64,000 nt of DNA, taken from the IMG/VR virus record IMGVR_UViG_3300047445_000406, positions 13,896-77,895 of that record. One strand, 5' to 3'. Shown here one piece after another: positions 1-64,000 of this stretch; position 1 is the stretch's first letter, and the number at the start of each line of letters is the position of its first letter. Both the position numbers and the translations under genes were made by a program. The notes under the pieces are model-generated. The model ran no database searches and was not told the origin of the DNA. It saw nothing but the letters and a program-made list of their open reading frames with translations. This DNA is from a virus.

Positions 1-74
1 TGCCCTCTACCGCATCGGGCGCGTCGGCAGCCTCATACCAAAACCACCATGCAGATAGCATGGGGTTTATGACA

Positions 75-115
75 CCACCATTCCCTTGCGAATCAAGGGG
101 TGGTGGCTCTTTTTT
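75..115 (+). terminator. Intrinsic terminator
   Basis: Stem CCACCATTCCCTTG/CAAGGGGTGGTGG followed by CTCTTTTTT. Confidence 0.75.
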
Positions 116-145
116 ATTTGACCACAGTAGACAGTTGAGTTACAG

Positions 146-166
146 CATGGGCCTCCGGCCATGGTG
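146..166 (+). promoter_or_regulatory. Candidate vRNAP-type hairpin promoter (GGCC-TCC-GGCC)
   Basis: The template strand would form a GGA triloop closed by C:G, as in N4 vRNAP promoters. The predicted +1 is G at 166, upstream of the ORF at 206. Confidence 0.45.
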
Positions 167-205
167 TGGTGTAGCTGGACTCACATTTAAACCAAGGAGT
201 AAATC

Positions 206-586
206 ATGATCTTCGTATTCGGCAGCAATCTCGCAGGTGTCCACGGTGCTGGCGCCGCACGCTATGCACTGGAACATGAAGGTGCAGAGTGGGGCTATGG
301 TGTTGGCCAGATCGGCAACAGCTATGCCATCCCAACCAAGGATTACAAGATCAACAGTCTGCCCTTGGATATCATCAAGTTTCACGTACAGGTCTTCATC
401 AGCTATGCCGATCTACATCCTGAACTGGAATTCAAGGTGACACGCATCGGCTGTGGACTGGCTGGCTTCACCGATGAACAGATCGCACCACTGTTCGAGC
501 GTGCACCCAACAACTGCCTGTTTGACACCGCATGGCAGGACTATCTGGATTGCCGTCATTCCCGCAAATACTGGGGCCATCAGTAA
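206..586 (+). CDS. A1S_2505-family phage protein, probable macrodomain-like fold
   Basis: IFVFGSNLAGxHGAGAA, SYAIPTK and VTRIGCGLAG motifs; RBS AAGGAG. Confidence 0.75.
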   Translation: MIFVFGSNLAGVHGAGAARYALEHEGAEWGYGVGQIGNSYAIPTKDYKINSLPLDIIKFHVQVFISYADLHPELEFKVTRIGCGLAGFTDEQIAPLFERAPNNCLFDTAWQDYLDCRHSRKYWGHQ

Positions 587-598
587 GTAGGAGCCATC

Positions 599-829
599 AT
601 GTCTACTTCTTACTTGTTTCATCCTCAGCGACTTCCACAAATACTGACTGATAAAAAGATACTTCCCAGATTGACACGGGAAGATGACCTACTGTATGCG
701 GACTGCTACCTGCACACTGAAAACAACGGTCTGTGGTGGAGATACTGGACACAGGGGCATCAGTGGAAGGGTGTCGAATACAAAGATGTACCGGGCGAAT
801 TCAAAGCCCAGCTTTTACTTATCAAATAA
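599..829 (+). CDS. Small hypothetical protein, C-terminal-motif family member 1
   Basis: RBS AGGAG; ends WKGVEYKDVPGEFKAQLLLIK. Confidence 0.7.
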   Translation: MSTSYLFHPQRLPQILTDKKILPRLTREDDLLYADCYLHTENNGLWWRYWTQGHQWKGVEYKDVPGEFKAQLLLIK

Positions 830-840
830 GGAGTTTCACC

Positions 841-1791
841 ATGCCCAATATGGATCTTTTGAACCAAGAGTTCAACGAGAAACGGTACAACCGCAAGTAC
901 ATCGACGGTTATATCCGCAAAGAGATCTTGGCTAATCCAGACATGGTGGCCAAGATGCAGGATGGCGTATCCCGGTTAATCCAGTGGATGCAGGGCAGTT
1001 ACTACCCTTCCAAGGACAACCGCATTGCCCAGCTGCGAGGACTGGATCTGCAGGCACTAGTACTGGATGTGTTTGTCGGTGTGGCCTACTGCCAGACGCC
1101 GGAGCTATTCACGTCAGTGACCGCACAGCTGGCGGGCAGGCTGGGTTTCAGCGACAAGACGGCCGCCATTACCACGGTGGCCGAGATCACCGCCATCCTG
1201 TGCTACACCGATGCCTTCGACATCCGCAAGGCCAGCAAGATGGCCAGCCTTGAGGTAGTTTCCTGCATCCCACTTAGTGTCGGCTTGGTGGACTTCGTCA
1301 TCAACTCCCAGTACCTGCCGCCGATGGTGTGCGAGCCACAGCACCTGAAGCACAACTTCAGCAGTGGCTACCTGACGCACAACGATTCATTGATCCTTGG
1401 CGGGCCGATCAACCACCACGATGGGGACATCTGTCTGGACGTGCTCAACACCATGAACAAGGTGGCACTGAAGCTGGATCTGGACTTCCTGTGCACCGTG
1501 GAGGAAGAGCCCACGTTTGCCTTGGACACCGAAGACAAACGCATGCAGTGGGAGAATTTCAAGAAGCAGTCATATCGCTTCTACGACCTGATACAAAGCC
1601 AAGGTAACCGCTTCTACCTGACGCACAAGGTGGACAAGCGGGGCCGCATCTATGCCCAGGGCTACCACATCACCACGCAGGGTACTGCGTTCAAGAAGGC
1701 CATGCTGGAACTGGCAGAGCCTGAATATATCGAAGGAGTGCCATGTCCAACATGTCCAAGCGCATCTACTACTTCCACGACAAACAGCTGA
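841..1791 (+). CDS. N4-like RNA polymerase II subunit 1 (gp15-like)
   Basis: YLPPMVCEP and DKRGRIY (T7-type DxxGR) motifs; ATG at 841 follows RBS AAGGAG. Confidence 0.9.
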   Translation: MPNMDLLNQEFNEKRYNRKYIDGYIRKEILANPDMVAKMQDGVSRLIQWMQGSYYPSKDNRIAQLRGLDLQALVLDVFVGVAYCQTPELFTSVTAQLAGRLGFSDKTAAITTVAEITAILCYTDAFDIRKASKMASLEVVSCIPLSVGLVDFVINSQYLPPMVCEPQHLKHNFSSGYLTHNDSLILGGPINHHDGDICLDVLNTMNKVALKLDLDFLCTVEEEPTFALDTEDKRMQWENFKKQSYRFYDLIQSQGNRFYLTHKVDKRGRIYAQGYHITTQGTAFKKAMLELAEPEYIEGVPCPTCPSASTTSTTNS

Positions 1792-1961
1792 TTCCCAAAC
1801 CAGTAGAAGGGCAGGAAGCTCATGGATCCTACTGCTTCCGCCCTGATCTGGAACCGGAATGGCTGATCCGAATCACCTATGGTGGCACACCTATGTGGGT
1901 ATCGGCCAATGCCTTCGGTATCCCGCCAGAGGTCAAGGCCATGGCCCTCTTACTCAAATAA
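1743..1961 (+). CDS. Small hypothetical protein, C-terminal-motif family member 2
   Basis: RBS AAGGAG; ends WVSANAFGIPPEVKAMALLLK. Confidence 0.7.
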   Translation: MSNMSKRIYYFHDKQLIPKPVEGQEAHGSYCFRPDLEPEWLIRITYGGTPMWVSANAFGIPPEVKAMALLLK

Positions 1962-1971
1962 AGGAACCAAC

Positions 1972-2181
1972 ATGTCCCTGAAAGTTCAAGCCTTTTACGG
2001 TGCCCAGTACTTGGGCAACGAAACCACGATCGATGATATCGACCGCATGCCGGACGATACCTACCTGCTGATGAATGGTCACTGGTACCAGAAGGTGAAC
2101 AGTGCCACGGCACGCATCGCCAAGGTGGATCTGCCAGCGGAGATCAAAGCGCAGCTGGCCCTGTTGGGGATTGCGCCATGA
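1972..2181 (+). CDS. Small hypothetical protein, C-terminal-motif family member 3
   Basis: RBS AAGGA before the ATG at 1972; ends VDLPAEIKAQLALLGIAP. Confidence 0.7.
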   Translation: MSLKVQAFYGAQYLGNETTIDDIDRMPDDTYLLMNGHWYQKVNSATARIAKVDLPAEIKAQLALLGIAP

Positions 2182-2462
2182 ATATCAACAGCAACGGTGA
2201 GATCAGCTTCGCCAATGGAGGCCCGGTCAAGGACTACCACGTGTTCATGGGTACCGAGTATCTGGGTACCTTGGATATGGTCTGGCTGAAAATCTATAAC
2301 AGTGCTTTGCTGGTGGATATGAACAAGTACTACCAGACTGCCTTCATCTACCACCACACCAACCGACCAGTGCATTTCAAATGGTGGCGGCCTGATGGGA
2401 CACCGCGGAGCAGTGGCGATGTGCCGAAAGCATTCATCGTCATGGCCACGCTGGTGACATGA
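2178..2462 (+). CDS. Small hypothetical protein, C-terminal-motif family member 4
   Basis: ATGA overlap with the upstream gene; ends GDVPKAFIVMATLVT. Confidence 0.65.
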   Translation: MNINSNGEISFANGGPVKDYHVFMGTEYLGTLDMVWLKIYNSALLVDMNKYYQTAFIYHHTNRPVHFKWWRPDGTPRSSGDVPKAFIVMATLVT

Positions 2463-2827
2463 TGAACCGATCCAACATCCGATGGAGGACATGGATGAAC
2501 CCAGAAGACAACAGCATCACAATCAATATGACTTTTGATGACGGAGCAAGCTGCAAATGGTACCTGTTCGTCAACAACAAGTTCATTGGCAGCAGTGATG
2601 GCGACGGTACCTTGACGGTCAAGGAACTACCACCATACGTAATCCATGTGTGTTATCAGGATCCGAACTTCGGCTACGTCTGGAAGAACCAGTCAAACCA
2701 GCCAGTGAAGCTGAAGGCCTTGCACCCGGAACTTCAGGCAGCAGCTCTACTGCTTGGCTTGAATGATGCGATGGATGCTGCCGTCAATACTGGTGGTGTC
2801 AACTGGCTGAAGAAGAGGCAACCATGA
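2459..2827 (+). CDS. Small hypothetical protein, C-terminal-motif family member 5 (with C-terminal extension)
   Basis: ATGA overlap; contains ALHPELQAAALLLG near the C-terminus. Confidence 0.65.
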   Translation: MMNRSNIRWRTWMNPEDNSITINMTFDDGASCKWYLFVNNKFIGSSDGDGTLTVKELPPYVIHVCYQDPNFGYVWKNQSNQPVKLKALHPELQAAALLLGLNDAMDAAVNTGGVNWLKKRQP

Positions 2828-3096
2828 ACAAGTTCATCATCATCACCATGTTCGACCACGAGATCCACGAGTACCCGGAGCATCTCCCCATGCCACTGCC
2901 TACCCATCTCAGTGTCACCGATGCCTATGGCTACATGGTGAATACCGGGCAGTGGTATCGACTGTGGAAAGGGCTGGAAACCAGCCGTATGTACACTGGC
3001 GGCCGCACCAATTTCATCATGTCCCGCAAATGGGCCGAGCGTCCTCCGGACAAAATACCAGGCCGCATCAAAGCCCAAGTCACCCTACTCGCTTAA
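2824..3096 (+). CDS. Small hypothetical protein, C-terminal-motif family member 6
   Basis: ATGA overlap; ends WAERPPDKIPGRIKAQVTLLA. Confidence 0.7.
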   Translation: MNKFIIITMFDHEIHEYPEHLPMPLPTHLSVTDAYGYMVNTGQWYRLWKGLETSRMYTGGRTNFIMSRKWAERPPDKIPGRIKAQVTLLA

Positions 3097-3119
3097 ACAC
3101 TTAAACCAAGGAACCAATC

Positions 3120-4364
3120 ATGGAACAATTCACCGGCTGGCAGTACATGCTGATCGATCTGGCCAACCATTTTGGTCATGACAAGCTGCTCTTCAGTGAG
3201 CGCATCAAGTGGGCCGAGGACAACCTCACCCAGTTGGAACAACTCGCTGACCAAGCGGAGAACAAACCGCTGTACCACAAGGCAGTGCAGGCCATACGCA
3301 AGGTACAGGCTGGTGAGCCCACCGGCCACATGGTCGGTTTCGATGCCTGCTGCTCCGGCATTCAGGTCATGAGTGCGCTCACCGGCTGTATTGCAGGTGC
3401 CACCAACACCGGGCTGGTGGATCCGAATGTGCGGGCCGATGCCTATGGCCAGCTCACCTCGGTCATGCAAAACCTGCTGGGTTCTGGCTTCGGTGTCTCC
3501 CGCGGCGATGCCAAGCAGGCACTGATGACTTCGTTCTACGGCTCGAAACAGGAGCCGATCAACATCTTCGGTGCCGATACTCCGGAACTGTCGGCCTTCT
3601 ATCAGGCCGCAGCAACGATCGCACCGGGTGCATGGGAACTGCTGCAGGATCTCTTGGCTTCATGGCAGCCGTATGCACTGGAGCACCGCTGGAAGCTGCC
3701 AGATGGTTTCGATGCCCGCGTCAAGGTGATGGAGAAACTGGACTCCCGCATCGAAGTCGATGAACTGGACCACGCCACCTTTACCTACGAGTTCTATGAG
3801 AACAAGGGCACCAAGACTGGCCTGTCCAATGTCGCCAACGTGGTGCACAGCGTGGATGCCTACGTGCTGCGCTGCATCCACCGTCGCTGCAACTATGACC
3901 GTGAGATGGTAGAACAGGCTCACAAGCTGATTTCTTACACCTTGGGCCAGCGGGGCATGCTGCGCTGTGGCCACACCGGTAGCACGGGGGAACACTCCAA
4001 GGTGGACTACTACGTGGGGCAGATGGATCGCTCTGGCATGGTTGATGTGGTGATCCTGCCCCATCTCACTGAATCCAGTATCCGGACGGTGCCTACGCTG
4101 TACCTACGTCAGCTGGAAGCCATTTGCCTTACCATGCTGGCTCACAATCCCTTCAACGTAGTCACTATCCACGATGAGTTCAAGTGTGGTCCCAACCACA
4201 TGAACCACCTGCGCCAGCACTACATCAACATCTTCAGTGAACTGGCCGAGAGCCGTCTGCTGGACGATATCCTGTCGCAGCTGCATGGCGTACCGGGCAC
4301 CTTCCACAAGCTGTCCAACACCCTGCCACAACTGATCAAAGGATCCAACTATGCTCTCTCCTGA
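3120..4364 (+). CDS. N4-like RNA polymerase II subunit 2 (gp16-like, catalytic)
   Basis: Motif A FDACCSGIQ, motif B RGDAKQALMTSFYG, NVVHSVDA and motif C TIHDEF. Confidence 0.92.
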   Translation: MEQFTGWQYMLIDLANHFGHDKLLFSERIKWAEDNLTQLEQLADQAENKPLYHKAVQAIRKVQAGEPTGHMVGFDACCSGIQVMSALTGCIAGATNTGLVDPNVRADAYGQLTSVMQNLLGSGFGVSRGDAKQALMTSFYGSKQEPINIFGADTPELSAFYQAAATIAPGAWELLQDLLASWQPYALEHRWKLPDGFDARVKVMEKLDSRIEVDELDHATFTYEFYENKGTKTGLSNVANVVHSVDAYVLRCIHRRCNYDREMVEQAHKLISYTLGQRGMLRCGHTGSTGEHSKVDYYVGQMDRSGMVDVVILPHLTESSIRTVPTLYLRQLEAICLTMLAHNPFNVVTIHDEFKCGPNHMNHLRQHYINIFSELAESRLLDDILSQLHGVPGTFHKLSNTLPQLIKGSNYALS

Positions 4365-4542
4365 AATAGAGAAATACCGGGTAGCTGAACGTGAGCGCTG
4401 GCTTAGCAGCATGACTCCTGCAGATCGGGATCTATGTAACGCATGGCGAGACACCATCATCCAAGTAGGATGGGAAGTGTCTAGGCCTTACCTTGACCAG
4501 TTCATCATATACATCAGCAACAAATACCTGCTACCTCAGTAA
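4351..4542 (+). CDS. Small hypothetical protein
   Basis: RBS AAGGA; overlaps the end of RNAP2; lower GC than neighbours. Confidence 0.5.
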   Translation: MLSPEIEKYRVAERERWLSSMTPADRDLCNAWRDTIIQVGWEVSRPYLDQFIIYISNKYLLPQ

Positions 4543-4548
4543 AACAGC

Positions 4549-4570
4549 GGGCCGTCCCGGCCCTTCTACG
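4549..4570 (+). promoter_or_regulatory. TCC-loop hairpin plus TTCTACG element, copy 1
   Basis: GGGCCG-TCC-CGGCCC-TTCTACG. Confidence 0.55.
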
Positions 4571-4574
4571 ATCC

Positions 4575-4612
4575 GTCCCCCTCACTGGAAACAGTGGAGG
4601 GGACTATTTTTT
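4575..4612 (+). terminator. Intrinsic terminator
   Basis: GTCCCC.TCACTG-GAAA-CAGTG.AGGGGAC followed by a T run. Confidence 0.8.
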
Positions 4613-4646
4613 AAACCAGCACATTAGAGATCCAAGGAGACAGTCC

Positions 4647-5291
4647 ATGGTCCATGGCAAAGCCCTGATCATCCTGCGCAACGAAGGCCGTGACAGCTAT
4701 CTGTACGGCGACTGCCATATCCAGACCTGCAACTCCAACGGCAAGCCAGGTAATGAGGATGCCTGGCAGTATGCCGACGAAATGCTGAACTGCGATCTGT
4801 CCCTGGCTTTACCAAACAAGGTGAGCCTGGAAGCGGGCGACGCCATCTGGTTGCAGGTAACCTACGAGATCCACTACGTCCGCGGCGATGGCTGGACCAC
4901 CGATGACGATGTGGACGTGTACTTCAACAAGGTGCGGGTGCTGAAGAAGCGCATCGCCAAAGAGAACCGACCGGAGAAGCTGTTGCTGGCCAAGACCCTG
5001 CTGAACAAGATTGTGGACTACTGCCACACCTTCCCAGGCGACTGGGCCGTCAAAGACCTGGCCAAATTGGCCGGCATGGTTGGCATGCAGGTGGAGCCCT
5101 TCCTGCGCAGCACGCTGGACATGACTTCCCAGGAGCACATCGAAGCCATCCGGAAGAAGCTGCCGGAGGCTTTCCCACGGCCGATCCGAACAGGTCCGAT
5201 CAAGGTCGAGACGAACATCCATGGCGCCTGGCGGGTGGTCCCAGATACCACCAAAAAGATGCCAGACAAACAAGAAGTGCCTTATCTGTAG
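4647..5291 (+). CDS. Hypothetical protein
   Basis: 214-aa ORF with RBS AAGGAG and typical codon usage. Confidence 0.7.
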   Translation: MVHGKALIILRNEGRDSYLYGDCHIQTCNSNGKPGNEDAWQYADEMLNCDLSLALPNKVSLEAGDAIWLQVTYEIHYVRGDGWTTDDDVDVYFNKVRVLKKRIAKENRPEKLLLAKTLLNKIVDYCHTFPGDWAVKDLAKLAGMVGMQVEPFLRSTLDMTSQEHIEAIRKKLPEAFPRPIRTGPIKVETNIHGAWRVVPDTTKKMPDKQEVPYL

Positions 5292-5414
5292 AAGTTTTGA
5301 CAACTTCCGAGGGTGACGCCCAAAACACCCGAACCGATAAGCTAACTTCGCAAAAAATCGATTTTCCTACCATAGACAGCCGATATACTATCGGCCTTTC
5401 TCAGGAGCATAAAA

Positions 5415-6107
5415 ATGGCAGTAGACAACAGTACCAGGAGCCTGGTTTGTGATATTTATGACAAGCGTCGCACTACCATGACAGTCAAGGCCATGGCCCA
5501 TATGGCCGGCGTCAGTACCCGTACCTTCAACCGAATCCTGGTGGCCACCGGCCGGGCGACCAAGCACAACCTGGCACTGGATGAAGCCAGGAAGTTCACC
5601 AAGGTGTTGAACAAGTACAACATGCTGGAGCCCAAGGCCTTGGACCAGGCACTGAAGGAATGGTCGGATGGACAAGGTAGACTGTTTAACAACGTCAAGC
5701 CCCATGTCATGGCGCCGGTGACCGACGGCACTGAATTTTGCCTGGCCGTGTGCTATGCCTTTGACCACCTCTCCGCTGTGGTTTCGCATCAGGAAGGGGA
5801 CAAGGTCATCGTGGATCATGAAGCCACGATTAAAGCTACAGAAGCCTCCAGCTTCTTCAAGCTAAAGCTCAAGCCAGCCGAAATCATCAGCGCCATCACC
5901 AAGGAACAAGTCCAGGCCTACCTGAACAAAGCCAGTGTGGGTGAACTGGCCGGCCTGTTCTATGCCAGTGGCCTGCTGAAGATCGCAGAGATTCACAACA
6001 CGTCGGTCATGGCCGGCACCCTCAAACATCAACAGGCTGCCAGGGACGCGGCCCAACCACCAGTGAAGGTGAGCTATGCAGCCCAACCAGTCTACAAAAA
6101 CGCCTGA
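5415..6107 (+). CDS. Helix-turn-helix DNA-binding protein
   Basis: N-terminal HTH-like MTVKAMAHMAGVSTRTFNRIL; RBS AGGAG. Confidence 0.65.
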   Translation: MAVDNSTRSLVCDIYDKRRTTMTVKAMAHMAGVSTRTFNRILVATGRATKHNLALDEARKFTKVLNKYNMLEPKALDQALKEWSDGQGRLFNNVKPHVMAPVTDGTEFCLAVCYAFDHLSAVVSHQEGDKVIVDHEATIKATEASSFFKLKLKPAEIISAITKEQVQAYLNKASVGELAGLFYASGLLKIAEIHNTSVMAGTLKHQQAARDAAQPPVKVSYAAQPVYKNA

Positions 6108-6288
6108 TACCAAGGCTGAACCGAACATCAAGCCCGTTCCCATGCCAGTCTACCCGACCATGGAATCACTGGGCTCGGTCATTGACCTGGCTTACTCCCA
6201 GTTGCCGGATGTTCCACAGAACAAAGTCATGGCTCTGTTCATGACTTACCACAATACCCTGCTGAAGAAATTGGAGGAATCCCAGTGA
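6076..6288 (+). CDS. Hypothetical protein
   Basis: Tightly packed ORF; GTGA overlap with the next gene; start uncertain. Confidence 0.6.
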   Translation: MQPNQSTKTPDTKAEPNIKPVPMPVYPTMESLGSVIDLAYSQLPDVPQNKVMALFMTYHNTLLKKLEESQ

Positions 6289-6500
6289 GCAACTGTGATC
6301 ATCGTAAGAAGAACAAGTCTAAGCATGTTCTATGGGAAGCAATGACCACTGAAGAACTACTCAACATGCTGGGTAAGAAAGGCCGTGCCAAGTCAATCCG
6401 CTCTATCCTGCGTAAACGAATCCAAGCAGCCAACATCTTGCTGCCTGAAGACAAGAAGATTCCGCTTGGACCGATCAACAAAGGACTTCAACTGTACTAA
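6285..6500 (+). CDS. Small basic hypothetical protein
   Basis: RBS GGAGG, GTG start, K/R-rich. Confidence 0.55.
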   Translation: MSNCDHRKKNKSKHVLWEAMTTEELLNMLGKKGRAKSIRSILRKRIQAANILLPEDKKIPLGPINKGLQLY

Positions 6501-6508
6501 GAGAGATC

Positions 6509-6736
6509 ATGGAAGAAGAGCCAGTGATCATTCAGATGGCTCGATTCATCGTTAAACGCGCCATTGTCAATCTGAAAGTGCCAGACAGACCTACTGGAGA
6601 AACCAAGATCTGCACGTGTTGCAAGCGTAGGTATGATGCAGCCTCGTTTACCTTGAATCCATCTGGATTCCCCCACACTGAAGATTGCTTGTATAAGAAA
6701 GCACAAGCGATCGTCTTACTCGCACCGGAGAAATAA
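6509..6736 (+). CDS. Small Cys/His hypothetical protein
   Basis: CTCC...HTEDC pattern; operon packing. Confidence 0.55.
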   Translation: MEEEPVIIQMARFIVKRAIVNLKVPDRPTGETKICTCCKRRYDAASFTLNPSGFPHTEDCLYKKAQAIVLLAPEK

Positions 6737-7017
6737 TGGAACTCAAACCAGAAGACCTGGTGATCGAGCCCTGGAGAAGTCGCGGTATCCGTATTACCCA
6801 CACGCCCACCAGTGCCATGGTGATGTGTGATACCGAAGACAACATCAATCGTAACCGCGGCCTGGCGCTGGAAATGCTCCATGCCAAGCTGAAGCACATC
6901 GTCGCACACCGACCGGAAGGCGCCGTGCAGCTGTGGCTAGACCATGAGACAGGCTTGCTGACCGAGTCCACCACTGGCCGCGGTAGCTGGTACATCCCCT
7001 ACACCCCGAAAGGTTAA
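6736..7017 (+). CDS. Peptide chain release factor (RF-1 domain)-like protein lacking GGQ
   Basis: EDLVIE...GIRITHTPTSAMVMCD...NRGLALEML matches the class I RF domain 3 pattern DLRIE...AVRITHxPTGIVVxCQxERSQxxNKxxAL. Confidence 0.65.
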   Translation: MELKPEDLVIEPWRSRGIRITHTPTSAMVMCDTEDNINRNRGLALEMLHAKLKHIVAHRPEGAVQLWLDHETGLLTESTTGRGSWYIPYTPKG

Positions 7018-7021
7018 GCCA

Positions 7022-7516
7022 ATGAATGAACCTCGCAAGCCTATTGTCATCCTGTGCACCGAAGCCCAGGCCAAGCAGTATGGCAAGCTGCTGCAGCACT
7101 TCTACCAGCTGCCACGCATCCGCCACAACTGGTTTGGTACCCTGGACCTGCCGACCTACGACTCCCTGTACCTGACCCAGAGTAAGGACGTGTTCAAGTC
7201 CGTCAGGGAAATCGACGTAATCCGTACCCTGACCTTCGAGGAAGCAGCCAAGGATTACAACCTGGCCATTCCGCTGACCCGCTTCCGCTTTGGCCGGCCA
7301 CGTCGCCCAGGTGAATACCAAACACCAGCCAGTGATCGCAGTCAGGGTGGACGGCGCTGGTGGAATGGTAAGTACTGGTCCAAAGAATACAACCTGCTGT
7401 CTCCATCCTCGGCAAGGAATAAGCTGGCCGGTGAACGCTCACCAGTGGCCACGCCCAAGAACACCATGTTCCGTGGTCTGATGCAGGCACCAATTTACCT
7501 GGATTCAGTGGGGTAA
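7022..7516 (+). CDS. Hypothetical protein
   Basis: 164-aa ORF in operon; RRWWNGKYWS motif. Confidence 0.6.
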   Translation: MNEPRKPIVILCTEAQAKQYGKLLQHFYQLPRIRHNWFGTLDLPTYDSLYLTQSKDVFKSVREIDVIRTLTFEEAAKDYNLAIPLTRFRFGRPRRPGEYQTPASDRSQGGRRWWNGKYWSKEYNLLSPSSARNKLAGERSPVATPKNTMFRGLMQAPIYLDSVG

Positions 7517-7518
7517 TC

Positions 7519-7725
7519 ATGAGCCTGCGTAATGAAGCCATTTCGATCATCCAGGAACTTTCAACCTACCTACGTGCCCATATTCCGGATCGGAATTGCA
7601 GCTGTCACCTGAGCCCGCCATGCAGTGATTGCATAGACTACGGTGCCCAAAGGTCACTGGCTTCCGATGCCGAAGATCTGGTCAGAAAACTGAAGGCTGC
7701 TGAACTGATTGATCCTGAAGGTTGA
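7519..7725 (+). CDS. Small Zn-finger-like protein
   Basis: CSCHLSPPCSDC motif. Confidence 0.6.
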   Translation: MSLRNEAISIIQELSTYLRAHIPDRNCSCHLSPPCSDCIDYGAQRSLASDAEDLVRKLKAAELIDPEG

Positions 7726-7733
7726 TCTTCATT

Positions 7734-7755
7734 GCGTCCTCCGGACGCTTCTACG
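7734..7755 (+). promoter_or_regulatory. TCC-loop hairpin plus TTCTACG element, copy 2
   Basis: GCGTCC-TCC-GGACGC-TTCTACG, a perfect 6-bp stem. Confidence 0.55.
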
Positions 7756-7805
7756 TAGCTTTCCCTTCATCCAACAAACCCATCCAAACCATCATAGGAG
7801 CCGTC

Positions 7806-8867
7806 ATGGCCACTGTACTGAAACTCACCCCTTCCCAGGCCCGTAGCGCGATCGTGAAGGCCATCCAGGCCCATCTGGTACCCATGCTGCATGGCAGCCC
7901 GGCCATCGGTAAATCCTCCATCGTGCACAGCATCGCCGAGGAATTCAACCTGAAGCTGATCGACCTGCGCCTGTCCCAGTGCGACCCGACTGACCTGCTT
8001 GGCTTCCCCACGGTGGTGAGCGGCCGAGCCACCTACACACCGATGGACACCTTCCCGATCGCCGGCGACAACCTGCCGGAGATCCTGGATGCCGACGGCA
8101 AGGGGACCGGCAAGCACTATGCAGGCTGGCTGCTGTTCCTGGACGAGCTGCCCACTGCTCCCCCTGCAGTACAGGCAGCGGCCTACAAGCTGATCCTGGA
8201 CCGCATGGTGGGCAATCACATGCTGCACAAGAAACTGGCCATCGTCGGCGCCGGCAACCTGGAATCGGACAATGCCCTGGTGAGCCCGATGTCCACTGCC
8301 CTGCAGTCGCGCATGGTGCACCTGCAGCTGCGCATGGATGTGGCCGAATGGCTGGACTGGGCACGCAGCAACAATATCGACTTCCGCATCACCTCGTATG
8401 TGGACTTCAAGAAGGAAGTGCTGTACACCTTCCAGCCGGACCACACCGACCACACCTATGCCTCGCCCCGCACCTGGCACTTCGCCGACGCCATCATCAA
8501 GGTGATCAAGACCGTGGAAGACACCGATGCGCAATCGCTGCTGGGCGGCTGCCTGAGCGAAGGCGTGGCTTCGGAGTTCATCGAATTCTGCCGCATCGAA
8601 TCCGAGATCCCGAAGATGCGCGACATCATCGCCGATCCGGGCAATGTACGGGTGCCGAGCGAAGCCTCGTTCCTGTACCTGCTGTGCGGCTCGATCGGTG
8701 CCAATGCGACCAAGGACCACCTGGATGCTGTCGCCACCTACGTGAAACGCTTCCCGGCCGAGTTCCAGGTCATCGGCCTGAAGAACATCGTCAAGCGTGA
8801 CAACACGGCCATGGCCCACCCAGCGATCCAGAAGTGGATTGCCACCTCCGGCGCCAAGCTGTTCTAA
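7806..8867 (+). CDS. MoxR-like AAA+ ATPase (N4 gp24-like)
   Basis: Walker A GSPAIGKS, Walker B LLFLDE, GAGN, ALQSRM and SPRTW; ATG at 7806 follows RBS AGGAG. Confidence 0.88.
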   Translation: MATVLKLTPSQARSAIVKAIQAHLVPMLHGSPAIGKSSIVHSIAEEFNLKLIDLRLSQCDPTDLLGFPTVVSGRATYTPMDTFPIAGDNLPEILDADGKGTGKHYAGWLLFLDELPTAPPAVQAAAYKLILDRMVGNHMLHKKLAIVGAGNLESDNALVSPMSTALQSRMVHLQLRMDVAEWLDWARSNNIDFRITSYVDFKKEVLYTFQPDHTDHTYASPRTWHFADAIIKVIKTVEDTDAQSLLGGCLSEGVASEFIEFCRIESEIPKMRDIIADPGNVRVPSEASFLYLLCGSIGANATKDHLDAVATYVKRFPAEFQVIGLKNIVKRDNTAMAHPAIQKWIATSGAKLF

Positions 8868-9001
8868 GGCAAAGACCGTGGGTGCGCATTACAAGAACGG
8901 GGTGCCTGTGCCCATCACACGCTGGGAGGGATCCTGGGCGTGGGAGCAGCAACAGGCACGTGAAGCCAAGAAAGAACAAGCCAGAAAGGAGCAGGAACGC
9001 T

Positions 9002-9238
9002 ATGAGAATCACCCAAGGCTTCGTAGCCGTCACCCCTGACGGTGAATATGTACAGTGGTGGCAACGCAGCACCCATACCGGTTACCGTACCGAGTTTGGC
9101 ACCACCACCAAGATTGATGAGGCGACAGTGAATCCTTATCCCAAGCTGCGTCAGGCAGACGGCATGCCGCAGCACACCTGGGTACCGGTAGAGCTGCGCG
9201 TGGAAGTCGTCTTAAAAGGCTACGGAGTCAAACCATGA
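9002..9238 (+). CDS. Hypothetical protein
   Basis: ATG at 9002 after AGGA; ATGA overlap with the next gene. Confidence 0.55.
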   Translation: MRITQGFVAVTPDGEYVQWWQRSTHTGYRTEFGTTTKIDEATVNPYPKLRQADGMPQHTWVPVELRVEVVLKGYGVKP

Positions 9239-9561
9239 TTACCCAAGCCGACATCGACGCCACCGAGCGCGGTGAAACCATCTGGGGCACCACCCGGTGC
9301 CTGCCGGAGGTATGGGACATCCCGCCTCACTTCCTGATCGACATCTACAACGGCACGTCGTATGGCAGGATGATCATCGCCTGGTATACCGGTGACCCGA
9401 TCCCTGACGTACAGGTCACCTTCAATCCTGGCTTCAAAGCCGATGGGCAGGGATTGAAGCAATTCATCATGGCCCACCTGAAGACCATGATCCCCAATCA
9501 CGATCACAAGATCGGGGGTTGTGCCTATCTGCTGTCCCAGGTAATCACCATCAAGGAGTAG
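9235..9561 (+). CDS. Hypothetical protein
   Basis: RBS GGAG; 108 aa. Confidence 0.6.
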   Translation: MITQADIDATERGETIWGTTRCLPEVWDIPPHFLIDIYNGTSYGRMIIAWYTGDPIPDVQVTFNPGFKADGQGLKQFIMAHLKTMIPNHDHKIGGCAYLLSQVITIKE

Positions 9562-9564
9562 CAC

Positions 9565-9753
9565 ATGGAAGTCGACAACGTACATCAGCACTTCACCATC
9601 CTGAAACTGACGGATGAAGAAGCCAACTGGCTGAACGGCGTCATGCAGAATTCCTTGCATGGCGAAGATGAAATCAAGGCAGACCAGGACATGCGTGAGA
9701 AATTCTTCAACGCAACCCGTGCTGTAGCACTCGACTACCGTAGCCCTCGCTAA
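9565..9753 (+). CDS. Small hypothetical protein
   Basis: RBS AAGGAG. Confidence 0.6.
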   Translation: MEVDNVHQHFTILKLTDEEANWLNGVMQNSLHGEDEIKADQDMREKFFNATRAVALDYRSPR

Positions 9754-9865
9754 AACAACATTGTGGTGTCGCATTGTTGCTTGCGTGCTTGAACCCTCAG
9801 AAGTTGTGTACTACTGTGAGATTGTCACACGACACTTTCAACATACAACTTTTCCAGGAGTCAAC

Positions 9866-10171
9866 ATGGGCAATGTCTCTGGCACCCCAACTGCGACGCT
9901 CCGACAGGCGCTGTACGACCTGCTCGAAGGGGGTAGTTTCCGTTTTGATGTCAAAACCCGTAGTCTCATCAGTGAAGCAGAGAAGGCGCTGCGTGCCACC
10001 AAGCCGATCGCCGTGCATGAACGGGCCGTCGGCCTGTTCTGCTACGACAAAGATGAGCATGCCTTCCTGCCGGTACCAGAAGAGCTGGGGCTGGATGAGT
10101 GTGGCAAGCCGAAACCAGGATGCGAATACCTGTTCCGGCAGCCGGCATCCCTGGTGCAGCTCACTGCATAG
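9866..10171 (+). CDS. Hypothetical protein
   Basis: ATG at 9866 after AGGAG. Confidence 0.6.
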   Translation: MGNVSGTPTATLRQALYDLLEGGSFRFDVKTRSLISEAEKALRATKPIAVHERAVGLFCYDKDEHAFLPVPEELGLDECGKPKPGCEYLFRQPASLVQLTA

Positions 10172-10192
10172 CTGAAACACCAACCCAGTATA

Positions 10193-10217
10193 GAAGCCAC
10201 CTTCGGGTGGCTTTTTT
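10193..10217 (+). terminator. Intrinsic terminator
   Basis: GAAGCCACC-TTCG-GGTGGCTTTTTT with a UUCG tetraloop. Confidence 0.85.
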
Positions 10218-10233
10218 CATTTCAGGAGAAACA

Positions 10234-10476
10234 ATGTTTGCATTTATTCGCAAGATGGAGAGCTGGATGGAGCCTCCTAAAACCACCGCATTGGAAGATG
10301 CCATTGCTGGCTTGGCTGATGCCGAGAAGCAAGCACTAACCGAACAAACCATGGCAGAATACGCCGCTGCTGAGGTCATCTGCCACAGGGCAATGGCCGA
10401 GTTCCAGCAGAAACGTGCTGCCCGCCTGCAAGCTTACGTCCACGACAAGACTAATGGCAAGCCGGCACCCGATTAA
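10234..10476 (+). CDS. Small helical hypothetical protein
   Basis: ATG at 10234 after AGGAG. Confidence 0.6.
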   Translation: MFAFIRKMESWMEPPKTTALEDAIAGLADAEKQALTEQTMAEYAAAEVICHRAMAEFQQKRAARLQAYVHDKTNGKPAPD

Positions 10477-10485
10477 GGAATCGCC

Positions 10486-10965
10486 ATGTCGAACGAACGC
10501 ACCATCACCCTGACCATCCTGGCTTCCCAGAAAGAGCTGGCCCAGAAAATTCTGGAACCTAATCTGGGAAAGCCGGACGATGAAAATGACTTCATCGTCA
10601 ATGCTGATCCGGCGCTGCACTATATGCAGTACTACGAAGCCAAGGATGCCCATTTCACCAAACCCCTGGTGGAACTGAAGAATGCCGGCATTGCCTGGGA
10701 CTATGAATACAGTCGTGGTGAAGACATGGACAGTCAGCCGGGTGAAGACCATCTGCGCTTTACCGACACCGGTGAAGCCATCATCACCGGCTGGCTGGAA
10801 GAGGACCAGTACATCTCAGTGCGTGATCTGATGGAAGCCCTGGACCATCCGAGATTGCTGCGTGCACGCATCCTGGAAGCAGACGCCAAGCTGCAGGTGA
10901 TGTCCTGGACAGACCAGGAAGAATATGGCAAACGCCACAAGGCAGCGATGTACCTGTCATCGTAG
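10486..10965 (+). CDS. Hypothetical protein
   Basis: RBS AAGGA; 159 aa, acidic. Confidence 0.65.
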   Translation: MSNERTITLTILASQKELAQKILEPNLGKPDDENDFIVNADPALHYMQYYEAKDAHFTKPLVELKNAGIAWDYEYSRGEDMDSQPGEDHLRFTDTGEAIITGWLEEDQYISVRDLMEALDHPRLLRARILEADAKLQVMSWTDQEEYGKRHKAAMYLSS

Positions 10966-11040
10966 CCAGTACCACCCGTAACATCTCCTTGAGAGGCGTG
11001 CCTCCGGCCGCCCTGATGACTTTCCCCTACCGAGGACACC

Positions 11041-12228
11041 ATGCAAATGAACGATCTCCAGACTGCCCTGGACCGCGCCAAGATTGGCCTGATGCAGACC
11101 CGTGACAGCGCCTTCTTTACCACCATCGCCTTCAGCCTGAAGCATATCTGGGACGACACCCAGCGCACTGCCTATGTTGATGGCGTACACATGGGCTGGA
11201 ATCCGGAGTTCTTCATGAAGATGACCCCGGATGAACGCATCGGTGTGATGGTGCATGAGGCCTGCCACATGGCCTTCGACCACATCGGCCTGCAGCTACT
11301 GCACCCGGACTGGTGCCCGGACCTGTTGAACCAGGCGGCCGACCACGTTATCAACCTGATGCTGAAGGAACGTGGTTTCCAGCTGCCGCATCCGCACCTG
11401 GCTGAGGACCGTTTCAAGGGCATGCACACCGAACAGATCTACAAGATCCTGGCCGATGAAGCGGCCCAGGGCAAGCCCATGCCACAACTGCCGATGGCCG
11501 ACCTGCGGCCACCAAAGCCAGGCGATGAACCGGGCGCCGGCAGCGGTCCCAATCCGGGTACCGGCATGACGCCGGAACAGCTGACCAAGCACATCCAGGG
11601 CATCATCGTGCGTGCCTCGCTCCAGTCGAAAATGGCCGGTGACAAGCCGGGCACCATTCCTGGCGAGATTGAGCTGTACCTGGACAACCTGTTCAATCCC
11701 AAGCTGCCGTGGACCACGCTGCTGCGCCGCTTTCTGACCGAATTCAGCAAGAACGACTACAGCTGGAAGAAGCCGAATCGCCGTTTCTTCCCGGATCATT
11801 ATCTGCCATCGCTGTACAGCATGAACCTGACCGAGCTGGACTTCTACGTCGACATCTCCGGATCGGTGGAAGACTACCAGTTCCAAATCTTCGTCTCTGA
11901 GATTGCCGGCGTGATGAAGTTCATGAAGCCAAAGAAGCTGACCATCATCCAGTTCGATACCCGTATCCAGCACGTCAACGAGGTGCGTTCGATCCAGGAA
12001 CTGATGCAGGTCAAATTCCATGGCCGTGGTGGCACCAGTGTGCGCGAGGTCATGGAGCGCATCAGCAAGGAAAAGAAGGCCTTGTCGCTGATCTTCACCG
12101 ATGGCGAATTCCACTGGCCCAAGAACCCACCCAAACAACGCATTCTGTGGCTGATCAACGATAACCCCAGACTGCAACCCACCTTCGGCCATACGGTGCA
12201 CTTCAGCACCAAGGACTACACCAAATGA
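11041..12228 (+). CDS. Metallopeptidase-like plus VWA domain protein (DUF2201-type, N4 gp25-like)
   Basis: HEACH (HExxH), N.AADHVIN and MIDAS DISGS...GRGGT...FTDG motifs. Confidence 0.88.
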   Translation: MQMNDLQTALDRAKIGLMQTRDSAFFTTIAFSLKHIWDDTQRTAYVDGVHMGWNPEFFMKMTPDERIGVMVHEACHMAFDHIGLQLLHPDWCPDLLNQAADHVINLMLKERGFQLPHPHLAEDRFKGMHTEQIYKILADEAAQGKPMPQLPMADLRPPKPGDEPGAGSGPNPGTGMTPEQLTKHIQGIIVRASLQSKMAGDKPGTIPGEIELYLDNLFNPKLPWTTLLRRFLTEFSKNDYSWKKPNRRFFPDHYLPSLYSMNLTELDFYVDISGSVEDYQFQIFVSEIAGVMKFMKPKKLTIIQFDTRIQHVNEVRSIQELMQVKFHGRGGTSVREVMERISKEKKALSLIFTDGEFHWPKNPPKQRILWLINDNPRLQPTFGHTVHFSTKDYTK

Positions 12229-13514
12229 CTTCTACCCTCAACCTAGATACCCTGGTCCTGAATGAGGACCAGGACAGCGCCCTGAACAAGTTCGTGGGTT
12301 TCCTGTGCGACCCGGCCAAGCAGGTATTCCTGTTGGAAGGTTATTCCGGCACCGGCAAGACCACACTGATCCGCAAGCTGATGGACAACCTGCCGCGCTA
12401 CATCCGCTCGGTCAAGGCCATCTGGCCGGATTACCCGGAGTATGAAGTGCAGCTGACCGCCACCACCAACAAGGCGGCCGATACCTTCAGCCGTGTTACC
12501 GGTATGGATGTGCGGACCATCCACAGCTTTCTGGAGCTGCGCATCCATAACGACTTCAAGACAGGCCAGAAGGTACTGGTACCGAAGCGCGAGAACGACT
12601 TCAAGTACAACTACCTGTTGTTCATCGATGAAGCCAGTTACATCAACAGTGAGCTGCTGGGCCTGATCTTCAGCCAGACCAAGGGCTGCAAGATCGTGCT
12701 GATGGGCGATCGCGCCCAGCTGCTGGCACCGAAGTCGCTGGCAGCCCCGGTCTTCCTGGCGGGCTTTGAAGGCGCCATGCTGGAGAAGCCCATGCGCCAG
12801 ATGGTGAACGGCGTGCCACAAGCCAACCCGATCACCGACATCGCCACCCTGTTCCGCCACACGGTCAATGGCAGTGACTGGCCCAAGTTCAAGCCCGATG
12901 GCCAGTACGTGCAATATCTGGACCGGGCCGATTTCGAGAGCGAGATCATTGCCGAATTCACCCGGCCTGACTGGCAGTACCACGATTCCAAGGTGCTGGC
13001 TTACACCAACAACTGCGTGATCGCCTACAACAACGCCATCCGTAACCAAGTGGCCGGCGACCCGCAACTGCAGCCCGGTGACTATGCCGAGAACAACAGC
13101 TTCATCTCGGTGGGTCACAAGGGCAATATGGCGTCGATCAAGACTGACCAGCTGGTGTACATCAGCGAAATCGAATCCGACTCGCATCACCATGACGTGC
13201 TGGGCAACTGGGTGACCGTGGACGGGCAGATCCGCGTGTTCCACCCGAAGTCGCGCAAGGACAAACAGAAGTACATCAATGAGCAGCGTGCACTGGGCCA
13301 CTACAGCCATGTGCGGGAAGCCGAGAACTGGATCGACCTGCGGGCAGTCTTTGCCCAGACGGTCAACAAGGCCCAGGGATCGACTTACGGCACGGTGTTC
13401 ATCGACCTCGACAACATCAAGACCTGCACCAGTGGCAACCAGATAGCCCGCATGATGTATGTGGGCATCTCGCGTGCCACCACCCGCGTGGTCCTTACCG
13501 GAGATCTGGTATGA
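12225..13514 (+). CDS. SF1B DNA helicase (Dda/RecD-like)
   Basis: GYSGTGKT, TTNKAA, TIHSFL, IDEAS, GDRAQL, TVNKAQGST and YVGISRA. Confidence 0.92.
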   Translation: MTSTLNLDTLVLNEDQDSALNKFVGFLCDPAKQVFLLEGYSGTGKTTLIRKLMDNLPRYIRSVKAIWPDYPEYEVQLTATTNKAADTFSRVTGMDVRTIHSFLELRIHNDFKTGQKVLVPKRENDFKYNYLLFIDEASYINSELLGLIFSQTKGCKIVLMGDRAQLLAPKSLAAPVFLAGFEGAMLEKPMRQMVNGVPQANPITDIATLFRHTVNGSDWPKFKPDGQYVQYLDRADFESEIIAEFTRPDWQYHDSKVLAYTNNCVIAYNNAIRNQVAGDPQLQPGDYAENNSFISVGHKGNMASIKTDQLVYISEIESDSHHHDVLGNWVTVDGQIRVFHPKSRKDKQKYINEQRALGHYSHVREAENWIDLRAVFAQTVNKAQGSTYGTVFIDLDNIKTCTSGNQIARMMYVGISRATTRVVLTGDLV

Positions 13515-13882
13515 AAAAGAGCGAAATCCTGCAGCAAGCCAGGAACATGCTGGCACGGGGGACACGGCAAAACATCTGCCATGCCATCAGTGGCGTGGCC
13601 TTGTTGACGCCGGGCGCCCTGAGTCAATGCCTGGAACTGCGTAGCTGGATCAAGGACATGCTGGAAGGCCATGATTACTACCCGATCTGGCTGCGTGTTA
13701 AACATCCGGATTTCCTGGGTGCCCAGTTCATCAAAGACAACGATGCCGAGCAGATTTTCCTGACCGGCCGTCTGGCTTGGATGGACTGGATGATCCAGTC
13801 CTGGAAGCAGTGGGAGGCAGAGGACGAGCAGCATGCTCCCCGTGGCTGGCCCGAACCCATCAAGAAATTAATTCCTTTTTAG
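13511..13882 (+). CDS. Hypothetical protein
   Basis: ATGA overlap; RBS GGAG. Confidence 0.6.
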   Translation: MKKSEILQQARNMLARGTRQNICHAISGVALLTPGALSQCLELRSWIKDMLEGHDYYPIWLRVKHPDFLGAQFIKDNDAEQIFLTGRLAWMDWMIQSWKQWEAEDEQHAPRGWPEPIKKLIPF

Positions 13883-13891
13883 GAGCACCCC

Positions 13892-14212
13892 ATGAAAAAG
13901 ATGATCCTGGTGTCGTTGACCGACGCCGACGGCGATGCCCATGTCAAGCTGTGCAATGCCTGCGCACTGGAATGGTTCAACTCGCCTTACCCGAGAACAG
14001 GTGAGGAAGTAATACCGGCCGATGTGCTGTTTGGCTTTGAAGAAGCCGTTGATGACGACAGCTTGATGGTGCGTGTTACCTCTGGTTCCGGCGATAACGA
14101 CCGTGCCCTGGCTTGCCCAGGCGATGCCATGTCCAGCGTCACCGCAGCTTTCAAATACGCCAAGGCCAACCACATCGACATCGTGGACGAATACCATGGC
14201 ATGGTGTACTGA
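13892..14212 (+). CDS. Hypothetical acidic protein
   Basis: RBS AGGAG. Confidence 0.6.
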   Translation: MKKMILVSLTDADGDAHVKLCNACALEWFNSPYPRTGEEVIPADVLFGFEEAVDDDSLMVRVTSGSGDNDRALACPGDAMSSVTAAFKYAKANHIDIVDEYHGMVY

Positions 14213-14227
14213 GGATCGGGTGCTGTC

Positions 14228-14737
14228 ATGGCCATACAAGATCCCCGGCTGAAAGCCAACATGAAGGGGTGGATGTCGCACATCCTGTACGGCCCCTACC
14301 ACACCCGCAGAGGAAACCAGTTGGATAACCTGATTGCCCGCAACATGCGGCTGCAAGGCGTCCAATACCAGTGCTTTACCTACCGCGGGGATTACTTCGG
14401 CGTGATGTATACAGGAGCATTTCTCCGGCCGAAGCTGCATGCAGAGCTGCACCACGAGATGGACGTGTACCTGGCCGAGGAGAATGAGCGCCTGGCCAAC
14501 GAAACACCCTATGTCGACAACTACATCGTGCGCGTGCTTAACGCCAGCGAGTCCTTTAAAGACTGGCTGAAGTTGCTGCCCGATTCGATGAAGGGGCCGG
14601 TGTACCAGCTGCTGCAAAGCTTCCAGAGCGACCCGGAAACGCTAACACCTGACCAGGTGGATGCGTTACTGGCGGAAGGTGCCGCCTCGATCCAGAAGAT
14701 GAAGGAACGTATGGCGCGCAACCTGCTGCAGTCGTAA
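14228..14737 (+). CDS. Hypothetical protein upstream of the DNA polymerase
   Basis: 169-aa ORF with RBS. Confidence 0.65.
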   Translation: MAIQDPRLKANMKGWMSHILYGPYHTRRGNQLDNLIARNMRLQGVQYQCFTYRGDYFGVMYTGAFLRPKLHAELHHEMDVYLAEENERLANETPYVDNYIVRVLNASESFKDWLKLLPDSMKGPVYQLLQSFQSDPETLTPDQVDALLAEGAASIQKMKERMARNLLQS

Positions 14738-14780
14738 CAAAGCAAATTACCAAATCAAGAAACCAAGAAAGGAAACGCCC

Positions 14781-17495
14781 ATGCGGCATCTCATCTTCGA
14801 GGAATCCCCAACCCACACCTACCCGGTGGCGTTGCTGACCAAGCCCAGTGCCTTCGTCAAAAAGGATCTGGGCTTGCATTATCTGGATCCCTGGAAAACC
14901 ATGGGCATCTCCCGCAAGGAGGTGATTGGCTTCACGTTGGAAGTCGATAGCAAGAAGGTGTCCACCACCTTCGCCAAGACTTACCTGAACGACCTGATGC
15001 CGGTGCTAAAGGAGCAGGGCGTGCAGTATCTGTACTGCACCGACTCGACCTACTTCAAGCTGCTGACCAAGCAGGGCAAGGCTGATGTGCACCAGGGCTA
15101 CGTCCTACCCTGCAAGCTGGCCGGCTATGAACACATGCACGTGGTGCTGGGCCTGAATCACCAGCAGCTGATCTACAACCCGGACCTGGTGCAGAAGCTG
15201 GACCAGTCCCTGTATGCCCTGGCTTCGCACCTGCAGGGTACCTACGTGGCACCGGGCTCCGGCATCATCCACAAGGGACTGTATCCGAAGACGCTGCAGG
15301 AGATCCGTGACACGCTGGAAGCCCTGAAGAGCTATCCCGAAGTCACCATGGACATCGAGGCGTTCTCCCTGCGCCACTGGAAGGCCGGCATCGGCACCGT
15401 GGCCATCGCCATCGATGAACACCATGGCGTGACCTTCCCCTGTGATTACGCACCGTATGACGCACCAGTCGAGGTGACGGAAGACGATGAGAAAGGCAAG
15501 CCAGTCAAGAAACTGCTGCACGGCCGCTACGTGAAAAACGATGCGGTGCGGGATCTGCTGCGTGACTTTATCCTGACCTATCCCGGCAAGATCACCTGGC
15601 ACAACGCCACCTATGACGTGAAGGTCTGCATCTTCACCCTGTTCATGGACAGCCTGATGGACACCAAGGGGCTGCTGGATGGTCTGGACGTGATGACGGC
15701 CCGCATGGATGACACCAAGATCATCGCCTACCTGGCCACCAATTCCTGCGCCGGCAATGTGCTGGGCCTGAAGCCTCTGGCCCATGAGTTCGCCGGCAAC
15801 TGGGCCAAGGATGACATCAAGGACATCCGCTTGATCCCGCTGCCGGACCTGCTGCAGTACAACCTGGTCGATGCCTTGTCCACCTGGTTTGTGAAGAAGA
15901 AGTACACCCCGATCATGGTGGCCGACCAGCAGGACGATCTGTACCGTTCCCTGTTCATGCCCAGCCTGAAGCTCATCATTCAGATGGAGCTGACCGGCAT
16001 GCCCATGTCGAAAAAGAAAATCGCCGAGGGCAAGGCACAGCTGGAAGCCATCCGCGACAAGCATCTGGCCACCATCGTCCACAACAAGACGATCCAGGCC
16101 ATGAATCTGCTGGTACAGGAGAAGGCCTGGAACCAGGATTACGAGACACGCCTGGCCAAGTCCAAGACCGGCAAGATCAAGGTCAAGTCGCAGGCGGACT
16201 TTGCCCACAAGCAGTTCAATCCGAATTCCGGACCACAGCTGCAGGTGCTGCTGTACGAGCTGATGGGGCTGCCGGTCATCGATCTGACGGACACCAAGCA
16301 GCCGGCCACCGGTGGGGAAACGATCGAGAAACTGATCAACCACACCAATGAGCCCGCCTACAAGGAAATCCTGCAGGCGCTGATCGAATACAGTGCCGTC
16401 GTCAAGATCCTCAACACCTTCATCCCGGCCTTTGAAGGCGCCATCAACCATGACCCGTCTAAACCAGATGAGGTATGGCTGCACGGCTCCTTCAACCTCG
16501 GGGGTGCGGTGTCCGGGCGCCTGTCGTCTTCCGACCCGAACCTGCAGAACATTCCGGCCGGTTCGACCTATGGCAAGCTGATCAAGACCTTCTTTGGCTG
16601 GCTGCAGGGCTGGATCTTTGCCGGGGCTGACTTCAATTCCTTGGAGGATTACATCTCGGCCCTGACCACCAAGGATCCCAATAAGCTGGACGTGTACATC
16701 AAGGGATTCGATGGTCACAGCCTGCGCGCCGCCTACTACTTCCGTGACCAGCTGATCGCCGAAGGCCTCAACATCGACATCACCGATCCCAAGTCGGTGA
16801 ACGTGCTGAAGAAGACCGATCACCCGCTGCGCCAGGAATCGAAGGCACCGACCTTTGCGTTGACCTACCAGGGTACCTACCGCACCCTGATGACCAACCT
16901 GGGCTGGAGTGAAGAGAAGGCCAAGATGATCGAAGCCAACTACCACGTGCTGTACCAGGTATCGGACGAGTACATCGACCGGCGCCTGGCCCAGGCCTGC
17001 AAGGATGGCTATGTGGAAGTGGCTTTCGGTCTGCGGCTGCGCACACCGATGCTGGCTCAGGTCATCTGGGGATCGTCCCGCATGCCGTCGGAAGCTGCGG
17101 CAGAAGGCCGTACAGCCGGTAACGCCATGGGCCAGTCCTATGGCCAGTTGAATAACCGTGCCGCGGTGGAATTCTGGCAAAAGGTCTGGGCCTCGAAGTA
17201 CAAGTACGACATCCTGCCCTGTGCCCTGATCCATGACGCCATCTACAGCGTCATCAGGGAAGACCTGGAAATCGTCACCTGGGCCAACAAGGAGCTGATC
17301 GACTCCATGCGCTGGCAACAGCTGCCGGAGATCCAGCACCCGACCGTCAAGCTGGGTGCGGCACTCGACCTGTTCTGGCCTGCCTGGCACAACAAAATCA
17401 CCCTGCCAAACGATGCCGACCAAGCCACCATTGGCCAGATGTGCAAAGAAGCGTGTGAAGAGTATCTCAATCCAAAAGAAAAGGGAGCAGTGTAA
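14781..17495 (+). CDS. Family A DNA polymerase with 3'-5' exonuclease
   Basis: Exo DIEA, HNATYD and YNLVD; GRLSSSDPNLQNIP; motif A ADFNSLE; motif B RQESKAPTFALTY; motif C IHDA. Confidence 0.95.
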   Translation: MRHLIFEESPTHTYPVALLTKPSAFVKKDLGLHYLDPWKTMGISRKEVIGFTLEVDSKKVSTTFAKTYLNDLMPVLKEQGVQYLYCTDSTYFKLLTKQGKADVHQGYVLPCKLAGYEHMHVVLGLNHQQLIYNPDLVQKLDQSLYALASHLQGTYVAPGSGIIHKGLYPKTLQEIRDTLEALKSYPEVTMDIEAFSLRHWKAGIGTVAIAIDEHHGVTFPCDYAPYDAPVEVTEDDEKGKPVKKLLHGRYVKNDAVRDLLRDFILTYPGKITWHNATYDVKVCIFTLFMDSLMDTKGLLDGLDVMTARMDDTKIIAYLATNSCAGNVLGLKPLAHEFAGNWAKDDIKDIRLIPLPDLLQYNLVDALSTWFVKKKYTPIMVADQQDDLYRSLFMPSLKLIIQMELTGMPMSKKKIAEGKAQLEAIRDKHLATIVHNKTIQAMNLLVQEKAWNQDYETRLAKSKTGKIKVKSQADFAHKQFNPNSGPQLQVLLYELMGLPVIDLTDTKQPATGGETIEKLINHTNEPAYKEILQALIEYSAVVKILNTFIPAFEGAINHDPSKPDEVWLHGSFNLGGAVSGRLSSSDPNLQNIPAGSTYGKLIKTFFGWLQGWIFAGADFNSLEDYISALTTKDPNKLDVYIKGFDGHSLRAAYYFRDQLIAEGLNIDITDPKSVNVLKKTDHPLRQESKAPTFALTYQGTYRTLMTNLGWSEEKAKMIEANYHVLYQVSDEYIDRRLAQACKDGYVEVAFGLRLRTPMLAQVIWGSSRMPSEAAAEGRTAGNAMGQSYGQLNNRAAVEFWQKVWASKYKYDILPCALIHDAIYSVIREDLEIVTWANKELIDSMRWQQLPEIQHPTVKLGAALDLFWPAWHNKITLPNDADQATIGQMCKEACEEYLNPKEKGAV

Positions 17496-17734
17496 TGGGC
17501 GAATTACTTTTATGTCTGGTCTTCTTTGTGGGCGGCCTTGGTATTGGCATCGGCTGCACCTCACGGGACATCACCAAACCAGCTATCACTTCTGCCATCA
17601 CGCAGTGTGCACCCAATGCAAGCCTGGTTGGACTCACCACCAGCGGGACAGGTACCACTGTTACTGCAAAGTGTGGTAACGGGGCAAGCTTTGAAATCGA
17701 CAATCGTTATGTACAACAAAAGGAAAAATCGTGA
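17495..17734 (+). CDS. Small membrane protein or lipoprotein
   Basis: Hydrophobic N-terminus ending GIGIG-C; low GC. Confidence 0.55.
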   Translation: MGELLLCLVFFVGGLGIGIGCTSRDITKPAITSAITQCAPNASLVGLTTSGTGTTVTAKCGNGASFEIDNRYVQQKEKS

Positions 17735-17964
17735 CCGCTATTACCAACAAACCGCCGACCATGAACCTGTCCAATGTTCCTGAAAACTTCGTGCCATTGA
17801 CCGAGCATGAATTCACCAAGGCCTACATCGCTGCCAGAACCGCCGCTGGCGACCACTGGAGCACGCTCGATGTGGTGCGCAGCTGGGCCGCCTACCAGCA
17901 TGATCCTGCCGGCCACTTCCTGTCCAAGCCAGAGGTGACCACCACTGGTTTGATCCCGGTGTAG
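17731..17964 (+). CDS. Hypothetical protein
   Basis: GTGA overlap; RBS AAGGA. Confidence 0.55.
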   Translation: MTAITNKPPTMNLSNVPENFVPLTEHEFTKAYIAARTAAGDHWSTLDVVRSWAAYQHDPAGHFLSKPEVTTTGLIPV

Positions 17965-17966
17965 TC

Positions 17967-18155
17967 ATGGGCCACGGTCATAGCCCGGCTGCCAAGCGCA
18001 TCGCACAACGGCAGATGGTCCGCAGCGTACCCTGCCCCAAGTGCAGTGCCAAGGCAGGTCAGAAGTGTATTGGCGTGCGGGTGAAAGCCCGTGCTGCCAG
18101 CCATCAGGAACGGTGGGATGCCTACCGTGAGCAGCAAACGAATCAAACCAACTAA
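17967..18155 (+). CDS. Small zinc-finger protein
   Basis: CPKCxAxxGxxC...H pattern. Confidence 0.6.
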   Translation: MGHGHSPAAKRIAQRQMVRSVPCPKCSAKAGQKCIGVRVKARAASHQERWDAYREQQTNQTN

Positions 18156-18182
18156 ACCAACAACAGAAACGAAGGAGTCATC

Positions 18183-18521
18183 ATGTCCGAAACGCTGCAC
18201 AAAAAGGCCGTCGACAAGGCCATCAAATTCCTGCAGGCTGCAGGTGCCAATTACATGATCGAATTCGGCGGTGAGAAATTCACCAACCGCAAGAGCCGTC
18301 CCGATTACAAGAGCGTCTACGGCCCGCTGCTGGACCAGGCCGAGAAAGATGGCCAGACCACGGTCACCATCCAGGTACCGGCTGAATTCGAGCTGGAAGC
18401 CTTCCGCTCCGCCGTGGCCGGCACGCTGTCGCAACGCTTTGGTCCGGACAGCTCGATGTCCGAAATCAACAAGGAAGCCCACACCGTCACGGTGCTGTGG
18501 ATTCAGGATAACCAAGGTTAA
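18183..18521 (+). CDS. Hypothetical protein
   Basis: RBS AAGGAG. Confidence 0.65.
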   Translation: MSETLHKKAVDKAIKFLQAAGANYMIEFGGEKFTNRKSRPDYKSVYGPLLDQAEKDGQTTVTIQVPAEFELEAFRSAVAGTLSQRFGPDSSMSEINKEAHTVTVLWIQDNQG

Positions 18522-18524
18522 ACC

Positions 18525-18812
18525 ATGAACATTACACCAGAGTCTCCGGTGATTTTCCACTCGGAAGTCGATGGCACCAAATGCCAGATCAAAGTGACCT
18601 GGTACATCCCCGCAGTACCGGCCACCGGATTGAGTGGACCCATGGAAGATGCCTGTCCGATGGAGACTTCGGAATTCGAGTTCGAGGTGATCGGGGAACA
18701 CCGGTTGGAAACCGATCATTTGAACGGCGTCGTCACGCGTGCTGATGAAGACCGTATCTTCAATGAATTCGAGGCCTACCTCCTCGCCCTCAAACACGAC
18801 AAGGATTTCTGA
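18525..18812 (+). CDS. Hypothetical protein
   Basis: Operon packing; acidic. Confidence 0.6.
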   Translation: MNITPESPVIFHSEVDGTKCQIKVTWYIPAVPATGLSGPMEDACPMETSEFEFEVIGEHRLETDHLNGVVTRADEDRIFNEFEAYLLALKHDKDF

Positions 18813-18814
18813 CC

Positions 18815-21259
18815 ATGCAAGTCACCCACGTAAACGACCATGTTACCCACGCCGTGATTGGCGGCGCCCAGACCATCGACTTCGGCATCAGCAACAGTGC
18901 CGAGTTCTTCAACATTCTGTCCTCCACCCTGTACAAGGACCAGAAACTGGCGGTGATCCGCGAAGGCCTGTGCAATGCGTGGGACGCCCATATCGAAGCC
19001 GGCTGCACCCATCTGCCGATTGAAGTCATCGTGGATGACACCAAGCTGGTGATCAAGGACTTTGGCCGCGGCATCCACCGTGATGACATCGGCCTGATCT
19101 ACGGCACCTATGGCAACTCGACCAAGAAGAACGATGGCAAGCAGACCGGTGGCTTCGGCCTGGGCTGCAAATCGCCGTTTGCCTACACCGACCACTTCGA
19201 GGTTATCAGCTGCAATGCCGGCGTGAAGACCATCTACAATATGAGCAAGTCGTCGGCCCAGGTGCAAGGCAAGCCAGGGATCATCCCGATCGCCTCCTTC
19301 CCGACCGAAGAAAACGGCCTGCAGGTGACTATTCACCTGAAGACACCCGGCGACAGCATTGCCTTCAAGAACCTGATCCAGCGTATCGCCCGCAACGGCG
19401 ACATGAACGTCAAGCTCAATGGCGAGCTGCTGGAGAAGCTGGAATTCGATACCAGCAAAGCCAACTACATGATTACCTCGGAAAGTAATCTGGTAGGCAT
19501 TTCCTCGCACCGCATCATGGTCCGTTACGGCAACGTGATCTACCCGGTGGAGAAAGCCGGTGAGATCGGCCAGGGGTATGAGAAAGTGATGCAACACCTG
19601 GATGATCTGCGTGGCTACCATCAGTACAACATCGTGTTCCAGGCACCGCCGAACAGCATCTCGGTGCAGCCTTCCCGTGAAGGCCTGTCGATGCAGGAAC
19701 ACACCATCAAGACGCTCAATTCCCTGTTCAATGGCTTCCTGTCCATGCTGAAAAAGGAATTCCAGGGCGAGTGCCACCAGTACGCCGAGAACGTGGTGAT
19801 CGAAGCGGTACAGCAACGCCGTGTCGCCGACCTGTTGAAACGTCAAGCCGTGCTGCCGGCCAAGGAATCCACCTTCTATCCAGCCCTGATCAACGATCTG
19901 GGTACCATGGCCAAACGCTATATGCAGCAGCACTATCCGGCCGGAGCAGACTTCCGCCGCAAGGACATCACCTTCCGCTTAAACCAGATGGTGCAAGCCA
20001 GTCTCCTGGACCGTGGCCTGGTGCAATCCTTCCTGCGCGAGATGCAGGAACTGGACGATAAGCTGCTGTTGTCCAAGACCCGTACCAGCTGGCTGCAGAA
20101 GCGGGTAATCGCGCCGATCCTGGTCAAGATGATGAAGGCCGGCATTGACCATCATCGTCTGTTTGCCCTGGACAGTGATGACTTCAACGCCCCGGATACC
20201 TGGCGCCGCAGTGCTACCCAACCCCTGGTGCGTGCCGATGCCATCAGTCCTCCTGGCTTGCTGGGTTGCCTGCCTTATCTGCGCAACATGGTGGTGGTCA
20301 CTCACAAGCTGAGCAACCTGAATGAACGGGTGGGACGGCATGACACCTACAAGTCCATGGGCGGCTATGGTGGCTACCTGCTGTATAACACTTCCCTGAA
20401 ACAGGTCGACAAGGACAAGGCACTGGCCTTCTTCAAAGGCCTGGGCATGACCGTCATCGACCTGACGCAGCGCCAGTCCTGGGAACCGGAGCCGGTGGTC
20501 AACACTGCGCCGCGCAAGCCACCGAAGGTGGGCTTGCCGGTGCTGTCGTGCATCCAGGATGAGAAGACTGGCCATGTCGATACCAACTGGTCCAAGCTGG
20601 AAGACGCCAAGCGCATTACTGCGCCGGAGTTCGTGGTCCAGCTGTCGATCCGCAAGGACACCATGTCTGACCGCTTCGAGCCCTTCAACGACAAGGATGT
20701 GCTCAACATCCTCAAGCTGTATGGCGACAAGGGTGGCATCGTGCACAACAGCACGTTGCATGCCAAGTGGATCAAACAGGGTGCCAAGGACTTCCGGGCA
20801 TACGTCGAGGAACAACTGGCCGGCGTGATGATGAACAGTCCGCGCATTGCGGAATACATGCGCTTCAACCGCCATGTGGTGCTGGACAATTCACCGTGGT
20901 ACAGCAGCAATTCCAACTACCAACTGGTCAGCCTGGTTTACCGGACCAAGGAATTGCGTGACCTGTTCGGCCTGGTGAACAACCTGACCGAAACGGAACA
21001 GATGCAGGTGAATCTGTATCACCGCATCCTGCATCTGGACCGTCATCGCCTGTCCGTCAAAATGCAGGACTGCGTCAAGCACTTCAAGTCGGTCAAACTG
21101 GATCCGAAGAACCAGGCCATGCTGGATAAGATCGCCCGCAATCCGCTGATCGAGATCATCGACGTGGAAAAGCTGCGCGATACCTTCAAGCCTGATCAAA
21201 TCCAAACCCCGGCAGCCCAGACAGCATTGAAAGTGCTGCTGACAGTGCTGTCCCATTAA
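18815..21259 (+). CDS. rIIA: RIIA-like protein (GHKL ATPase N-terminus)
   Basis: LSSTLY..., CNAWDAH, IKDFGRGI and GGFGLGCKSPFAYTD. Confidence 0.9.
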   Translation: MQVTHVNDHVTHAVIGGAQTIDFGISNSAEFFNILSSTLYKDQKLAVIREGLCNAWDAHIEAGCTHLPIEVIVDDTKLVIKDFGRGIHRDDIGLIYGTYGNSTKKNDGKQTGGFGLGCKSPFAYTDHFEVISCNAGVKTIYNMSKSSAQVQGKPGIIPIASFPTEENGLQVTIHLKTPGDSIAFKNLIQRIARNGDMNVKLNGELLEKLEFDTSKANYMITSESNLVGISSHRIMVRYGNVIYPVEKAGEIGQGYEKVMQHLDDLRGYHQYNIVFQAPPNSISVQPSREGLSMQEHTIKTLNSLFNGFLSMLKKEFQGECHQYAENVVIEAVQQRRVADLLKRQAVLPAKESTFYPALINDLGTMAKRYMQQHYPAGADFRRKDITFRLNQMVQASLLDRGLVQSFLREMQELDDKLLLSKTRTSWLQKRVIAPILVKMMKAGIDHHRLFALDSDDFNAPDTWRRSATQPLVRADAISPPGLLGCLPYLRNMVVVTHKLSNLNERVGRHDTYKSMGGYGGYLLYNTSLKQVDKDKALAFFKGLGMTVIDLTQRQSWEPEPVVNTAPRKPPKVGLPVLSCIQDEKTGHVDTNWSKLEDAKRITAPEFVVQLSIRKDTMSDRFEPFNDKDVLNILKLYGDKGGIVHNSTLHAKWIKQGAKDFRAYVEEQLAGVMMNSPRIAEYMRFNRHVVLDNSPWYSSNSNYQLVSLVYRTKELRDLFGLVNNLTETEQMQVNLYHRILHLDRHRLSVKMQDCVKHFKSVKLDPKNQAMLDKIARNPLIEIIDVEKLRDTFKPDQIQTPAAQTALKVLLTVLSH

Positions 21260-21285
21260 ATTAAACCACCTCCTGAAAGCACATC

Positions 21286-23418
21286 ATGAGCAAACCAACG
21301 ACCCGCATTGTTGCGGCCGTAGTGGATACCCGCAACCTGAAGCTGTACACCGCACTGGGCGAAACCATCCTGATCGAGCAAGGCGATCCCCGCCTGCGTA
21401 AGATCCTGGAAGCGGCCACCCCCCAGCTGGTGAAACAAGGCTACGCCGATGTCGTCATTGAAGAGGGCGAGAACAGCTACGCCGAGTTCGAGCAGCAGGG
21501 ATCCGGCGCCGTCCGCTTTTTTCGCATCGCCAAAGACAAGCTGAGCAAGTTCTTCAGCGACAAGGCAGCACAGGTACCGGACACCAGCCCGGTCATGGAA
21601 ATGTCGATTGGTAAGGTGCCTGTCCCGGCACCACGCCATCCGTCAGACACCGGCATCATCATGGGTACCACGGCAGAATTGCCAGTGGAACCCAGCCAGG
21701 CAATTCCTGCCCAGTTGATTGCTGATGCTGCCGAAGCCATCGAGCGATTCGGTGATGACGAGCTGGAACGTTTCCGCGATCAGCAGGAAGCTGCTGAAGC
21801 CACTGAGCTGTCCCAGGAACTGTCGACGCTGGAAACGGAAGCAGAGCAGGTGGCCGAGCTGAACAAGGTGGAAGCGGATGCCGACACGGCTCGTGCCATG
21901 GCCGCGGTCAACGAGATCCTGGCCCATGCCACGCCGGTGTCGTCGGCCGAGTTCCATGAACGCGGTATCGCCAAGCAGGGCAATATCCGTGACACCAACG
22001 GCCAGACGGACAAGCAGCGTGACGATGCCGAGAAGGACAACGCGCCTTCGACCATCATCGCGGTGGTGGACGGTACCACCATCATCCCCGGCATGGAACG
22101 CATCAAGACCCAGTTCGGCCGGGCCGCCAAGATGGGCTCGACCCAGGGTGCAGAAAACTTCCTGCGACGCCTGGGTTCGGTCATCGAACAACGCAGCCAC
22201 AGTGTGGAAGACCTGCTGAAGTTCATGGAGCGTGCCGATACACCGATCGCTGATGATGGCTCGATCATCATCTACAAGGTGCTCAAGCGTAAGGGTGGCC
22301 GTGACAGCGGCAAGTTTGTCGACTGCCATACCAAGCTGGTGGAACAGTGGACCGGTGCCTATGTGTGCATGGATCCATCGCTGGTGGACCACGTGCGCAG
22401 CAATGAGTGCTCGAACGGCCTGCATGTGGCCCGTCGTGGCTACCTGCGTGAGTTCAGTGGTGATGTCTGCGTGCTGGCCAAGCTGGCGCCGGAAGACGTG
22501 ATCACCGTTCCGTCCTATGACGCCAACAAGATGCGGGTCTGTGGCTACCACATCCTGGTGGAACTGTCGGACAAGCAATATCAACTGGTGCGCAACAACA
22601 GGCCGCTCACCGATGACGAAGAAGGCAAGCGTCTGTTGGCAGCGGTCATCGCCGGCAAGCATGTGCGCCGCACCCACGAAGTCCGTATTGGCGGCCATCA
22701 AGGCACCAACGTCACGGTCAAGGAGCTGTCCGAACAGGAAGCACCGAAACCAGTAAAGACAGCCGATGCGCCAAAGGAAGTGGTGGCCCTGGAAGATCCG
22801 CAGAAAGAGGCGGAAGATAAGCCAGTGGATCCCAAGGCCGTGGTCAAGCAGGTCGACGCCGTGTCCAGGAAAGACCAAGCAGCCAAGTTGTACCTGGAAT
22901 GGAAGGCAACTTTGGGTACTGACTTCCATGCTAGTACGGCTGACCGCTTGCGCCAGTTCAAACGTGAGTCCAAAGTCAGCTGGGAGAAGCTGGGCATCAC
23001 CGATCCGGAGTTCACCGGCAAAGTGAAACCTGAGCAACTGCTGAAAGGTAAGAACTACGCCAAGAAAAAAGCCAAGATTGAGAAGATCGCAAAAGCTGTG
23101 GCGAAAAAGGCTGCTAAAGTCACAATCCCAACCAACACCAAGGAGAAGACTGTGAACATCGAAACCGCTGACACCCCTGCTTCTATCTCTACCACTGTCT
23201 CGCAACCGGCCAAGTTCCCAACCATCACCGAAATCACCGTGTCCACCGAATCGGCCCGTGTCCGCATCAGTCAACTGCGTGCCATTGGCCTGGCTTCCAC
23301 CGGTGTGCCGGAAGCGATCTACAAGATCAAGCAGCAATCGAAGAAGTCCTGGTCCACCCTGGGCGTCTCCGAAGCAGAAGCTGCTGACATCATGCAGCGG
23401 GCCGGCGTCACCAAGTAA
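21286..23418 (+). CDS. rIIB: RIIB-like protein
   Basis: DGSIIIYK, ECSNGLHV, PEDVITVP and KMRVCGY; adjacent to rIIA; two C-terminal KxSWxxLG repeats. Confidence 0.88.
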   Translation: MSKPTTRIVAAVVDTRNLKLYTALGETILIEQGDPRLRKILEAATPQLVKQGYADVVIEEGENSYAEFEQQGSGAVRFFRIAKDKLSKFFSDKAAQVPDTSPVMEMSIGKVPVPAPRHPSDTGIIMGTTAELPVEPSQAIPAQLIADAAEAIERFGDDELERFRDQQEAAEATELSQELSTLETEAEQVAELNKVEADADTARAMAAVNEILAHATPVSSAEFHERGIAKQGNIRDTNGQTDKQRDDAEKDNAPSTIIAVVDGTTIIPGMERIKTQFGRAAKMGSTQGAENFLRRLGSVIEQRSHSVEDLLKFMERADTPIADDGSIIIYKVLKRKGGRDSGKFVDCHTKLVEQWTGAYVCMDPSLVDHVRSNECSNGLHVARRGYLREFSGDVCVLAKLAPEDVITVPSYDANKMRVCGYHILVELSDKQYQLVRNNRPLTDDEEGKRLLAAVIAGKHVRRTHEVRIGGHQGTNVTVKELSEQEAPKPVKTADAPKEVVALEDPQKEAEDKPVDPKAVVKQVDAVSRKDQAAKLYLEWKATLGTDFHASTADRLRQFKRESKVSWEKLGITDPEFTGKVKPEQLLKGKNYAKKKAKIEKIAKAVAKKAAKVTIPTNTKEKTVNIETADTPASISTTVSQPAKFPTITEITVSTESARVRISQLRAIGLASTGVPEAIYKIKQQSKKSWSTLGVSEAEAADIMQRAGVTK

Positions 23419-23441
23419 TCCCACCGTAAAGGAATTTCTTT

Positions 23442-23984
23442 ATGTCTGACCTCAGTGAACTGAATCAGCTCAAACGCCGTCTGGAAGAGGGCGTCATTGT
23501 CGTCCCCTTCTGCACGTGCTGGCTGTTCACCGAGGCAGGCAGGGAAAACCGCAACGGTTACAGCCGGCTGTGGTGGAAGGGCAAGGAACGGATGGCGCAC
23601 ATCCTGTCCTATGAAGCGCATGTCGGCCCGGTACCCTCTGGCTTGCTGGTGGACCACCGCTGCCGCATGCGCTGCTGTATCAACCCCGACCACCTGGAGC
23701 CCGTGACGCCACGGGTCAACACCCTGCGCGGTGAAACCCTGTTGTTCGGTCACGGGCGCTGCCCCGTCACCGGCCAAGCCAAGGAGAAAATCCATGTCCT
23801 CCCCCATACTACACATCCACGCGCCCAAGGCCTCCTACATTGGGCAGGTCCGCAAGAAGGGCTTCAAGCTGTGGAAGACCGTGACACCTTCCATGACCTC
23901 ATCCGAATCGGCTTTGAGGCGCCTGGCCACGAAGCTGGGCAACTACGACTACGGCCGTATCGTTATGAGCCAGGAGTTCTATGA
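23442..23984 (+). CDS. HNH homing endonuclease
   Basis: CWLF...GYSR...AHILSY...DHRCRMRCCINPDHLEPVT..N. Confidence 0.85.
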   Translation: MSDLSELNQLKRRLEEGVIVVPFCTCWLFTEAGRENRNGYSRLWWKGKERMAHILSYEAHVGPVPSGLLVDHRCRMRCCINPDHLEPVTPRVNTLRGETLLFGHGRCPVTGQAKEKIHVLPHTTHPRAQGLLHWAGPQEGLQAVEDRDTFHDLIRIGFEAPGHEAGQLRLRPYRYEPGVL

Positions 23985-24018
23985 TCCGGTGGTGGTCTGG
24001 GAACTGAAGAAACCCTGA
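23794..24018 (+). CDS. Hypothetical protein overlapping the HNH tail
   Basis: ATG at 23794 with RBS AAGGAG. Confidence 0.55.
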   Translation: MSSPILHIHAPKASYIGQVRKKGFKLWKTVTPSMTSSESALRRLATKLGNYDYGRIVMSQEFYDPVVVWELKKP

Positions 24019-24028
24019 AAGGATAATT

Positions 24029-25015
24029 ATGCCCACTACCGAAAACCAGACTACCCAAGGCAAAGCAGAGAGTATTGATACTGTCGATTTCCGTGCACTA
24101 TTAGCAGATGTTGTGGAGCATTACTATTACCCGAAGGGTAAAGAAGTAACGAATGCTCTCATCACCCGCATCGAAGCCTGGGGAGAACAGCAGCATGCCA
24201 TTGGCCTTGTAGAAGGACAGATGCTGGCCAGGAAAGATGTGGCGCACTATCACGCAGTGGCCCAGAAAGCCAAAGACGGATTGGCGAATTGGGAGCGGAT
24301 TATTGAAACAGCTATGGCGCTGGACTACGCCAATCGAGCCATGAAAGCTGAAGCCGAACTCAAGGCCATCGCCGAAAGGCAAGCAGATAGGCTGTCGAAG
24401 CTGCAGCGTTACATTCAGTCGCCGATGCTGAATATACGAGCAGAAACAGAAGGCCCGCTGGTGTTTTTCTCCGATGTTCAGGCCATTCTCTCGCCCGCAC
24501 AGCAAGAGCCAGCAAAGTTCCCGCCCTTGGAATTCTCGCACGATGTGTTGGGCAACAAGGTAGCGGCCAGCGCCACCGATGCAGGGCAAGATGAAAGGTC
24601 AGCGATGCTGGCGCAGATGGAAAAGGATTCGGCATTTATCGACGAAGCGCACCATGGCATCACCAACGGCATTTCTATGCCCGACAAGTACCGCGAGCGC
24701 GCCACCCCAGCGCAAGCCACGCCAGATGGTGGGCATCCATCCGTTACCAAGCTGTGGAAGAAGTGGATGGTTAAGGAAGGGTTTATCGAAAATCAGCTTG
24801 ACTCTGACACTGGCTTCGACTCATCCATCCAGCAAATGCGTCAATGCTATTTGGATGCCTATGCAGCTGGAGCGGCGAGTCTGCAACGCGCTAACCATGC
24901 GATAAGCGATGAGCTGGCCACCTACAAGGCGATGATCGATCTGTATGGTACGCAGCAGTTGGAAGATGCGATCGCTGCTGCCCTTGAAGCAAACCAGCAG
25001 GCAAAGAAACCTTGA
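24029..25015 (+). CDS. Hypothetical mosaic protein
   Basis: 328 aa; RBS AAGGA; lower GC and atypical codons. Confidence 0.6.
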   Translation: MPTTENQTTQGKAESIDTVDFRALLADVVEHYYYPKGKEVTNALITRIEAWGEQQHAIGLVEGQMLARKDVAHYHAVAQKAKDGLANWERIIETAMALDYANRAMKAEAELKAIAERQADRLSKLQRYIQSPMLNIRAETEGPLVFFSDVQAILSPAQQEPAKFPPLEFSHDVLGNKVAASATDAGQDERSAMLAQMEKDSAFIDEAHHGITNGISMPDKYRERATPAQATPDGGHPSVTKLWKKWMVKEGFIENQLDSDTGFDSSIQQMRQCYLDAYAAGAASLQRANHAISDELATYKAMIDLYGTQQLEDAIAAALEANQQAKKP

Positions 25016-25025
25016 AAGGAGTGTC

Positions 25026-25541
25026 ATGGATCTCTCACGTGATACCTATGTGCGTTACGTGTGCCCGGACTGCGGCACTGGGGGTTCCCACCCCCAGGCC
25101 TTGCCGGCCCCACTTTGCCACCTGTGCAACTACAAGGTGACGATGGTACGGGAACAAGTTACCATCGGGACTTTCTCACCACCCCGAAAGGAAACGCGCA
25201 TGATCTCTCCCACTCCTGGCCGTGTCGTCTGGGTCTACCATGCTGGTGGCTCATCCTTTGTCCTGCCGGATGATGGCCAGCCATGTGCCGGCATCGTGGC
25301 CCGTGTCTGGCATGACCGCATGGTCAACCTGGCCGTATTCGATGCCAATGGCCAGTCCTTCCCCATGACCTCGGTGATCCTGGTACAAGAAGGCGACACC
25401 GCCCCTGAACACGGGGTCTACGCCACCTGGATGCCATACCAGGTTGGACAAGCCAAGAAACACGCTGCAGAAGACGCTGTAAAAATCCTGGGCAGTGCTG
25501 ATGGTGTGGTGAAAGCCGACCAGACCGGCATCTACAAATAG
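25026..25541 (+). CDS. Zn-ribbon plus conserved phage domain protein (second start at 25200)
   Basis: CPDC...CHLC followed by PTPGRVVW...VNLAVFDANG...WMPYQ; both ATGs have an RBS. Confidence 0.65.
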   Translation: MDLSRDTYVRYVCPDCGTGGSHPQALPAPLCHLCNYKVTMVREQVTIGTFSPPRKETRMISPTPGRVVWVYHAGGSSFVLPDDGQPCAGIVARVWHDRMVNLAVFDANGQSFPMTSVILVQEGDTAPEHGVYATWMPYQVGQAKKHAAEDAVKILGSADGVVKADQTGIYK

Positions 25542-25560
25542 CTTTAAACACCCTCCAAAC

Positions 25561-25633
25561 GCTCCAGCTAGGCTTTTCTCCTCATGGCTGGAGCTTTCCC
25601 CCTCCCCATAACAAAAAACGCCCCGTAGGGCGT
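25561..25633. terminator. Back-to-back terminators at a convergent junction
   Basis: Plus-strand hairpin GCTCCAGCTA/TGGCTGGAGC-TTT; minus-strand AAAAAA-CGCCC-CGTA-GGGCG. Confidence 0.65.
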
Positions 25634-25658
25634 CTCCTGTAGATCCGATCACCCCCTT

Positions 25659-26216
25659 TCAACTGGCCGGCGGCGTGTATGTCTTTACTGGCCCGATGTA
25701 GCCGTGCTCAACGGCCCATTGCTGGACGGCGCGGAGGATTTCAAGGTAGCCGTCGGCTTCGTCGGCGGAATCTTGAAGGTCTTCATCAACCTGTTGCGGA
25801 AGTGCGATCGTGGCGGCAAGGGTGTCGCCAGATCGGCCGGTGCCTGTGGCGTCGGCTTCTGCGGCAAGGTTACTACGTCCGGCACAGGCGGCGGCGTCGA
25901 TGCGCAGCCCGCCATTAGCAGTGATAAGACGACGATTATCAGCGCGGGCAGTAGCAAGTTCTGCCTTGGCGGTAACAAGTGCTTCATTGGCTTTCCTTTC
26001 GATTTCATTGTCCTGCTTGACGACGGCGACCACTTCGCCGGTGTGGGCAATGGCCGTCCTGGCCACATTGGAGACACGCTGGTTTTCACGGGTCTGCCAA
26101 CGGCCCTTCTCCAGGTCGGACCCCACCTGCTCGCCATAGGCATAGCAGCCCAGGCAAACCAGGATGAAGGCGATGATGCCGCCCAAGGCAGCAATCAGCT
26201 TGGCTTGAATGCTCAT
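25659..26216 (-). CDS. Inner-membrane spanin (Rz-like)
   Basis: N-terminal TM helix, coiled coil, GGLRI motif; directly follows the endolysin. Confidence 0.85.
   Translation of the reverse strand: MSIQAKLIAALGGIIAFILVCLGCYAYGEQVGSDLEKGRWQTRENQRVSNVARTAIAHTGEVVAVVKQDNEIERKANEALVTAKAELATARADNRRLITANGGLRIDAAACAGRSNLAAEADATGTGRSGDTLAATIALPQQVDEDLQDSADEADGYLEILRAVQQWAVEHGYIGPVKTYTPPAS
25685..25987 (-). CDS. Outer-membrane lipoprotein spanin (Rz1-like), embedded in Rz
   Basis: Alternative frame inside Rz; RBS AAGGA; signal peptide with lipobox LMAG-C; Pro-rich. Confidence 0.8.
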   Translation of the reverse strand: MKHLLPPRQNLLLPALIIVVLSLLMAGCASTPPPVPDVVTLPQKPTPQAPADLATPLPPRSHFRNRLMKTFKIPPTKPTATLKSSAPSSNGPLSTATSGQ

Positions 26217-26854
26217 GCTTGGAAGACCTCCCTGCACAGTTTGGTTTTGGCGACACGCTTGGCAAAGCCTTCAGCGTCCCCCTGCTTCTTGGTTTGGCGG
26301 CCGATGTTGACCATGTCGCTGATGGCATCGATGTTGCCGAAGTCCGCCAGGCGGTTGCCGCCGTGCTTCCACCAGAACCAGCAAGCCGATTCAGCCGCCC
26401 CTTCCGGGGTGGCCAGGTAATCACCGATGCCCTCCAGTGGGCGGTCCACCGCATCGGCAAAGGCAGCCTGGTTATCCCGCCCGGTAAGCTGAATCCAGCC
26501 GGCACCGCGGTGCAGCCAGCCATCATCGGTACCCTGGCCGCGGTTGCCCATGCGGTCGCCATACACATAGTTGGCCAGCTTTTGCGGCTGCCGTTCGTAC
26601 TGGCGGGCGATCTCTATGGAGGGGAAGCGGAAAGGCCAGACTTGCAGCAGGCGCTCGGCCCGGTAGTTCATGCCTTCGCGGAAGGCGGTCAGGTCATCGG
26701 ACTCCACCAGCAGCTGGCCCATGAAACAAGCCAGACGGGTAGGGGTGTCGATGCCATACAGGTCCAGGTAGCGGTTCAGGATGGTTGCGTAAGACGCAGC
26801 CTTGTTGCCAACCAGAGGAGCAATCCTGCTTAAGGCTTCAGGAGTGACGTTCAA
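26213..26854 (-). CDS. Endolysin, glycoside hydrolase family 19
   Basis: RLACFMGQLLVES, ANYVYGDRMGN, DGWxHRGAGWIQLTGRDN and SACWFW. Confidence 0.9.
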   Translation of the reverse strand: MNVTPEALSRIAPLVGNKAASYATILNRYLDLYGIDTPTRLACFMGQLLVESDDLTAFREGMNYRAERLLQVWPFRFPSIEIARQYERQPQKLANYVYGDRMGNRGQGTDDGWLHRGAGWIQLTGRDNQAAFADAVDRPLEGIGDYLATPEGAAESACWFWWKHGGNRLADFGNIDAISDMVNIGRQTKKQGDAEGFAKRVAKTKLCREVFQA

Positions 26855-27156
26855 CGTGACCTCCGTTCGTTGGGGATGTTGGTGTGGATGCGCAGGATGG
26901 TGCCAATACGGCGTTCAGCCAGCAGCAGCAAAGCCAAGCCAGCCAAGGTAATCAGGATGGTGGCCGGTGGCACGTAGCCACGCAGGATGGCCACATTCAA
27001 GCTGGCGGTGCCGACCACCATCAACCAGAAAGCCAGTCGGATTGGCAGGATGCACTGGTGCGACATCAGGTTGAGGACCGACTCGGCACGCCAGAAGATG
27101 GTCCCTGCCAGGGTAAAGCCCAGTACCTGCAGGATCAGGTTTAAGGTAAGGCTCAT
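26851..27156 (-). CDS. Membrane protein, holin or antiholin
   Basis: Three hydrophobic segments and a basic C-terminus, in the lysis cassette. Confidence 0.7.
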   Translation of the reverse strand: MSLTLNLILQVLGFTLAGTIFWRAESVLNLMSHQCILPIRLAFWLMVVGTASLNVAILRGYVPPATILITLAGLALLLLAERRIGTILRIHTNIPNERRSR

Positions 27157-27521
27157 TTGGTGTATTCCTCCACTTTCTTGGCAGCGAACTTCATGACGGC
27201 CGGACCCAGTACACGGTGCGAGGTCAGGCCGACCAATACAGCGATTGGGAGTTGCAGTGCAGAGAAAGTGATGACGCCGCGTACCGTCGAAGAGGTAGCG
27301 GCAATGGCCGTGGCCAAGGGAGCCAGGTAACCCGCCAGCAAGGCTGCCAGGGCGATCAGGGCCAGACGGCGCCAGATCGATGCAGGCGGGTTATAACTCT
27401 GCGCCCATAAGCCCCCGGCGACGCCGGCAATCAGGACAGCGGGATCCAGTCCTGTCGACACGCCGAAGAGGGTGAGTCCTGCAGCGAGTGCGGTACCGGC
27501 AGTGACGCTCGGTTCAGCCAT
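27153..27521 (-). CDS. Holin
   Basis: MAEP start with several TM segments, upstream of the endolysin. Confidence 0.72.
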   Translation of the reverse strand: MAEPSVTAGTALAAGLTLFGVSTGLDPAVLIAGVAGGLWAQSYNPPASIWRRLALIALAALLAGYLAPLATAIAATSSTVRGVITFSALQLPIAVLVGLTSHRVLGPAVMKFAAKKVEEYTK

Positions 27522-27687
27522 AATGTTTACCCCTTGTTGTTTGAAATTAACAAGTATGGTACCAGAGTAATCTTTCTCTATACAGCAATATGTCTATCAA
27601 ACCATATTACTCTGTGGTACTAAAAAGTGCTGAAAAAATGGCCCCGCAGGACCATTCTTTGAACACTTACAGACTTGGTGAAGCCAG

Positions 27688-28140
27688 TTAAGCGGCCAGC
27701 AGGATCGGACGCTCCAGCATCCACAGGTGCTGCGGCGTGATGCGCTTGGCGCCGATGCGGAACAGGTCACAGCCACCCTGCTCCAGTGCCCAGGCCACCA
27801 GCTCGCTGCAGAACCAGGACGTGTCATCCGACCAGTCGCGGTGGAAGCCGACGCCGGCCACGCCCAGCCAGTCATAGGGCTTGCCGATCTGGCTGCGCGC
27901 TGCTTCACAGGTACGCCGTTCGTCGGACTCGAACTCCACGATGGCCCAGCGCGAGGAGTCTTTCTTGAATTGATCAAGGCGGGTGTACAGCACCTCGCTC
28001 TTGCCGAACGGATGGGCCACAGCCTGGATCACATAGTCGCCATCGATGATCCCGCAATGGGACCAGGGCGACCACATGGCTGTCCGCAAGGCCACGGAGC
28101 CCAGGTTACGACGACGGGAGAAGATGACGCGGACAGTCAT
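27688..28140 (-). CDS. Permuted papain-like NlpC/P60 (YiiX/YebB-type) peptidase
   Basis: WSHCGI (His) precedes GKPYD and WFCSELV (Cys). Confidence 0.85.
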   Translation of the reverse strand: MTVRVIFSRRRNLGSVALRTAMWSPWSHCGIIDGDYVIQAVAHPFGKSEVLYTRLDQFKKDSSRWAIVEFESDERRTCEAARSQIGKPYDWLGVAGVGFHRDWSDDTSWFCSELVAWALEQGGCDLFRIGAKRITPQHLWMLERPILLAA

Positions 28141-28158
28141 GGGTCGCTCCTTAGTTCT

Positions 28159-28836
28159 TTAGTTAATGTTGATGCCGTACCGTTCCGGCCAGCCGGTCAT
28201 GATGTTGTAGGCTTCCGGCGTGTCGGAGGCATTGAGCATGGCCCGGTGCTGCTCGGCCCGGATGAACAGGGAAGCGTCCAGTTCCTTGGTGGCCTGCACC
28301 ACGTCATAAGCCAGTTGCACCGTGACCGGAGCGAAGGTACCGCCCATGGTTTTCCACATCACCTGCTGGCCACCGAGCTTGATCGCTTCGTGCATGGGCT
28401 TGCCGTCGGCCAGCAGATCACGCGCCGAATCCTTCAGGCCCAGCCACTTGGTACGCGAAGCACCATCGGTATGAAACCAGGCACCACCCACCTTGACGCC
28501 ACCATCAACACGCGGACCATCCCGTTCCGCCTTGATGGCTTCCCATTTCTGAACCTTGGCGGCCGCACGGGAAGCGGCGATCTGCTCCTGTGGGATGTCC
28601 TGCACTTCCCACTGCTGCACCCAGTTGCCCAGGGCATCCTGCTGCACGCCGATGCGCACCACCACCTGGTTGATGCCGGGAGTGGGCTGCGGTGATGGCA
28701 GCACCGGATCGGCTGCCAACTCATCCAGCATGGATTGGCTCAGGATGGCCGGCAGCATCTTGGTCGGATGGATGGTATTGCGGAAGTCCTGGTCGGTGAC
28801 AATGGCGCCATTGACGCGCAGACGGTATTCGTTCAT
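28159..28836 (-). CDS. Tail fibre-associated protein (DUF4376-like C-terminus)
   Basis: WEAIKAERD...GGVKVGGAWFHTD..SR...WKTM...; downstream of the fibre genes. Confidence 0.75.
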   Translation of the reverse strand: MNEYRLRVNGAIVTDQDFRNTIHPTKMLPAILSQSMLDELAADPVLPSPQPTPGINQVVVRIGVQQDALGNWVQQWEVQDIPQEQIAASRAAAKVQKWEAIKAERDGPRVDGGVKVGGAWFHTDGASRTKWLGLKDSARDLLADGKPMHEAIKLGGQQVMWKTMGGTFAPVTVQLAYDVVQATKELDASLFIRAEQHRAMLNASDTPEAYNIMTGWPERYGININ

Positions 28837-28848
28837 GGGTAGTCCTTA

Positions 28849-30828
28849 TTAAGCGATGGCCAGGTAAATGTAGTTGGCCGCATTCACGTTGAGGTTGGTG
28901 GCCGCCAGTTGGTTGATGATGAAGCCAGAGGCATCTGGATCGATGCTGTCATCGGTGGTGACTTCGGCTGCAGTTCCATTAAGACTGAGATGAGGGTCGT
29001 TACCAGCTACGATGCCACGCACGGTGTCCCACACAAACCAGTCCCCCGTGCTATCGGTACGTTTAATCAGTACAAAGCGAGCACCTGCGGTGAAGCCACA
29101 GTTAATCGTCTGCGAACTGCCATTACCCACATAGGAACTCACTTTACTAACACCTGCCAGTGTCGCAAATAAATAAGCAACAAAGTTAACACCATTGCCA
29201 TTGACTTCCGGGGCATTACTAACAGTGAATACGCTGGATGTCATACCATCTGTTTTACAGATAGCAGAGTTTTGTACCGCATAGTTCAAGTCGAGATACA
29301 GTCCTTTACTGCTATTACCAGAGTAAGCACCCAAAGAAGCACAGAATACTTGCCAATGATATGTACTATTCCGTGACTTAAAAATGATCATCTCTGGGGG
29401 TACAGCAAGACCATGAGATATTGCCCTTGAAGCATTGCTATTACCTGTATAGCAAACTTCATCCATAAATCCTGGAGCACGTTTGAAGAAGTGATTTATG
29501 TACGTTTGAGCATTCGCATTGACAGAACCGCCAGCCCCATTGATGGTGTATCCATCTGGATTCAGTGTGGAAAGTTGTCCAGTTTCTCCAGTGGTTTCCG
29601 CATCGATGGTATCGAATTTGAGGCGCGGCGAACCGGTAATATTGGGTAATACCCCACGTAGACGGTCAAAGGTATGCCAATCCGAATCAGAGCCACGGGC
29701 ACGCTGTGAACTCCACAACCAGTCCGGAGAAAAGCCTACTCCGGTCACCGTTGCAGCAGCTCCTGTCCCAGTCCTGGCAATGGCGTTATATACCTGGGTG
29801 CCGCTAGTGGGTGGTTTGTTCGGGCGGCGAATCGCTACGTAAATAAACGTAGCACCGGATCCCGACCAAGAAGCGCCGACATTAAATCCAAAAGGCCGTG
29901 GACCAAGACCGTATCCATCGCTCCAGGTGCCTTCTGTGTCAGGTAAGTTTGGAACTATGACCTTGTCACCGCCATCAGCAGGTAAACCCCTGGCGTTATC
30001 CAGAATAAACCAATTACTGGTATAGCCGGCCGCTTTGCAAAAAACCATTTGTGGTTCCCAGCCCAGCGTCACATCCTGTGCAGTGGATGCGTTGTAATCA
30101 AATGATCCGCATTGAATCAGACCATCCGCACTGGGATCATGAGCAAACAGATAGGCGACGTAATTGATGCCGTTCGCATTGACGGCAGTAATGTCTACAC
30201 CACCAGCATAGACCGTGAATGCGGATGCACTGGTAATGCCGGCGTAACCATTATTAATCGCGGCGGCGCTATTTTCTGCACCGGTGGTGTTAAGGGTCAC
30301 CGCATGGAAAGTGGAGCCATTGCTGTTCCTGCCACGAAGGGTCCAATTGGAGGTGGAATTGAATGCCTTGATGACCACGACCCCGGTACCAATCCCCAGG
30401 TTGTGTGGGATCTGCCTGCCGGAGGTACCGTCACCTGTGTAAGTCACAATGTCAAAAAACTTCGGCGCCTTGCGGAACGTCCAGGAGACATAAGTATTGC
30501 CGTTGACGTTGATCTTTGCGTAGCTTCCCATCGAGAAGCCATTGCTGTTGAAGGCATTGATGGAAGTGCTGTCGGTAATTTCTGCACCAGTGGTATCCGA
30601 CCGTATCTGTTTATTCACACCCCTGGCCGTATCCACCCAATTATGTTCGGTAGCAATGTCACGGCCTTTAATCCAGACTAGACCACCCTTGCCAGCCAGG
30701 TCGATGCCATTGTTGATCGACTGGCTGCTACCATTGCCGGTGTAGGTATAAGTCGAGAACACGTCTTCAGCATAAAGCTTAGGACCAGGATTGCCGCTGG
30801 AGCCCAGCACTGCAGCAAGTTTGCTCAT
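28849..30828 (-). CDS. Tail fibre / receptor-binding protein with repeated beta modules
   Basis: Repeats of YTGNG...hxxG..P..hhhKxR...W...YVAYLFA; G/S/T/N-rich. Confidence 0.8.
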   Translation of the reverse strand: MSKLAAVLGSSGNPGPKLYAEDVFSTYTYTGNGSSQSINNGIDLAGKGGLVWIKGRDIATEHNWVDTARGVNKQIRSDTTGAEITDSTSINAFNSNGFSMGSYAKINVNGNTYVSWTFRKAPKFFDIVTYTGDGTSGRQIPHNLGIGTGVVVIKAFNSTSNWTLRGRNSNGSTFHAVTLNTTGAENSAAAINNGYAGITSASAFTVYAGGVDITAVNANGINYVAYLFAHDPSADGLIQCGSFDYNASTAQDVTLGWEPQMVFCKAAGYTSNWFILDNARGLPADGGDKVIVPNLPDTEGTWSDGYGLGPRPFGFNVGASWSGSGATFIYVAIRRPNKPPTSGTQVYNAIARTGTGAAATVTGVGFSPDWLWSSQRARGSDSDWHTFDRLRGVLPNITGSPRLKFDTIDAETTGETGQLSTLNPDGYTINGAGGSVNANAQTYINHFFKRAPGFMDEVCYTGNSNASRAISHGLAVPPEMIIFKSRNSTYHWQVFCASLGAYSGNSSKGLYLDLNYAVQNSAICKTDGMTSSVFTVSNAPEVNGNGVNFVAYLFATLAGVSKVSSYVGNGSSQTINCGFTAGARFVLIKRTDSTGDWFVWDTVRGIVAGNDPHLSLNGTAAEVTTDDSIDPDASGFIINQLAATNLNVNAANYIYLAIA

Positions 30829-32129
30829 ACCAGTTTCCCATACAGAGTAGCGCCTGCATCATCGGACCAGATCAGGGCGAAGTCGGTACCGGCCGATTGC
30901 AGGGCCGGACGGTTAATGGAAGTCAGATAGGTGGCGAAGGTTGTGGTCTGCGTACCATCCGGCTTGATCCAGTTGATGGTGGGTAGGGTCACTACTGCCG
31001 AGCCGGCATTCACCAGCTTGAGCTTGATGGCGGTGTCGATGCCGGAGGCAGGCCAATTGGAGAAGGCGATGGTCAGGGCACCGGATACCTGCAGGCGCTG
31101 TTCAAACGCTGCCTGCACATCAAAGGTAACGGTACCGGTACCGATCGTGCCCTTGTCGATGCGGCTGTGAGTCAGGTTGCCGGTCATATTGCTACCGGCC
31201 CGGTTGACGGTACCGGCTGCCGGATCGACGGTCAGCATGAACTGGGTGGTGGTGATGGCGCGAATGTTGACCTTGTCATTGGCCGCCAGCGTCACCGTGC
31301 TACCAGAGGACACGCCATCGATGATCAGGTTGGCACCAGCGGTGAAAGATGCTGCAGCAGCACAAATCAGGGTACGACGGGCACCGGCCTGCGGTGCTGC
31401 CGGGAAGGCCGTGGTGGTGGCGGTACCGGTCCAGTCGATGTCATTGCCGGCTGCGCCCCAGATGTCAGCGGTGGTTGCGTGCGACGCCACCGTAGCACGG
31501 GCCAGGTTCAGCGCACCGGTCATGGAGCCACCAGCCTTGGCCAGCTTGGTGGCGATGGAATTGGTCACCGTGGTAGCGAAGGCCGGGTCATTGCCCAGTG
31601 CTGCCGCCAGTTCATTCAGCGTATCCAGTGCCGCACCGGCACCATTGATCAGGTTGTTGATCTGCGTGGTGACGTAGGTGATGTCAGCCTTCAGGGCCAA
31701 TGCCGCATTGACCGTGGAAGTGGTAGGACGGGCCGCCACATCGGTGGTCAGCGTGTTCAGAGCTGCCGTGGTACCCGCTGCATCAGCCTTGGTGGCCAGT
31801 GCCGCAGTGGTATCGGCCGCATTGGCCTTGTCCATCATCGACAGGGCAGTCACCCTGGCTTCCACCACAGCACCGGTCAGGAACTGGGTACCGACCGCAC
31901 CTTCGATATCGCGCACCACCGTACACTGGTTGCCGGTGTAGGAAGTCACCTTGACCACGGTATGGCCGGACTCGGCGACACCGGACAGGTTGAACACAGT
32001 CAGGTAAATGAATTCGGCACCCGCCAAGGCCGGCAAGCCAGCAGTACTGGCCAGCTGCAGCGTGGTGTCAGTGGTACCAAAGGTGGCAGCCACCGTGGTA
32101 CGGAAATTGTTGACGAACTTTTGCGTCAT
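30825..32129 (-). CDS. Tail fibre protein
   Basis: LDTLNELAAALGNDPAFATT and KAGGSMTGAL fibre motifs; start at ATG 32129. Confidence 0.85.
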   Translation of the reverse strand: MTQKFVNNFRTTVAATFGTTDTTLQLASTAGLPALAGAEFIYLTVFNLSGVAESGHTVVKVTSYTGNQCTVVRDIEGAVGTQFLTGAVVEARVTALSMMDKANAADTTAALATKADAAGTTAALNTLTTDVAARPTTSTVNAALALKADITYVTTQINNLINGAGAALDTLNELAAALGNDPAFATTVTNSIATKLAKAGGSMTGALNLARATVASHATTADIWGAAGNDIDWTGTATTTAFPAAPQAGARRTLICAAAASFTAGANLIIDGVSSGSTVTLAANDKVNIRAITTTQFMLTVDPAAGTVNRAGSNMTGNLTHSRIDKGTIGTGTVTFDVQAAFEQRLQVSGALTIAFSNWPASGIDTAIKLKLVNAGSAVVTLPTINWIKPDGTQTTTFATYLTSINRPALQSAGTDFALIWSDDAGATLYGKLV

Positions 32130-32455
32130 TACGCCACCTTGAGAGTGAACGGCGGCCAACGCACGCCGAGCGTGTTAATCGGGTCGTAAGTCACCAGGTA
32201 AGCCTTGTAGCGGCCTTTCTGGTCTGCGGTGAGGTCATCACCGATGGTGATTTCCACGATCCCGTTTTCCTTTTCCAGGAACAGGCCGGCATTGCTGTTG
32301 GCCACATCGAGATCGGTGAAGCGGATGTCCGGATCACCCTCGGACAGCACCAGCTCATAGCCAGTGACCGAGAGCAGATTGATCGGCTCCCCTGCACGCA
32401 CCAGTTGCAGGGAGAACGTGTTGTTCCGGCCTGCGAAAATCGTTTCAGTAATCAT
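32129..32455 (-). CDS. Putative tail/adaptor structural protein
   Basis: RBS GGAGG; beta-rich; in the tail module. Confidence 0.6.
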   Translation of the reverse strand: MITETIFAGRNNTFSLQLVRAGEPINLLSVTGYELVLSEGDPDIRFTDLDVANSNAGLFLEKENGIVEITIGDDLTADQKGRYKAYLVTYDPINTLGVRWPPFTLKVA

Positions 32456-32493
32456 GAGGGGAGCCTCCTGCCAGTTGCTTAGGGGTTTAGTGA

Positions 32494-32916
32494 TTAGTCG
32501 TTGATCTGGAAGAACAGGTCATCGACGGTCACGTTCGCGCCGACACCGGTCACGGTCTTGCCGGTACCGTAGTCACGCGCCATCAGGATGGTGCCACCCA
32601 AGCCAGACGAGTTGGAGATCACTGCCCAGCGCAGCGTGTTCCAGTTGTCGGCAGTGGTGGTCCAGGTCTGGTCGGCCAGTCGAACACGGATGCCACCGGT
32701 ACCGGGTTCCACCGTCCAGTCGGCTGGTGCCAGGGTCTTCACCGCGTAGCCGGAACCCGCTTGCACCTGGGCTGCGATGTCGGCCATGGTGGTCGCTTCG
32801 GTGATGTTGGCCTCATCCTTGAACAGGTGCAGATACAGGTTGGTGGGTGCGGCGCCGCCGCTGAAGTAGGCCGCCAGGACGGCGGTGCGCATTTCTTGGG
32901 ATACCAGGTTTGCCAT
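32494..32916 (-). CDS. Putative tail structural protein
   Basis: LYLHLF...GSGYA..TL....W pattern typical of small tail proteins. Confidence 0.65.
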   Translation of the reverse strand: MANLVSQEMRTAVLAAYFSGGAAPTNLYLHLFKDEANITEATTMADIAAQVQAGSGYAVKTLAPADWTVEPGTGGIRVRLADQTWTTTADNWNTLRWAVISNSSGLGGTILMARDYGTGKTVTGVGANVTVDDLFFQIND

Positions 32917-32940
32917 AATGATTTTCCTTTGGAAGAGAGA

Positions 32941-34083
32941 TTAAATATCCGAGGTCGGATGCTTGATATCGAGCAGCACGGTCGCGGATCGGATTTCCAG
33001 CGCCCAGGTATTGAGCAGCGGATCTTGGAAGCCCTGCACCATCTCACCGTGCAGCGTGCCGGATGCTGCGATACCGCCTTGCAGCAGTGCCTGGGACTTG
33101 AGTTGGCCACCGAGAATCGGGGCAGCGACCGTCACGCCATCGCGCAAGACTTGCGAGGCCGTGATGCCCTTGCCACCCAATACGCAATTGCTGCTGATGC
33201 CTTGTTGCAGCTTGGCTGTGATCTTGAAACCAGCCCCCATGGAGGGATCCTTACCGACCCCGCCGTTGGCGGCCGGCGACAGCAGCTGACCGGCACCGAA
33301 GGTCCAGGAAGTCTGGATGCCGCCATTGCCGACCGGCGAGATCAACAGGCCGCCGCCCATGTCGCAGATGGACAGGATGCCGTGCTGCAGCCTGGCTTCG
33401 CAGTCGAGTTCCTTGCCCAGTTCCCAGGTGCCGAGGATGCCGCCGCGCAGATAGGCCGGATATTTCAAGGAGCCGCCCACCGTGTTACCGGAAACCAGAC
33501 CACCGGACAGTGCCCGGCCCAGCTTCATGGCATTGCTGCCGACCTGGCAGGTGGCCTTGACGCCATCGGAAACCAGGACCGTCGAGCCGCGGATGCCACC
33601 ACCGACATAGGCAGTACTGCAAACGCCGCCATTGACGGTGGTGTTGGCTTTGATGGTGCCACCCAGCTGGGTATGCTTGCCCAATTGTGGCGTCTGCAGC
33701 AGTACATGGGTGACCAGCTGGCCGCCCACTTCGGATGGACACTTGATGCCCGACTTCAGGGCCGGATCGAAGGACAGCGGCAGGCTATCCAGGGTGTACG
33801 AGCTGTGGATGCCCTGCTGCAGGTTGGCGGTCATGAACAGCTTGCCGCCCATGCCCACCGCTGCGACAGTGCCTCCGCGCAGCTGCGCTGCGACCCGGCC
33901 CTGCGCATCGGACACCGAGAACAGGCCACCCGTCAGGATGGCGCCAGTAATCAGGGCCGAGGAAACCAGGGAAGCACAGGCAATCCCGCCAGACAGCACG
34001 GCATTGTGGCCAGTGTCGGCAGGTCCGTTCAGGTTCGAGGCATTGACGGCAGCATTATTCATTTCGCTATTGTCTCCTAACAA
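32941..34083 (-). CDS. Gly-rich repetitive tail protein
   Basis: About 20-aa quasi-repeats L..G......hGG.L; start is TTG 34083 or ATG 34062. Confidence 0.65.
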   Translation of the reverse strand: MLGDNSEMNNAAVNASNLNGPADTGHNAVLSGGIACASLVSSALITGAILTGGLFSVSDAQGRVAAQLRGGTVAAVGMGGKLFMTANLQQGIHSSYTLDSLPLSFDPALKSGIKCPSEVGGQLVTHVLLQTPQLGKHTQLGGTIKANTTVNGGVCSTAYVGGGIRGSTVLVSDGVKATCQVGSNAMKLGRALSGGLVSGNTVGGSLKYPAYLRGGILGTWELGKELDCEARLQHGILSICDMGGGLLISPVGNGGIQTSWTFGAGQLLSPAANGGVGKDPSMGAGFKITAKLQQGISSNCVLGGKGITASQVLRDGVTVAAPILGGQLKSQALLQGGIAASGTLHGEMVQGFQDPLLNTWALEIRSATVLLDIKHPTSDI

Positions 34084-34110
34084 CAGAGTTTAATCAAAGT
34101 AATCTTGCAA

Positions 34111-34575
34111 TCAAGCCACGTTTGGCTTAGGAATATTTTCCTTGACCGCCCGGCAGGCTGCCAGATAGTCCTGCAAGGGTTGCTCATTGCCCATTGATTG
34201 GTGGACCAGTGCATCAGCCAGGTCCGACAGCGGAGGATAGGCCCGTACCCGGTCGATCCGGCATTGTGTAACCGCATCGGCCTGCTTTTCCGTGGGAGAA
34301 CGCAGGTCCAGGGCTTTACGTTGGGGCATGCACCAGGTCCAGCCGACAGGACAGTTGTCCTTGGCCACCTGTTCCAGGGCTGTGTAGGTCCGCAGTTCCC
34401 TGGTTTCCAGGTAGATGTACTGGGTCTGGGCATTGGCCTCACCCACATACAGGTAGTCATCCTGCTGATGCTTGAGCATGAACTCTGGCATCTCGCCGAT
34501 AAACTGGATCTGACCATCGACGCCATACTTGGCGAACTTCACCATGGTGCTGTTCATATTGTTCGTGCTGTTCAT
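34111..34575 (-). CDS. Tail fibre assembly-like protein
   Basis: C-terminal RVRAYPPLSDLADAL...VKENIPK motif. Confidence 0.65.
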   Translation of the reverse strand: MNSTNNMNSTMVKFAKYGVDGQIQFIGEMPEFMLKHQQDDYLYVGEANAQTQYIYLETRELRTYTALEQVAKDNCPVGWTWCMPQRKALDLRSPTEKQADAVTQCRIDRVRAYPPLSDLADALVHQSMGNEQPLQDYLAACRAVKENIPKPNVA

Positions 34576-36158
34576 CGCATCACTCCCAGAACAAGGACGC
34601 TCCAGCGGGCCAGATCCCAGTCACCGAAGGACCAGGTATTGCCCACATAGACGCTGAAGGTATAGGTGCCGGCCGACAGCCGGGTCTTGGAACCAGCCGA
34701 ATGCGAGGACGAGATCCCGTTCGGTACCGAGTCATTCCAGAACAGCACTTGCTGGCCATTGGCTTCCACCGTGATGGAGCATTCGCCGGCATGCGACCGG
34801 GGATCCATCGATTGCCAGTTGGCCAGGATGGCCACATCGGTGTCGTAGGGATAGACCACCGTGAAGTTGGCAATGTTTTTCTTGCTGCCCGGCGTGATGA
34901 AGGTGGCCCCACCATAGCCGGAAGTGAAGACCGGAATGGTCACCGCATTACCGGCGATCTTCAGGGTGTCGATGTCGGCGGTGCGGATACGCGCCTTGTC
35001 GATATACACGATGCCGGAGTCGATGATGAAGGGTTTGACCTTGTCCGGCCCGGTGCGTCCCACCCAGAAGCGATCGACATCGAAGCCAGCCTCCACCGTG
35101 CGGCCATCGTTGTAGACGCCGAAGCCACCGATCAGATCATTGACCTGGACCTTGGCCGTGTACAGGGCGCCGATCGAGGTGACCTTGCCATCCAGGGCCG
35201 TGACCTTGGTAGAGAGGCCAATCTGGCCGGTGGCCACATTCCCGTACAGGGACGACTCTACCCCGGTGGTGCGGGAAGCCAGGGCAGTATCGGCATTGGC
35301 TCGCACCGTCTGCTCATCGCGGATGGTCGCTTCCGCCGATCCGACGCGGGAAGTCAGGGTACTGATCTGGGACGCCATGGCCGAATCGTTGGTCGATCGA
35401 ACCTGGGCCTCATTCTGGATGGCAGCCTGGTTGGCACCGGTCTGCACAAACAGGGTGCTGATCTGGCTTGCCTGGGCACTATCACTGGTGACCACGGCTT
35501 GCAGCTGCTGCAGGATCACGGCGAGATTGTTCTCATTGGCTGCTGCCAGGTTGTTCACCATGGTCACAATGGCGGAATCGCCCTCCGTGCGCTGGGTGAT
35601 CTCCTGCTGCACAAAGGTCATGGCTTGCTCAGCTCCGGATTGCACCAGAGCGATAGCAGCAGCCAAGGCTTCATTGGAATTGATCCGGTTCTGAATTTCT
35701 GCCAGCAATTGCTGACCTTGCAGGTTGATGCCTGCAATGGATTCCTTCAGGGATTGGGCCAGCACACCGTGATCGATCAAGCCAGTCAAGGACTCCAGTG
35801 TCTGCTCACCGCGTGGGCGAGCAATGGCTGATACCGGGCCGATGGCATCATTCAAGGTACCGTTGACGGTACGAACACGGATCCAGTACCAGTATTCCGT
35901 GTCGGCCGTAGGGTTGAGTGCATCGAAGTAGATGTTGCCACCCACCCGTGCTTGCTCTACCGCTTGCTCAAAAACATTGTTGGTGCCACGATACAGAATC
36001 GTGTGGGCCACTGCTTGCGGATTGACTGTCGGGAAACTCCACGACACGTTAATACCGCCATACACCGAGTTCGCACGCAGCGTCAAGGCGTTGTCCGGAT
36101 CCCCTGGTTTGGGACCGGTCCATCCGCCAGTGCCGCAGACGTTGTCTTCGCAGGACAT
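34572..36158 (-). CDS. Tail tip / host-specificity protein (J-like; FN3, coiled coil and DUF1983-type region)
   Basis: YWYWIRVRTVNG FN3-like segment, heptad coil, YTAKVQVN..IGGFG and PFIIDSGIVYIDKARI; ATG at 36158 after AAGGAG. Confidence 0.8.
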   Translation of the reverse strand: MSCEDNVCGTGGWTGPKPGDPDNALTLRANSVYGGINVSWSFPTVNPQAVAHTILYRGTNNVFEQAVEQARVGGNIYFDALNPTADTEYWYWIRVRTVNGTLNDAIGPVSAIARPRGEQTLESLTGLIDHGVLAQSLKESIAGINLQGQQLLAEIQNRINSNEALAAAIALVQSGAEQAMTFVQQEITQRTEGDSAIVTMVNNLAAANENNLAVILQQLQAVVTSDSAQASQISTLFVQTGANQAAIQNEAQVRSTNDSAMASQISTLTSRVGSAEATIRDEQTVRANADTALASRTTGVESSLYGNVATGQIGLSTKVTALDGKVTSIGALYTAKVQVNDLIGGFGVYNDGRTVEAGFDVDRFWVGRTGPDKVKPFIIDSGIVYIDKARIRTADIDTLKIAGNAVTIPVFTSGYGGATFITPGSKKNIANFTVVYPYDTDVAILANWQSMDPRSHAGECSITVEANGQQVLFWNDSVPNGISSSHSAGSKTRLSAGTYTFSVYVGNTWSFGDWDLARWSVLVLGVMR

Positions 36159-36212
36159 AGAGATCACTCCTTCAGATGAGGTGAGTGCTCACTTTGTAAC
36201 ATCACCCATAAA

Positions 36213-36228
36213 ATTGCCCTCTATCATA
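36213..36228 (-). promoter_or_regulatory. Candidate late promoter -10 for the tail/lysis operon
   Basis: Minus strand TATGAT-AGAGGGCAAT, similar to the element upstream of vRNAP. Confidence 0.45.
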
Positions 36229-36242
36229 AAGGATTTACCCCC

Positions 36243-37007
36243 ATGAAAGTTGAATATCAGAATCATTATCTCACTGATATGGACGTTGCGAACTTTGCAC
36301 GTTTGTCCTTCGCCAAGCTGGCGGAGAACTTCACCGAAGCCCAGAACCACTCACTGATCAAGTTCCTGGCCCGTGGCATGACCTCCGGCGACTGGGAAGG
36401 TCTGATCAACCGTATGCTGAGCCTGAACCTGGACAGTGCCAATGCGGAAGAGGCCTTCAAGAAAGCCAAAGACCTGGCCGTCTACCTGCGTAAAATTCCG
36501 GAACACTGGGTGCCATTCGGCCACCCACATATCAGCCTGCGCATGGAAGCCCCGATCGCCATCGCCCGCCAGCTGTTCAAGCACAAGATCGGCATGGTGG
36601 AATCGGAAGAGAGCCGTCGCTACATCAAGTCCGAGCCGATCATCTTCATCCCGGAGCACTTCCGTGCCGCTCCTGAAGGCAGCATCAAGCAGGGTTCGGC
36701 CGGCGTCCATATCCGCAGTGATGAATGGAAGAAGGTGTACACCGAGGTCACCGCGCATGTGGTGAGCATCTACCTGGACATGATTGCAGACGGTGTGGCG
36801 CCCGAAATGGCCCGCCTGGTGCTGCCACAGGGTGCCGAGGTGCACTGGGCCTTGACCGGTTCGCTGTATGCCTTCGCCAACATGTACAACCAGCGTGCCG
36901 ACGGCCATGCGCAGAAGGAAAGCCAGGAGATCGCACGCCAGATTGATGCAATCATCGCCCCGTTGTACCCGGTGTCGTGGGCCGCTCTGACCCGCGGTGA
37001 CTATTAA
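36243..37007 (+). CDS. thyX: Flavin-dependent thymidylate synthase
   Basis: VANFARLSF, HWVPFGH, ARQLFKH...EESRRY, APEMARLVLPQ and HAQKE. Confidence 0.92.
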   Translation: MKVEYQNHYLTDMDVANFARLSFAKLAENFTEAQNHSLIKFLARGMTSGDWEGLINRMLSLNLDSANAEEAFKKAKDLAVYLRKIPEHWVPFGHPHISLRMEAPIAIARQLFKHKIGMVESEESRRYIKSEPIIFIPEHFRAAPEGSIKQGSAGVHIRSDEWKKVYTEVTAHVVSIYLDMIADGVAPEMARLVLPQGAEVHWALTGSLYAFANMYNQRADGHAQKESQEIARQIDAIIAPLYPVSWAALTRGDY

Positions 37008-37010
37008 ATA

Positions 37011-37172
37011 CGCAGCATGACTTGTAGTCGTTAATGAAATAATAACGACCAGAAATATTTGTCATGAGCAATGGTTTTTTCCTGTAGGATTAAAGCCTCA
37101 CCGTCTAGTGCTGCCATGCTCGTGACGGATTTCCCCGGAGCCTCTGTACCTCGTGCATTGGCTCCTTTTTTT
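37011..37172 (+). promoter_or_regulatory. Structured leader/attenuator with intrinsic terminator upstream of nrdJ
   Basis: Long stem 37057-37074/37114-37130, hairpin 37027-37049, terminator 37137-37172. Confidence 0.55.
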
Positions 37173-37199
37173 CCTCCACTGCAATAAGAGAAAGAAACC

Positions 37200-39728
37200 A
37201 TGCAAACAACCTCCCCGCGCAATTCCTACCGTACTCCAGCCAGGAGCTACGATCCAGGAATGGGTGAGGCGGTCGCCAATCGCACCGTGAACCGGAAGAT
37301 CACCAAGTCTTCCATCCGGCTCGAAGAGATCGACCTGCCTCGTCGTGATGACATTGCCCTCGATGATGAGGTGGCTGCCTACTGTAAGTCGGCCCACATC
37401 AAGATCGATGGCTACACAGTGGACAAGGGGGATGGTGAGCGGGTCAAGATTACCCTGAACGTGATCGGTGACGTGGTCATCGAAGGCTGGGCCGATGTGG
37501 CAGAACGTGTTGCCATCGGTAATAGCCTGCTCGAACCACGGCCGGACTTCCGTCAACAGGAATTCGACGCCATGCACCACCACCTGCGTCAAGCCTCCCT
37601 CCTGATGTCGGGTCGCCATCTGCAGCACGGCGACGCCACCCAACCCACCCGCAACATGGAAGTGTTCACCAACTGCTCCACTTCCGCCATGACCTTCCTG
37701 GAGTTCTACCTGCTGCTCAATGGCTCCGGCGTCGGCCGCTGCTATGACGACGCCATGATGCAGGTGGACTGGCGCCTGATGCCCATCGTGGTCTGCACCA
37801 TCGACGGCTTCCACAAGGATGTCGGCTCCGGCGAGATCAAGCCGTATGCCCGGCGCGATGCCGAGCACATGTATGCCGGCCGCACTCTGCACGTATTCGA
37901 CGTACCGGACAGCCGTGAAGGCTGGGCACAGGCCTTCGAGAAGATCGAAACCATGACCTTTGCCGGCTGCTTCAAGAACGACGTGCTGATCCTGGACTTC
38001 TCCAATGTCCGTCCACGCGGTGCACCGATCGGCGGCATGCAGGGCCGTCCAGCCTCCGGACCTGGGCCGATGATGGAAGCCATCCGCAAGATGGCAGTCC
38101 TGCGCGATGCCGGCATGGCACCCTGGCGGGCCACCATGTATGCCGACCACTATGCTGCCGAGTGCGTGCTCGTCGGCGGTGCCCGCCGAGCGGCACGCAT
38201 GGCCACGAAGATTTACACCGACCCCTCCATCTTTGGCTTCATCGAGCTGAAGCGCGGCGGCTTCCTATGGTCCTCCAACAATTCGGTGATGGTCGACCTG
38301 GCTTTCTGGGATGCGGTGAAGAAGGTAGCGGAAGCCATGCAGGCCCACTCCTACCAGCTGACCGACAAGGGCATGTTCCATCAACTGGTGGGCAAGGGCC
38401 ATTTCACGCCGGAAGAAGTGCATGCGTGGAAAGTGTTTTCCGCCAGCTGCGAGGCAGCCTACTTCGATGGTACCGGTGAACCTGGTTTCATCACGGTGGA
38501 ACGCCTGACCTGGAACGAAGAAGGTGCCGACTTCCTGCTCGATGGTGAGTTCGCCGAAAGCCAGAAGTACCAGCTGACCCAGGAAGGCAAGCAGCTGGCC
38601 CGTGTCCTGGCCCAGGTGTGGTCGCGCATGAAGTACAAGGTGATCACCAATCCGTGCGGTGAGATCGTGCTGAACCTGCTGGGTGCCTACTGCGTCATCG
38701 CTGACGTGGTGCCCTTCCATGCCGTCAAAGCTCCTCGCCAAGGTACCAAGATGGTTGGCAGTAAGTTGATTCAATACTTGGAGCACAGTGATAGCGATAA
38801 TGACGCAGAAGATGCTTTCCGTGTCGCTACTCGTGCCCTGATCCGCACCAACCTGATGGACTCCATGTACGGCAAGGAAGTCAAGCGCACCAACCGCATT
38901 GGCGTCGGCATGACCGGCCTGCATGAATATGCCTGGGCACGTTTCGGCTTCGGCTGGAAAGACCTGGTCAATGAAGCCAAGTCACTGCCGTTCTGGCAGA
39001 TGCTGAGCCGTTTCAAGCGTGCCGTACAGGACGAAGCCAAGGCCTATGCTACCGCACTGGGTGTGGCGATACCGCATACCGACACCACCATGAAGCCAGC
39101 TGGTACCACCTCCAAGCTGTTCGGCCTGACCGAGGGTGCCCACCTGCCTTCCATGCGGGAGTTCCTGCGCTGGGTGCAGTTCCGCAACGATGACCCGCTG
39201 ATCGCCACCTACGAAAAGCAGGGTTATCCGGTGAAGAAGCTGCAGTCCTACTCCGGGACCACAGTAGTGGGCTTCCCCACTGTGCCGGCCATCTGCACCC
39301 TGGGTATGGGCGATGCGCTGGTCACTGCGGCCGAAGCGACGCCAGAAGAGCAGTACGAGTACCTGCGTCTGATGGAGAAGTGGTGGATCACCGGTGTCGC
39401 CGAAGATGGTGCAACGCCATTGCGCGAAACCGGCAACCAGGTCAGCTACACCCTGAAGTACAACCCGAAAGTGGTGGACTATCGTGCCTTCCTGACCACC
39501 CTGCTGCACGGTCAGTCTTCCATCCGCTGCTGTTCGGTCATGCCGCAGTCCGACACCTCCGCCTACGAGTACCTGCCCGAAGAGCCTGTCACCAAGGCGG
39601 TCTTCGATCAGATCTCGGCTGCCATCCTGCGTGATACCCATGTGCAGGAAGATGTGGGCCAGGAGCACGTGGACTGCAGTACCGGTGCTTGCCCGATCAG
39701 TTTCGGTGCCAACGTCGCCACGGCATGA
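37200..39728 (+). CDS. nrdJ: Ribonucleotide reductase, probably class II (B12-dependent)
   Basis: FTNCS, GSGVG, VPDSREGW, DFSNVRPRG, VGGARRAA, TNPCGE, KPAGTTS and C-terminal CSTGACP; no beta subunit gene in the window. Confidence 0.88.
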   Translation: MQTTSPRNSYRTPARSYDPGMGEAVANRTVNRKITKSSIRLEEIDLPRRDDIALDDEVAAYCKSAHIKIDGYTVDKGDGERVKITLNVIGDVVIEGWADVAERVAIGNSLLEPRPDFRQQEFDAMHHHLRQASLLMSGRHLQHGDATQPTRNMEVFTNCSTSAMTFLEFYLLLNGSGVGRCYDDAMMQVDWRLMPIVVCTIDGFHKDVGSGEIKPYARRDAEHMYAGRTLHVFDVPDSREGWAQAFEKIETMTFAGCFKNDVLILDFSNVRPRGAPIGGMQGRPASGPGPMMEAIRKMAVLRDAGMAPWRATMYADHYAAECVLVGGARRAARMATKIYTDPSIFGFIELKRGGFLWSSNNSVMVDLAFWDAVKKVAEAMQAHSYQLTDKGMFHQLVGKGHFTPEEVHAWKVFSASCEAAYFDGTGEPGFITVERLTWNEEGADFLLDGEFAESQKYQLTQEGKQLARVLAQVWSRMKYKVITNPCGEIVLNLLGAYCVIADVVPFHAVKAPRQGTKMVGSKLIQYLEHSDSDNDAEDAFRVATRALIRTNLMDSMYGKEVKRTNRIGVGMTGLHEYAWARFGFGWKDLVNEAKSLPFWQMLSRFKRAVQDEAKAYATALGVAIPHTDTTMKPAGTTSKLFGLTEGAHLPSMREFLRWVQFRNDDPLIATYEKQGYPVKKLQSYSGTTVVGFPTVPAICTLGMGDALVTAAEATPEEQYEYLRLMEKWWITGVAEDGATPLRETGNQVSYTLKYNPKVVDYRAFLTTLLHGQSSIRCCSVMPQSDTSAYEYLPEEPVTKAVFDQISAAILRDTHVQEDVGQEHVDCSTGACPISFGANVATA

Positions 39729-39849
39729 AAGCTGGAATGGCCTGACCTCAAGGTTGGGCCGGTAAACCTGTGGAGTATTTCCTCTAACAGGTAAGCCAGG
39801 GGCTGGTACCATGCCAGCCCCACTTATTCCCATCCTGAAAGGACATCAG

Positions 39850-40293
39850 ATGAATGACCGCATTCCCTCGCCGTGCCAGACTAAATCCTGTATCAACATG
39901 GCGGCCCATGCCAGCCCATTTTGCGAAACCTGCATGGTGGTCGGAGGCTACAAGATCAAGCCCGGCCCTGCAACCAGCCCTACCCATCAAGCCCTGACCG
40001 AAACCCTGAACAATTCCAATAACCACCGGAGGCGTACTGACATGACCATGGCTGAAAAATATCCGCAGTACTACAAAGCCATCCCGAACGGCATCACCGA
40101 AGCCGATACCTACGTCGTGAACAAGATGTTCCCGATCCAGGCCGGTGATGACCCGACCGGTACCGTGCTGCACGCCCGCAAGAAGCTGCTGGTGCCTGGT
40201 TGCCGCACCGGTGGCAAATCGTTCTACGATGACATCAAGGAAGCCCGCGACACGCTGACGCGTTTCCTGGAGCTGATGAAGCCAGAACAGTAA
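39850..40293 (+). CDS. Conserved phage protein, distantly DUF3310-like, with Cys-rich N-terminal extension (second start at 40042)
   Basis: KYPQYYK...HARKKLLVPGCRTGGKS..DDIKEARDTL; RBS at both starts. Confidence 0.6.
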   Translation: MNDRIPSPCQTKSCINMAAHASPFCETCMVVGGYKIKPGPATSPTHQALTETLNNSNNHRRRTDMTMAEKYPQYYKAIPNGITEADTYVVNKMFPIQAGDDPTGTVLHARKKLLVPGCRTGGKSFYDDIKEARDTLTRFLELMKPEQ

Positions 40294-40311
40294 GCAGAGC
40301 ACAGTAACAAG

Positions 40312-40336
40312 GCGCCTTCCCGGCGCTCTTCCGATC
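40312..40336 (+). promoter_or_regulatory. TCC-loop hairpin element, copy 3
   Basis: GCGCCT-TCC-CGGCGC-TCTTCCGATC. Confidence 0.45.
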
Positions 40337-40356
40337 AACTATCCATCGAGGTAACC

Positions 40357-41394
40357 ATGCAACCACGTTACACCAACACATCGGATCTGCCGCTGGCCCT
40401 GGCTGTGTTCCTGGCTTCGGACAGCTACGACTACGACCCCACCCCCAACACCATCTCAGCCACCACGCTGATGAAACCCCTGCGCCAGATCATCCTGTCC
40501 GATCGCCTGGCCAAACTGCCCCCCGGTGAAGTCATCCTGCCGGACATCATGGAACGTGCGGCCAACCGCATGGGCGCCTCCATCCACGACAGCATCGAAC
40601 GCGTCTGGAAGGATGAACTGAGCCGCAAGATGGCCCTGCTGGCGCTGGGTATCCCGGCCCAGGTCGGTAACCGTGTCGTGGTTAACCCGACCGACGATTA
40701 CGTGCTGAGCCATCCGGACTGCATCCCGGTCTATATGGAGCAGCGTCTGCGTCGCAAGGTCGGCAAATGGACCGTCACCGGCAAGTTTGACTTCGCCGCC
40801 GAACAGCAGGTGCAGGACTTCAAGACCGCCAATGTGCTGTCCTACAAGCAGCAACGCAATGCCGACAAGCAGATCATGCAGGGTTCCCTGTATCGCTGGC
40901 TGGATGCCAACCCGGAACATGCGGTGCGCAAGATCACGAAGGACGACATGATCATCATGCACATCTTCATGGACTGGATGCGCGCCATGGCCAAGGCCGA
41001 TCCGAGCTACCCACAGCACCGCATGCTCAAGCAGGTACTGCGCCTGAAGTCGGAACGCGAAACCGACGCCTGGGTCAAGCACAAGCTGGACCTGCTGGAC
41101 CAGTACTGGGATGCACCGGAAGGTGATATTCCGGAATGCGCCGGCGATGACCTGTGGCGTTCGGATCCGGTCTTCAAGTACTACAAGAACGGCGACATCA
41201 CGGCCAAGCGCAGCACCAAGAACTTTGACACCCGTACCCAGGCGTACACCTACATGGCCGTCGATATGGCTGGCCAGGGTGCCGTGAAAGAGGTGCCGGG
41301 CATGGTCAAGGCCTGCGGCTACTGCAATGCCTACGATGGCTGCACCCAGAAGGATCGCCTGATCCTGAACGGAGAGTTCGACCCCAACAACTAA
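40357..41394 (+). CDS. PD-(D/E)XK Cas4-like nuclease (N4 gp42-like)
   Basis: ISATTL, G.SIH, EQRL, GKFD...DFKT and C...CGYC....C; directly upstream of the primase. Confidence 0.8.
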   Translation: MQPRYTNTSDLPLALAVFLASDSYDYDPTPNTISATTLMKPLRQIILSDRLAKLPPGEVILPDIMERAANRMGASIHDSIERVWKDELSRKMALLALGIPAQVGNRVVVNPTDDYVLSHPDCIPVYMEQRLRRKVGKWTVTGKFDFAAEQQVQDFKTANVLSYKQQRNADKQIMQGSLYRWLDANPEHAVRKITKDDMIIMHIFMDWMRAMAKADPSYPQHRMLKQVLRLKSERETDAWVKHKLDLLDQYWDAPEGDIPECAGDDLWRSDPVFKYYKNGDITAKRSTKNFDTRTQAYTYMAVDMAGQGAVKEVPGMVKACGYCNAYDGCTQKDRLILNGEFDPNN

Positions 41395-41431
41395 ACTCCC
41401 TCATCGCAACCTCCTGAAACCAAGGAAGACC

Positions 41432-43588
41432 ATGAAAACCTTTGACGAAATGACCTACCATCCAACGGCTGAACAGTTGGTGAGTATCCTGTGCCAGAAG
41501 ACACAGAACTCCAACCCGCTGTTCTTCCGTGTGCTGGTGGGATACTACTTCAGCCTGGTGGCATCCATGATGCGCGCCAGCATTGTCACCCATGACCGGG
41601 GTGATGTCCCCATTAACCTGTATGCACTGAATCTGGGCACATCCGGATCGGGTAAGGGCTTCTCCACCAACATCGTGGAGAACGAGGTGATCAACCGCTT
41701 CCGCATGAAGTTCCTGGAAGAGACATTCCCGCTGCTGTCGGAAGACAACCTGCCCAAGCTGTCGCTGAAACGTGCCAACCGCAAGGGGACCGATCCGGAC
41801 GAAGAGCTGGTGCGGGTGCAGAAGGAATTCGATTCCCTCGGCTCGCTGGTATTCAGTTTTGATTCCGGCACCAGTCCGGCCGTCAAGCAGCTGCGCCACA
41901 AGCTGCTGATGGCCATGGCCGGCTCGATGAATCTGCAGATCGATGAGATCGGCTCCAACCTGCTGTCCAATGTGGAAGTGCTCAACACCTTCCTGGAACT
42001 GTACGATGTCGGCCGCGTGAAAACCAAGCTGGTGATGAACACCAGTGAACGTGCCCGCGGTGAAGAGATCGTCGGTAGTACACCCACCAACATGCTGCTG
42101 TTCGGTACACCTTCCAAGCTGCTCGATGGCAGCAAGACGGAAGAAGAACTGTTCTCCATGCTGGAAACCGGTTATGCCCGTCGCTGCTTCTTCGGCTGGA
42201 GCCGGGTGGTCAACGAGCAGCACGAGCTGACTCCGGAACAAGTGTACGACATGATGACGAACAAGCAGACCAACATCTTTCTCGATCAGCTGTCCGATCG
42301 CTTGGAGAATCTGGCCGGCATGATCAACGTCAACAAGCGCCTGGTCATGTCCAAGGACACTGCCCTGCTGGTCATCGAGTACCGCCAGAAGTGCGAGAAG
42401 ATCGCACGGGATCTGCCGGAGCATGAAGAGATCAAGAAGGCGGAAATCAGCCACCGCTACTTCAAGGCACTGAAGCTGGCCGGCGCCTACGCCTTCATTG
42501 ATGAGTCGCCGGAAGTCACCACCGACCATTTCTACAATGCCGTCAAGCTGGCGGAAGAATCCGGTGATGCCTTTAACCAGCTGCTGACACGCGACCGTCC
42601 TTACGTCAAGCTGGCCAAGTACATTGCAACGTGCCGGCGTGACGTGACCCAGGCCGACCTGGTGGAAGACCTGCCGTTCTACCGTGGCGCGACCAGCCAG
42701 AAGCAGGAGATGATGACTCTGGCCATCGCCTACGGCTACAAGAACAACATCATCATCAAGAAGGCCTTTGCCGACGGCATCGAGTTCTTCCGTGGTGAGA
42801 CGCTGGAGATCACCGACCTGAACAAGATGGTGGTGGCCTACAGCCAGGACTTGGCCGAAGGCTACCAGGGCGAGCAGGCACCGTGGGACAAGCTGCACCG
42901 CCTGACCCAGGCGCCCGGCCTGCACTGGATCAACCACCATGTCGTCAACGGCCACCGCAGCGAAGACAATGCCATTCCTGGCTTCAATCTGCTGGTGATC
43001 GATGTCGATGACACCTGCAATCTGTCGACGGCCAAGGCGCTGCTGACCGGCTACAAGGCGCTGTTCTACACCACCAAGCGGCACCAGGTGGACGGCAATG
43101 GCGATCGCTTCCGCATCATCCTGCCGATGAACTACACCTTGAAGCTGGACGCCAAGGACTACAAGGAGTTCATGAAGAACATCTACGAGTGGCTGCCGTT
43201 CGAGGTCGATGACCAGACCGGTCAGCGTGCCCGCAAGTGGATGTCGCATGATGGTCACTACGAGTATCTCGATGGTGATCTGCTGGATGTACTGCCCTTC
43301 ATTCCGAAAACCAGTAAGAACGAAGAGCGCAAGGCCCGCCTGCAGGACCAGCAATCGATGGACAATCTGGAACGCTGGGTCATCAACAACATCGGTGACG
43401 GCAACCGCAACAACATGCTGCTGCGCTACGCCATGATCCTGGTCGATGGTGAATTCACCCTGGAGCAGATCCAGAACGCCGTGGTCAACCTGAACGACAA
43501 GCTGCCTGACAAGCTGGACGAGTCGGAGATCTTCAGCACGATCATGATCAGCGTGACCAAGGCCATCGCCAAGCGTGGTACCCCATAA
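41432..43588 (+). CDS. DNA primase (N4 gp43-like)
   Basis: GTSGSGKG, IDEIG, AEP-like IDVD...YTTKRH...RFRIILP and PriCT-like GNRNNML. Confidence 0.88.
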   Translation: MKTFDEMTYHPTAEQLVSILCQKTQNSNPLFFRVLVGYYFSLVASMMRASIVTHDRGDVPINLYALNLGTSGSGKGFSTNIVENEVINRFRMKFLEETFPLLSEDNLPKLSLKRANRKGTDPDEELVRVQKEFDSLGSLVFSFDSGTSPAVKQLRHKLLMAMAGSMNLQIDEIGSNLLSNVEVLNTFLELYDVGRVKTKLVMNTSERARGEEIVGSTPTNMLLFGTPSKLLDGSKTEEELFSMLETGYARRCFFGWSRVVNEQHELTPEQVYDMMTNKQTNIFLDQLSDRLENLAGMINVNKRLVMSKDTALLVIEYRQKCEKIARDLPEHEEIKKAEISHRYFKALKLAGAYAFIDESPEVTTDHFYNAVKLAEESGDAFNQLLTRDRPYVKLAKYIATCRRDVTQADLVEDLPFYRGATSQKQEMMTLAIAYGYKNNIIIKKAFADGIEFFRGETLEITDLNKMVVAYSQDLAEGYQGEQAPWDKLHRLTQAPGLHWINHHVVNGHRSEDNAIPGFNLLVIDVDDTCNLSTAKALLTGYKALFYTTKRHQVDGNGDRFRIILPMNYTLKLDAKDYKEFMKNIYEWLPFEVDDQTGQRARKWMSHDGHYEYLDGDLLDVLPFIPKTSKNEERKARLQDQQSMDNLERWVINNIGDGNRNNMLLRYAMILVDGEFTLEQIQNAVVNLNDKLPDKLDESEIFSTIMISVTKAIAKRGTP

Positions 43589-43606
43589 ATCCAAACCAGT
43601 GAAGCA

Positions 43607-43630
43607 GGCGCCTCCGGGCGCTTCTTCGAT
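43607..43630 (+). promoter_or_regulatory. TCC-loop hairpin element, copy 4
   Basis: GGCGCC-TCC-GGGCGC-TTCTTCGAT. Confidence 0.5.
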
Positions 43631-43647
43631 TCCTACAAAGGAAAGTC

Positions 43648-43932
43648 ATGAGCACAGAAAAACGCAAGTACCCCTATAACGCCTGGATGCTGCAGCCCTC
43701 CTTTAAACCAGTGGAAGTACGGGTGGTGAAGCGTGCATATCTGCACAGCTACCACGAGTACGACGAACTGGAATCCGGCAAAACAGTCCACATCAACAAC
43801 CTGTACCCAACCAAAGCAGCCGCCATTGCCTACGGCCGGCAGCAGGTGGAAAAGACCGAAGCCGATCTGGTCAAGCGCCGCGAGAATCTGAACAAGAAAA
43901 TCGCTGCCCTCAACAAAGCAGAAGGAAAGTAA
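43648..43932 (+). CDS. Hypothetical protein
   Basis: RBS AAGGA; C-terminal coiled coil. Confidence 0.65.
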   Translation: MSTEKRKYPYNAWMLQPSFKPVEVRVVKRAYLHSYHEYDELESGKTVHINNLYPTKAAAIAYGRQQVEKTEADLVKRRENLNKKIAALNKAEGK

Positions 43933-43935
43933 ATC

Positions 43936-44661
43936 ATGTCCCAAGTGAATGACAACCTGATCCTGATCGTAGGCAAATCGGCTGGCGGCAAATCCGCATC
44001 GCTGATGGGCCTGAAGGATCCGCAGGGTGTGCTGTACCTGAACTGCGAATCCGGCAAGAAGCTGCCCTTCAAGTCCAAGTTCATCGAGAAGACGGTGACC
44101 GATCCGCTGCAGGTCTATGAAGCGTTCGACTGGGTCGAAGGCCAGCCGCACATCCACACCGTGGTGATCGATACCCAGACCTACCTGATGGACATGTTCG
44201 AGTCGCTGTACGTTATCGGCTCGGCCAATACCCAATCGGCCTGGGGCCAGTACGCCCAGTACTTCAAGAACCTGATGCAGCAGTACGTGGCCAAGTGCTC
44301 CAAGAACGTGATCTTCCTGGCCCACTCGGCCGACGAGCTGAACAAAGATGACATGGTGATGGAAACCAAGGTACCGGTGAAAGGTAGCCTGAAGAACAAC
44401 GGCATCGAATCCTTCTTCAGCCAGGTCATCTCGGCCAAGAAGGTGCCGATCAAGGTGCTCAAGGATTACCCGAACGCCTTGCTCAACATCTCGGCAGAAG
44501 ACGAAGCCCTGGGCTACAAGCACTGCTTCCAAACCAGGCTGACCAAGGACACCGTGGGCGAACGCCTGCGGGGGCCGATGGGCATGTGGATGGTGACGGA
44601 AACCTTCATCGACAACAATGCCCAGCAGGTACTGGACCGTCTGCACCAGTACTACGCATAA
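43936..44661 (+). CDS. AAA_24/Sak4-like ATPase (N4 gp44-like)
   Basis: GKSAGGKS, YLNCE, VVIDT and IFLAH. Confidence 0.85.
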   Translation: MSQVNDNLILIVGKSAGGKSASLMGLKDPQGVLYLNCESGKKLPFKSKFIEKTVTDPLQVYEAFDWVEGQPHIHTVVIDTQTYLMDMFESLYVIGSANTQSAWGQYAQYFKNLMQQYVAKCSKNVIFLAHSADELNKDDMVMETKVPVKGSLKNNGIESFFSQVISAKKVPIKVLKDYPNALLNISAEDEALGYKHCFQTRLTKDTVGERLRGPMGMWMVTETFIDNNAQQVLDRLHQYYA

Positions 44662-44782
44662 AGATTTACCAGCAGCAAATCCTGCAGTACACTGCCTGTC
44701 TCTGCTTCGAGCGGGCAGATACCCCCGGCCACGTTAGTAGCCACTCACATCGAAACAAACCCTGAAAATTAAAGGAAATACC

Positions 44783-45541
44783 ATGAGCCTGCTCAAAAAT
44801 CTGAAAACCGACGCTTCCATCGCTGGTGAAAAAGACTCCCTCGGCGGTGGCCGCCTGTTTGAATCCGGCCTGCTGAACATGGCCGTCACCATGGCCTACC
44901 TGAAGGAATCCGACAGCGGCGCCCTGGGCGTGTTCGTCACCCTGAAGAACAAGGCCGACAACCAGGAACTGCGCGTCAGCCAGTACGTCACCTCCGGCAA
45001 AGCCAAAGGCCAGAAGAACACTTACACTGACAAGGACGGCAATGAGCAATACCTGCCTGGCTTCCTGATCATGAACGGCCTGGCCGAGCTGACCACGGGC
45101 GTGCAACTGTCCGACCTGGAAACCGAAGACAAGCTGGTCAACATCTACAGCGCGGCTGCCAAGGCCGAAGTACCAACCAAGGTACCAGTGCTGACCCAGC
45201 TGATCGGTCAGGAGATCAATGTCGGCGTGGTCAAGCAACGCGTCAACAAGCAGATCAAGAACGATGCCGGCGTATACGTCGACACCAACGACGAGCGTTT
45301 CATCAACGAAGTCGACAAGTTCTTCTGCGCCAAGGACAAGTTCCTGAACATGACCGTGGCCGAGATCAAGGGCAAAGCGGATGAAGCCAAGTTCTACAAG
45401 GACTGGGCCGAGAAGAACACCGGAAAGCTGATCGACCGCTTCAAGCCAGTCGGTAACGGCACGGCAGGCGCCCCAGCCCGTACAGGTGCCGCTGCAGCCA
45501 CCGGTGGCACTGCCAAGCCAGCCTCCTCGCTGTTCGGCTAA
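44783..45541 (+). CDS. ssb: Single-stranded DNA-binding protein (N4 gp45-like)
   Basis: Synteny; EKDSLGG, YLPGF and NEVDKFF; flexible tail ending SLFG. Confidence 0.85.
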   Translation: MSLLKNLKTDASIAGEKDSLGGGRLFESGLLNMAVTMAYLKESDSGALGVFVTLKNKADNQELRVSQYVTSGKAKGQKNTYTDKDGNEQYLPGFLIMNGLAELTTGVQLSDLETEDKLVNIYSAAAKAEVPTKVPVLTQLIGQEINVGVVKQRVNKQIKNDAGVYVDTNDERFINEVDKFFCAKDKFLNMTVAEIKGKADEAKFYKDWAEKNTGKLIDRFKPVGNGTAGAPARTGAAAATGGTAKPASSLFG

Positions 45542-45617
45542 TCCCCGAACAACCCCATCACCGGATCACCAGCCTCCGGACCCCCAATAGCTGGACCCGC
45601 TACACCGTAGTAAACGA

Positions 45618-45646
45618 GCCCCCATGTCCCCTCATGGGGGTTTTTT
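45618..45646 (+). terminator. Intrinsic terminator
   Basis: GCCCCCATG/CATGGGGG followed by T6. Confidence 0.8.
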
Positions 45647-45666
45647 AACCCTCTCTGAAAGAGAAC

Positions 45667-46296
45667 ATGGAAACCAACAACATTCCTCGTGTTACTCCGC
45701 CGCAGATTCAGGCCTTGATCGACCGTACCGAGTTCCGCTTCCAGGTGGTACCCGGTACCACCACCACGCTGTGCCTGGCACTGCTGGATGGTAAGTTCAA
45801 CCTGGCCATTGGCAAGTCGGCCTGTGTCGATGCCCGCCTGTTCGACCAGAAAAAGGGCGAAGAGCTGGCCCACAGGGACTGCTATGCCCAGGCTGTCAAC
45901 CGTCTGTGGGAGCTGGAAGGCTACCGTCTGTACCAGCGTCTGCGTGACGAGCCGGAACTGATTGCGGAAATCTGCCACGAAGCCAACCGTGCCTATTGCC
46001 AGGCCATGGGAGATGAATCCCAGCCCGCCTGGACCGATGCCCCGGAATGGCAGCGTGTATCGGCCCGTAATGGCGTCGAAGCTCACCTGTCCACCGAGAT
46101 GTCGCCGGCTGAATCGCATGCCGCCTGGATGACCGAAAAGCTGGCCAACGGCTGGCAGTACGGTGAAGTCAAGGATCCGGTGGCCAAAACCCATCCGTGC
46201 ATGGTGCCCTACAGCGATCTGCCGGCCGCACAGCAAGCCAAGGACTTCATCTTCCGCGGCATTGTCAACGCCTTCAAGAAAGGCGGTGCAGCATGA
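45667..46296 (+). CDS. Phage Gp49/66-family domain fused to a RyR domain
   Basis: N-terminal PRVTP..I...TTTTLC...GKSACVD...FD...GEELA...LWELEGYRL; C-terminal H.AW...K.ANGWQYG..KD...KTHPCMVPYSDLP..QQAKD. Confidence 0.8.
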   Translation: METNNIPRVTPPQIQALIDRTEFRFQVVPGTTTTLCLALLDGKFNLAIGKSACVDARLFDQKKGEELAHRDCYAQAVNRLWELEGYRLYQRLRDEPELIAEICHEANRAYCQAMGDESQPAWTDAPEWQRVSARNGVEAHLSTEMSPAESHAAWMTEKLANGWQYGEVKDPVAKTHPCMVPYSDLPAAQQAKDFIFRGIVNAFKKGGAA

Positions 46297-46910
46297 GCGA
46301 CCAACACGCCCCGGAAGTCTTCGTGGACAAGACGCCCGACCTGCCCTATGAGTTTGAAGACTTCGGCATGAGCAGCGCTGAGCTGCAGGCCAAGTACTTC
46401 GACAGCAACGAGCACGACTACTACACCACGCCCATGTGGGTGGAAGCCCACAAGGACCAGGCTACGGCCATGCCGTACTGGGACTGGGTGGTGCAGCAGA
46501 TCGCCAAGGACGATGCAGCAACCCCTGGCAACGAAGACCTGGACAAGGAATTGACCATCGGCGATACGGCGGCAGCCACCGATCCCAAGCAGGAACTGGT
46601 CAGCATCGGCAGTATCGATGAATTCGCTGGCTTCCTGGTCAACTGGCATGGCCGTCAGCGTGCCCAGGCGGAACACCTGTTCCAGGTACCTGCGGGTATC
46701 GAGATCGAAGTGCAGATCGGCCACAACGACACCCCCACCAAGGTGGTGTTGGAAGGCGACAAGCTGCGTGCCTTCCAGGGTGGTGTCTCGGCAGCCCTGA
46801 GCCTGTTCGCTACCCTGCCCTTCGCCTTCATGGCGGTGGACCTGGCAGCACCGGCCGGTGATCAGACTGCTGAAACCGCTGTCGATGGTGAAGGCAGCGA
46901 TGTCGGTTAA
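46293..46910 (+). CDS. Hypothetical acidic protein
   Basis: ATGA overlap; YWDWV and F.GG...AL..F..LPF motifs. Confidence 0.7.
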   Translation: MSDQHAPEVFVDKTPDLPYEFEDFGMSSAELQAKYFDSNEHDYYTTPMWVEAHKDQATAMPYWDWVVQQIAKDDAATPGNEDLDKELTIGDTAAATDPKQELVSIGSIDEFAGFLVNWHGRQRAQAEHLFQVPAGIEIEVQIGHNDTPTKVVLEGDKLRAFQGGVSAALSLFATLPFAFMAVDLAAPAGDQTAETAVDGEGSDVG

Positions 46911-47505
46911 GGAGCTGATCGTCGTCGGTTTCGACCCGTCGATGAACAACTGGGGCGTCAGCCGGGGCATCATCTCGGTTGACCCTGCCAACCTGCGTAA
47001 TTCCTCCCTGCGTGTGTCTGGCTTATCGGTCATCAATCCGGTCAAGCCAGACAGCAAGCAGGTGCGGACCAACAGCAAAGACCTGCTGGCAGCGGAACAG
47101 CTGGCTAGGGGTGCGCTGGAGGCCGCAGCAGGCGCCCAGGCGATCTTTGTCGAAGTCCCGGTCGGTTCCCAGTCCGCCCGCGCGATGGCCTCCTATGGCA
47201 TCTGCGTGGGTGTGCTGGGTGCCTTGCGTGCCATGGGCATCCCCTTCTTCGAGGTGACTCCCACCGAGGTGAAGATGGCGTCCGTCGGCAAGAAGACCGC
47301 GACCAAACAGGACATGATCGCCTGGGCACAGGCCCAGCATCCCGAAGCCCCCTGGCCAACCTACAAGGAAAAGGGCATCGAGTACGTGTCTGAAGCCAAG
47401 GCCGAACACATGGCCGATGCGACCGCAGCAATTTATGCCGGCGTGCGCACGACCACTTTCCAATCCCTGCTACCGATGCTGGTGTCCCAGCTGAAGGTGG
47501 CGTAG
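46900..47505 (+). CDS. RuvC-like Holliday junction resolvase (N4 gp46-like)
   Basis: VGFDPS..NWG, FVEVP, PTEVK, ATKQDMI and HMADA. Confidence 0.85.
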   Translation: MSVKELIVVGFDPSMNNWGVSRGIISVDPANLRNSSLRVSGLSVINPVKPDSKQVRTNSKDLLAAEQLARGALEAAAGAQAIFVEVPVGSQSARAMASYGICVGVLGALRAMGIPFFEVTPTEVKMASVGKKTATKQDMIAWAQAQHPEAPWPTYKEKGIEYVSEAKAEHMADATAAIYAGVRTTTFQSLLPMLVSQLKVA

Positions 47506-47531
47506 CATTATCTTTAAACCAAGGAAACAAC

Positions 47532-47990
47532 ATGAAACTCCAACTCGAACAAGCAGAAATCGAAAAGGCCGTGCAGGAATACGTGGCCAACCAGGGCATC
47601 AAGGTCGAGGGTAAAACCCTGACCGTGAAGTTCTCCATGACCCGTGGTGAACAAGGCCTGATCGCCGACCTGACCATCGATGAAGTGAAGGCAGATATCA
47701 AGCCTGTCACCCGTGCACCGCGTGCCGGTACGGTGGGTGCCGCCATCGCCAACCAGTCGGCCGGTCAGTCGGGCAAACAGGAAGCCAAACCAGCCCCGAC
47801 TACCGCCAAGGAAGCGATCGAGCAAGCCACGGCGGCAGCAGCTGAAGCGGCGGCGGCCCGTACCGAGCAAACTACCGCGGTGGAAACCGAGGAAGCCTCC
47901 CAGGCTGCAGCGGAAGAGACTGCCGGCGAAGCCAAGGAAGAAACCGTATCTGCTCCGGCTGCGGCGCCTGCCAAATCCCTGTTCGGCTAA
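47532..47990 (+). CDS. Hypothetical protein with an A/E-rich disordered tail
   Basis: RBS AAGGA; ends APAKSLFG. Confidence 0.75.
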   Translation: MKLQLEQAEIEKAVQEYVANQGIKVEGKTLTVKFSMTRGEQGLIADLTIDEVKADIKPVTRAPRAGTVGAAIANQSAGQSGKQEAKPAPTTAKEAIEQATAAAAEAAAARTEQTTAVETEEASQAAAEETAGEAKEETVSAPAAAPAKSLFG

Positions 47991-48005
47991 GCCACAGGCC
48001 AGCAC

Positions 48006-48200
48006 ATGAAAATCCGAGCTATCCTTAAGGGAATCGGCATTGGTGTGCTGGCCATACTCGCCATTGTCGTGGCGATCGTAGGCTTTGTGCTGTCGGCCGT
48101 CATGGGAATTGCAGTATCGCTGGCCGCCATTGGTGCACCGTTCTGCCTGGCCATTGTCATGGCAGTGCACGACTGGGTAACCAGGAAGAAAGAGAAGTAA
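48006..48200 (+). CDS. Small membrane protein
   Basis: Two hydrophobic helices with basic termini. Confidence 0.65.
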   Translation: MKIRAILKGIGIGVLAILAIVVAIVGFVLSAVMGIAVSLAAIGAPFCLAIVMAVHDWVTRKKEK

Positions 48201-48207
48201 CCGTAAA

Positions 48208-48642
48208 GCCCTTGCCGCGGTAAAGAGCAGGGGCAACAAGAAAGCCAACTCCACGCCCAAACATCAGGTAGCAAGCTGAGGGAGCAATCCCATATATGCG
48301 CTACGGGGAGGGTGGACCAGCGGTAGCCGCGGTCATAGGAGTTGGCCTCCTTGTTTATCGAATTGCGGGTGTACTTCACCTGCTCCAGAAAGGTGGCCAC
48401 AATTACGGACTACCCAGCACCTGTGCTGCGCGTACACACCGTTGGAAACAAGCCTTTTGTGCCAGATGACAGGCCTAAACACATCGTCAGGTGAGAGACG
48501 CAAACACCTATATGACACAATAGAGTGTCGCCCCGGCAGAGACAACTGCCAGAGGATAACTTCAGAGCATCGAAACTCAAAACAAACACGTCTCGCTGGT
48601 CGAGTTGAGAGAGGGGGTGGATCGAAAGACCCACTCCCTTTT
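48208..48642 (+). ncRNA. Putative large structured ncRNA of unknown class
   Basis: No credible ORF; many nested stems, GNRA loops, a possible pseudoknot and a terminal terminator hairpin. Confidence 0.55.
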
Positions 48643-48643
48643 C

Positions 48644-51600
48644 TTATTTGAACGGCGACATCAGCGCATTCACCGTGCCCAGTTCATCCAGGGTGGTCAC
48701 GTACTTCAGTGCCCCGGTGCTGAACGGATTGCCCAGACGGTGCACGGCAGCTGAGTCCATCAAGGTCGGTACCGCATCGAAGAAGTGCGATCCAATCAGC
48801 AGCATCAGGGCACGGGCCGGGTTCTCCCGGTACAGGTGCATGATGATCTTCTGGATGCGCAGGTAGTACTTCGAGAAGTACACAAAGCCCATGTCGTTGG
48901 CGTATTGCAGCAGACGGTGCGATGGCACGTCGTAGTTGATGAACGCATCCGACACCAGCTGGATTGCCTGCTCAGTGCCCATCGGGTTGCGTGCACGGTT
49001 GGTCATGTGCTGGTACAGCGTGTATCGGGCCACGAAGTCCGACAGCTGGGTACCATACGACAGCGCCTTGTACAGCGGCGTGTCATGCGCAATGACCAGT
49101 GTCTTGGCCGTGTCCACCACATGTGGATTCAGCTTGTCAGTGAACTCGTCCACCTTGCGGGTGAAGCGTCCCTTGAAGCTGTACATGTCATCGTCCGCCG
49201 CCACATCCTCCACGATGGTTGGCATCAAGCCCGCATCGATCAGCTGGCGTACCGGATTACGCGCCAGGGCATCCTCCAAGATCACCTTCTGGCGTTCCAG
49301 CTCACGCTGGTTGCCGGCCGGCAGATACTTGGTGGACAGCTGCAGATTGATCCGTTCCAGTGCCTCACTGTCCTTACGGTACGCCAGGGCGCCTTTCATG
49401 GCCACCCGGTGGTGGCGCAGGATGTCCGGCAACGGTACACCAAACCACAGCAGCTCGGTCATGTTCGAGCTGATATTCCCCATCAGGGTGACCCCTGACT
49501 TCACCACCATCGTGTCCTTGGCTTCACGCACGAAGGCCTGCCAAATATCCTCCCCCTGACGCAGTCGCAGATTCGCCTTGTCCCCAAAGAAGAACGTCGC
49601 CATTTCCGCCAGCACCCGTGCCACGGCACTGTGCTGCTGCACATCCTTGTCCAGCACATCCGCGATCGACAGCTTGCGGTAACCGAAGTTGATGTCGAGC
49701 AGATCGACCCGCACCATCATGTTGTTGCCACCCCAGATATCCCGCACCGATTGCTTGGTGCTCTCCGGCAGCAGGCGCCAGATCTCACGCAGCTCCGGAT
49801 CCGTGCTGTTGGCCCCCACCCGCAGATAGCTGTGGTGACGGGTAGCATATTCCGCATCGTACTGGTCCTTCAAGGCCTGCACCGCCGTGGCATTCTGCTC
49901 CTTGGTCATTTCCTTGTCGAAGATATTGCCCGCCATTTTGCCCAGCAGTTGCTCGAAACGGTTGTCCCGTTCCAGCAAGGTGTCCTTGGTGTTCTCGTTC
50001 ATCATGTAGCGGTAATTCACTACATCACCCTGGGCATTGAGTACCGGTGCCAGGAAGGCACCGCCCACCTTGCGCGGATCGAAGTTCGGATCGGCATTGA
50101 ACATGTCGCGCACCCGCGGCACATTGCCGGCATCGATGGTCTGCATCGTGGTGACATTGGCTAGACCCTGGCTGGTCAGCAGATTGGTACCGCCACTGAT
50201 CACCTGGCTGCCCTTGGCACGGGTACCGGTGTAGGAAAACACCCCGGTCAGGTAGGACTGCAAGCCACCATCTTGCAACTTATACAGACGCTTGGCCGAC
50301 TTGTCCGGGTCCACCTTGTCAGCATGCAGCGCAGCACCCTCCGAGTAACCCTGGTTGACCAACTGCTCGCCGGTGGCCTGGTCGGCGGCCACGATCGAGA
50401 TGTAGGGGTTGTACGCCTCCGGCACATAGCCCTTCATGTACAGCGGCTCGCCGGCCACAAACAGGCGGTCCTTGGATTGCTGCTGCAGTTGCTTATGCAG
50501 CTTCAGGATCATCTCGATCCCGTTGCCATCGGTGCGGGCATTCTCGGTGGCCAGCACGGCCTGGGCATTGGCCAGATGGTTCTGGTCCACATACGCCAGG
50601 GCGTACAGCGACACCAGTTTGTCAATCACCGGTTCTGCCTTGGCCGCCATGGCTGGTGCAATGCGGCCGGCAAACTGGGTACCATACAGCAGTGAGATAT
50701 TCCCGGCATTGAACATCAGGTTGGCGCCGGCAACCCGGCCGGTGGCCTTGTAATAGCCCAGCAGCTTGGCGCCTTTCACGAAGTAATGGCCGAAGTTGGC
50801 AAAGCCAGTCAGCTGGCCTTCCAGACGGGCAATCTCCTTCTGCAGCATACCTGGGTTGGCGATCAGCTTGCCCAGTTCGTGCATGCCGTACTGCCCCACC
50901 AGCGAAGCCAGGTCAGTGCGCAGGAACACGGCGGAGATGGCCGCCTTGTCTTCCTTGGACAGGTAGTTGCCACCATCCTTGAAGCTCTCCAGTATGAACT
51001 TGGTGGTGTTGGCGATGATGTCCTTGCGCAGGCCTTCGATATGCTTGGAGGCGCGCAGCAGCTTGTGGAACAGCACATTGTCCGGCTTGCTACCGCGGAT
51101 CTCGTTGATGATGCCAGCCATCGGGCCATGGCGCTGACGGAAGTGCTCATCACGGATCTTGGCAATGCCTTCCATGATCAGGTCGGCCCTGTCACCGGCA
51201 ATCGCTGCGCCCACCGAACCAGCGGCCTTGATAAAGGCATTGGTATTGGTCTTGAAGAATGGCGACTTGAGGAAGTCCTCCAGTTTGCTGCGACCGCCTT
51301 CCGACAGATCGTGCAAGGTGTCTTCGATCAGTGCCATGGTGGTATTGCGTTGCTGGCCCAGTTTCATGCGTTTCTTGGCTTCGATCCCCACCAGCTGCGT
51401 CACCAGGGCTTCCAGCTTGGCATCCGCCTGCTGGCCCTCGAAGGTGTGGGTAAAGGTACGGCTCAGGAAAGCCAGCACCATGTCGTACACCGCGTGCAGC
51501 TTGTCGGCCAGGGTCAAGCCAGCCAACTGCTGCTTGGTCTTGACCTGGGTCGCAAAGTTCAGCAGGTTGGCCGTCTCCTCATGGGCCAGGCCCAGGGCAG

Positions 51601-54600
51601 CAAAGCGGGCCAGGTAGTCCGACTTGCCGTCGGCGCCGGCCTCCAGCTTGAACACGAAGTCATACAGAGCCTGCGGCATCTGGCCTTGCAGCCTGGTGGC
51701 TGCCTCCTGGTACAGCTTGGCCAGTTCCTCATACGCCAGGGTGGTATGGCCTTCCTTGTCTTCCAGTGCCGCCCGTACTGTGGCCTCGACCTGCTCCAGC
51801 ACGTAGGCTTCCTGCTCGCTGATGCGGAAACCGGCCGCCAGCGACTTGGAGGCGAACGGTGCCACCCCCGATTGCAGGGCATTGGCAAACACCTCGGCCG
51901 GCGTGCTGGCCTGGTTCTGCATCAGGGCTGCCTTGAAGGTGCCGAACGGACCATGCAACGTGTCAACAATACCGGTCAGTAATCCTTTCAGCTGTACCTG
52001 GAAGGCAGCCGATACCGGCGACACAGGATTGACCTGACCCAGGGCATCATAGATGTCCAGCGTGCTATAGGTGTTCAGGTTCGGCTGGTTCTTCTGGTGC
52101 AGCACCAGTTCGGCTTTCGACTTGGTTTGCGCGGCCTGGTAGAACAGGCCAGACACATTGGCCACCAGCACCGCCATGCCATTTTCCATCTGCTCCTGGG
52201 CTGTCTTGCTGGACCCCTTGAACAGCAGACCGGTCAGGGCTTCGATGAAGCGCTTCATGCCCGTCACCAGCTTGTTGCCGGTGGTGTTGCTCTGCATCGA
52301 GATCTGGTTCAGCACAGAACGCTGGAAGTCCAGGTTGGACATGCCCCAGCTGATGAACTCGTGCACATTCTCCAGTGCCGCCGTAAAGCCCTTCAGCTTG
52401 TTCTGTGTCACATGCGATTGCGCCAGAGCACGCAGCAACTCCAGTTCCTGCACCAGCTCATAGGCCGGACCAGTCTTGTCCTGCAAGGCTTGCTCCACCG
52501 TGGTGGCAATGGCGGCATGGGTCAGTTCATGCAGCATGGTTTCCGGCGTCAGGCCGGAATACTTGAAATCCGGCGACAACAGGTTAACCTGCTTACGATC
52601 GCCCTTGGCCACAAACCAGCCACGGGATTCTTCGGCGCCATTCGCCAGCACAGCAGAAGCCGGCGTGGCTGGGGTGATCAACTGGACCTGCACGTCTTTC
52701 GGCAAGGTCTTTTCGATCAAGTCCAGCAGGCGGTTGTTGAAACCGGCCATGCGGCCTTCCCCGTTGCTTAACGCCTGGCGCAGCGTCTTCACCGCCAGTT
52801 TGGCATCCATCACCGGATCCTGATTGAAAGCATCCACCAGGTAGGCATCGGAAATGACCGCAGGAGCCCCCAATTCGCCCCATGGCGACGTGAACGGACC
52901 TGGCAGGGGTGTTACCTCGGCCACCGGTCGAACGCTCGGCAGAGCGCTTGGATTCACGTCCAGTTCGGTATCCGGCTGGGTCTGGCTGTTCTTTACCCCG
53001 GAAGCCAGGGCAGACAGGATGGCCAGAGCCTGGTTGTCGGCCGACGACAGCGAGCTGTCCAATGCCCGGCGTGCTTTCTTGACCGCCTTGCGATCGGCTT
53101 CCGTCACCACGTAGTGACCACCTTGCAGGGCATACTGGTCGACCGCCCCCATCTTCTCCATGACCAGAAACTTCATGCTGTCAGCCCGGTACGCCAGATC
53201 ACGCATGGCCTTGGCCTGGATGTCGAGCACGGCCCCCGGCTTGGTATCCAGTTGGGCGGCGTACTTGGCCAGTACCTCCTGCAGCAGGGCTTGCGATTGT
53301 GGTGGCAGGGTGCCGGCTTCTTGCATGGCGGCCACCCCGCGGATGACACGGGTCAGGGTATCGGCCATCTGACTGGCTGGCGAGTAGCTCAGCATGGCCT
53401 GCCAGGTGGCCTGGTTCAGGTTGACGGCCGCTTCCTTGAAGTTGCCCAGACCGGTAGTGTGTGCGTCATGGTTGTTCAGCACTTCCGATTTCATCGCCGC
53501 CGTATGCGAGATGAAGGAATCGGTGGCGTGCACGCTCATCGGCGCCATGGCTACGCCGGGCGCCGTTTCGCTGCGTTCGTAGGCAGCTGTCTTCACCGAG
53601 GCAGGGCCATCCGGGAATGGCTGGCCAAACTTGATTTCACCGGAGTACTTACGGTCGGTGCTGATCTTGCGGGCCGACTTGGAAGCCAGCAAACCAGCGG
53701 ACAGTTCACCTGATTGCTGAGAGAAGGCGGTGTGCATCAGCGGCAGGATGTCCTGCACCTGGACACGCAGTTCGGCCTCCTGGGCATTGGTCAGGTCATG
53801 GATCGGATTGCCCTTGCCATCGACCGCAATGGCACCGGCCTTGACCAGTTCGGCGATCTTCTGTTCCCGTAGGCCAGTGTAGGCAGCGTGGTACAGGTCG
53901 AAAGCCAGCTGGGCCGACAAATTGAAGGTGCGGCGCTGTCGAATGAACACCTCGAAGTCTTGATCCATGGTTGCGCCGACGGCCTTGCCGATGGTGTCCG
54001 TGAACACTTGCTTCAGCCGGCCGATCTGGGCTGGCGTCAGCGGCGTCTTCATCATCTCTTCGATGGATGGATTACCCAGGTTGACACCCAGTGTCTTCAG
54101 GGAAGCCAGGAGCACTGCCTGATCCAGTTTGCCGGTGGCCACATCTTCCATCTTGCCGTACACCGATTCGATGAACTTGTCGGCCATGGATTCCACCGCA
54201 CTGCTCACCGAGGAACCGAAGACCATGGCGGTCAATGGCGTCTTGATGATGTTGCGGCCATCCTTGGTCACCTTGTCATCTTTCACCAGGTGACCGGTGA
54301 GCGTGTACAGGGCATTGGCCTGGCCGGCAGGGATCTGCAGATTGCGGAGGTTCTCCACCACATGGGCCGTGGTGGTTTCGTACAGGTCGGTATTGCCGTC
54401 CTCTGCGCGCCACAGGTTGTAGTTGCTGTGGTCGCTGCCCTCTTCGTAGAAGCCACCCTTGTTCAGCAGGGCGTACAGGTCTTCCACCGTTTCCGCCGCG
54501 CCCATCAGCAGGTGCGACAGCATCGGGCCATTGGTAACGCCATCGACCTCGCCCATCAGATGGGTGGTGAAAGTGTTCTTGCCTTCGTCCAGAGCATTCA

Positions 54601-57600
54601 GGTAATGGGCCAGTGCCACCAACGCATCCAGCGTGTGCATGGCTTCGCCACCTTTCTGTACGCCGGCCACCAACTGCTGTTGTTCCTCGGCGGAGATACC
54701 CCCCTCGGTCATGGCTTTGCGCAGTACGGCAACCGCCCGCTTGATCTCCGGCTGGTTGACGGTAGCAGTCAGCTGCTCCAGCGATTGCTCATTGCTCTGC
54801 TTGTCGGTCTTGATGCCCAGGCCTTCCGCTACCCGCAGCTTGAAGTTCTCCATCCCATCGCGGTCGGACATCTGCAGCTCGACTTCCCAGGTCGGACGGA
54901 ACAGCAGGCGGCGATGCAGCTTGGACGTTTGCGGGTTGATCATGTTGGTGCTGATCCCCACGCGCTGCTGTTTCCACACCGTGTGATCGAAGTACATGGC
55001 CTTCTCCAGCACATCCTGGTCCTGCAGCATGCCGAAGTATTCCATGGCCCGCTCGTATTCCCGGCGCAGGCCATCGTTCTTGGCTTCGATCGATTTCTGG
55101 TTGACCTCATGGGTCACGGTCGGATTGATGCTCTCGAAACCAGCAATGGCCAGGGCCATGTCTGGATGCAGCTGGCCAAACAGATGCCACATGTCCAGGC
55201 GCAGATGGTTCGGCTGGGCATTCTCGTGCTGCATGATGGCCTTCTCGCTGCTCGGCACCGTCTGGTCCGTGTTGCGGGTGGTCTGCTGGGTGAATGGGAT
55301 CTTGCGGAACGCCGGTTCCTTCAGGCCTTGCTCGGCACCGAACAGCTTGTCGAGCACGCCTTGCGAGCCCTTCATGGCTTCCAGGATCTGCTTGGTCTGG
55401 GCCTGTTCAGCCACCACGGCAATGAACTTGAATGTGGCATTCTCGTTCGTGCCACCCTTCGGCATGACGCTGGCCATGTCCTTGCCGGACAAGGTATTGC
55501 GCACCAGGATGCCCTGGTCCAGCAGCAGTTTCATGGCATGGGCACCAAGCGCACTCTCCAGCTGAGGTGCGAGGTTGCGGGGAGCATCAGGCCGGGCCGT
55601 CAGGCCCAAGGCCTGTGCGACACGCGAACCGAGTGCATTGATCACGACATTCTCACGGGTACCCACACCGCGCAGCAGATAGGCTGCCTCCTGCGATACC
55701 AGGGCGTCTTCATCTCGGCCCAGGATGGCATTGATCTCTTCGTCGGTATTGAACAGGGTGCGGTTGGCGTTTTCAGCCAGCCAGGAGAAAGCAGCGTAAG
55801 CGATCGCCGTCTGCGTATTGGCCGCCACCTTGCCGTCGGTACCGATCAGGAACTGGCTCATATCGCGGTAGCGATACAGCGGGTTGGCCACGGCCACGAA
55901 GTTCGTGGCGATATTGCCCACCCAGTCCGAAGCCAGGGAAGCAAAGGTCGACAGGGCCGTGTGCTGCTGCTCGGTGAGGGTCGGCTCCTTCAGGTATTGC
56001 AGGGCGGCCGAGACATCGGCTTTCAGCGAAGCCAGGAAACCAGGCGCCTGCACCAGCGGCCGAGTGGAACCGGTATCCTTGCCGGCCTTCTGGGTAAAGT
56101 GGGCCAGCAGCAGGTCACGCTGCTGATAGGGCTTGGCTTGTTCGGACTCTGGAGTGACTGCAGTGGGGATAACTTCGGACTTGTCCACAGTGTTATCCAC
56201 TGCTTTATCAGCCGTCGCTTCTGCTTGCACATCCGCCGCCAGCGGCGGCGTCTGTGGCGCACGCTCCGGCTGGGCTTGGTCTTCTACTGCAGCTTGCTTC
56301 TCTGCCTTGCGGGCTGCTGCCTTGGCCAGTGCTTCCTTAACCAGGGCATCTTGCCGGGCATGCTTCTCATCAGCTGCTGCCAACGAGTCTTTGGCCTTGG
56401 TTTCCTTGACTGGAACCTGCGGAGCAGACTCCCCTTCAGAGGCTTTAGACTCTGAACGTGGCAAGTCCTTAACCCTCTGACCAGTTAACTCTTTAGAAAC
56501 CTCCCCCTGCTTATTTTCTTGCGCAACTACCGGTGCCGGGGAGATGGATTGTACACCGGCGTCCGGGAAGCGCAAGGCTACGGCGTTGGTCATCTCGTCA
56601 CGGGCCGCTGCCAGTGCCTGGGCTTCGATCTGGATGTCGCGCACCAGGCGGCCGGAGTTCAGGGTCATGCCGTTCTGCCCTTGCTCCTTCAGTTTATTCA
56701 GCTCACGCTGGGAGTATTCCCGATCGGCTACTTGCCACTTGCCTCCCAGTTTCACGATCTGGGCGCCCAGCCCGTTCTGGGACAAGGCCTGTGCCGCGGC
56801 AGCTGCCTTGCCGGCATGATCGGCAGCAAAGTCGGACAGCATGCCCAGTTGGCGTTGCGCCAGGGGTGCACTGCCGGAGGCAATCGCGGTACCAATTCGC
56901 TGACGGTACTGGGTGATACCAATATTCTTCTTGGAGCCATGCAACACTTCCTGGCTCACCTTTTCCATGGTGGCCAGCTGGTTGTCGGCGACGCGGGCAG
57001 CACTGAAGGTGCGCAGGTAATCACGCTGGGCCGGGGTCAAAGCGTTGTCAGTATTGCCAGCCAGGGCATCGGCATCCTGTTTGGTCAGGGTGTCGACGTT
57101 ACGCATGGCCAGATTCAGGACACGCTCAGCGGCCGGTGCCGAGACTTCAGCATCCGCCGTATTGGCTTGTTCCACCGTTGCCTTGATTTCAGCAGGTGCC
57201 GGAGCCGGTTCCAGCTGGGTGGTCAACTCACCCAGCACACTATCCGACTCTTTCAAATAGCGGCTGACCTTGCTCAGCTCCGCATTCAATGCCGGGATCT
57301 CTTCCTTGCTGACGGACTTCAGCTGTTCTTTCAAGGAGTCAAAACGGTCTTCCAAGCCAGTGATGACATTCACTGCCTGGTCCAGGTTTTGCTGCTTCAC
57401 TTCAGGCGTGGTGTCTTCCTTCTGGTTCACCGCGAACAGGACACCCAGGCCGGTGGCCGGATCATAGCTGGTATGTGACGGGTCGAAATAGGGGGCTGGA
57501 TTGTTCTCAGCCACGGCTTGCTGGAAGTCGGCTGCCTGCTGTACTTGGTCAGCATGCTCAGCTGCATGTTCCGGTGTAGCTCGGCTGGCTTCAGCCACGG

Positions 57601-58819
57601 CACGACCACCACCCGACAATACGCCACCGGAGGAGGCACCGATCACACCACCCTTATAGATGTCCAGCAGGGAGGCTGGCTTGCCGGAAGCTTCTCCTTC
57701 CGCATAGGTCTGGAAGGTTTCCGTGGCGCCTTCACCAACCACACCCTGGGTCGCAGCGCGCAGAGAATTCTTGAAAGCGGTCTTGGTACTGTCCTTACCC
57801 AGGGCAGCACCGAGCGAGATATGGTCACCCAGGTGCTCGGCTACCGCCAAGGAAGCGGCCCACATGCCAATGCGCCCCATCTCATCCTTGGAGGGCAGCT
57901 GACCATCATGGTCCTTGGCGTATTGCTCAATACCCTGCTGGTAATAGTCGGCCGCATAGCCGGCATTCGACAGGGCCATGGCGGTCTTGCCCACGCCACC
58001 TAGCGCACCGACGAACAACTGCGGCACGTTCTCGGCCACGTATTCACCCACGGCTTGTGGATTGGTGACCACTGCTTCACCGGTGTTGGCCAGCAGATTG
58101 GCGATGCCGGACACAATGCCTTTAGCCGAATCCAGGTAAGCCCCTTTCCTACCGGCATCCCAACCCGCCGTGATCTTGTCCACCGAACTCTGGAAATCCT
58201 TGCCCAGTTCCTGGTCCAGCTTGTTCTTGGCGCCTTGGTGTTCGATTGAACTGATGTCGAAGGTGTCATTGATGGCACGCGACTTCAGGCGATCACCGGC
58301 TGCCTGGTTCAACAAGTGCAGCATGGTGGGGGCATCGGCTGCCGGAGCAGCACTCATGCCGGTCTTGGCGGCAGCGAAGGAAGGCTGGGCTACTGGTCGC
58401 TGCAGCAAAGCCATGTCCTCTGCCGACGCCTTACCAGTCAAGTAGCGGTTGAAGGCTTCCTGATCCTGTTGCGTGGCTTGGTTCTCGGCAGTAAGAGAAC
58501 GCAGAGTAGTAGGCAGGGAAGCGATGGCGCCCACCACCTGCCGGCTGGCACCGGAAACCGTGGAAGCAACCAGGTTGACTGCCCGGCCGACAGGTTCTTC
58601 TGGGTCAAAACCAAGCTGGTTGACCCAGGAGTTGCGGTTGCTGGCTTGGGAACTTGCAGGTGCTGGAGAGGTACTGGCTGCCAGAGACTGACGGAAGGCA
58701 TTCAGCTGCTGTTGCTTGTCGGCCGAGGCAGCCCGCACGGCGTTGATTTTGTCCACGCCCGCTGGACCCAGGCGGTCATTAAAGTAGGCGTTCAGGTCGA
58801 ATTCGGTATCGTCAGCCAT
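48644..58819 (-). CDS. Virion-encapsidated RNA polymerase (N4 gp50-like vRNAP)
   Basis: 3391 aa; motif A EVDGVTNG, motif B RNIIKTPLTAMVFG, motif C NHDA; no Cys seen on reading; synteny. Confidence 0.95.
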   Translation of the reverse strand: MADDTEFDLNAYFNDRLGPAGVDKINAVRAASADKQQQLNAFRQSLAASTSPAPASSQASNRNSWVNQLGFDPEEPVGRAVNLVASTVSGASRQVVGAIASLPTTLRSLTAENQATQQDQEAFNRYLTGKASAEDMALLQRPVAQPSFAAAKTGMSAAPAADAPTMLHLLNQAAGDRLKSRAINDTFDISSIEHQGAKNKLDQELGKDFQSSVDKITAGWDAGRKGAYLDSAKGIVSGIANLLANTGEAVVTNPQAVGEYVAENVPQLFVGALGGVGKTAMALSNAGYAADYYQQGIEQYAKDHDGQLPSKDEMGRIGMWAASLAVAEHLGDHISLGAALGKDSTKTAFKNSLRAATQGVVGEGATETFQTYAEGEASGKPASLLDIYKGGVIGASSGGVLSGGGRAVAEASRATPEHAAEHADQVQQAADFQQAVAENNPAPYFDPSHTSYDPATGLGVLFAVNQKEDTTPEVKQQNLDQAVNVITGLEDRFDSLKEQLKSVSKEEIPALNAELSKVSRYLKESDSVLGELTTQLEPAPAPAEIKATVEQANTADAEVSAPAAERVLNLAMRNVDTLTKQDADALAGNTDNALTPAQRDYLRTFSAARVADNQLATMEKVSQEVLHGSKKNIGITQYRQRIGTAIASGSAPLAQRQLGMLSDFAADHAGKAAAAAQALSQNGLGAQIVKLGGKWQVADREYSQRELNKLKEQGQNGMTLNSGRLVRDIQIEAQALAAARDEMTNAVALRFPDAGVQSISPAPVVAQENKQGEVSKELTGQRVKDLPRSESKASEGESAPQVPVKETKAKDSLAAADEKHARQDALVKEALAKAAARKAEKQAAVEDQAQPERAPQTPPLAADVQAEATADKAVDNTVDKSEVIPTAVTPESEQAKPYQQRDLLLAHFTQKAGKDTGSTRPLVQAPGFLASLKADVSAALQYLKEPTLTEQQHTALSTFASLASDWVGNIATNFVAVANPLYRYRDMSQFLIGTDGKVAANTQTAIAYAAFSWLAENANRTLFNTDEEINAILGRDEDALVSQEAAYLLRGVGTRENVVINALGSRVAQALGLTARPDAPRNLAPQLESALGAHAMKLLLDQGILVRNTLSGKDMASVMPKGGTNENATFKFIAVVAEQAQTKQILEAMKGSQGVLDKLFGAEQGLKEPAFRKIPFTQQTTRNTDQTVPSSEKAIMQHENAQPNHLRLDMWHLFGQLHPDMALAIAGFESINPTVTHEVNQKSIEAKNDGLRREYERAMEYFGMLQDQDVLEKAMYFDHTVWKQQRVGISTNMINPQTSKLHRRLLFRPTWEVELQMSDRDGMENFKLRVAEGLGIKTDKQSNEQSLEQLTATVNQPEIKRAVAVLRKAMTEGGISAEEQQQLVAGVQKGGEAMHTLDALVALAHYLNALDEGKNTFTTHLMGEVDGVTNGPMLSHLLMGAAETVEDLYALLNKGGFYEEGSDHSNYNLWRAEDGNTDLYETTTAHVVENLRNLQIPAGQANALYTLTGHLVKDDKVTKDGRNIIKTPLTAMVFGSSVSSAVESMADKFIESVYGKMEDVATGKLDQAVLLASLKTLGVNLGNPSIEEMMKTPLTPAQIGRLKQVFTDTIGKAVGATMDQDFEVFIRQRRTFNLSAQLAFDLYHAAYTGLREQKIAELVKAGAIAVDGKGNPIHDLTNAQEAELRVQVQDILPLMHTAFSQQSGELSAGLLASKSARKISTDRKYSGEIKFGQPFPDGPASVKTAAYERSETAPGVAMAPMSVHATDSFISHTAAMKSEVLNNHDAHTTGLGNFKEAAVNLNQATWQAMLSYSPASQMADTLTRVIRGVAAMQEAGTLPPQSQALLQEVLAKYAAQLDTKPGAVLDIQAKAMRDLAYRADSMKFLVMEKMGAVDQYALQGGHYVVTEADRKAVKKARRALDSSLSSADNQALAILSALASGVKNSQTQPDTELDVNPSALPSVRPVAEVTPLPGPFTSPWGELGAPAVISDAYLVDAFNQDPVMDAKLAVKTLRQALSNGEGRMAGFNNRLLDLIEKTLPKDVQVQLITPATPASAVLANGAEESRGWFVAKGDRKQVNLLSPDFKYSGLTPETMLHELTHAAIATTVEQALQDKTGPAYELVQELELLRALAQSHVTQNKLKGFTAALENVHEFISWGMSNLDFQRSVLNQISMQSNTTGNKLVTGMKRFIEALTGLLFKGSSKTAQEQMENGMAVLVANVSGLFYQAAQTKSKAELVLHQKNQPNLNTYSTLDIYDALGQVNPVSPVSAAFQVQLKGLLTGIVDTLHGPFGTFKAALMQNQASTPAEVFANALQSGVAPFASKSLAAGFRISEQEAYVLEQVEATVRAALEDKEGHTTLAYEELAKLYQEAATRLQGQMPQALYDFVFKLEAGADGKSDYLARFAALGLAHEETANLLNFATQVKTKQQLAGLTLADKLHAVYDMVLAFLSRTFTHTFEGQQADAKLEALVTQLVGIEAKKRMKLGQQRNTTMALIEDTLHDLSEGGRSKLEDFLKSPFFKTNTNAFIKAAGSVGAAIAGDRADLIMEGIAKIRDEHFRQRHGPMAGIINEIRGSKPDNVLFHKLLRASKHIEGLRKDIIANTTKFILESFKDGGNYLSKEDKAAISAVFLRTDLASLVGQYGMHELGKLIANPGMLQKEIARLEGQLTGFANFGHYFVKGAKLLGYYKATGRVAGANLMFNAGNISLLYGTQFAGRIAPAMAAKAEPVIDKLVSLYALAYVDQNHLANAQAVLATENARTDGNGIEMILKLHKQLQQQSKDRLFVAGEPLYMKGYVPEAYNPYISIVAADQATGEQLVNQGYSEGAALHADKVDPDKSAKRLYKLQDGGLQSYLTGVFSYTGTRAKGSQVISGGTNLLTSQGLANVTTMQTIDAGNVPRVRDMFNADPNFDPRKVGGAFLAPVLNAQGDVVNYRYMMNENTKDTLLERDNRFEQLLGKMAGNIFDKEMTKEQNATAVQALKDQYDAEYATRHHSYLRVGANSTDPELREIWRLLPESTKQSVRDIWGGNNMMVRVDLLDINFGYRKLSIADVLDKDVQQHSAVARVLAEMATFFFGDKANLRLRQGEDIWQAFVREAKDTMVVKSGVTLMGNISSNMTELLWFGVPLPDILRHHRVAMKGALAYRKDSEALERINLQLSTKYLPAGNQRELERQKVILEDALARNPVRQLIDAGLMPTIVEDVAADDDMYSFKGRFTRKVDEFTDKLNPHVVDTAKTLVIAHDTPLYKALSYGTQLSDFVARYTLYQHMTNRARNPMGTEQAIQLVSDAFINYDVPSHRLLQYANDMGFVYFSKYYLRIQKIIMHLYRENPARALMLLIGSHFFDAVPTLMDSAAVHRLGNPFSTGALKYVTTLDELGTVNALMSPFK

Positions 58820-58846
58820 GGCTTGTTCTCGTTGGCAAAAGGGAAT

Positions 58847-58861
58847 ATTGCCTCGATTATA
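58847..58861 (-). promoter_or_regulatory. Candidate late sigma70-type promoter for vRNAP
   Basis: Perfect TATAAT followed by CGAGGCAAT; poor -35. Confidence 0.5.
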
Positions 58862-58862
58862 T

Positions 58863-58903
58863 AGAAAAGGCGGCCTGAAATTGCTTCCAGACCACCTTTT
58901 TTC
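58863..58903 (-). terminator. Terminator after the gp51-like gene
   Basis: Minus strand GGTGGTCTGGAA/TTTCAGGCCGCC-TTTT; the G-U pairs fix the strand. Confidence 0.7.
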
Positions 58904-58928
58904 GGAGAAACAGCCATTACCAGATTAC

Positions 58929-60161
58929 TTATCGTCCGCTTTTGGGCTTCACCTCAAACGGATTCTTCACTACCTGCATGCGCTGGGGCGGAGCATTATC
59001 CATCACATTGCGCATGGTTTGCTTGAATGCCGATAGGTCATCCAGGACCGGGCTAGTATCCTTGCCACCCTTATTGACGATCTGTTGCAGATTGTTTTCC
59101 AGCAGGGTCTTGGCATCCTTGGCATAGCCGGTGTTCCAACCCGCACGCCACCAGGCATCACGGGAGCTGGAGACGGCCGCTTCAATGGCTGCTACTGGCA
59201 GATCATGCAGAACCACCGTCTTACCATCTTTGCCAGTGACTTCCACACCATCCTGGCGCAACTTCTCAACCATACGCAGGATGTTGGTACGGTCCTCGTT
59301 GTTGTCACCGATGTTGTTTTTAGTCATGGTTTGCAGAAGTTCTTCTGCCTGGCTGCCATCGTAAATACCCTTGTGGTAGACATTGCCGGCTTCTTTCAGG
59401 GCATTCTTGGCTGCCGCCGCACGACCCGCTGCTTGCGCAGCTTCCTGCTGTTTCCTGGTGTTGTCGATGTTGAAGTCGATTTGGCGTACCTGGGCATCCA
59501 CCGCACGGGAATTGGTGGCATCCGAGGTTGCCATGTGCTGGCGCGTGGCAGACGATGTGAGCAGGTCATCGGCAAACTTCTTCTGCTGGCTATCAAAGGT
59601 GATCGATTGACGGCCACGTTGCACCAGTTCCTGGGAACGGTTATCGGCCGCTGCCTTCAGGGTGGCCAGATCACGACCGCCCAACTGCTGGTACTGGGCA
59701 TCCAGTGCGGCCGCCTTCTGGCTATCCCCGGCAATCAGGGCCGCCTTGTACTGGTCCAGGATCGGTGCCACCCGTTCATCGGTCATCATGTGGTTGTAGG
59801 CGATCTCCTGCTGTGCCTGGCCTTGCAGGGCAGCCACACGGGCATCGGCCGCACCACGCACGGCATTGGCGTCGATCTGGGTTCCGAACTGACTGCGCAG
59901 CTGGTCCAGGGCGCCACCGGCCGCCTGTGCGGCCCGCAGCTCTTCCGGCGAACGATATTTGCCGATCGCATCCAGGAAGGCATTGGTGTTGTTCACCTTG
60001 GTATTGGCCACGTTGGCATTGTCGATTGCTTCCCGCTGGGCGAAGGTATCCCCCAGCGTATTGAAGGCGCCGAGGAAGCTGCGTTGGGCAGATTCCAGCG
60101 GGCGGGACGCTTCGCTCAGTCCGGCGCCATTAATGTTGTCCCAGCGGATAGGTTGTGCCAT
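58929..60161 (-). CDS. Virion (probably ejected) protein, N4 gp51 position
   Basis: MAQPIRW start; helical, A/Q-rich, Cys-free; adjacent to vRNAP. Confidence 0.7.
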   Translation of the reverse strand: MAQPIRWDNINGAGLSEASRPLESAQRSFLGAFNTLGDTFAQREAIDNANVANTKVNNTNAFLDAIGKYRSPEELRAAQAAGGALDQLRSQFGTQIDANAVRGAADARVAALQGQAQQEIAYNHMMTDERVAPILDQYKAALIAGDSQKAAALDAQYQQLGGRDLATLKAAADNRSQELVQRGRQSITFDSQQKKFADDLLTSSATRQHMATSDATNSRAVDAQVRQIDFNIDNTRKQQEAAQAAGRAAAAKNALKEAGNVYHKGIYDGSQAEELLQTMTKNNIGDNNEDRTNILRMVEKLRQDGVEVTGKDGKTVVLHDLPVAAIEAAVSSSRDAWWRAGWNTGYAKDAKTLLENNLQQIVNKGGKDTSPVLDDLSAFKQTMRNVMDNAPPQRMQVVKNPFEVKPKSGR

Positions 60162-60173
60162 AGCGGGTTCTCC

Positions 60174-60662
60174 TTAGATGCCGTACTGCTTCATGTAGTC
60201 GCCCACCGACTGGTAGGCACCAGGGTTGGCAGCGACACGTGCAGTCTGGCGATCAGCCAGGGCGGCATTGGTGGTCTTGCGTTGGGCATCGAAGTTCAGG
60301 TTGAACTGGTTCTTGCCCTGCTCCAGTGTGTCCTTGGCCAGCTGGTACTGCTTGTAGCCGAAGAAGGAGTTGGCCAGACCCGAAGCCAGGTTAAGCGCAG
60401 GCATGCCCCAGCCCTGGACCTTGGTGCCGTCATTAAGGGTCTTGCCCAGCACGCCGGAAGTGTTAAACCAGTCACCGATACCGCCCCACAAGCCTTGGTC
60501 AGGACCAGCGTTCACTTGGGGCAGGTTAGCCGGTGCCGCCGTGCCCACCAGTTGTGCGGCGTCCGGCACGCCCATAGCTTGAGCAGGCATGGCTTGCAGG
60601 GCTGGACTATTCCACCAGTCGGGCGTCCCGTAACCGGCAGCAGGATGAATGATATTGGCCAT
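60174..60662 (-). CDS. Virion structural protein (N4 gp52-like)
   Basis: GYKQYQLAK..L...KNQFNLNF.AQRKTTNAALADRQ.AR motif; synteny. Confidence 0.75.
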   Translation of the reverse strand: MANIIHPAAGYGTPDWWNSPALQAMPAQAMGVPDAAQLVGTAAPANLPQVNAGPDQGLWGGIGDWFNTSGVLGKTLNDGTKVQGWGMPALNLASGLANSFFGYKQYQLAKDTLEQGKNQFNLNFDAQRKTTNAALADRQTARVAANPGAYQSVGDYMKQYGI

Positions 60663-60675
60663 CGTGGCTCCTAAG

Positions 60676-62931
60676 TCAATAAGTCAAAGTATCTGAGAGT
60701 TTGGGGAGGGTGAGTGCCACATCCACATAGGATGACACGGCGTCCAGTCCGATAACCCCAATGTTACCGGAATGCACTGTCCTTTGGAAAAAGTCATTCG
60801 GGGATTCGCCGAAAACGACCATCGGTGCCAGCCAGGAAGGATTGTCCAGTTGTTCCTGGGTACTCTCCAGCAGCTTGGTCTGCTCCTTCACGTACTGCTC
60901 GAATTCGCTTTGCTGTCCCAGCAGATCCTGGAAGTCCTGGTTAAGCTCCCGGCCAATTGCCTTGGTCAAGCCGGTCGATACGCTCAAGGCTTCATTGGCA
61001 AAGGGCAGGCCCTCCACCGAGCCATACTGGAAGTTGGAGTAGCTGCCGTAAACGGCTGCCACAATAGCTGCAATGAAGGCGATTTTAACGCCCACTACCT
61101 TGACGAACAGACGAATCAATATCGCGGCGATCAGCTGTCGAATCAGCATCTGCACCAGGACCATCAGCAAGGCGCCATACGTGATGGCGCCAGCCACAAT
61201 GGCCGCAACAAGCCCCTTGATCGTCGCCCCGTAAGACAGGATGGTGATGACCACCATGACGATGATCAGCACTGCCCGGAAGATGCCGGTCTGATACCAC
61301 TTCAGCTTGATCACGACCAGGCTGTTGAAGACGTAATGCAGGGCACGGGAGTACAGCAACTCCCGCTCCGGCAGGGTATAGGTCTTGGCAATGGCCATGT
61401 CCACCGGGATCAAGAGGATCTCATCCTTCTCATCGCCGGTGGTGGTGTATTGCTCGAAGATGAAGTAGGTCAGCTTCAGGTCGAAGATCTGGATCTCCTC
61501 GTACACATCCTTGCTGACCTGGTGCTGGTACCAGTGCCGCTTGCTGCCGGTATCCTTGGGCACCGGATCGCCGGACAGGGAAGGGACATCCACCACCTTC
61601 TGTTCCTGGCTGAAGCCAGAAAGGTAAGTGCCAGGGGTGCCAATGACCCCCACCACTTTGCGCTTGATGATGTTTTTCCAGTTCAGGGCCATCTTGAAAC
61701 GGGCATCCTGGATGACCATCGAGCTGCGGTTCATGGCCGTGTTCAGGCCGCGGGAGATACCGTCCGAGAAGGGGTTGTCCGCTGCATTGCTGTGGCCCTG
61801 GGCCTTCTGCTGCGCATACAAGCCAGAGAAGAAATCGAACAGGTAGCGCCGCTCGATCGGTTCCTCGGTGTCGGCTGGCACGGCCATGACCATCATGGCT
61901 TGCTGCACGTCGCCGATGTCAGGGTTGTCATGGATGCCGTCGACCATGCGGTCGTATTCCATGTTCAGGATCCTGGCCAGGTGCTTGCTGTCCTTGTAGC
62001 CTTCCGAGTTCACGTCCTCCGCTTGCGAGTGCTTGTTGAAGCGGAAGTACATCCAGGGGAAGAAGTGGCCCACGCCATCATAGGCAATGTCGAACACCTC
62101 ATCGAGTGAAGGATTACCGGCCCCGTGCTGGTAGATCCAGTAGCCGGTGTGGTTGTTGTGGTCCACGTACTTGGCCTGGTGGTAGTCCTTGCTGATGTCG
62201 AAGCCAGCCAGGGAAATGATGAACGTGCCAAACTTAGGCACATCCTTCATGACCGTGCTGCCCACCACTACCGGTTCCTTTTCCGACCAGCAGGTGTCCA
62301 CCAGGATGTAGTCTGTTGCGGCGGCCGGATCCACGGCATAACTCAGGGTCGGTACCAAGGCGCCGGCTGCGGCGGTCTGGTATTTCTTCTCCGGGGTCGG
62401 CCCGGCCGTCGGCGGTGTGCCCCATTGTTCCAGGCTACCGTTGCTCATCTCTTCCAGGGTGGCATCGGTGACGATGACCCGCATGTTCTTCAGGAAGACG
62501 GGTTTGTCGGCCGTGGAGAGGGCACCGATCTGGTTGGTGAGGTAGTCGTAACCATGCTCCTCGGTCAGCTTCTTCCAGCCCACATGTAGCAGGTTGAGCG
62601 GCCCGAAATGATAGTAAGCCATGGACACCGGGCCACCGGTGAGCTGCTGCAGCACGGCTTCGCTGGCTTCCTTGCCGGCAAAGGAGGAATGCACGCTGCC
62701 GGAAGGGGTGCCGTACAGGTAGCCTTGCCGGCCATAGGAATACATGCGGTCGGCCCGCACAGCGATGCTGTTGGTGATCGACTCCATCACCTGTTCGATC
62801 ATCTGGCCCGACTCTTCCTTCAGGTCACGGGCCAGGCCTTCACGGATGGCATCGGGCAGCGCGTTGTCATCAATGACCCGCGATACCGAGGTACCCACCA
62901 CTGTCTTTTTGCTGCTGCCAAACAGGCCCAT
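60676..62931 (-). CDS. Virion protein (N4 gp53-like) with C-terminal TM region
   Basis: MGLFGSSKKTVV start at ATG 62931; KLKWYQTGIF followed by hydrophobic helices. Confidence 0.8.
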   Translation of the reverse strand: MGLFGSSKKTVVGTSVSRVIDDNALPDAIREGLARDLKEESGQMIEQVMESITNSIAVRADRMYSYGRQGYLYGTPSGSVHSSFAGKEASEAVLQQLTGGPVSMAYYHFGPLNLLHVGWKKLTEEHGYDYLTNQIGALSTADKPVFLKNMRVIVTDATLEEMSNGSLEQWGTPPTAGPTPEKKYQTAAAGALVPTLSYAVDPAAATDYILVDTCWSEKEPVVVGSTVMKDVPKFGTFIISLAGFDISKDYHQAKYVDHNNHTGYWIYQHGAGNPSLDEVFDIAYDGVGHFFPWMYFRFNKHSQAEDVNSEGYKDSKHLARILNMEYDRMVDGIHDNPDIGDVQQAMMVMAVPADTEEPIERRYLFDFFSGLYAQQKAQGHSNAADNPFSDGISRGLNTAMNRSSMVIQDARFKMALNWKNIIKRKVVGVIGTPGTYLSGFSQEQKVVDVPSLSGDPVPKDTGSKRHWYQHQVSKDVYEEIQIFDLKLTYFIFEQYTTTGDEKDEILLIPVDMAIAKTYTLPERELLYSRALHYVFNSLVVIKLKWYQTGIFRAVLIIVMVVITILSYGATIKGLVAAIVAGAITYGALLMVLVQMLIRQLIAAILIRLFVKVVGVKIAFIAAIVAAVYGSYSNFQYGSVEGLPFANEALSVSTGLTKAIGRELNQDFQDLLGQQSEFEQYVKEQTKLLESTQEQLDNPSWLAPMVVFGESPNDFFQRTVHSGNIGVIGLDAVSSYVDVALTLPKLSDTLTY

Positions 62932-62947
62932 GGTCATCCTTCTTATG

Positions 62948-62977
62948 AAAAAGGGAGCCAAGGTTTCCCTGGCTCCC
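62948..62977 (-). terminator. Intrinsic terminator
   Basis: AAAAA-GGGAGCCA...TGGCTCCC. Confidence 0.7.
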
Positions 62978-63002
62978 CCGGCTAGGAACTCCCGGCCCCT
63001 GC

Positions 63003-63632
63003 TTAAATGCCCACGCCAGCGAACATCTTCTGCACTGCACGGCCAATATCGGCGTCCGACAGCTTGTTGACGCCGTCGGCCACGGTACCGTCATCCGTCA
63101 TGCGGCGCGCATTCCAGGTGTCGATCATGATCTTGGCCGCCTTCTGTTCGGAATCACGGGCAAAGCCATCGGTCTGGGCCTGGTACAGCTTCTTCTGCTT
63201 GCCGATGACCGAGTTGTCATCCACACCCAGTTCCATGGTCTGGGCCTTCTCGGTCACGACCCTCTGGCCCAGCAACTCGGTTTCCTTGGTGGTCTTGGTC
63301 ACCGATTCCATGGTCAGGTCATACTCGGCTTTCAGCTTGCAGACCTGGGCATCGATCAGTTCACCATTCTTGGTTTCGTTAGCAACTTGCTTGTCTAGCA
63401 GATCGGCTTTCAGTGCAATGAGATCACGTTCCACCAGGAACGATACGGCGGCATTCATGGTGGCTTGCAGGGCGCCCAGGTAGACCTGGGCGTAGTCGGC
63501 ACCGGTGATGCGGTTCTTGGCGAATTCGGCTTCCAGATGGGCCTTGTTGGCATCCATCAGTTTGTCGAACACGCCGGTACCGCCCAGCGCACCGGTGGTC
63601 AGGTCAGTGACGGTAATCGGCGTGCGTGCCAT
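63003..63632 (-). CDS. Structural protein (N4 gp54-like)
   Basis: GTGVFDKLM...RITGADYAQVY and IGKQKKLY.AQ.DGF.R..EQKAAK. Confidence 0.85.
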   Translation of the reverse strand: MARTPITVTDLTTGALGGTGVFDKLMDANKAHLEAEFAKNRITGADYAQVYLGALQATMNAAVSFLVERDLIALKADLLDKQVANETKNGELIDAQVCKLKAEYDLTMESVTKTTKETELLGQRVVTEKAQTMELGVDDNSVIGKQKKLYQAQTDGFARDSEQKAAKIMIDTWNARRMTDDGTVADGVNKLSDADIGRAVQKMFAGVGI

Positions 63633-63645
63633 GAGTGCTTACCCC

Positions 63646-64000
63646 TTATTCCGCGCTCACGCCACCGGCCATGGCCTGGCGTTGGGCCAGATCATGGAGC
63701 TCATCTTCGGTCAGGTCCGGCAGGATCTCGACGTTGAATTCCTTGATCAGCTTGCCTTCACGGACCTTGATGCCGTTCTTGGCCTTCTTGGTGACGAACA
63801 CCTGGCACTGACGGGCCTGGATCATGTCCAGAATCATTTTTGGTACGTGCCAGCCTTCTTCCACGTTGAAGGGCACGAATTTCTTCAGGGTGCCGACGGC
63901 AGCATTGCCAGTGGTGAAGATCTCACCCTGCCATTCCTTCTTGGCCGGGTTCATGCAGGCCACGCGGATGCGCACCAGGCGATTGGCTTCCATGCGGATG
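63646..64000 (-). CDS. N4 gp55-like protein (5' truncated by the window)
   Basis: LVRIRVACMNPAKKEWQGEIF...GWHVP...LPDLTEDEL..LA.RQ. Confidence 0.8.
   Translation of the reverse strand, partial: IRMEANRLVRIRVACMNPAKKEWQGEIFTTGNAAVGTLKKFVPFNVEEGWHVPKMILDMIQARQCQVFVTKKAKNGIKVREGKLIKEFNVEILPDLTEDELHDLAQRQAMAGGVSAE

Follow-up and report, generated by a model that had tools for sequence, protein, structure and literature searches.

A probably composite non-coding gap, with a candidate small RNA motif and an apparent tRNA-Arg remnant, before the virion RNA polymerase gene of an uncultivated N4-like phage

The gap before the vRNAP gene and its counterparts in relatives

The window, which is the whole stretch of 64,000 nucleotides analyzed here, derives from a 77,895-nt IMG/VR record of an uncultivated N4-like phage (IMGVR_UViG_3300047445_000406). 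The sequence has 57% GC. Positions 1-171 of the record (~171 nt) are repeated at 77725-77895 with one mismatch, which is consistent with a terminal overlap or a short direct terminal repeat and, thus, with a complete genome. In front of the gene for the virion RNA polymerase (vRNAP), the window contains a gene-free gap of 443 bases whose flanking genes are convergent and which ends in a plus-strand terminator. The initial annotation had correctly located it between the middle operon and vRNAP: the plus-strand ORF ends at 48200, and the minus-strand vRNAP ORF occupies 48644-58819. The last gene of the operon encodes a 64-aa hydrophobic membrane protein, positional homologs of which precede the gap in three relatives (L003, L002, and L007). 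Located 5' of it, on the same strand, are genes for SSB, a RuvC-like resolvase, and a 152-aa protein. The features of the locus are as follows:

48006-48200, plus strand: 64-aa hydrophobic membrane-protein ORF closing the rightward (middle) operon, from the ORF list and its translation
48201-48643: gene-free gap, 443 bases
48208-48234, plus strand: hairpin H1, 8-bp stem (48208-15 with 48227-34) and 11-nt loop (CGCGGTAAAGA)
48235-48355, plus strand: Y domain, predicted three-way junction, from the fold z-score and RNAalifold on the window and L003
48235-40 with 48350-55: P2a, closing stem of the Y domain, AACAAG with CTTGTT
48244-52 with 48338-46: P2b, closing stem, GCCAACTCC with GGAGTTGGC
48254-48308: P3, long arm, with a GCAA loop in the window and GAAA in L003
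48315-48334: P4 hairpin, GACC-A-GCGG, TAG loop, CCGCGGTC, with a bulged A
48365-48387, plus strand: apparent tRNA-Arg(UCU) remnant, a 7-bp acceptor-stem minihelix (GCGGGTG / CACCTGC) with a 5-nt loop and 3' TCCA
48388-48465, plus strand: tRNA trailer region, partly conserved with L003, carrying AAACAAGCC at 48446-54
48466-48608, plus strand: variable 3' segment with small hairpins, including GAGACG at 48495-500 and CGTCTC at 48589-94
48609-48650, plus strand: predicted intrinsic terminator, a GC-rich 12+2 bp stem (48609-48642) with a GAAA loop, then TTTTCTTATTT
48644-58819, minus strand: vRNAP ORF, 3391 aa

The same gene order is found in Pseudomonas phage LUZ7 (SSB, gp46-like resolvase, small proteins, membrane protein, convergent vRNAP). 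Named phages are distant, sharing at most 43% amino acid identity with the vRNAP C-terminus. The 152-aa protein (47532-47990) and LUZ7 gp68 (L020:1320-1700) occupy an equivalent slot after the resolvase; both have Ala-rich tails ending in ...LFG(G) and are hardly alignable otherwise.

The ORFs within the gap, 50 to 74 aa in length, can be attributed to chance. No reading frame is kept in its conserved part because the indels relative to L003 there are 1 or 2 nt long; as these are not multiples of 3, the region of H1 and the Y domain is non-coding. A small-protein reading was rejected, as a 57-aa ATG ORF at 48296 is frameshifted and shortened to 24 aa in L003. The initial annotation had called this the largest ORF-free gap; a crude ORF tiling, which has little reliability at 57% GC, suggested a single rival (26421-26850), and long open frames extend across it.

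Relatives were sought via the vRNAP C-terminus. Locus searches of IMG/VR and metagenomes yielded five useful relatives and a search of prokaryote genomes yielded none, while a protein search for C-terminal fragments of vRNAP returned best matches that were only 57 to 60% identical. Few relatives had a syntenic junction, and four uncultivated ones were compared. Their gaps, in RNA sense and with vRNAP amino acid identity to the window, are as follows:

Window: H1 present, Y domain present, tRNA dead (stump only)
L003 (82%): 472-nt gap, H1 present, Y domain present, tRNA-Arg(tct) present
L002 (73%): gap of ~107 nt with a hairpin and tRNA-Arg(gcg) only, H1 absent, Y domain absent
L007 (58%): ~445-nt gap, H1 present, Y domain absent, orthologous tRNA-Arg(tct) present
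L016 (54%): ~435-nt gap, H1 absent, Y domain present, no tRNA, two T-arm-like hairpins (apparent stumps) only

Judged from these sequences, the content of the gap differs module by module and appears to turn over fast among relatives. The gap had no blastn match in 50,697 phage records. Exact and degenerate motif scans of IMG/VR with the Y arms and H1 recovered the contig of L003 only, and a scan with the P4 motif recovered L003, L016, and four chance matches in coding DNA of unrelated GC-rich contigs.

Folding excess, hairpin H1, and the Y domain

Folding energies were compared with those of dinucleotide shuffles. The entire gap yielded z-scores of -3.85 on the plus strand and -3.45 on the minus strand, so that, as the initial annotation had expected, it folds better than shuffled controls. 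Tests of individual segments (200 shuffles each) gave z -4.39 for the Y domain at 48235-48355 (0/200 shuffles as good), z -0.60 for 48356-48470 (52/200, chance level), z -2.47 for 48471-48604 (4/200), and z -3.94 for the terminator (0/200). The folding excess is local and sits in the Y domain and the final terminator. The earlier description of the gap as almost fully paired therefore applies to the 5' third and the terminator and not elsewhere, the middle being at z -0.60. The gaps of the relatives are strongly structured as well, with z-scores of -4.9 for L003, -7.4 for L007, and -3.1 for L016.

A scan of the window, the gap, and the relatives with Rfam 15, which covers ribozymes, riboswitches, tmRNA, RNase P, 6S, Y RNA-like RNAs, GOLLD, ROOL, and group I/II introns, gave no family match at gathering score except the tRNAs of the relatives. 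At E ≤ 10, the gap and the relatives produced only noise (E of 0.66 to 9.9, far under gathering scores). These scans bear out the view of a non-coding, plus-strand structured RNA element outside the Rfam families. They also agree with the earlier exclusion of tmRNA, RNase P, and group I/II introns, none of which was found by Rfam; ARAGORN likewise found no tmRNA. A scan for promoter-like sites inside the gap revealed none, and a lone terminator was found at its end.

H1 is present in the window, L003, and L007, and its loop is nearly invariant. With its flanks, of which CGTAAA and AACAAG are conserved, it shows 95% nucleotide identity between the window and L003. In L007, the stem carries two double compensatory and two single (G-U) changes, and every pair is kept. 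H1 occurs once in the 77.9-kb genome. L007 has a second H1-like hairpin (1900-1925, minus strand; CCTTTGCCGCGATAGTGCAGAGG), similar to H1 of the window in stem and loop, ~50 nt 5' of its tRNA.

The Y domain is 86 to 91% identical at the nucleotide level between the window and L003, compared with 65 to 70% for the two upstream genes and 81 to 85% for the 3' end of the vRNAP gene. Positions 48202-48355 are thus the best conserved DNA of the neighborhood in this comparison. All 39 of 39 Y-domain pairs are kept between the two phages, with three compensatory changes and two changes from C-G to U-G. Partners that had been slid as a control were ~42% paired, versus 100% for the true partners. A covariation shuffle control gave 75/500, which is the best value attainable with two sequences only. 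The family of H1 and Y-domain elements has only three to four members, too few for valid covariation statistics. Within these limits, all varying pairs of H1 and the Y domain are retained via compensatory or G-U changes. The wobbles are G-U on the plus strand and A-C on the other, so the structure belongs to the plus-strand RNA, and the initial annotation was right to assign the strand by G-U pairs, which are valid on the plus strand only. It had also called for a test of covariation in homologs; compensatory changes occur in H1 and the Y domain, in these few sequences, and the 3' third is not conserved.

When L016 was folded alone, the same Y architecture was obtained. P2b is replaced by a closing helix of 8 bp, unrelated in sequence and complementary (TTGGTCGA with TCGATCAA), which encloses P4 and an arm of CCC/GGG and GTGC/GCAC. 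P4 itself is almost letter-identical, and a single C-to-T change creates a U-G pair. A covariance model built on the window and L003 found L016 at E 0.015 and gave no match in 17 other loci, LUZ7 included. MAFFT and the covariance model misalign the outer helices of L016, which was therefore aligned by hand. L007 has a plain 21-bp hairpin at the position of the Y domain, and the Y shape appears, from the sequences compared, not to be universal in the clade.

All stems quoted in the initial annotation occur in the sequence where it had placed them, but the comparison with relatives altered several of its pairings. The CGCCC/GGGTG helix is not kept in L003, and the comparative fold pairs C.CCC with the GGGG after GCTAC instead. 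For CTTGTTT/AAACAAG, the CTTGTT(T) strand pairs with the upstream AACAAG (48235-40) to form P2a in the window, L003, and L007, and AAACAAG further downstream would serve as an alternative partner at most. The proposed GAGACG/CGTCTC pseudoknot has no counterpart in L003; CGTCTC lies in a window-specific stretch, and in the MFE fold this pairing forms an ordinary nested stem.

Readings of the Y domain as hammerhead-like or tRNA-like were rejected by eye and with Rfam. A motif of the form (G)GCAACAAG / AAACAAGCC is present in two to three copies in the gaps of the window, L003, and L016, the sites in the window being 48235-48243 and 48446-48454. AACAAGAAA can be read as A-R-N triplets and may be a candidate protein (e.g., Hfq-type) binding site or merely an alternative partner of CTTGTT.

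The tRNA slot and the 3' part of the gap

In a global alignment, the gaps of the window and L003 are collinear apart from a clean 54-nt deletion in tRNA-Arg(tct). The deletion, with its junction between 48373 and 48374, takes the D, anticodon, and T arms of the tRNA. Both acceptor halves, the flanks, and the encoded CCA remain in register with the intact gene of L003, as befits a remnant created by internal deletion, and the 7 bp still pair. The 3' strand of the stump carries two substitutions that are both neutral to pairing (G-C to G-U and U-G to U-A). The orthologous tRNA of L007 has the same first 12 nt. No tRNA or tmRNA was found by ARAGORN in the window or the whole genome, nor was a match to Rfam RF00005. 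The initial annotation had seen no tRNA signature, which holds for the absence of a cloverleaf; it overlooked the stump, which is visible by comparison only. Compared with phage tRNA pseudogenes in general, the likeness consists of the retained acceptor halves in a slot that holds tRNA-Arg in three relatives, whereas the copy in the window is without D, anticodon, and T arms and accounts for only ~25 nt of the gap. We interpret the middle of the gap, on the strength of this alignment, as a decayed tRNA-Arg gene that is intact in relatives. The 54-nt deletion could also be an assembly error in the metagenomic record.

The tRNA-Arg genes in this slot (tct in L003 and L007, gcg in L002) are all in plus sense and scored 49 to 65 bits. 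The junction is thus a tRNA slot in the clade, and at least three relatives need to transcribe it on the plus strand. L016 contains two T-arm-like hairpins in the syntenic gap (3869-3929, minus strand), with stems around GGTTCGAGTCC and GGTTCGAATCC, at which neither ARAGORN nor Rfam found a complete tRNA. These are probably further tRNA stumps, and decay of tRNAs in this slot would therefore be recurrent. In L002 (5278-5310) and L007 (1872-1905), in both on the minus strand, the tRNA begins 6 to 7 nt past a hairpin that is GC-rich and has a 4-nt loop and a T5 run. This pre-tRNA hairpin may be a read-through terminator or a LUZ7-type hairpin promoter.

AGA and AGG make up 0 to 2.6% of the Arg codons in the vRNAP genes (window 48647-58819, minus strand, and the available parts from L002, L003, L007, and L016). 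Since these genes nearly lack both codons, the tRNA-Arg(UCU) of L003 and L007 is unexplained by the codon demand of this late gene, which hints at a use other than codon supply. The stump in the window, a microhelix of 7 bp, ends in an encoded UCCA and has a G3-U70 wobble, which goes back to a C-to-T change compared with L003. Microhelices with G3-U70 are substrates of alanyl-tRNA synthetase and represent the minimal accepted shape. By analogy, the stump might still be processed or charged, or its G3-U70 might be coincidental; this idea is more speculative than the trans-acting RNA discussed below.

Sequence conservation declines toward the 3' end of the gap. The trailer region shares 79% identity with L003 across aligned columns, with 26 gap columns, and the variable 3' segment shares 66% over 79 aligned columns, with 61 gap columns and ~95 nt that are specific to the window. 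Within the latter, the hairpin GACAC (48514-18) / GTGTC (48525-29) covaries with AGCAC/GTGCT of L003. The MFE fold and its z-score predict an intrinsic terminator at 48609-48642, where a GC-rich hairpin is followed by a U-run. The GAAA-loop terminator named in the initial annotation is thereby upheld, with its 12+2-bp stem, the subsequent TTTTCTTATTT, and z -3.94. It overlaps the vRNAP stop codon (48644-46, minus strand), and the gaps of L003 and L016 end in equivalent hairpin and T-run terminators. Owing to a mismatch in its stem, it escaped a consensus terminator scanner.

Explanations for the gap and their significance

The reading we favor, with slightly better than even confidence, is that the gap forms a composite non-coding tail of the middle operon on the plus strand. 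From 5' to 3', this tail would consist of the module of H1 and the Y domain (H1/Y), the dead tRNA-Arg(UCU), poorly conserved hairpins, and the intrinsic terminator. Read-through from the middle operon would give rise to a long 3' tail, which in the relatives would be cut by host RNases into mRNA, a stable H1/Y RNA, and the tRNA. RNase P would cut at the tRNA, and RNase III or E at the long stems. The terminator would halt middle transcripts ahead of antisense entry into the vRNAP gene. As part of the composite reading, and held about as firmly, the H1/Y module of ~150 nt is presumed from its substitution pattern to be under purifying selection as an RNA.

The module appears to be independent of the tRNA, because the window keeps the module without a tRNA and L002 keeps a tRNA without the module. 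Since both dissociate across the clade, H1/Y is unlikely to be a mere pre-tRNA leader. Possible roles are those of a small RNA that binds a protein, or of an element for stability or processing of the mRNA 3' end. Going further, H1/Y (48208-48355) could represent a new class of trans-acting phage small RNA that is released from the 3' end of the middle operon, binds a host or phage protein as decoy, anti-defense factor, or regulator, and outlives the tRNA owing to its independence. We regard this more specific proposal as tentative and, on balance, improbable.

An alternative that we consider unlikely, though a serious one for P4 alone and more probable than the other rivals, assigns P4 to the DNA rather than the RNA level. 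P4 would be a hairpin promoter of the N4/LUZ7 type, from which a phage RNA polymerase transcribes the now dead tRNA and the sequence downstream, and the remaining Y domain would be incidental or auxiliary. The early and middle promoters of LUZ7 are GC-rich hairpins with 3- to 4-nt loops and a G start 13 to 15 nt downstream (PMC9163698). P4 resembles them in being GC-rich, having a 3-nt loop, and having a G 13 nt past the loop center; it is nearly invariant in the window, L003, and L016, with this G at +13 in 3/3. It thus agrees, in geometry only, with a stem of at least 4 to 6 bp, a loop of 3 to 4 nt, and a G 13 to 15 nt downstream. P4 also lies ~40 nt upstream of the tRNA start, and the tRNA closely follows a GC-rich hairpin in L002 and L007 too. 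However, P4 differs from the known hairpin promoters in that it is single-copy, sits within covarying RNA helices, and contains a bulge and G-U pairs. No second P4-like hairpin was found in the 77.9-kb genome, so that the recurrence expected of such a promoter is absent. The bulged A interrupts the stem, the T-G pair of L016 is a mismatch in DNA, and covariation of the surrounding P2b and P3 is not required for a DNA hairpin promoter.

It is quite improbable that the gap is neutral debris, comprising a decaying tRNA islet and a terminator, with hairpins that arose by chance in a GC-rich spacer. The dead tRNA of the window, the tRNA-like T-arm stumps of L016, the rapid turnover of gap content among relatives, and the weak or missing folding excess of the middle and 3' sections would all suit such decay. 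They do not account for H1 and the Y domain, which outdo the neighboring protein genes in conservation and in whose helices all substitutions keep pairing, or for L016, which retains the architecture despite full sequence turnover of P2b.

The initial annotation had proposed that the whole ~430 nt are one multi-domain, pseudoknotted functional RNA and had named a ribozyme, a scaffold, a decoy/antitoxin, and a virion-associated RNA as options. With no internal promoter-like site and one end terminator, the gap could be transcribed as a single long RNA. The entire gap beats the shuffles at z -3.85, and the gaps of the relatives are strongly structured too. Yet the middle folds at chance level (z -0.6), which is explained by the tRNA stump and its trailer, and the 3' third is unconserved, the pseudoknot partner being absent from L003. 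The gap of L002 has shrunk to ~107 nt with just the tRNA, and gap content among relatives varies by module. With no Rfam ribozyme or large-RNA match at E up to 10, nothing indicates a ribozyme, and a 430-nt scaffold finds no support either. A single RNA of this kind is very unlikely, and the composite tail is preferred to it. The least probable reading makes the Y domain a riboswitch-like or attenuator-type cis-regulatory sensor that controls read-through into the tRNA: the Y-shaped fold of ~100 nt lies directly 5' of the tRNA, has a GNRA loop on one arm in the window (GCAA) and L003 (GAAA), and in the window faces a small hairpin, AGGAG/CTCCT followed by TGTTTAT, that competes with P2b, but this alternative hairpin is lost in L003 (3 bp left), no Rfam riboswitch family matches, and the module persists though its supposed target tRNA is deleted.

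The nearest precedents for the composite tail and its H1/Y module (LUZ7, T4, and GOLLD/ROOL) are best taken as functional analogies, not as homologs. In LUZ7, the sRNA1-3 region (intergenic orf69-orf70) gives rise to abundant late RNAs of <250 nt, one of them apparently processed, as detected by ONT-cappable-seq (PMC9163698). Like the gap of the window, it is an ORF-free stretch (~400 nt) that is found toward the end of the operon with SSB and resolvase, a short distance ahead of the convergent vRNAP gene. In contrast, blastn revealed no sequence similarity between them, and the LUZ7 gap has its own sigma-70-like promoter (by eye) and no tRNA or tRNA remnant. The two are not positional orthologs either: in LUZ7, the gap is located three genes 5' of the vRNAP junction and precedes the membrane-protein gene, whereas in the window it follows that gene. 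RNAC and RNAD of T4 are stable small RNAs of a tRNA cluster that are co-transcribed with the tRNAs, their function being unknown (PMC3014915). A structured RNA beside a tRNA is also what L003 displays; the likeness is one of arrangement. The T4 RNAs are demonstrated stable species, whereas H1/Y is predicted. GOLLD and ROOL are structured RNAs of phages and prophages, often beside tRNAs and possibly co-transcribed with them (PMC5737381). They comprise 580 to 800 nt with many junctions and pseudoknots, whereas H1/Y has ~150 nt, one junction, and no Rfam match.

One candidate for a new small RNA motif thus emerges from the gap, with sequences from only three to four phages. The finding is real but modest: a candidate RNA motif in a thinly sampled clade, together with a tRNA-loss event. 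The locus also serves as a warning that a large intergenic region which seems fully paired may be pieced together from unrelated parts, and the tRNA stump documents a route of phage tRNA gene loss. To our knowledge, small RNAs of N4-like phages have been seen experimentally in LUZ7 alone, and we know of no function for those. If H1/Y is a real stable RNA, it would constitute a new small RNA family for N4-like phages. The clade would then offer a natural experiment, with sister phages that carry both the RNA module and the tRNA, only one of the two, or none.
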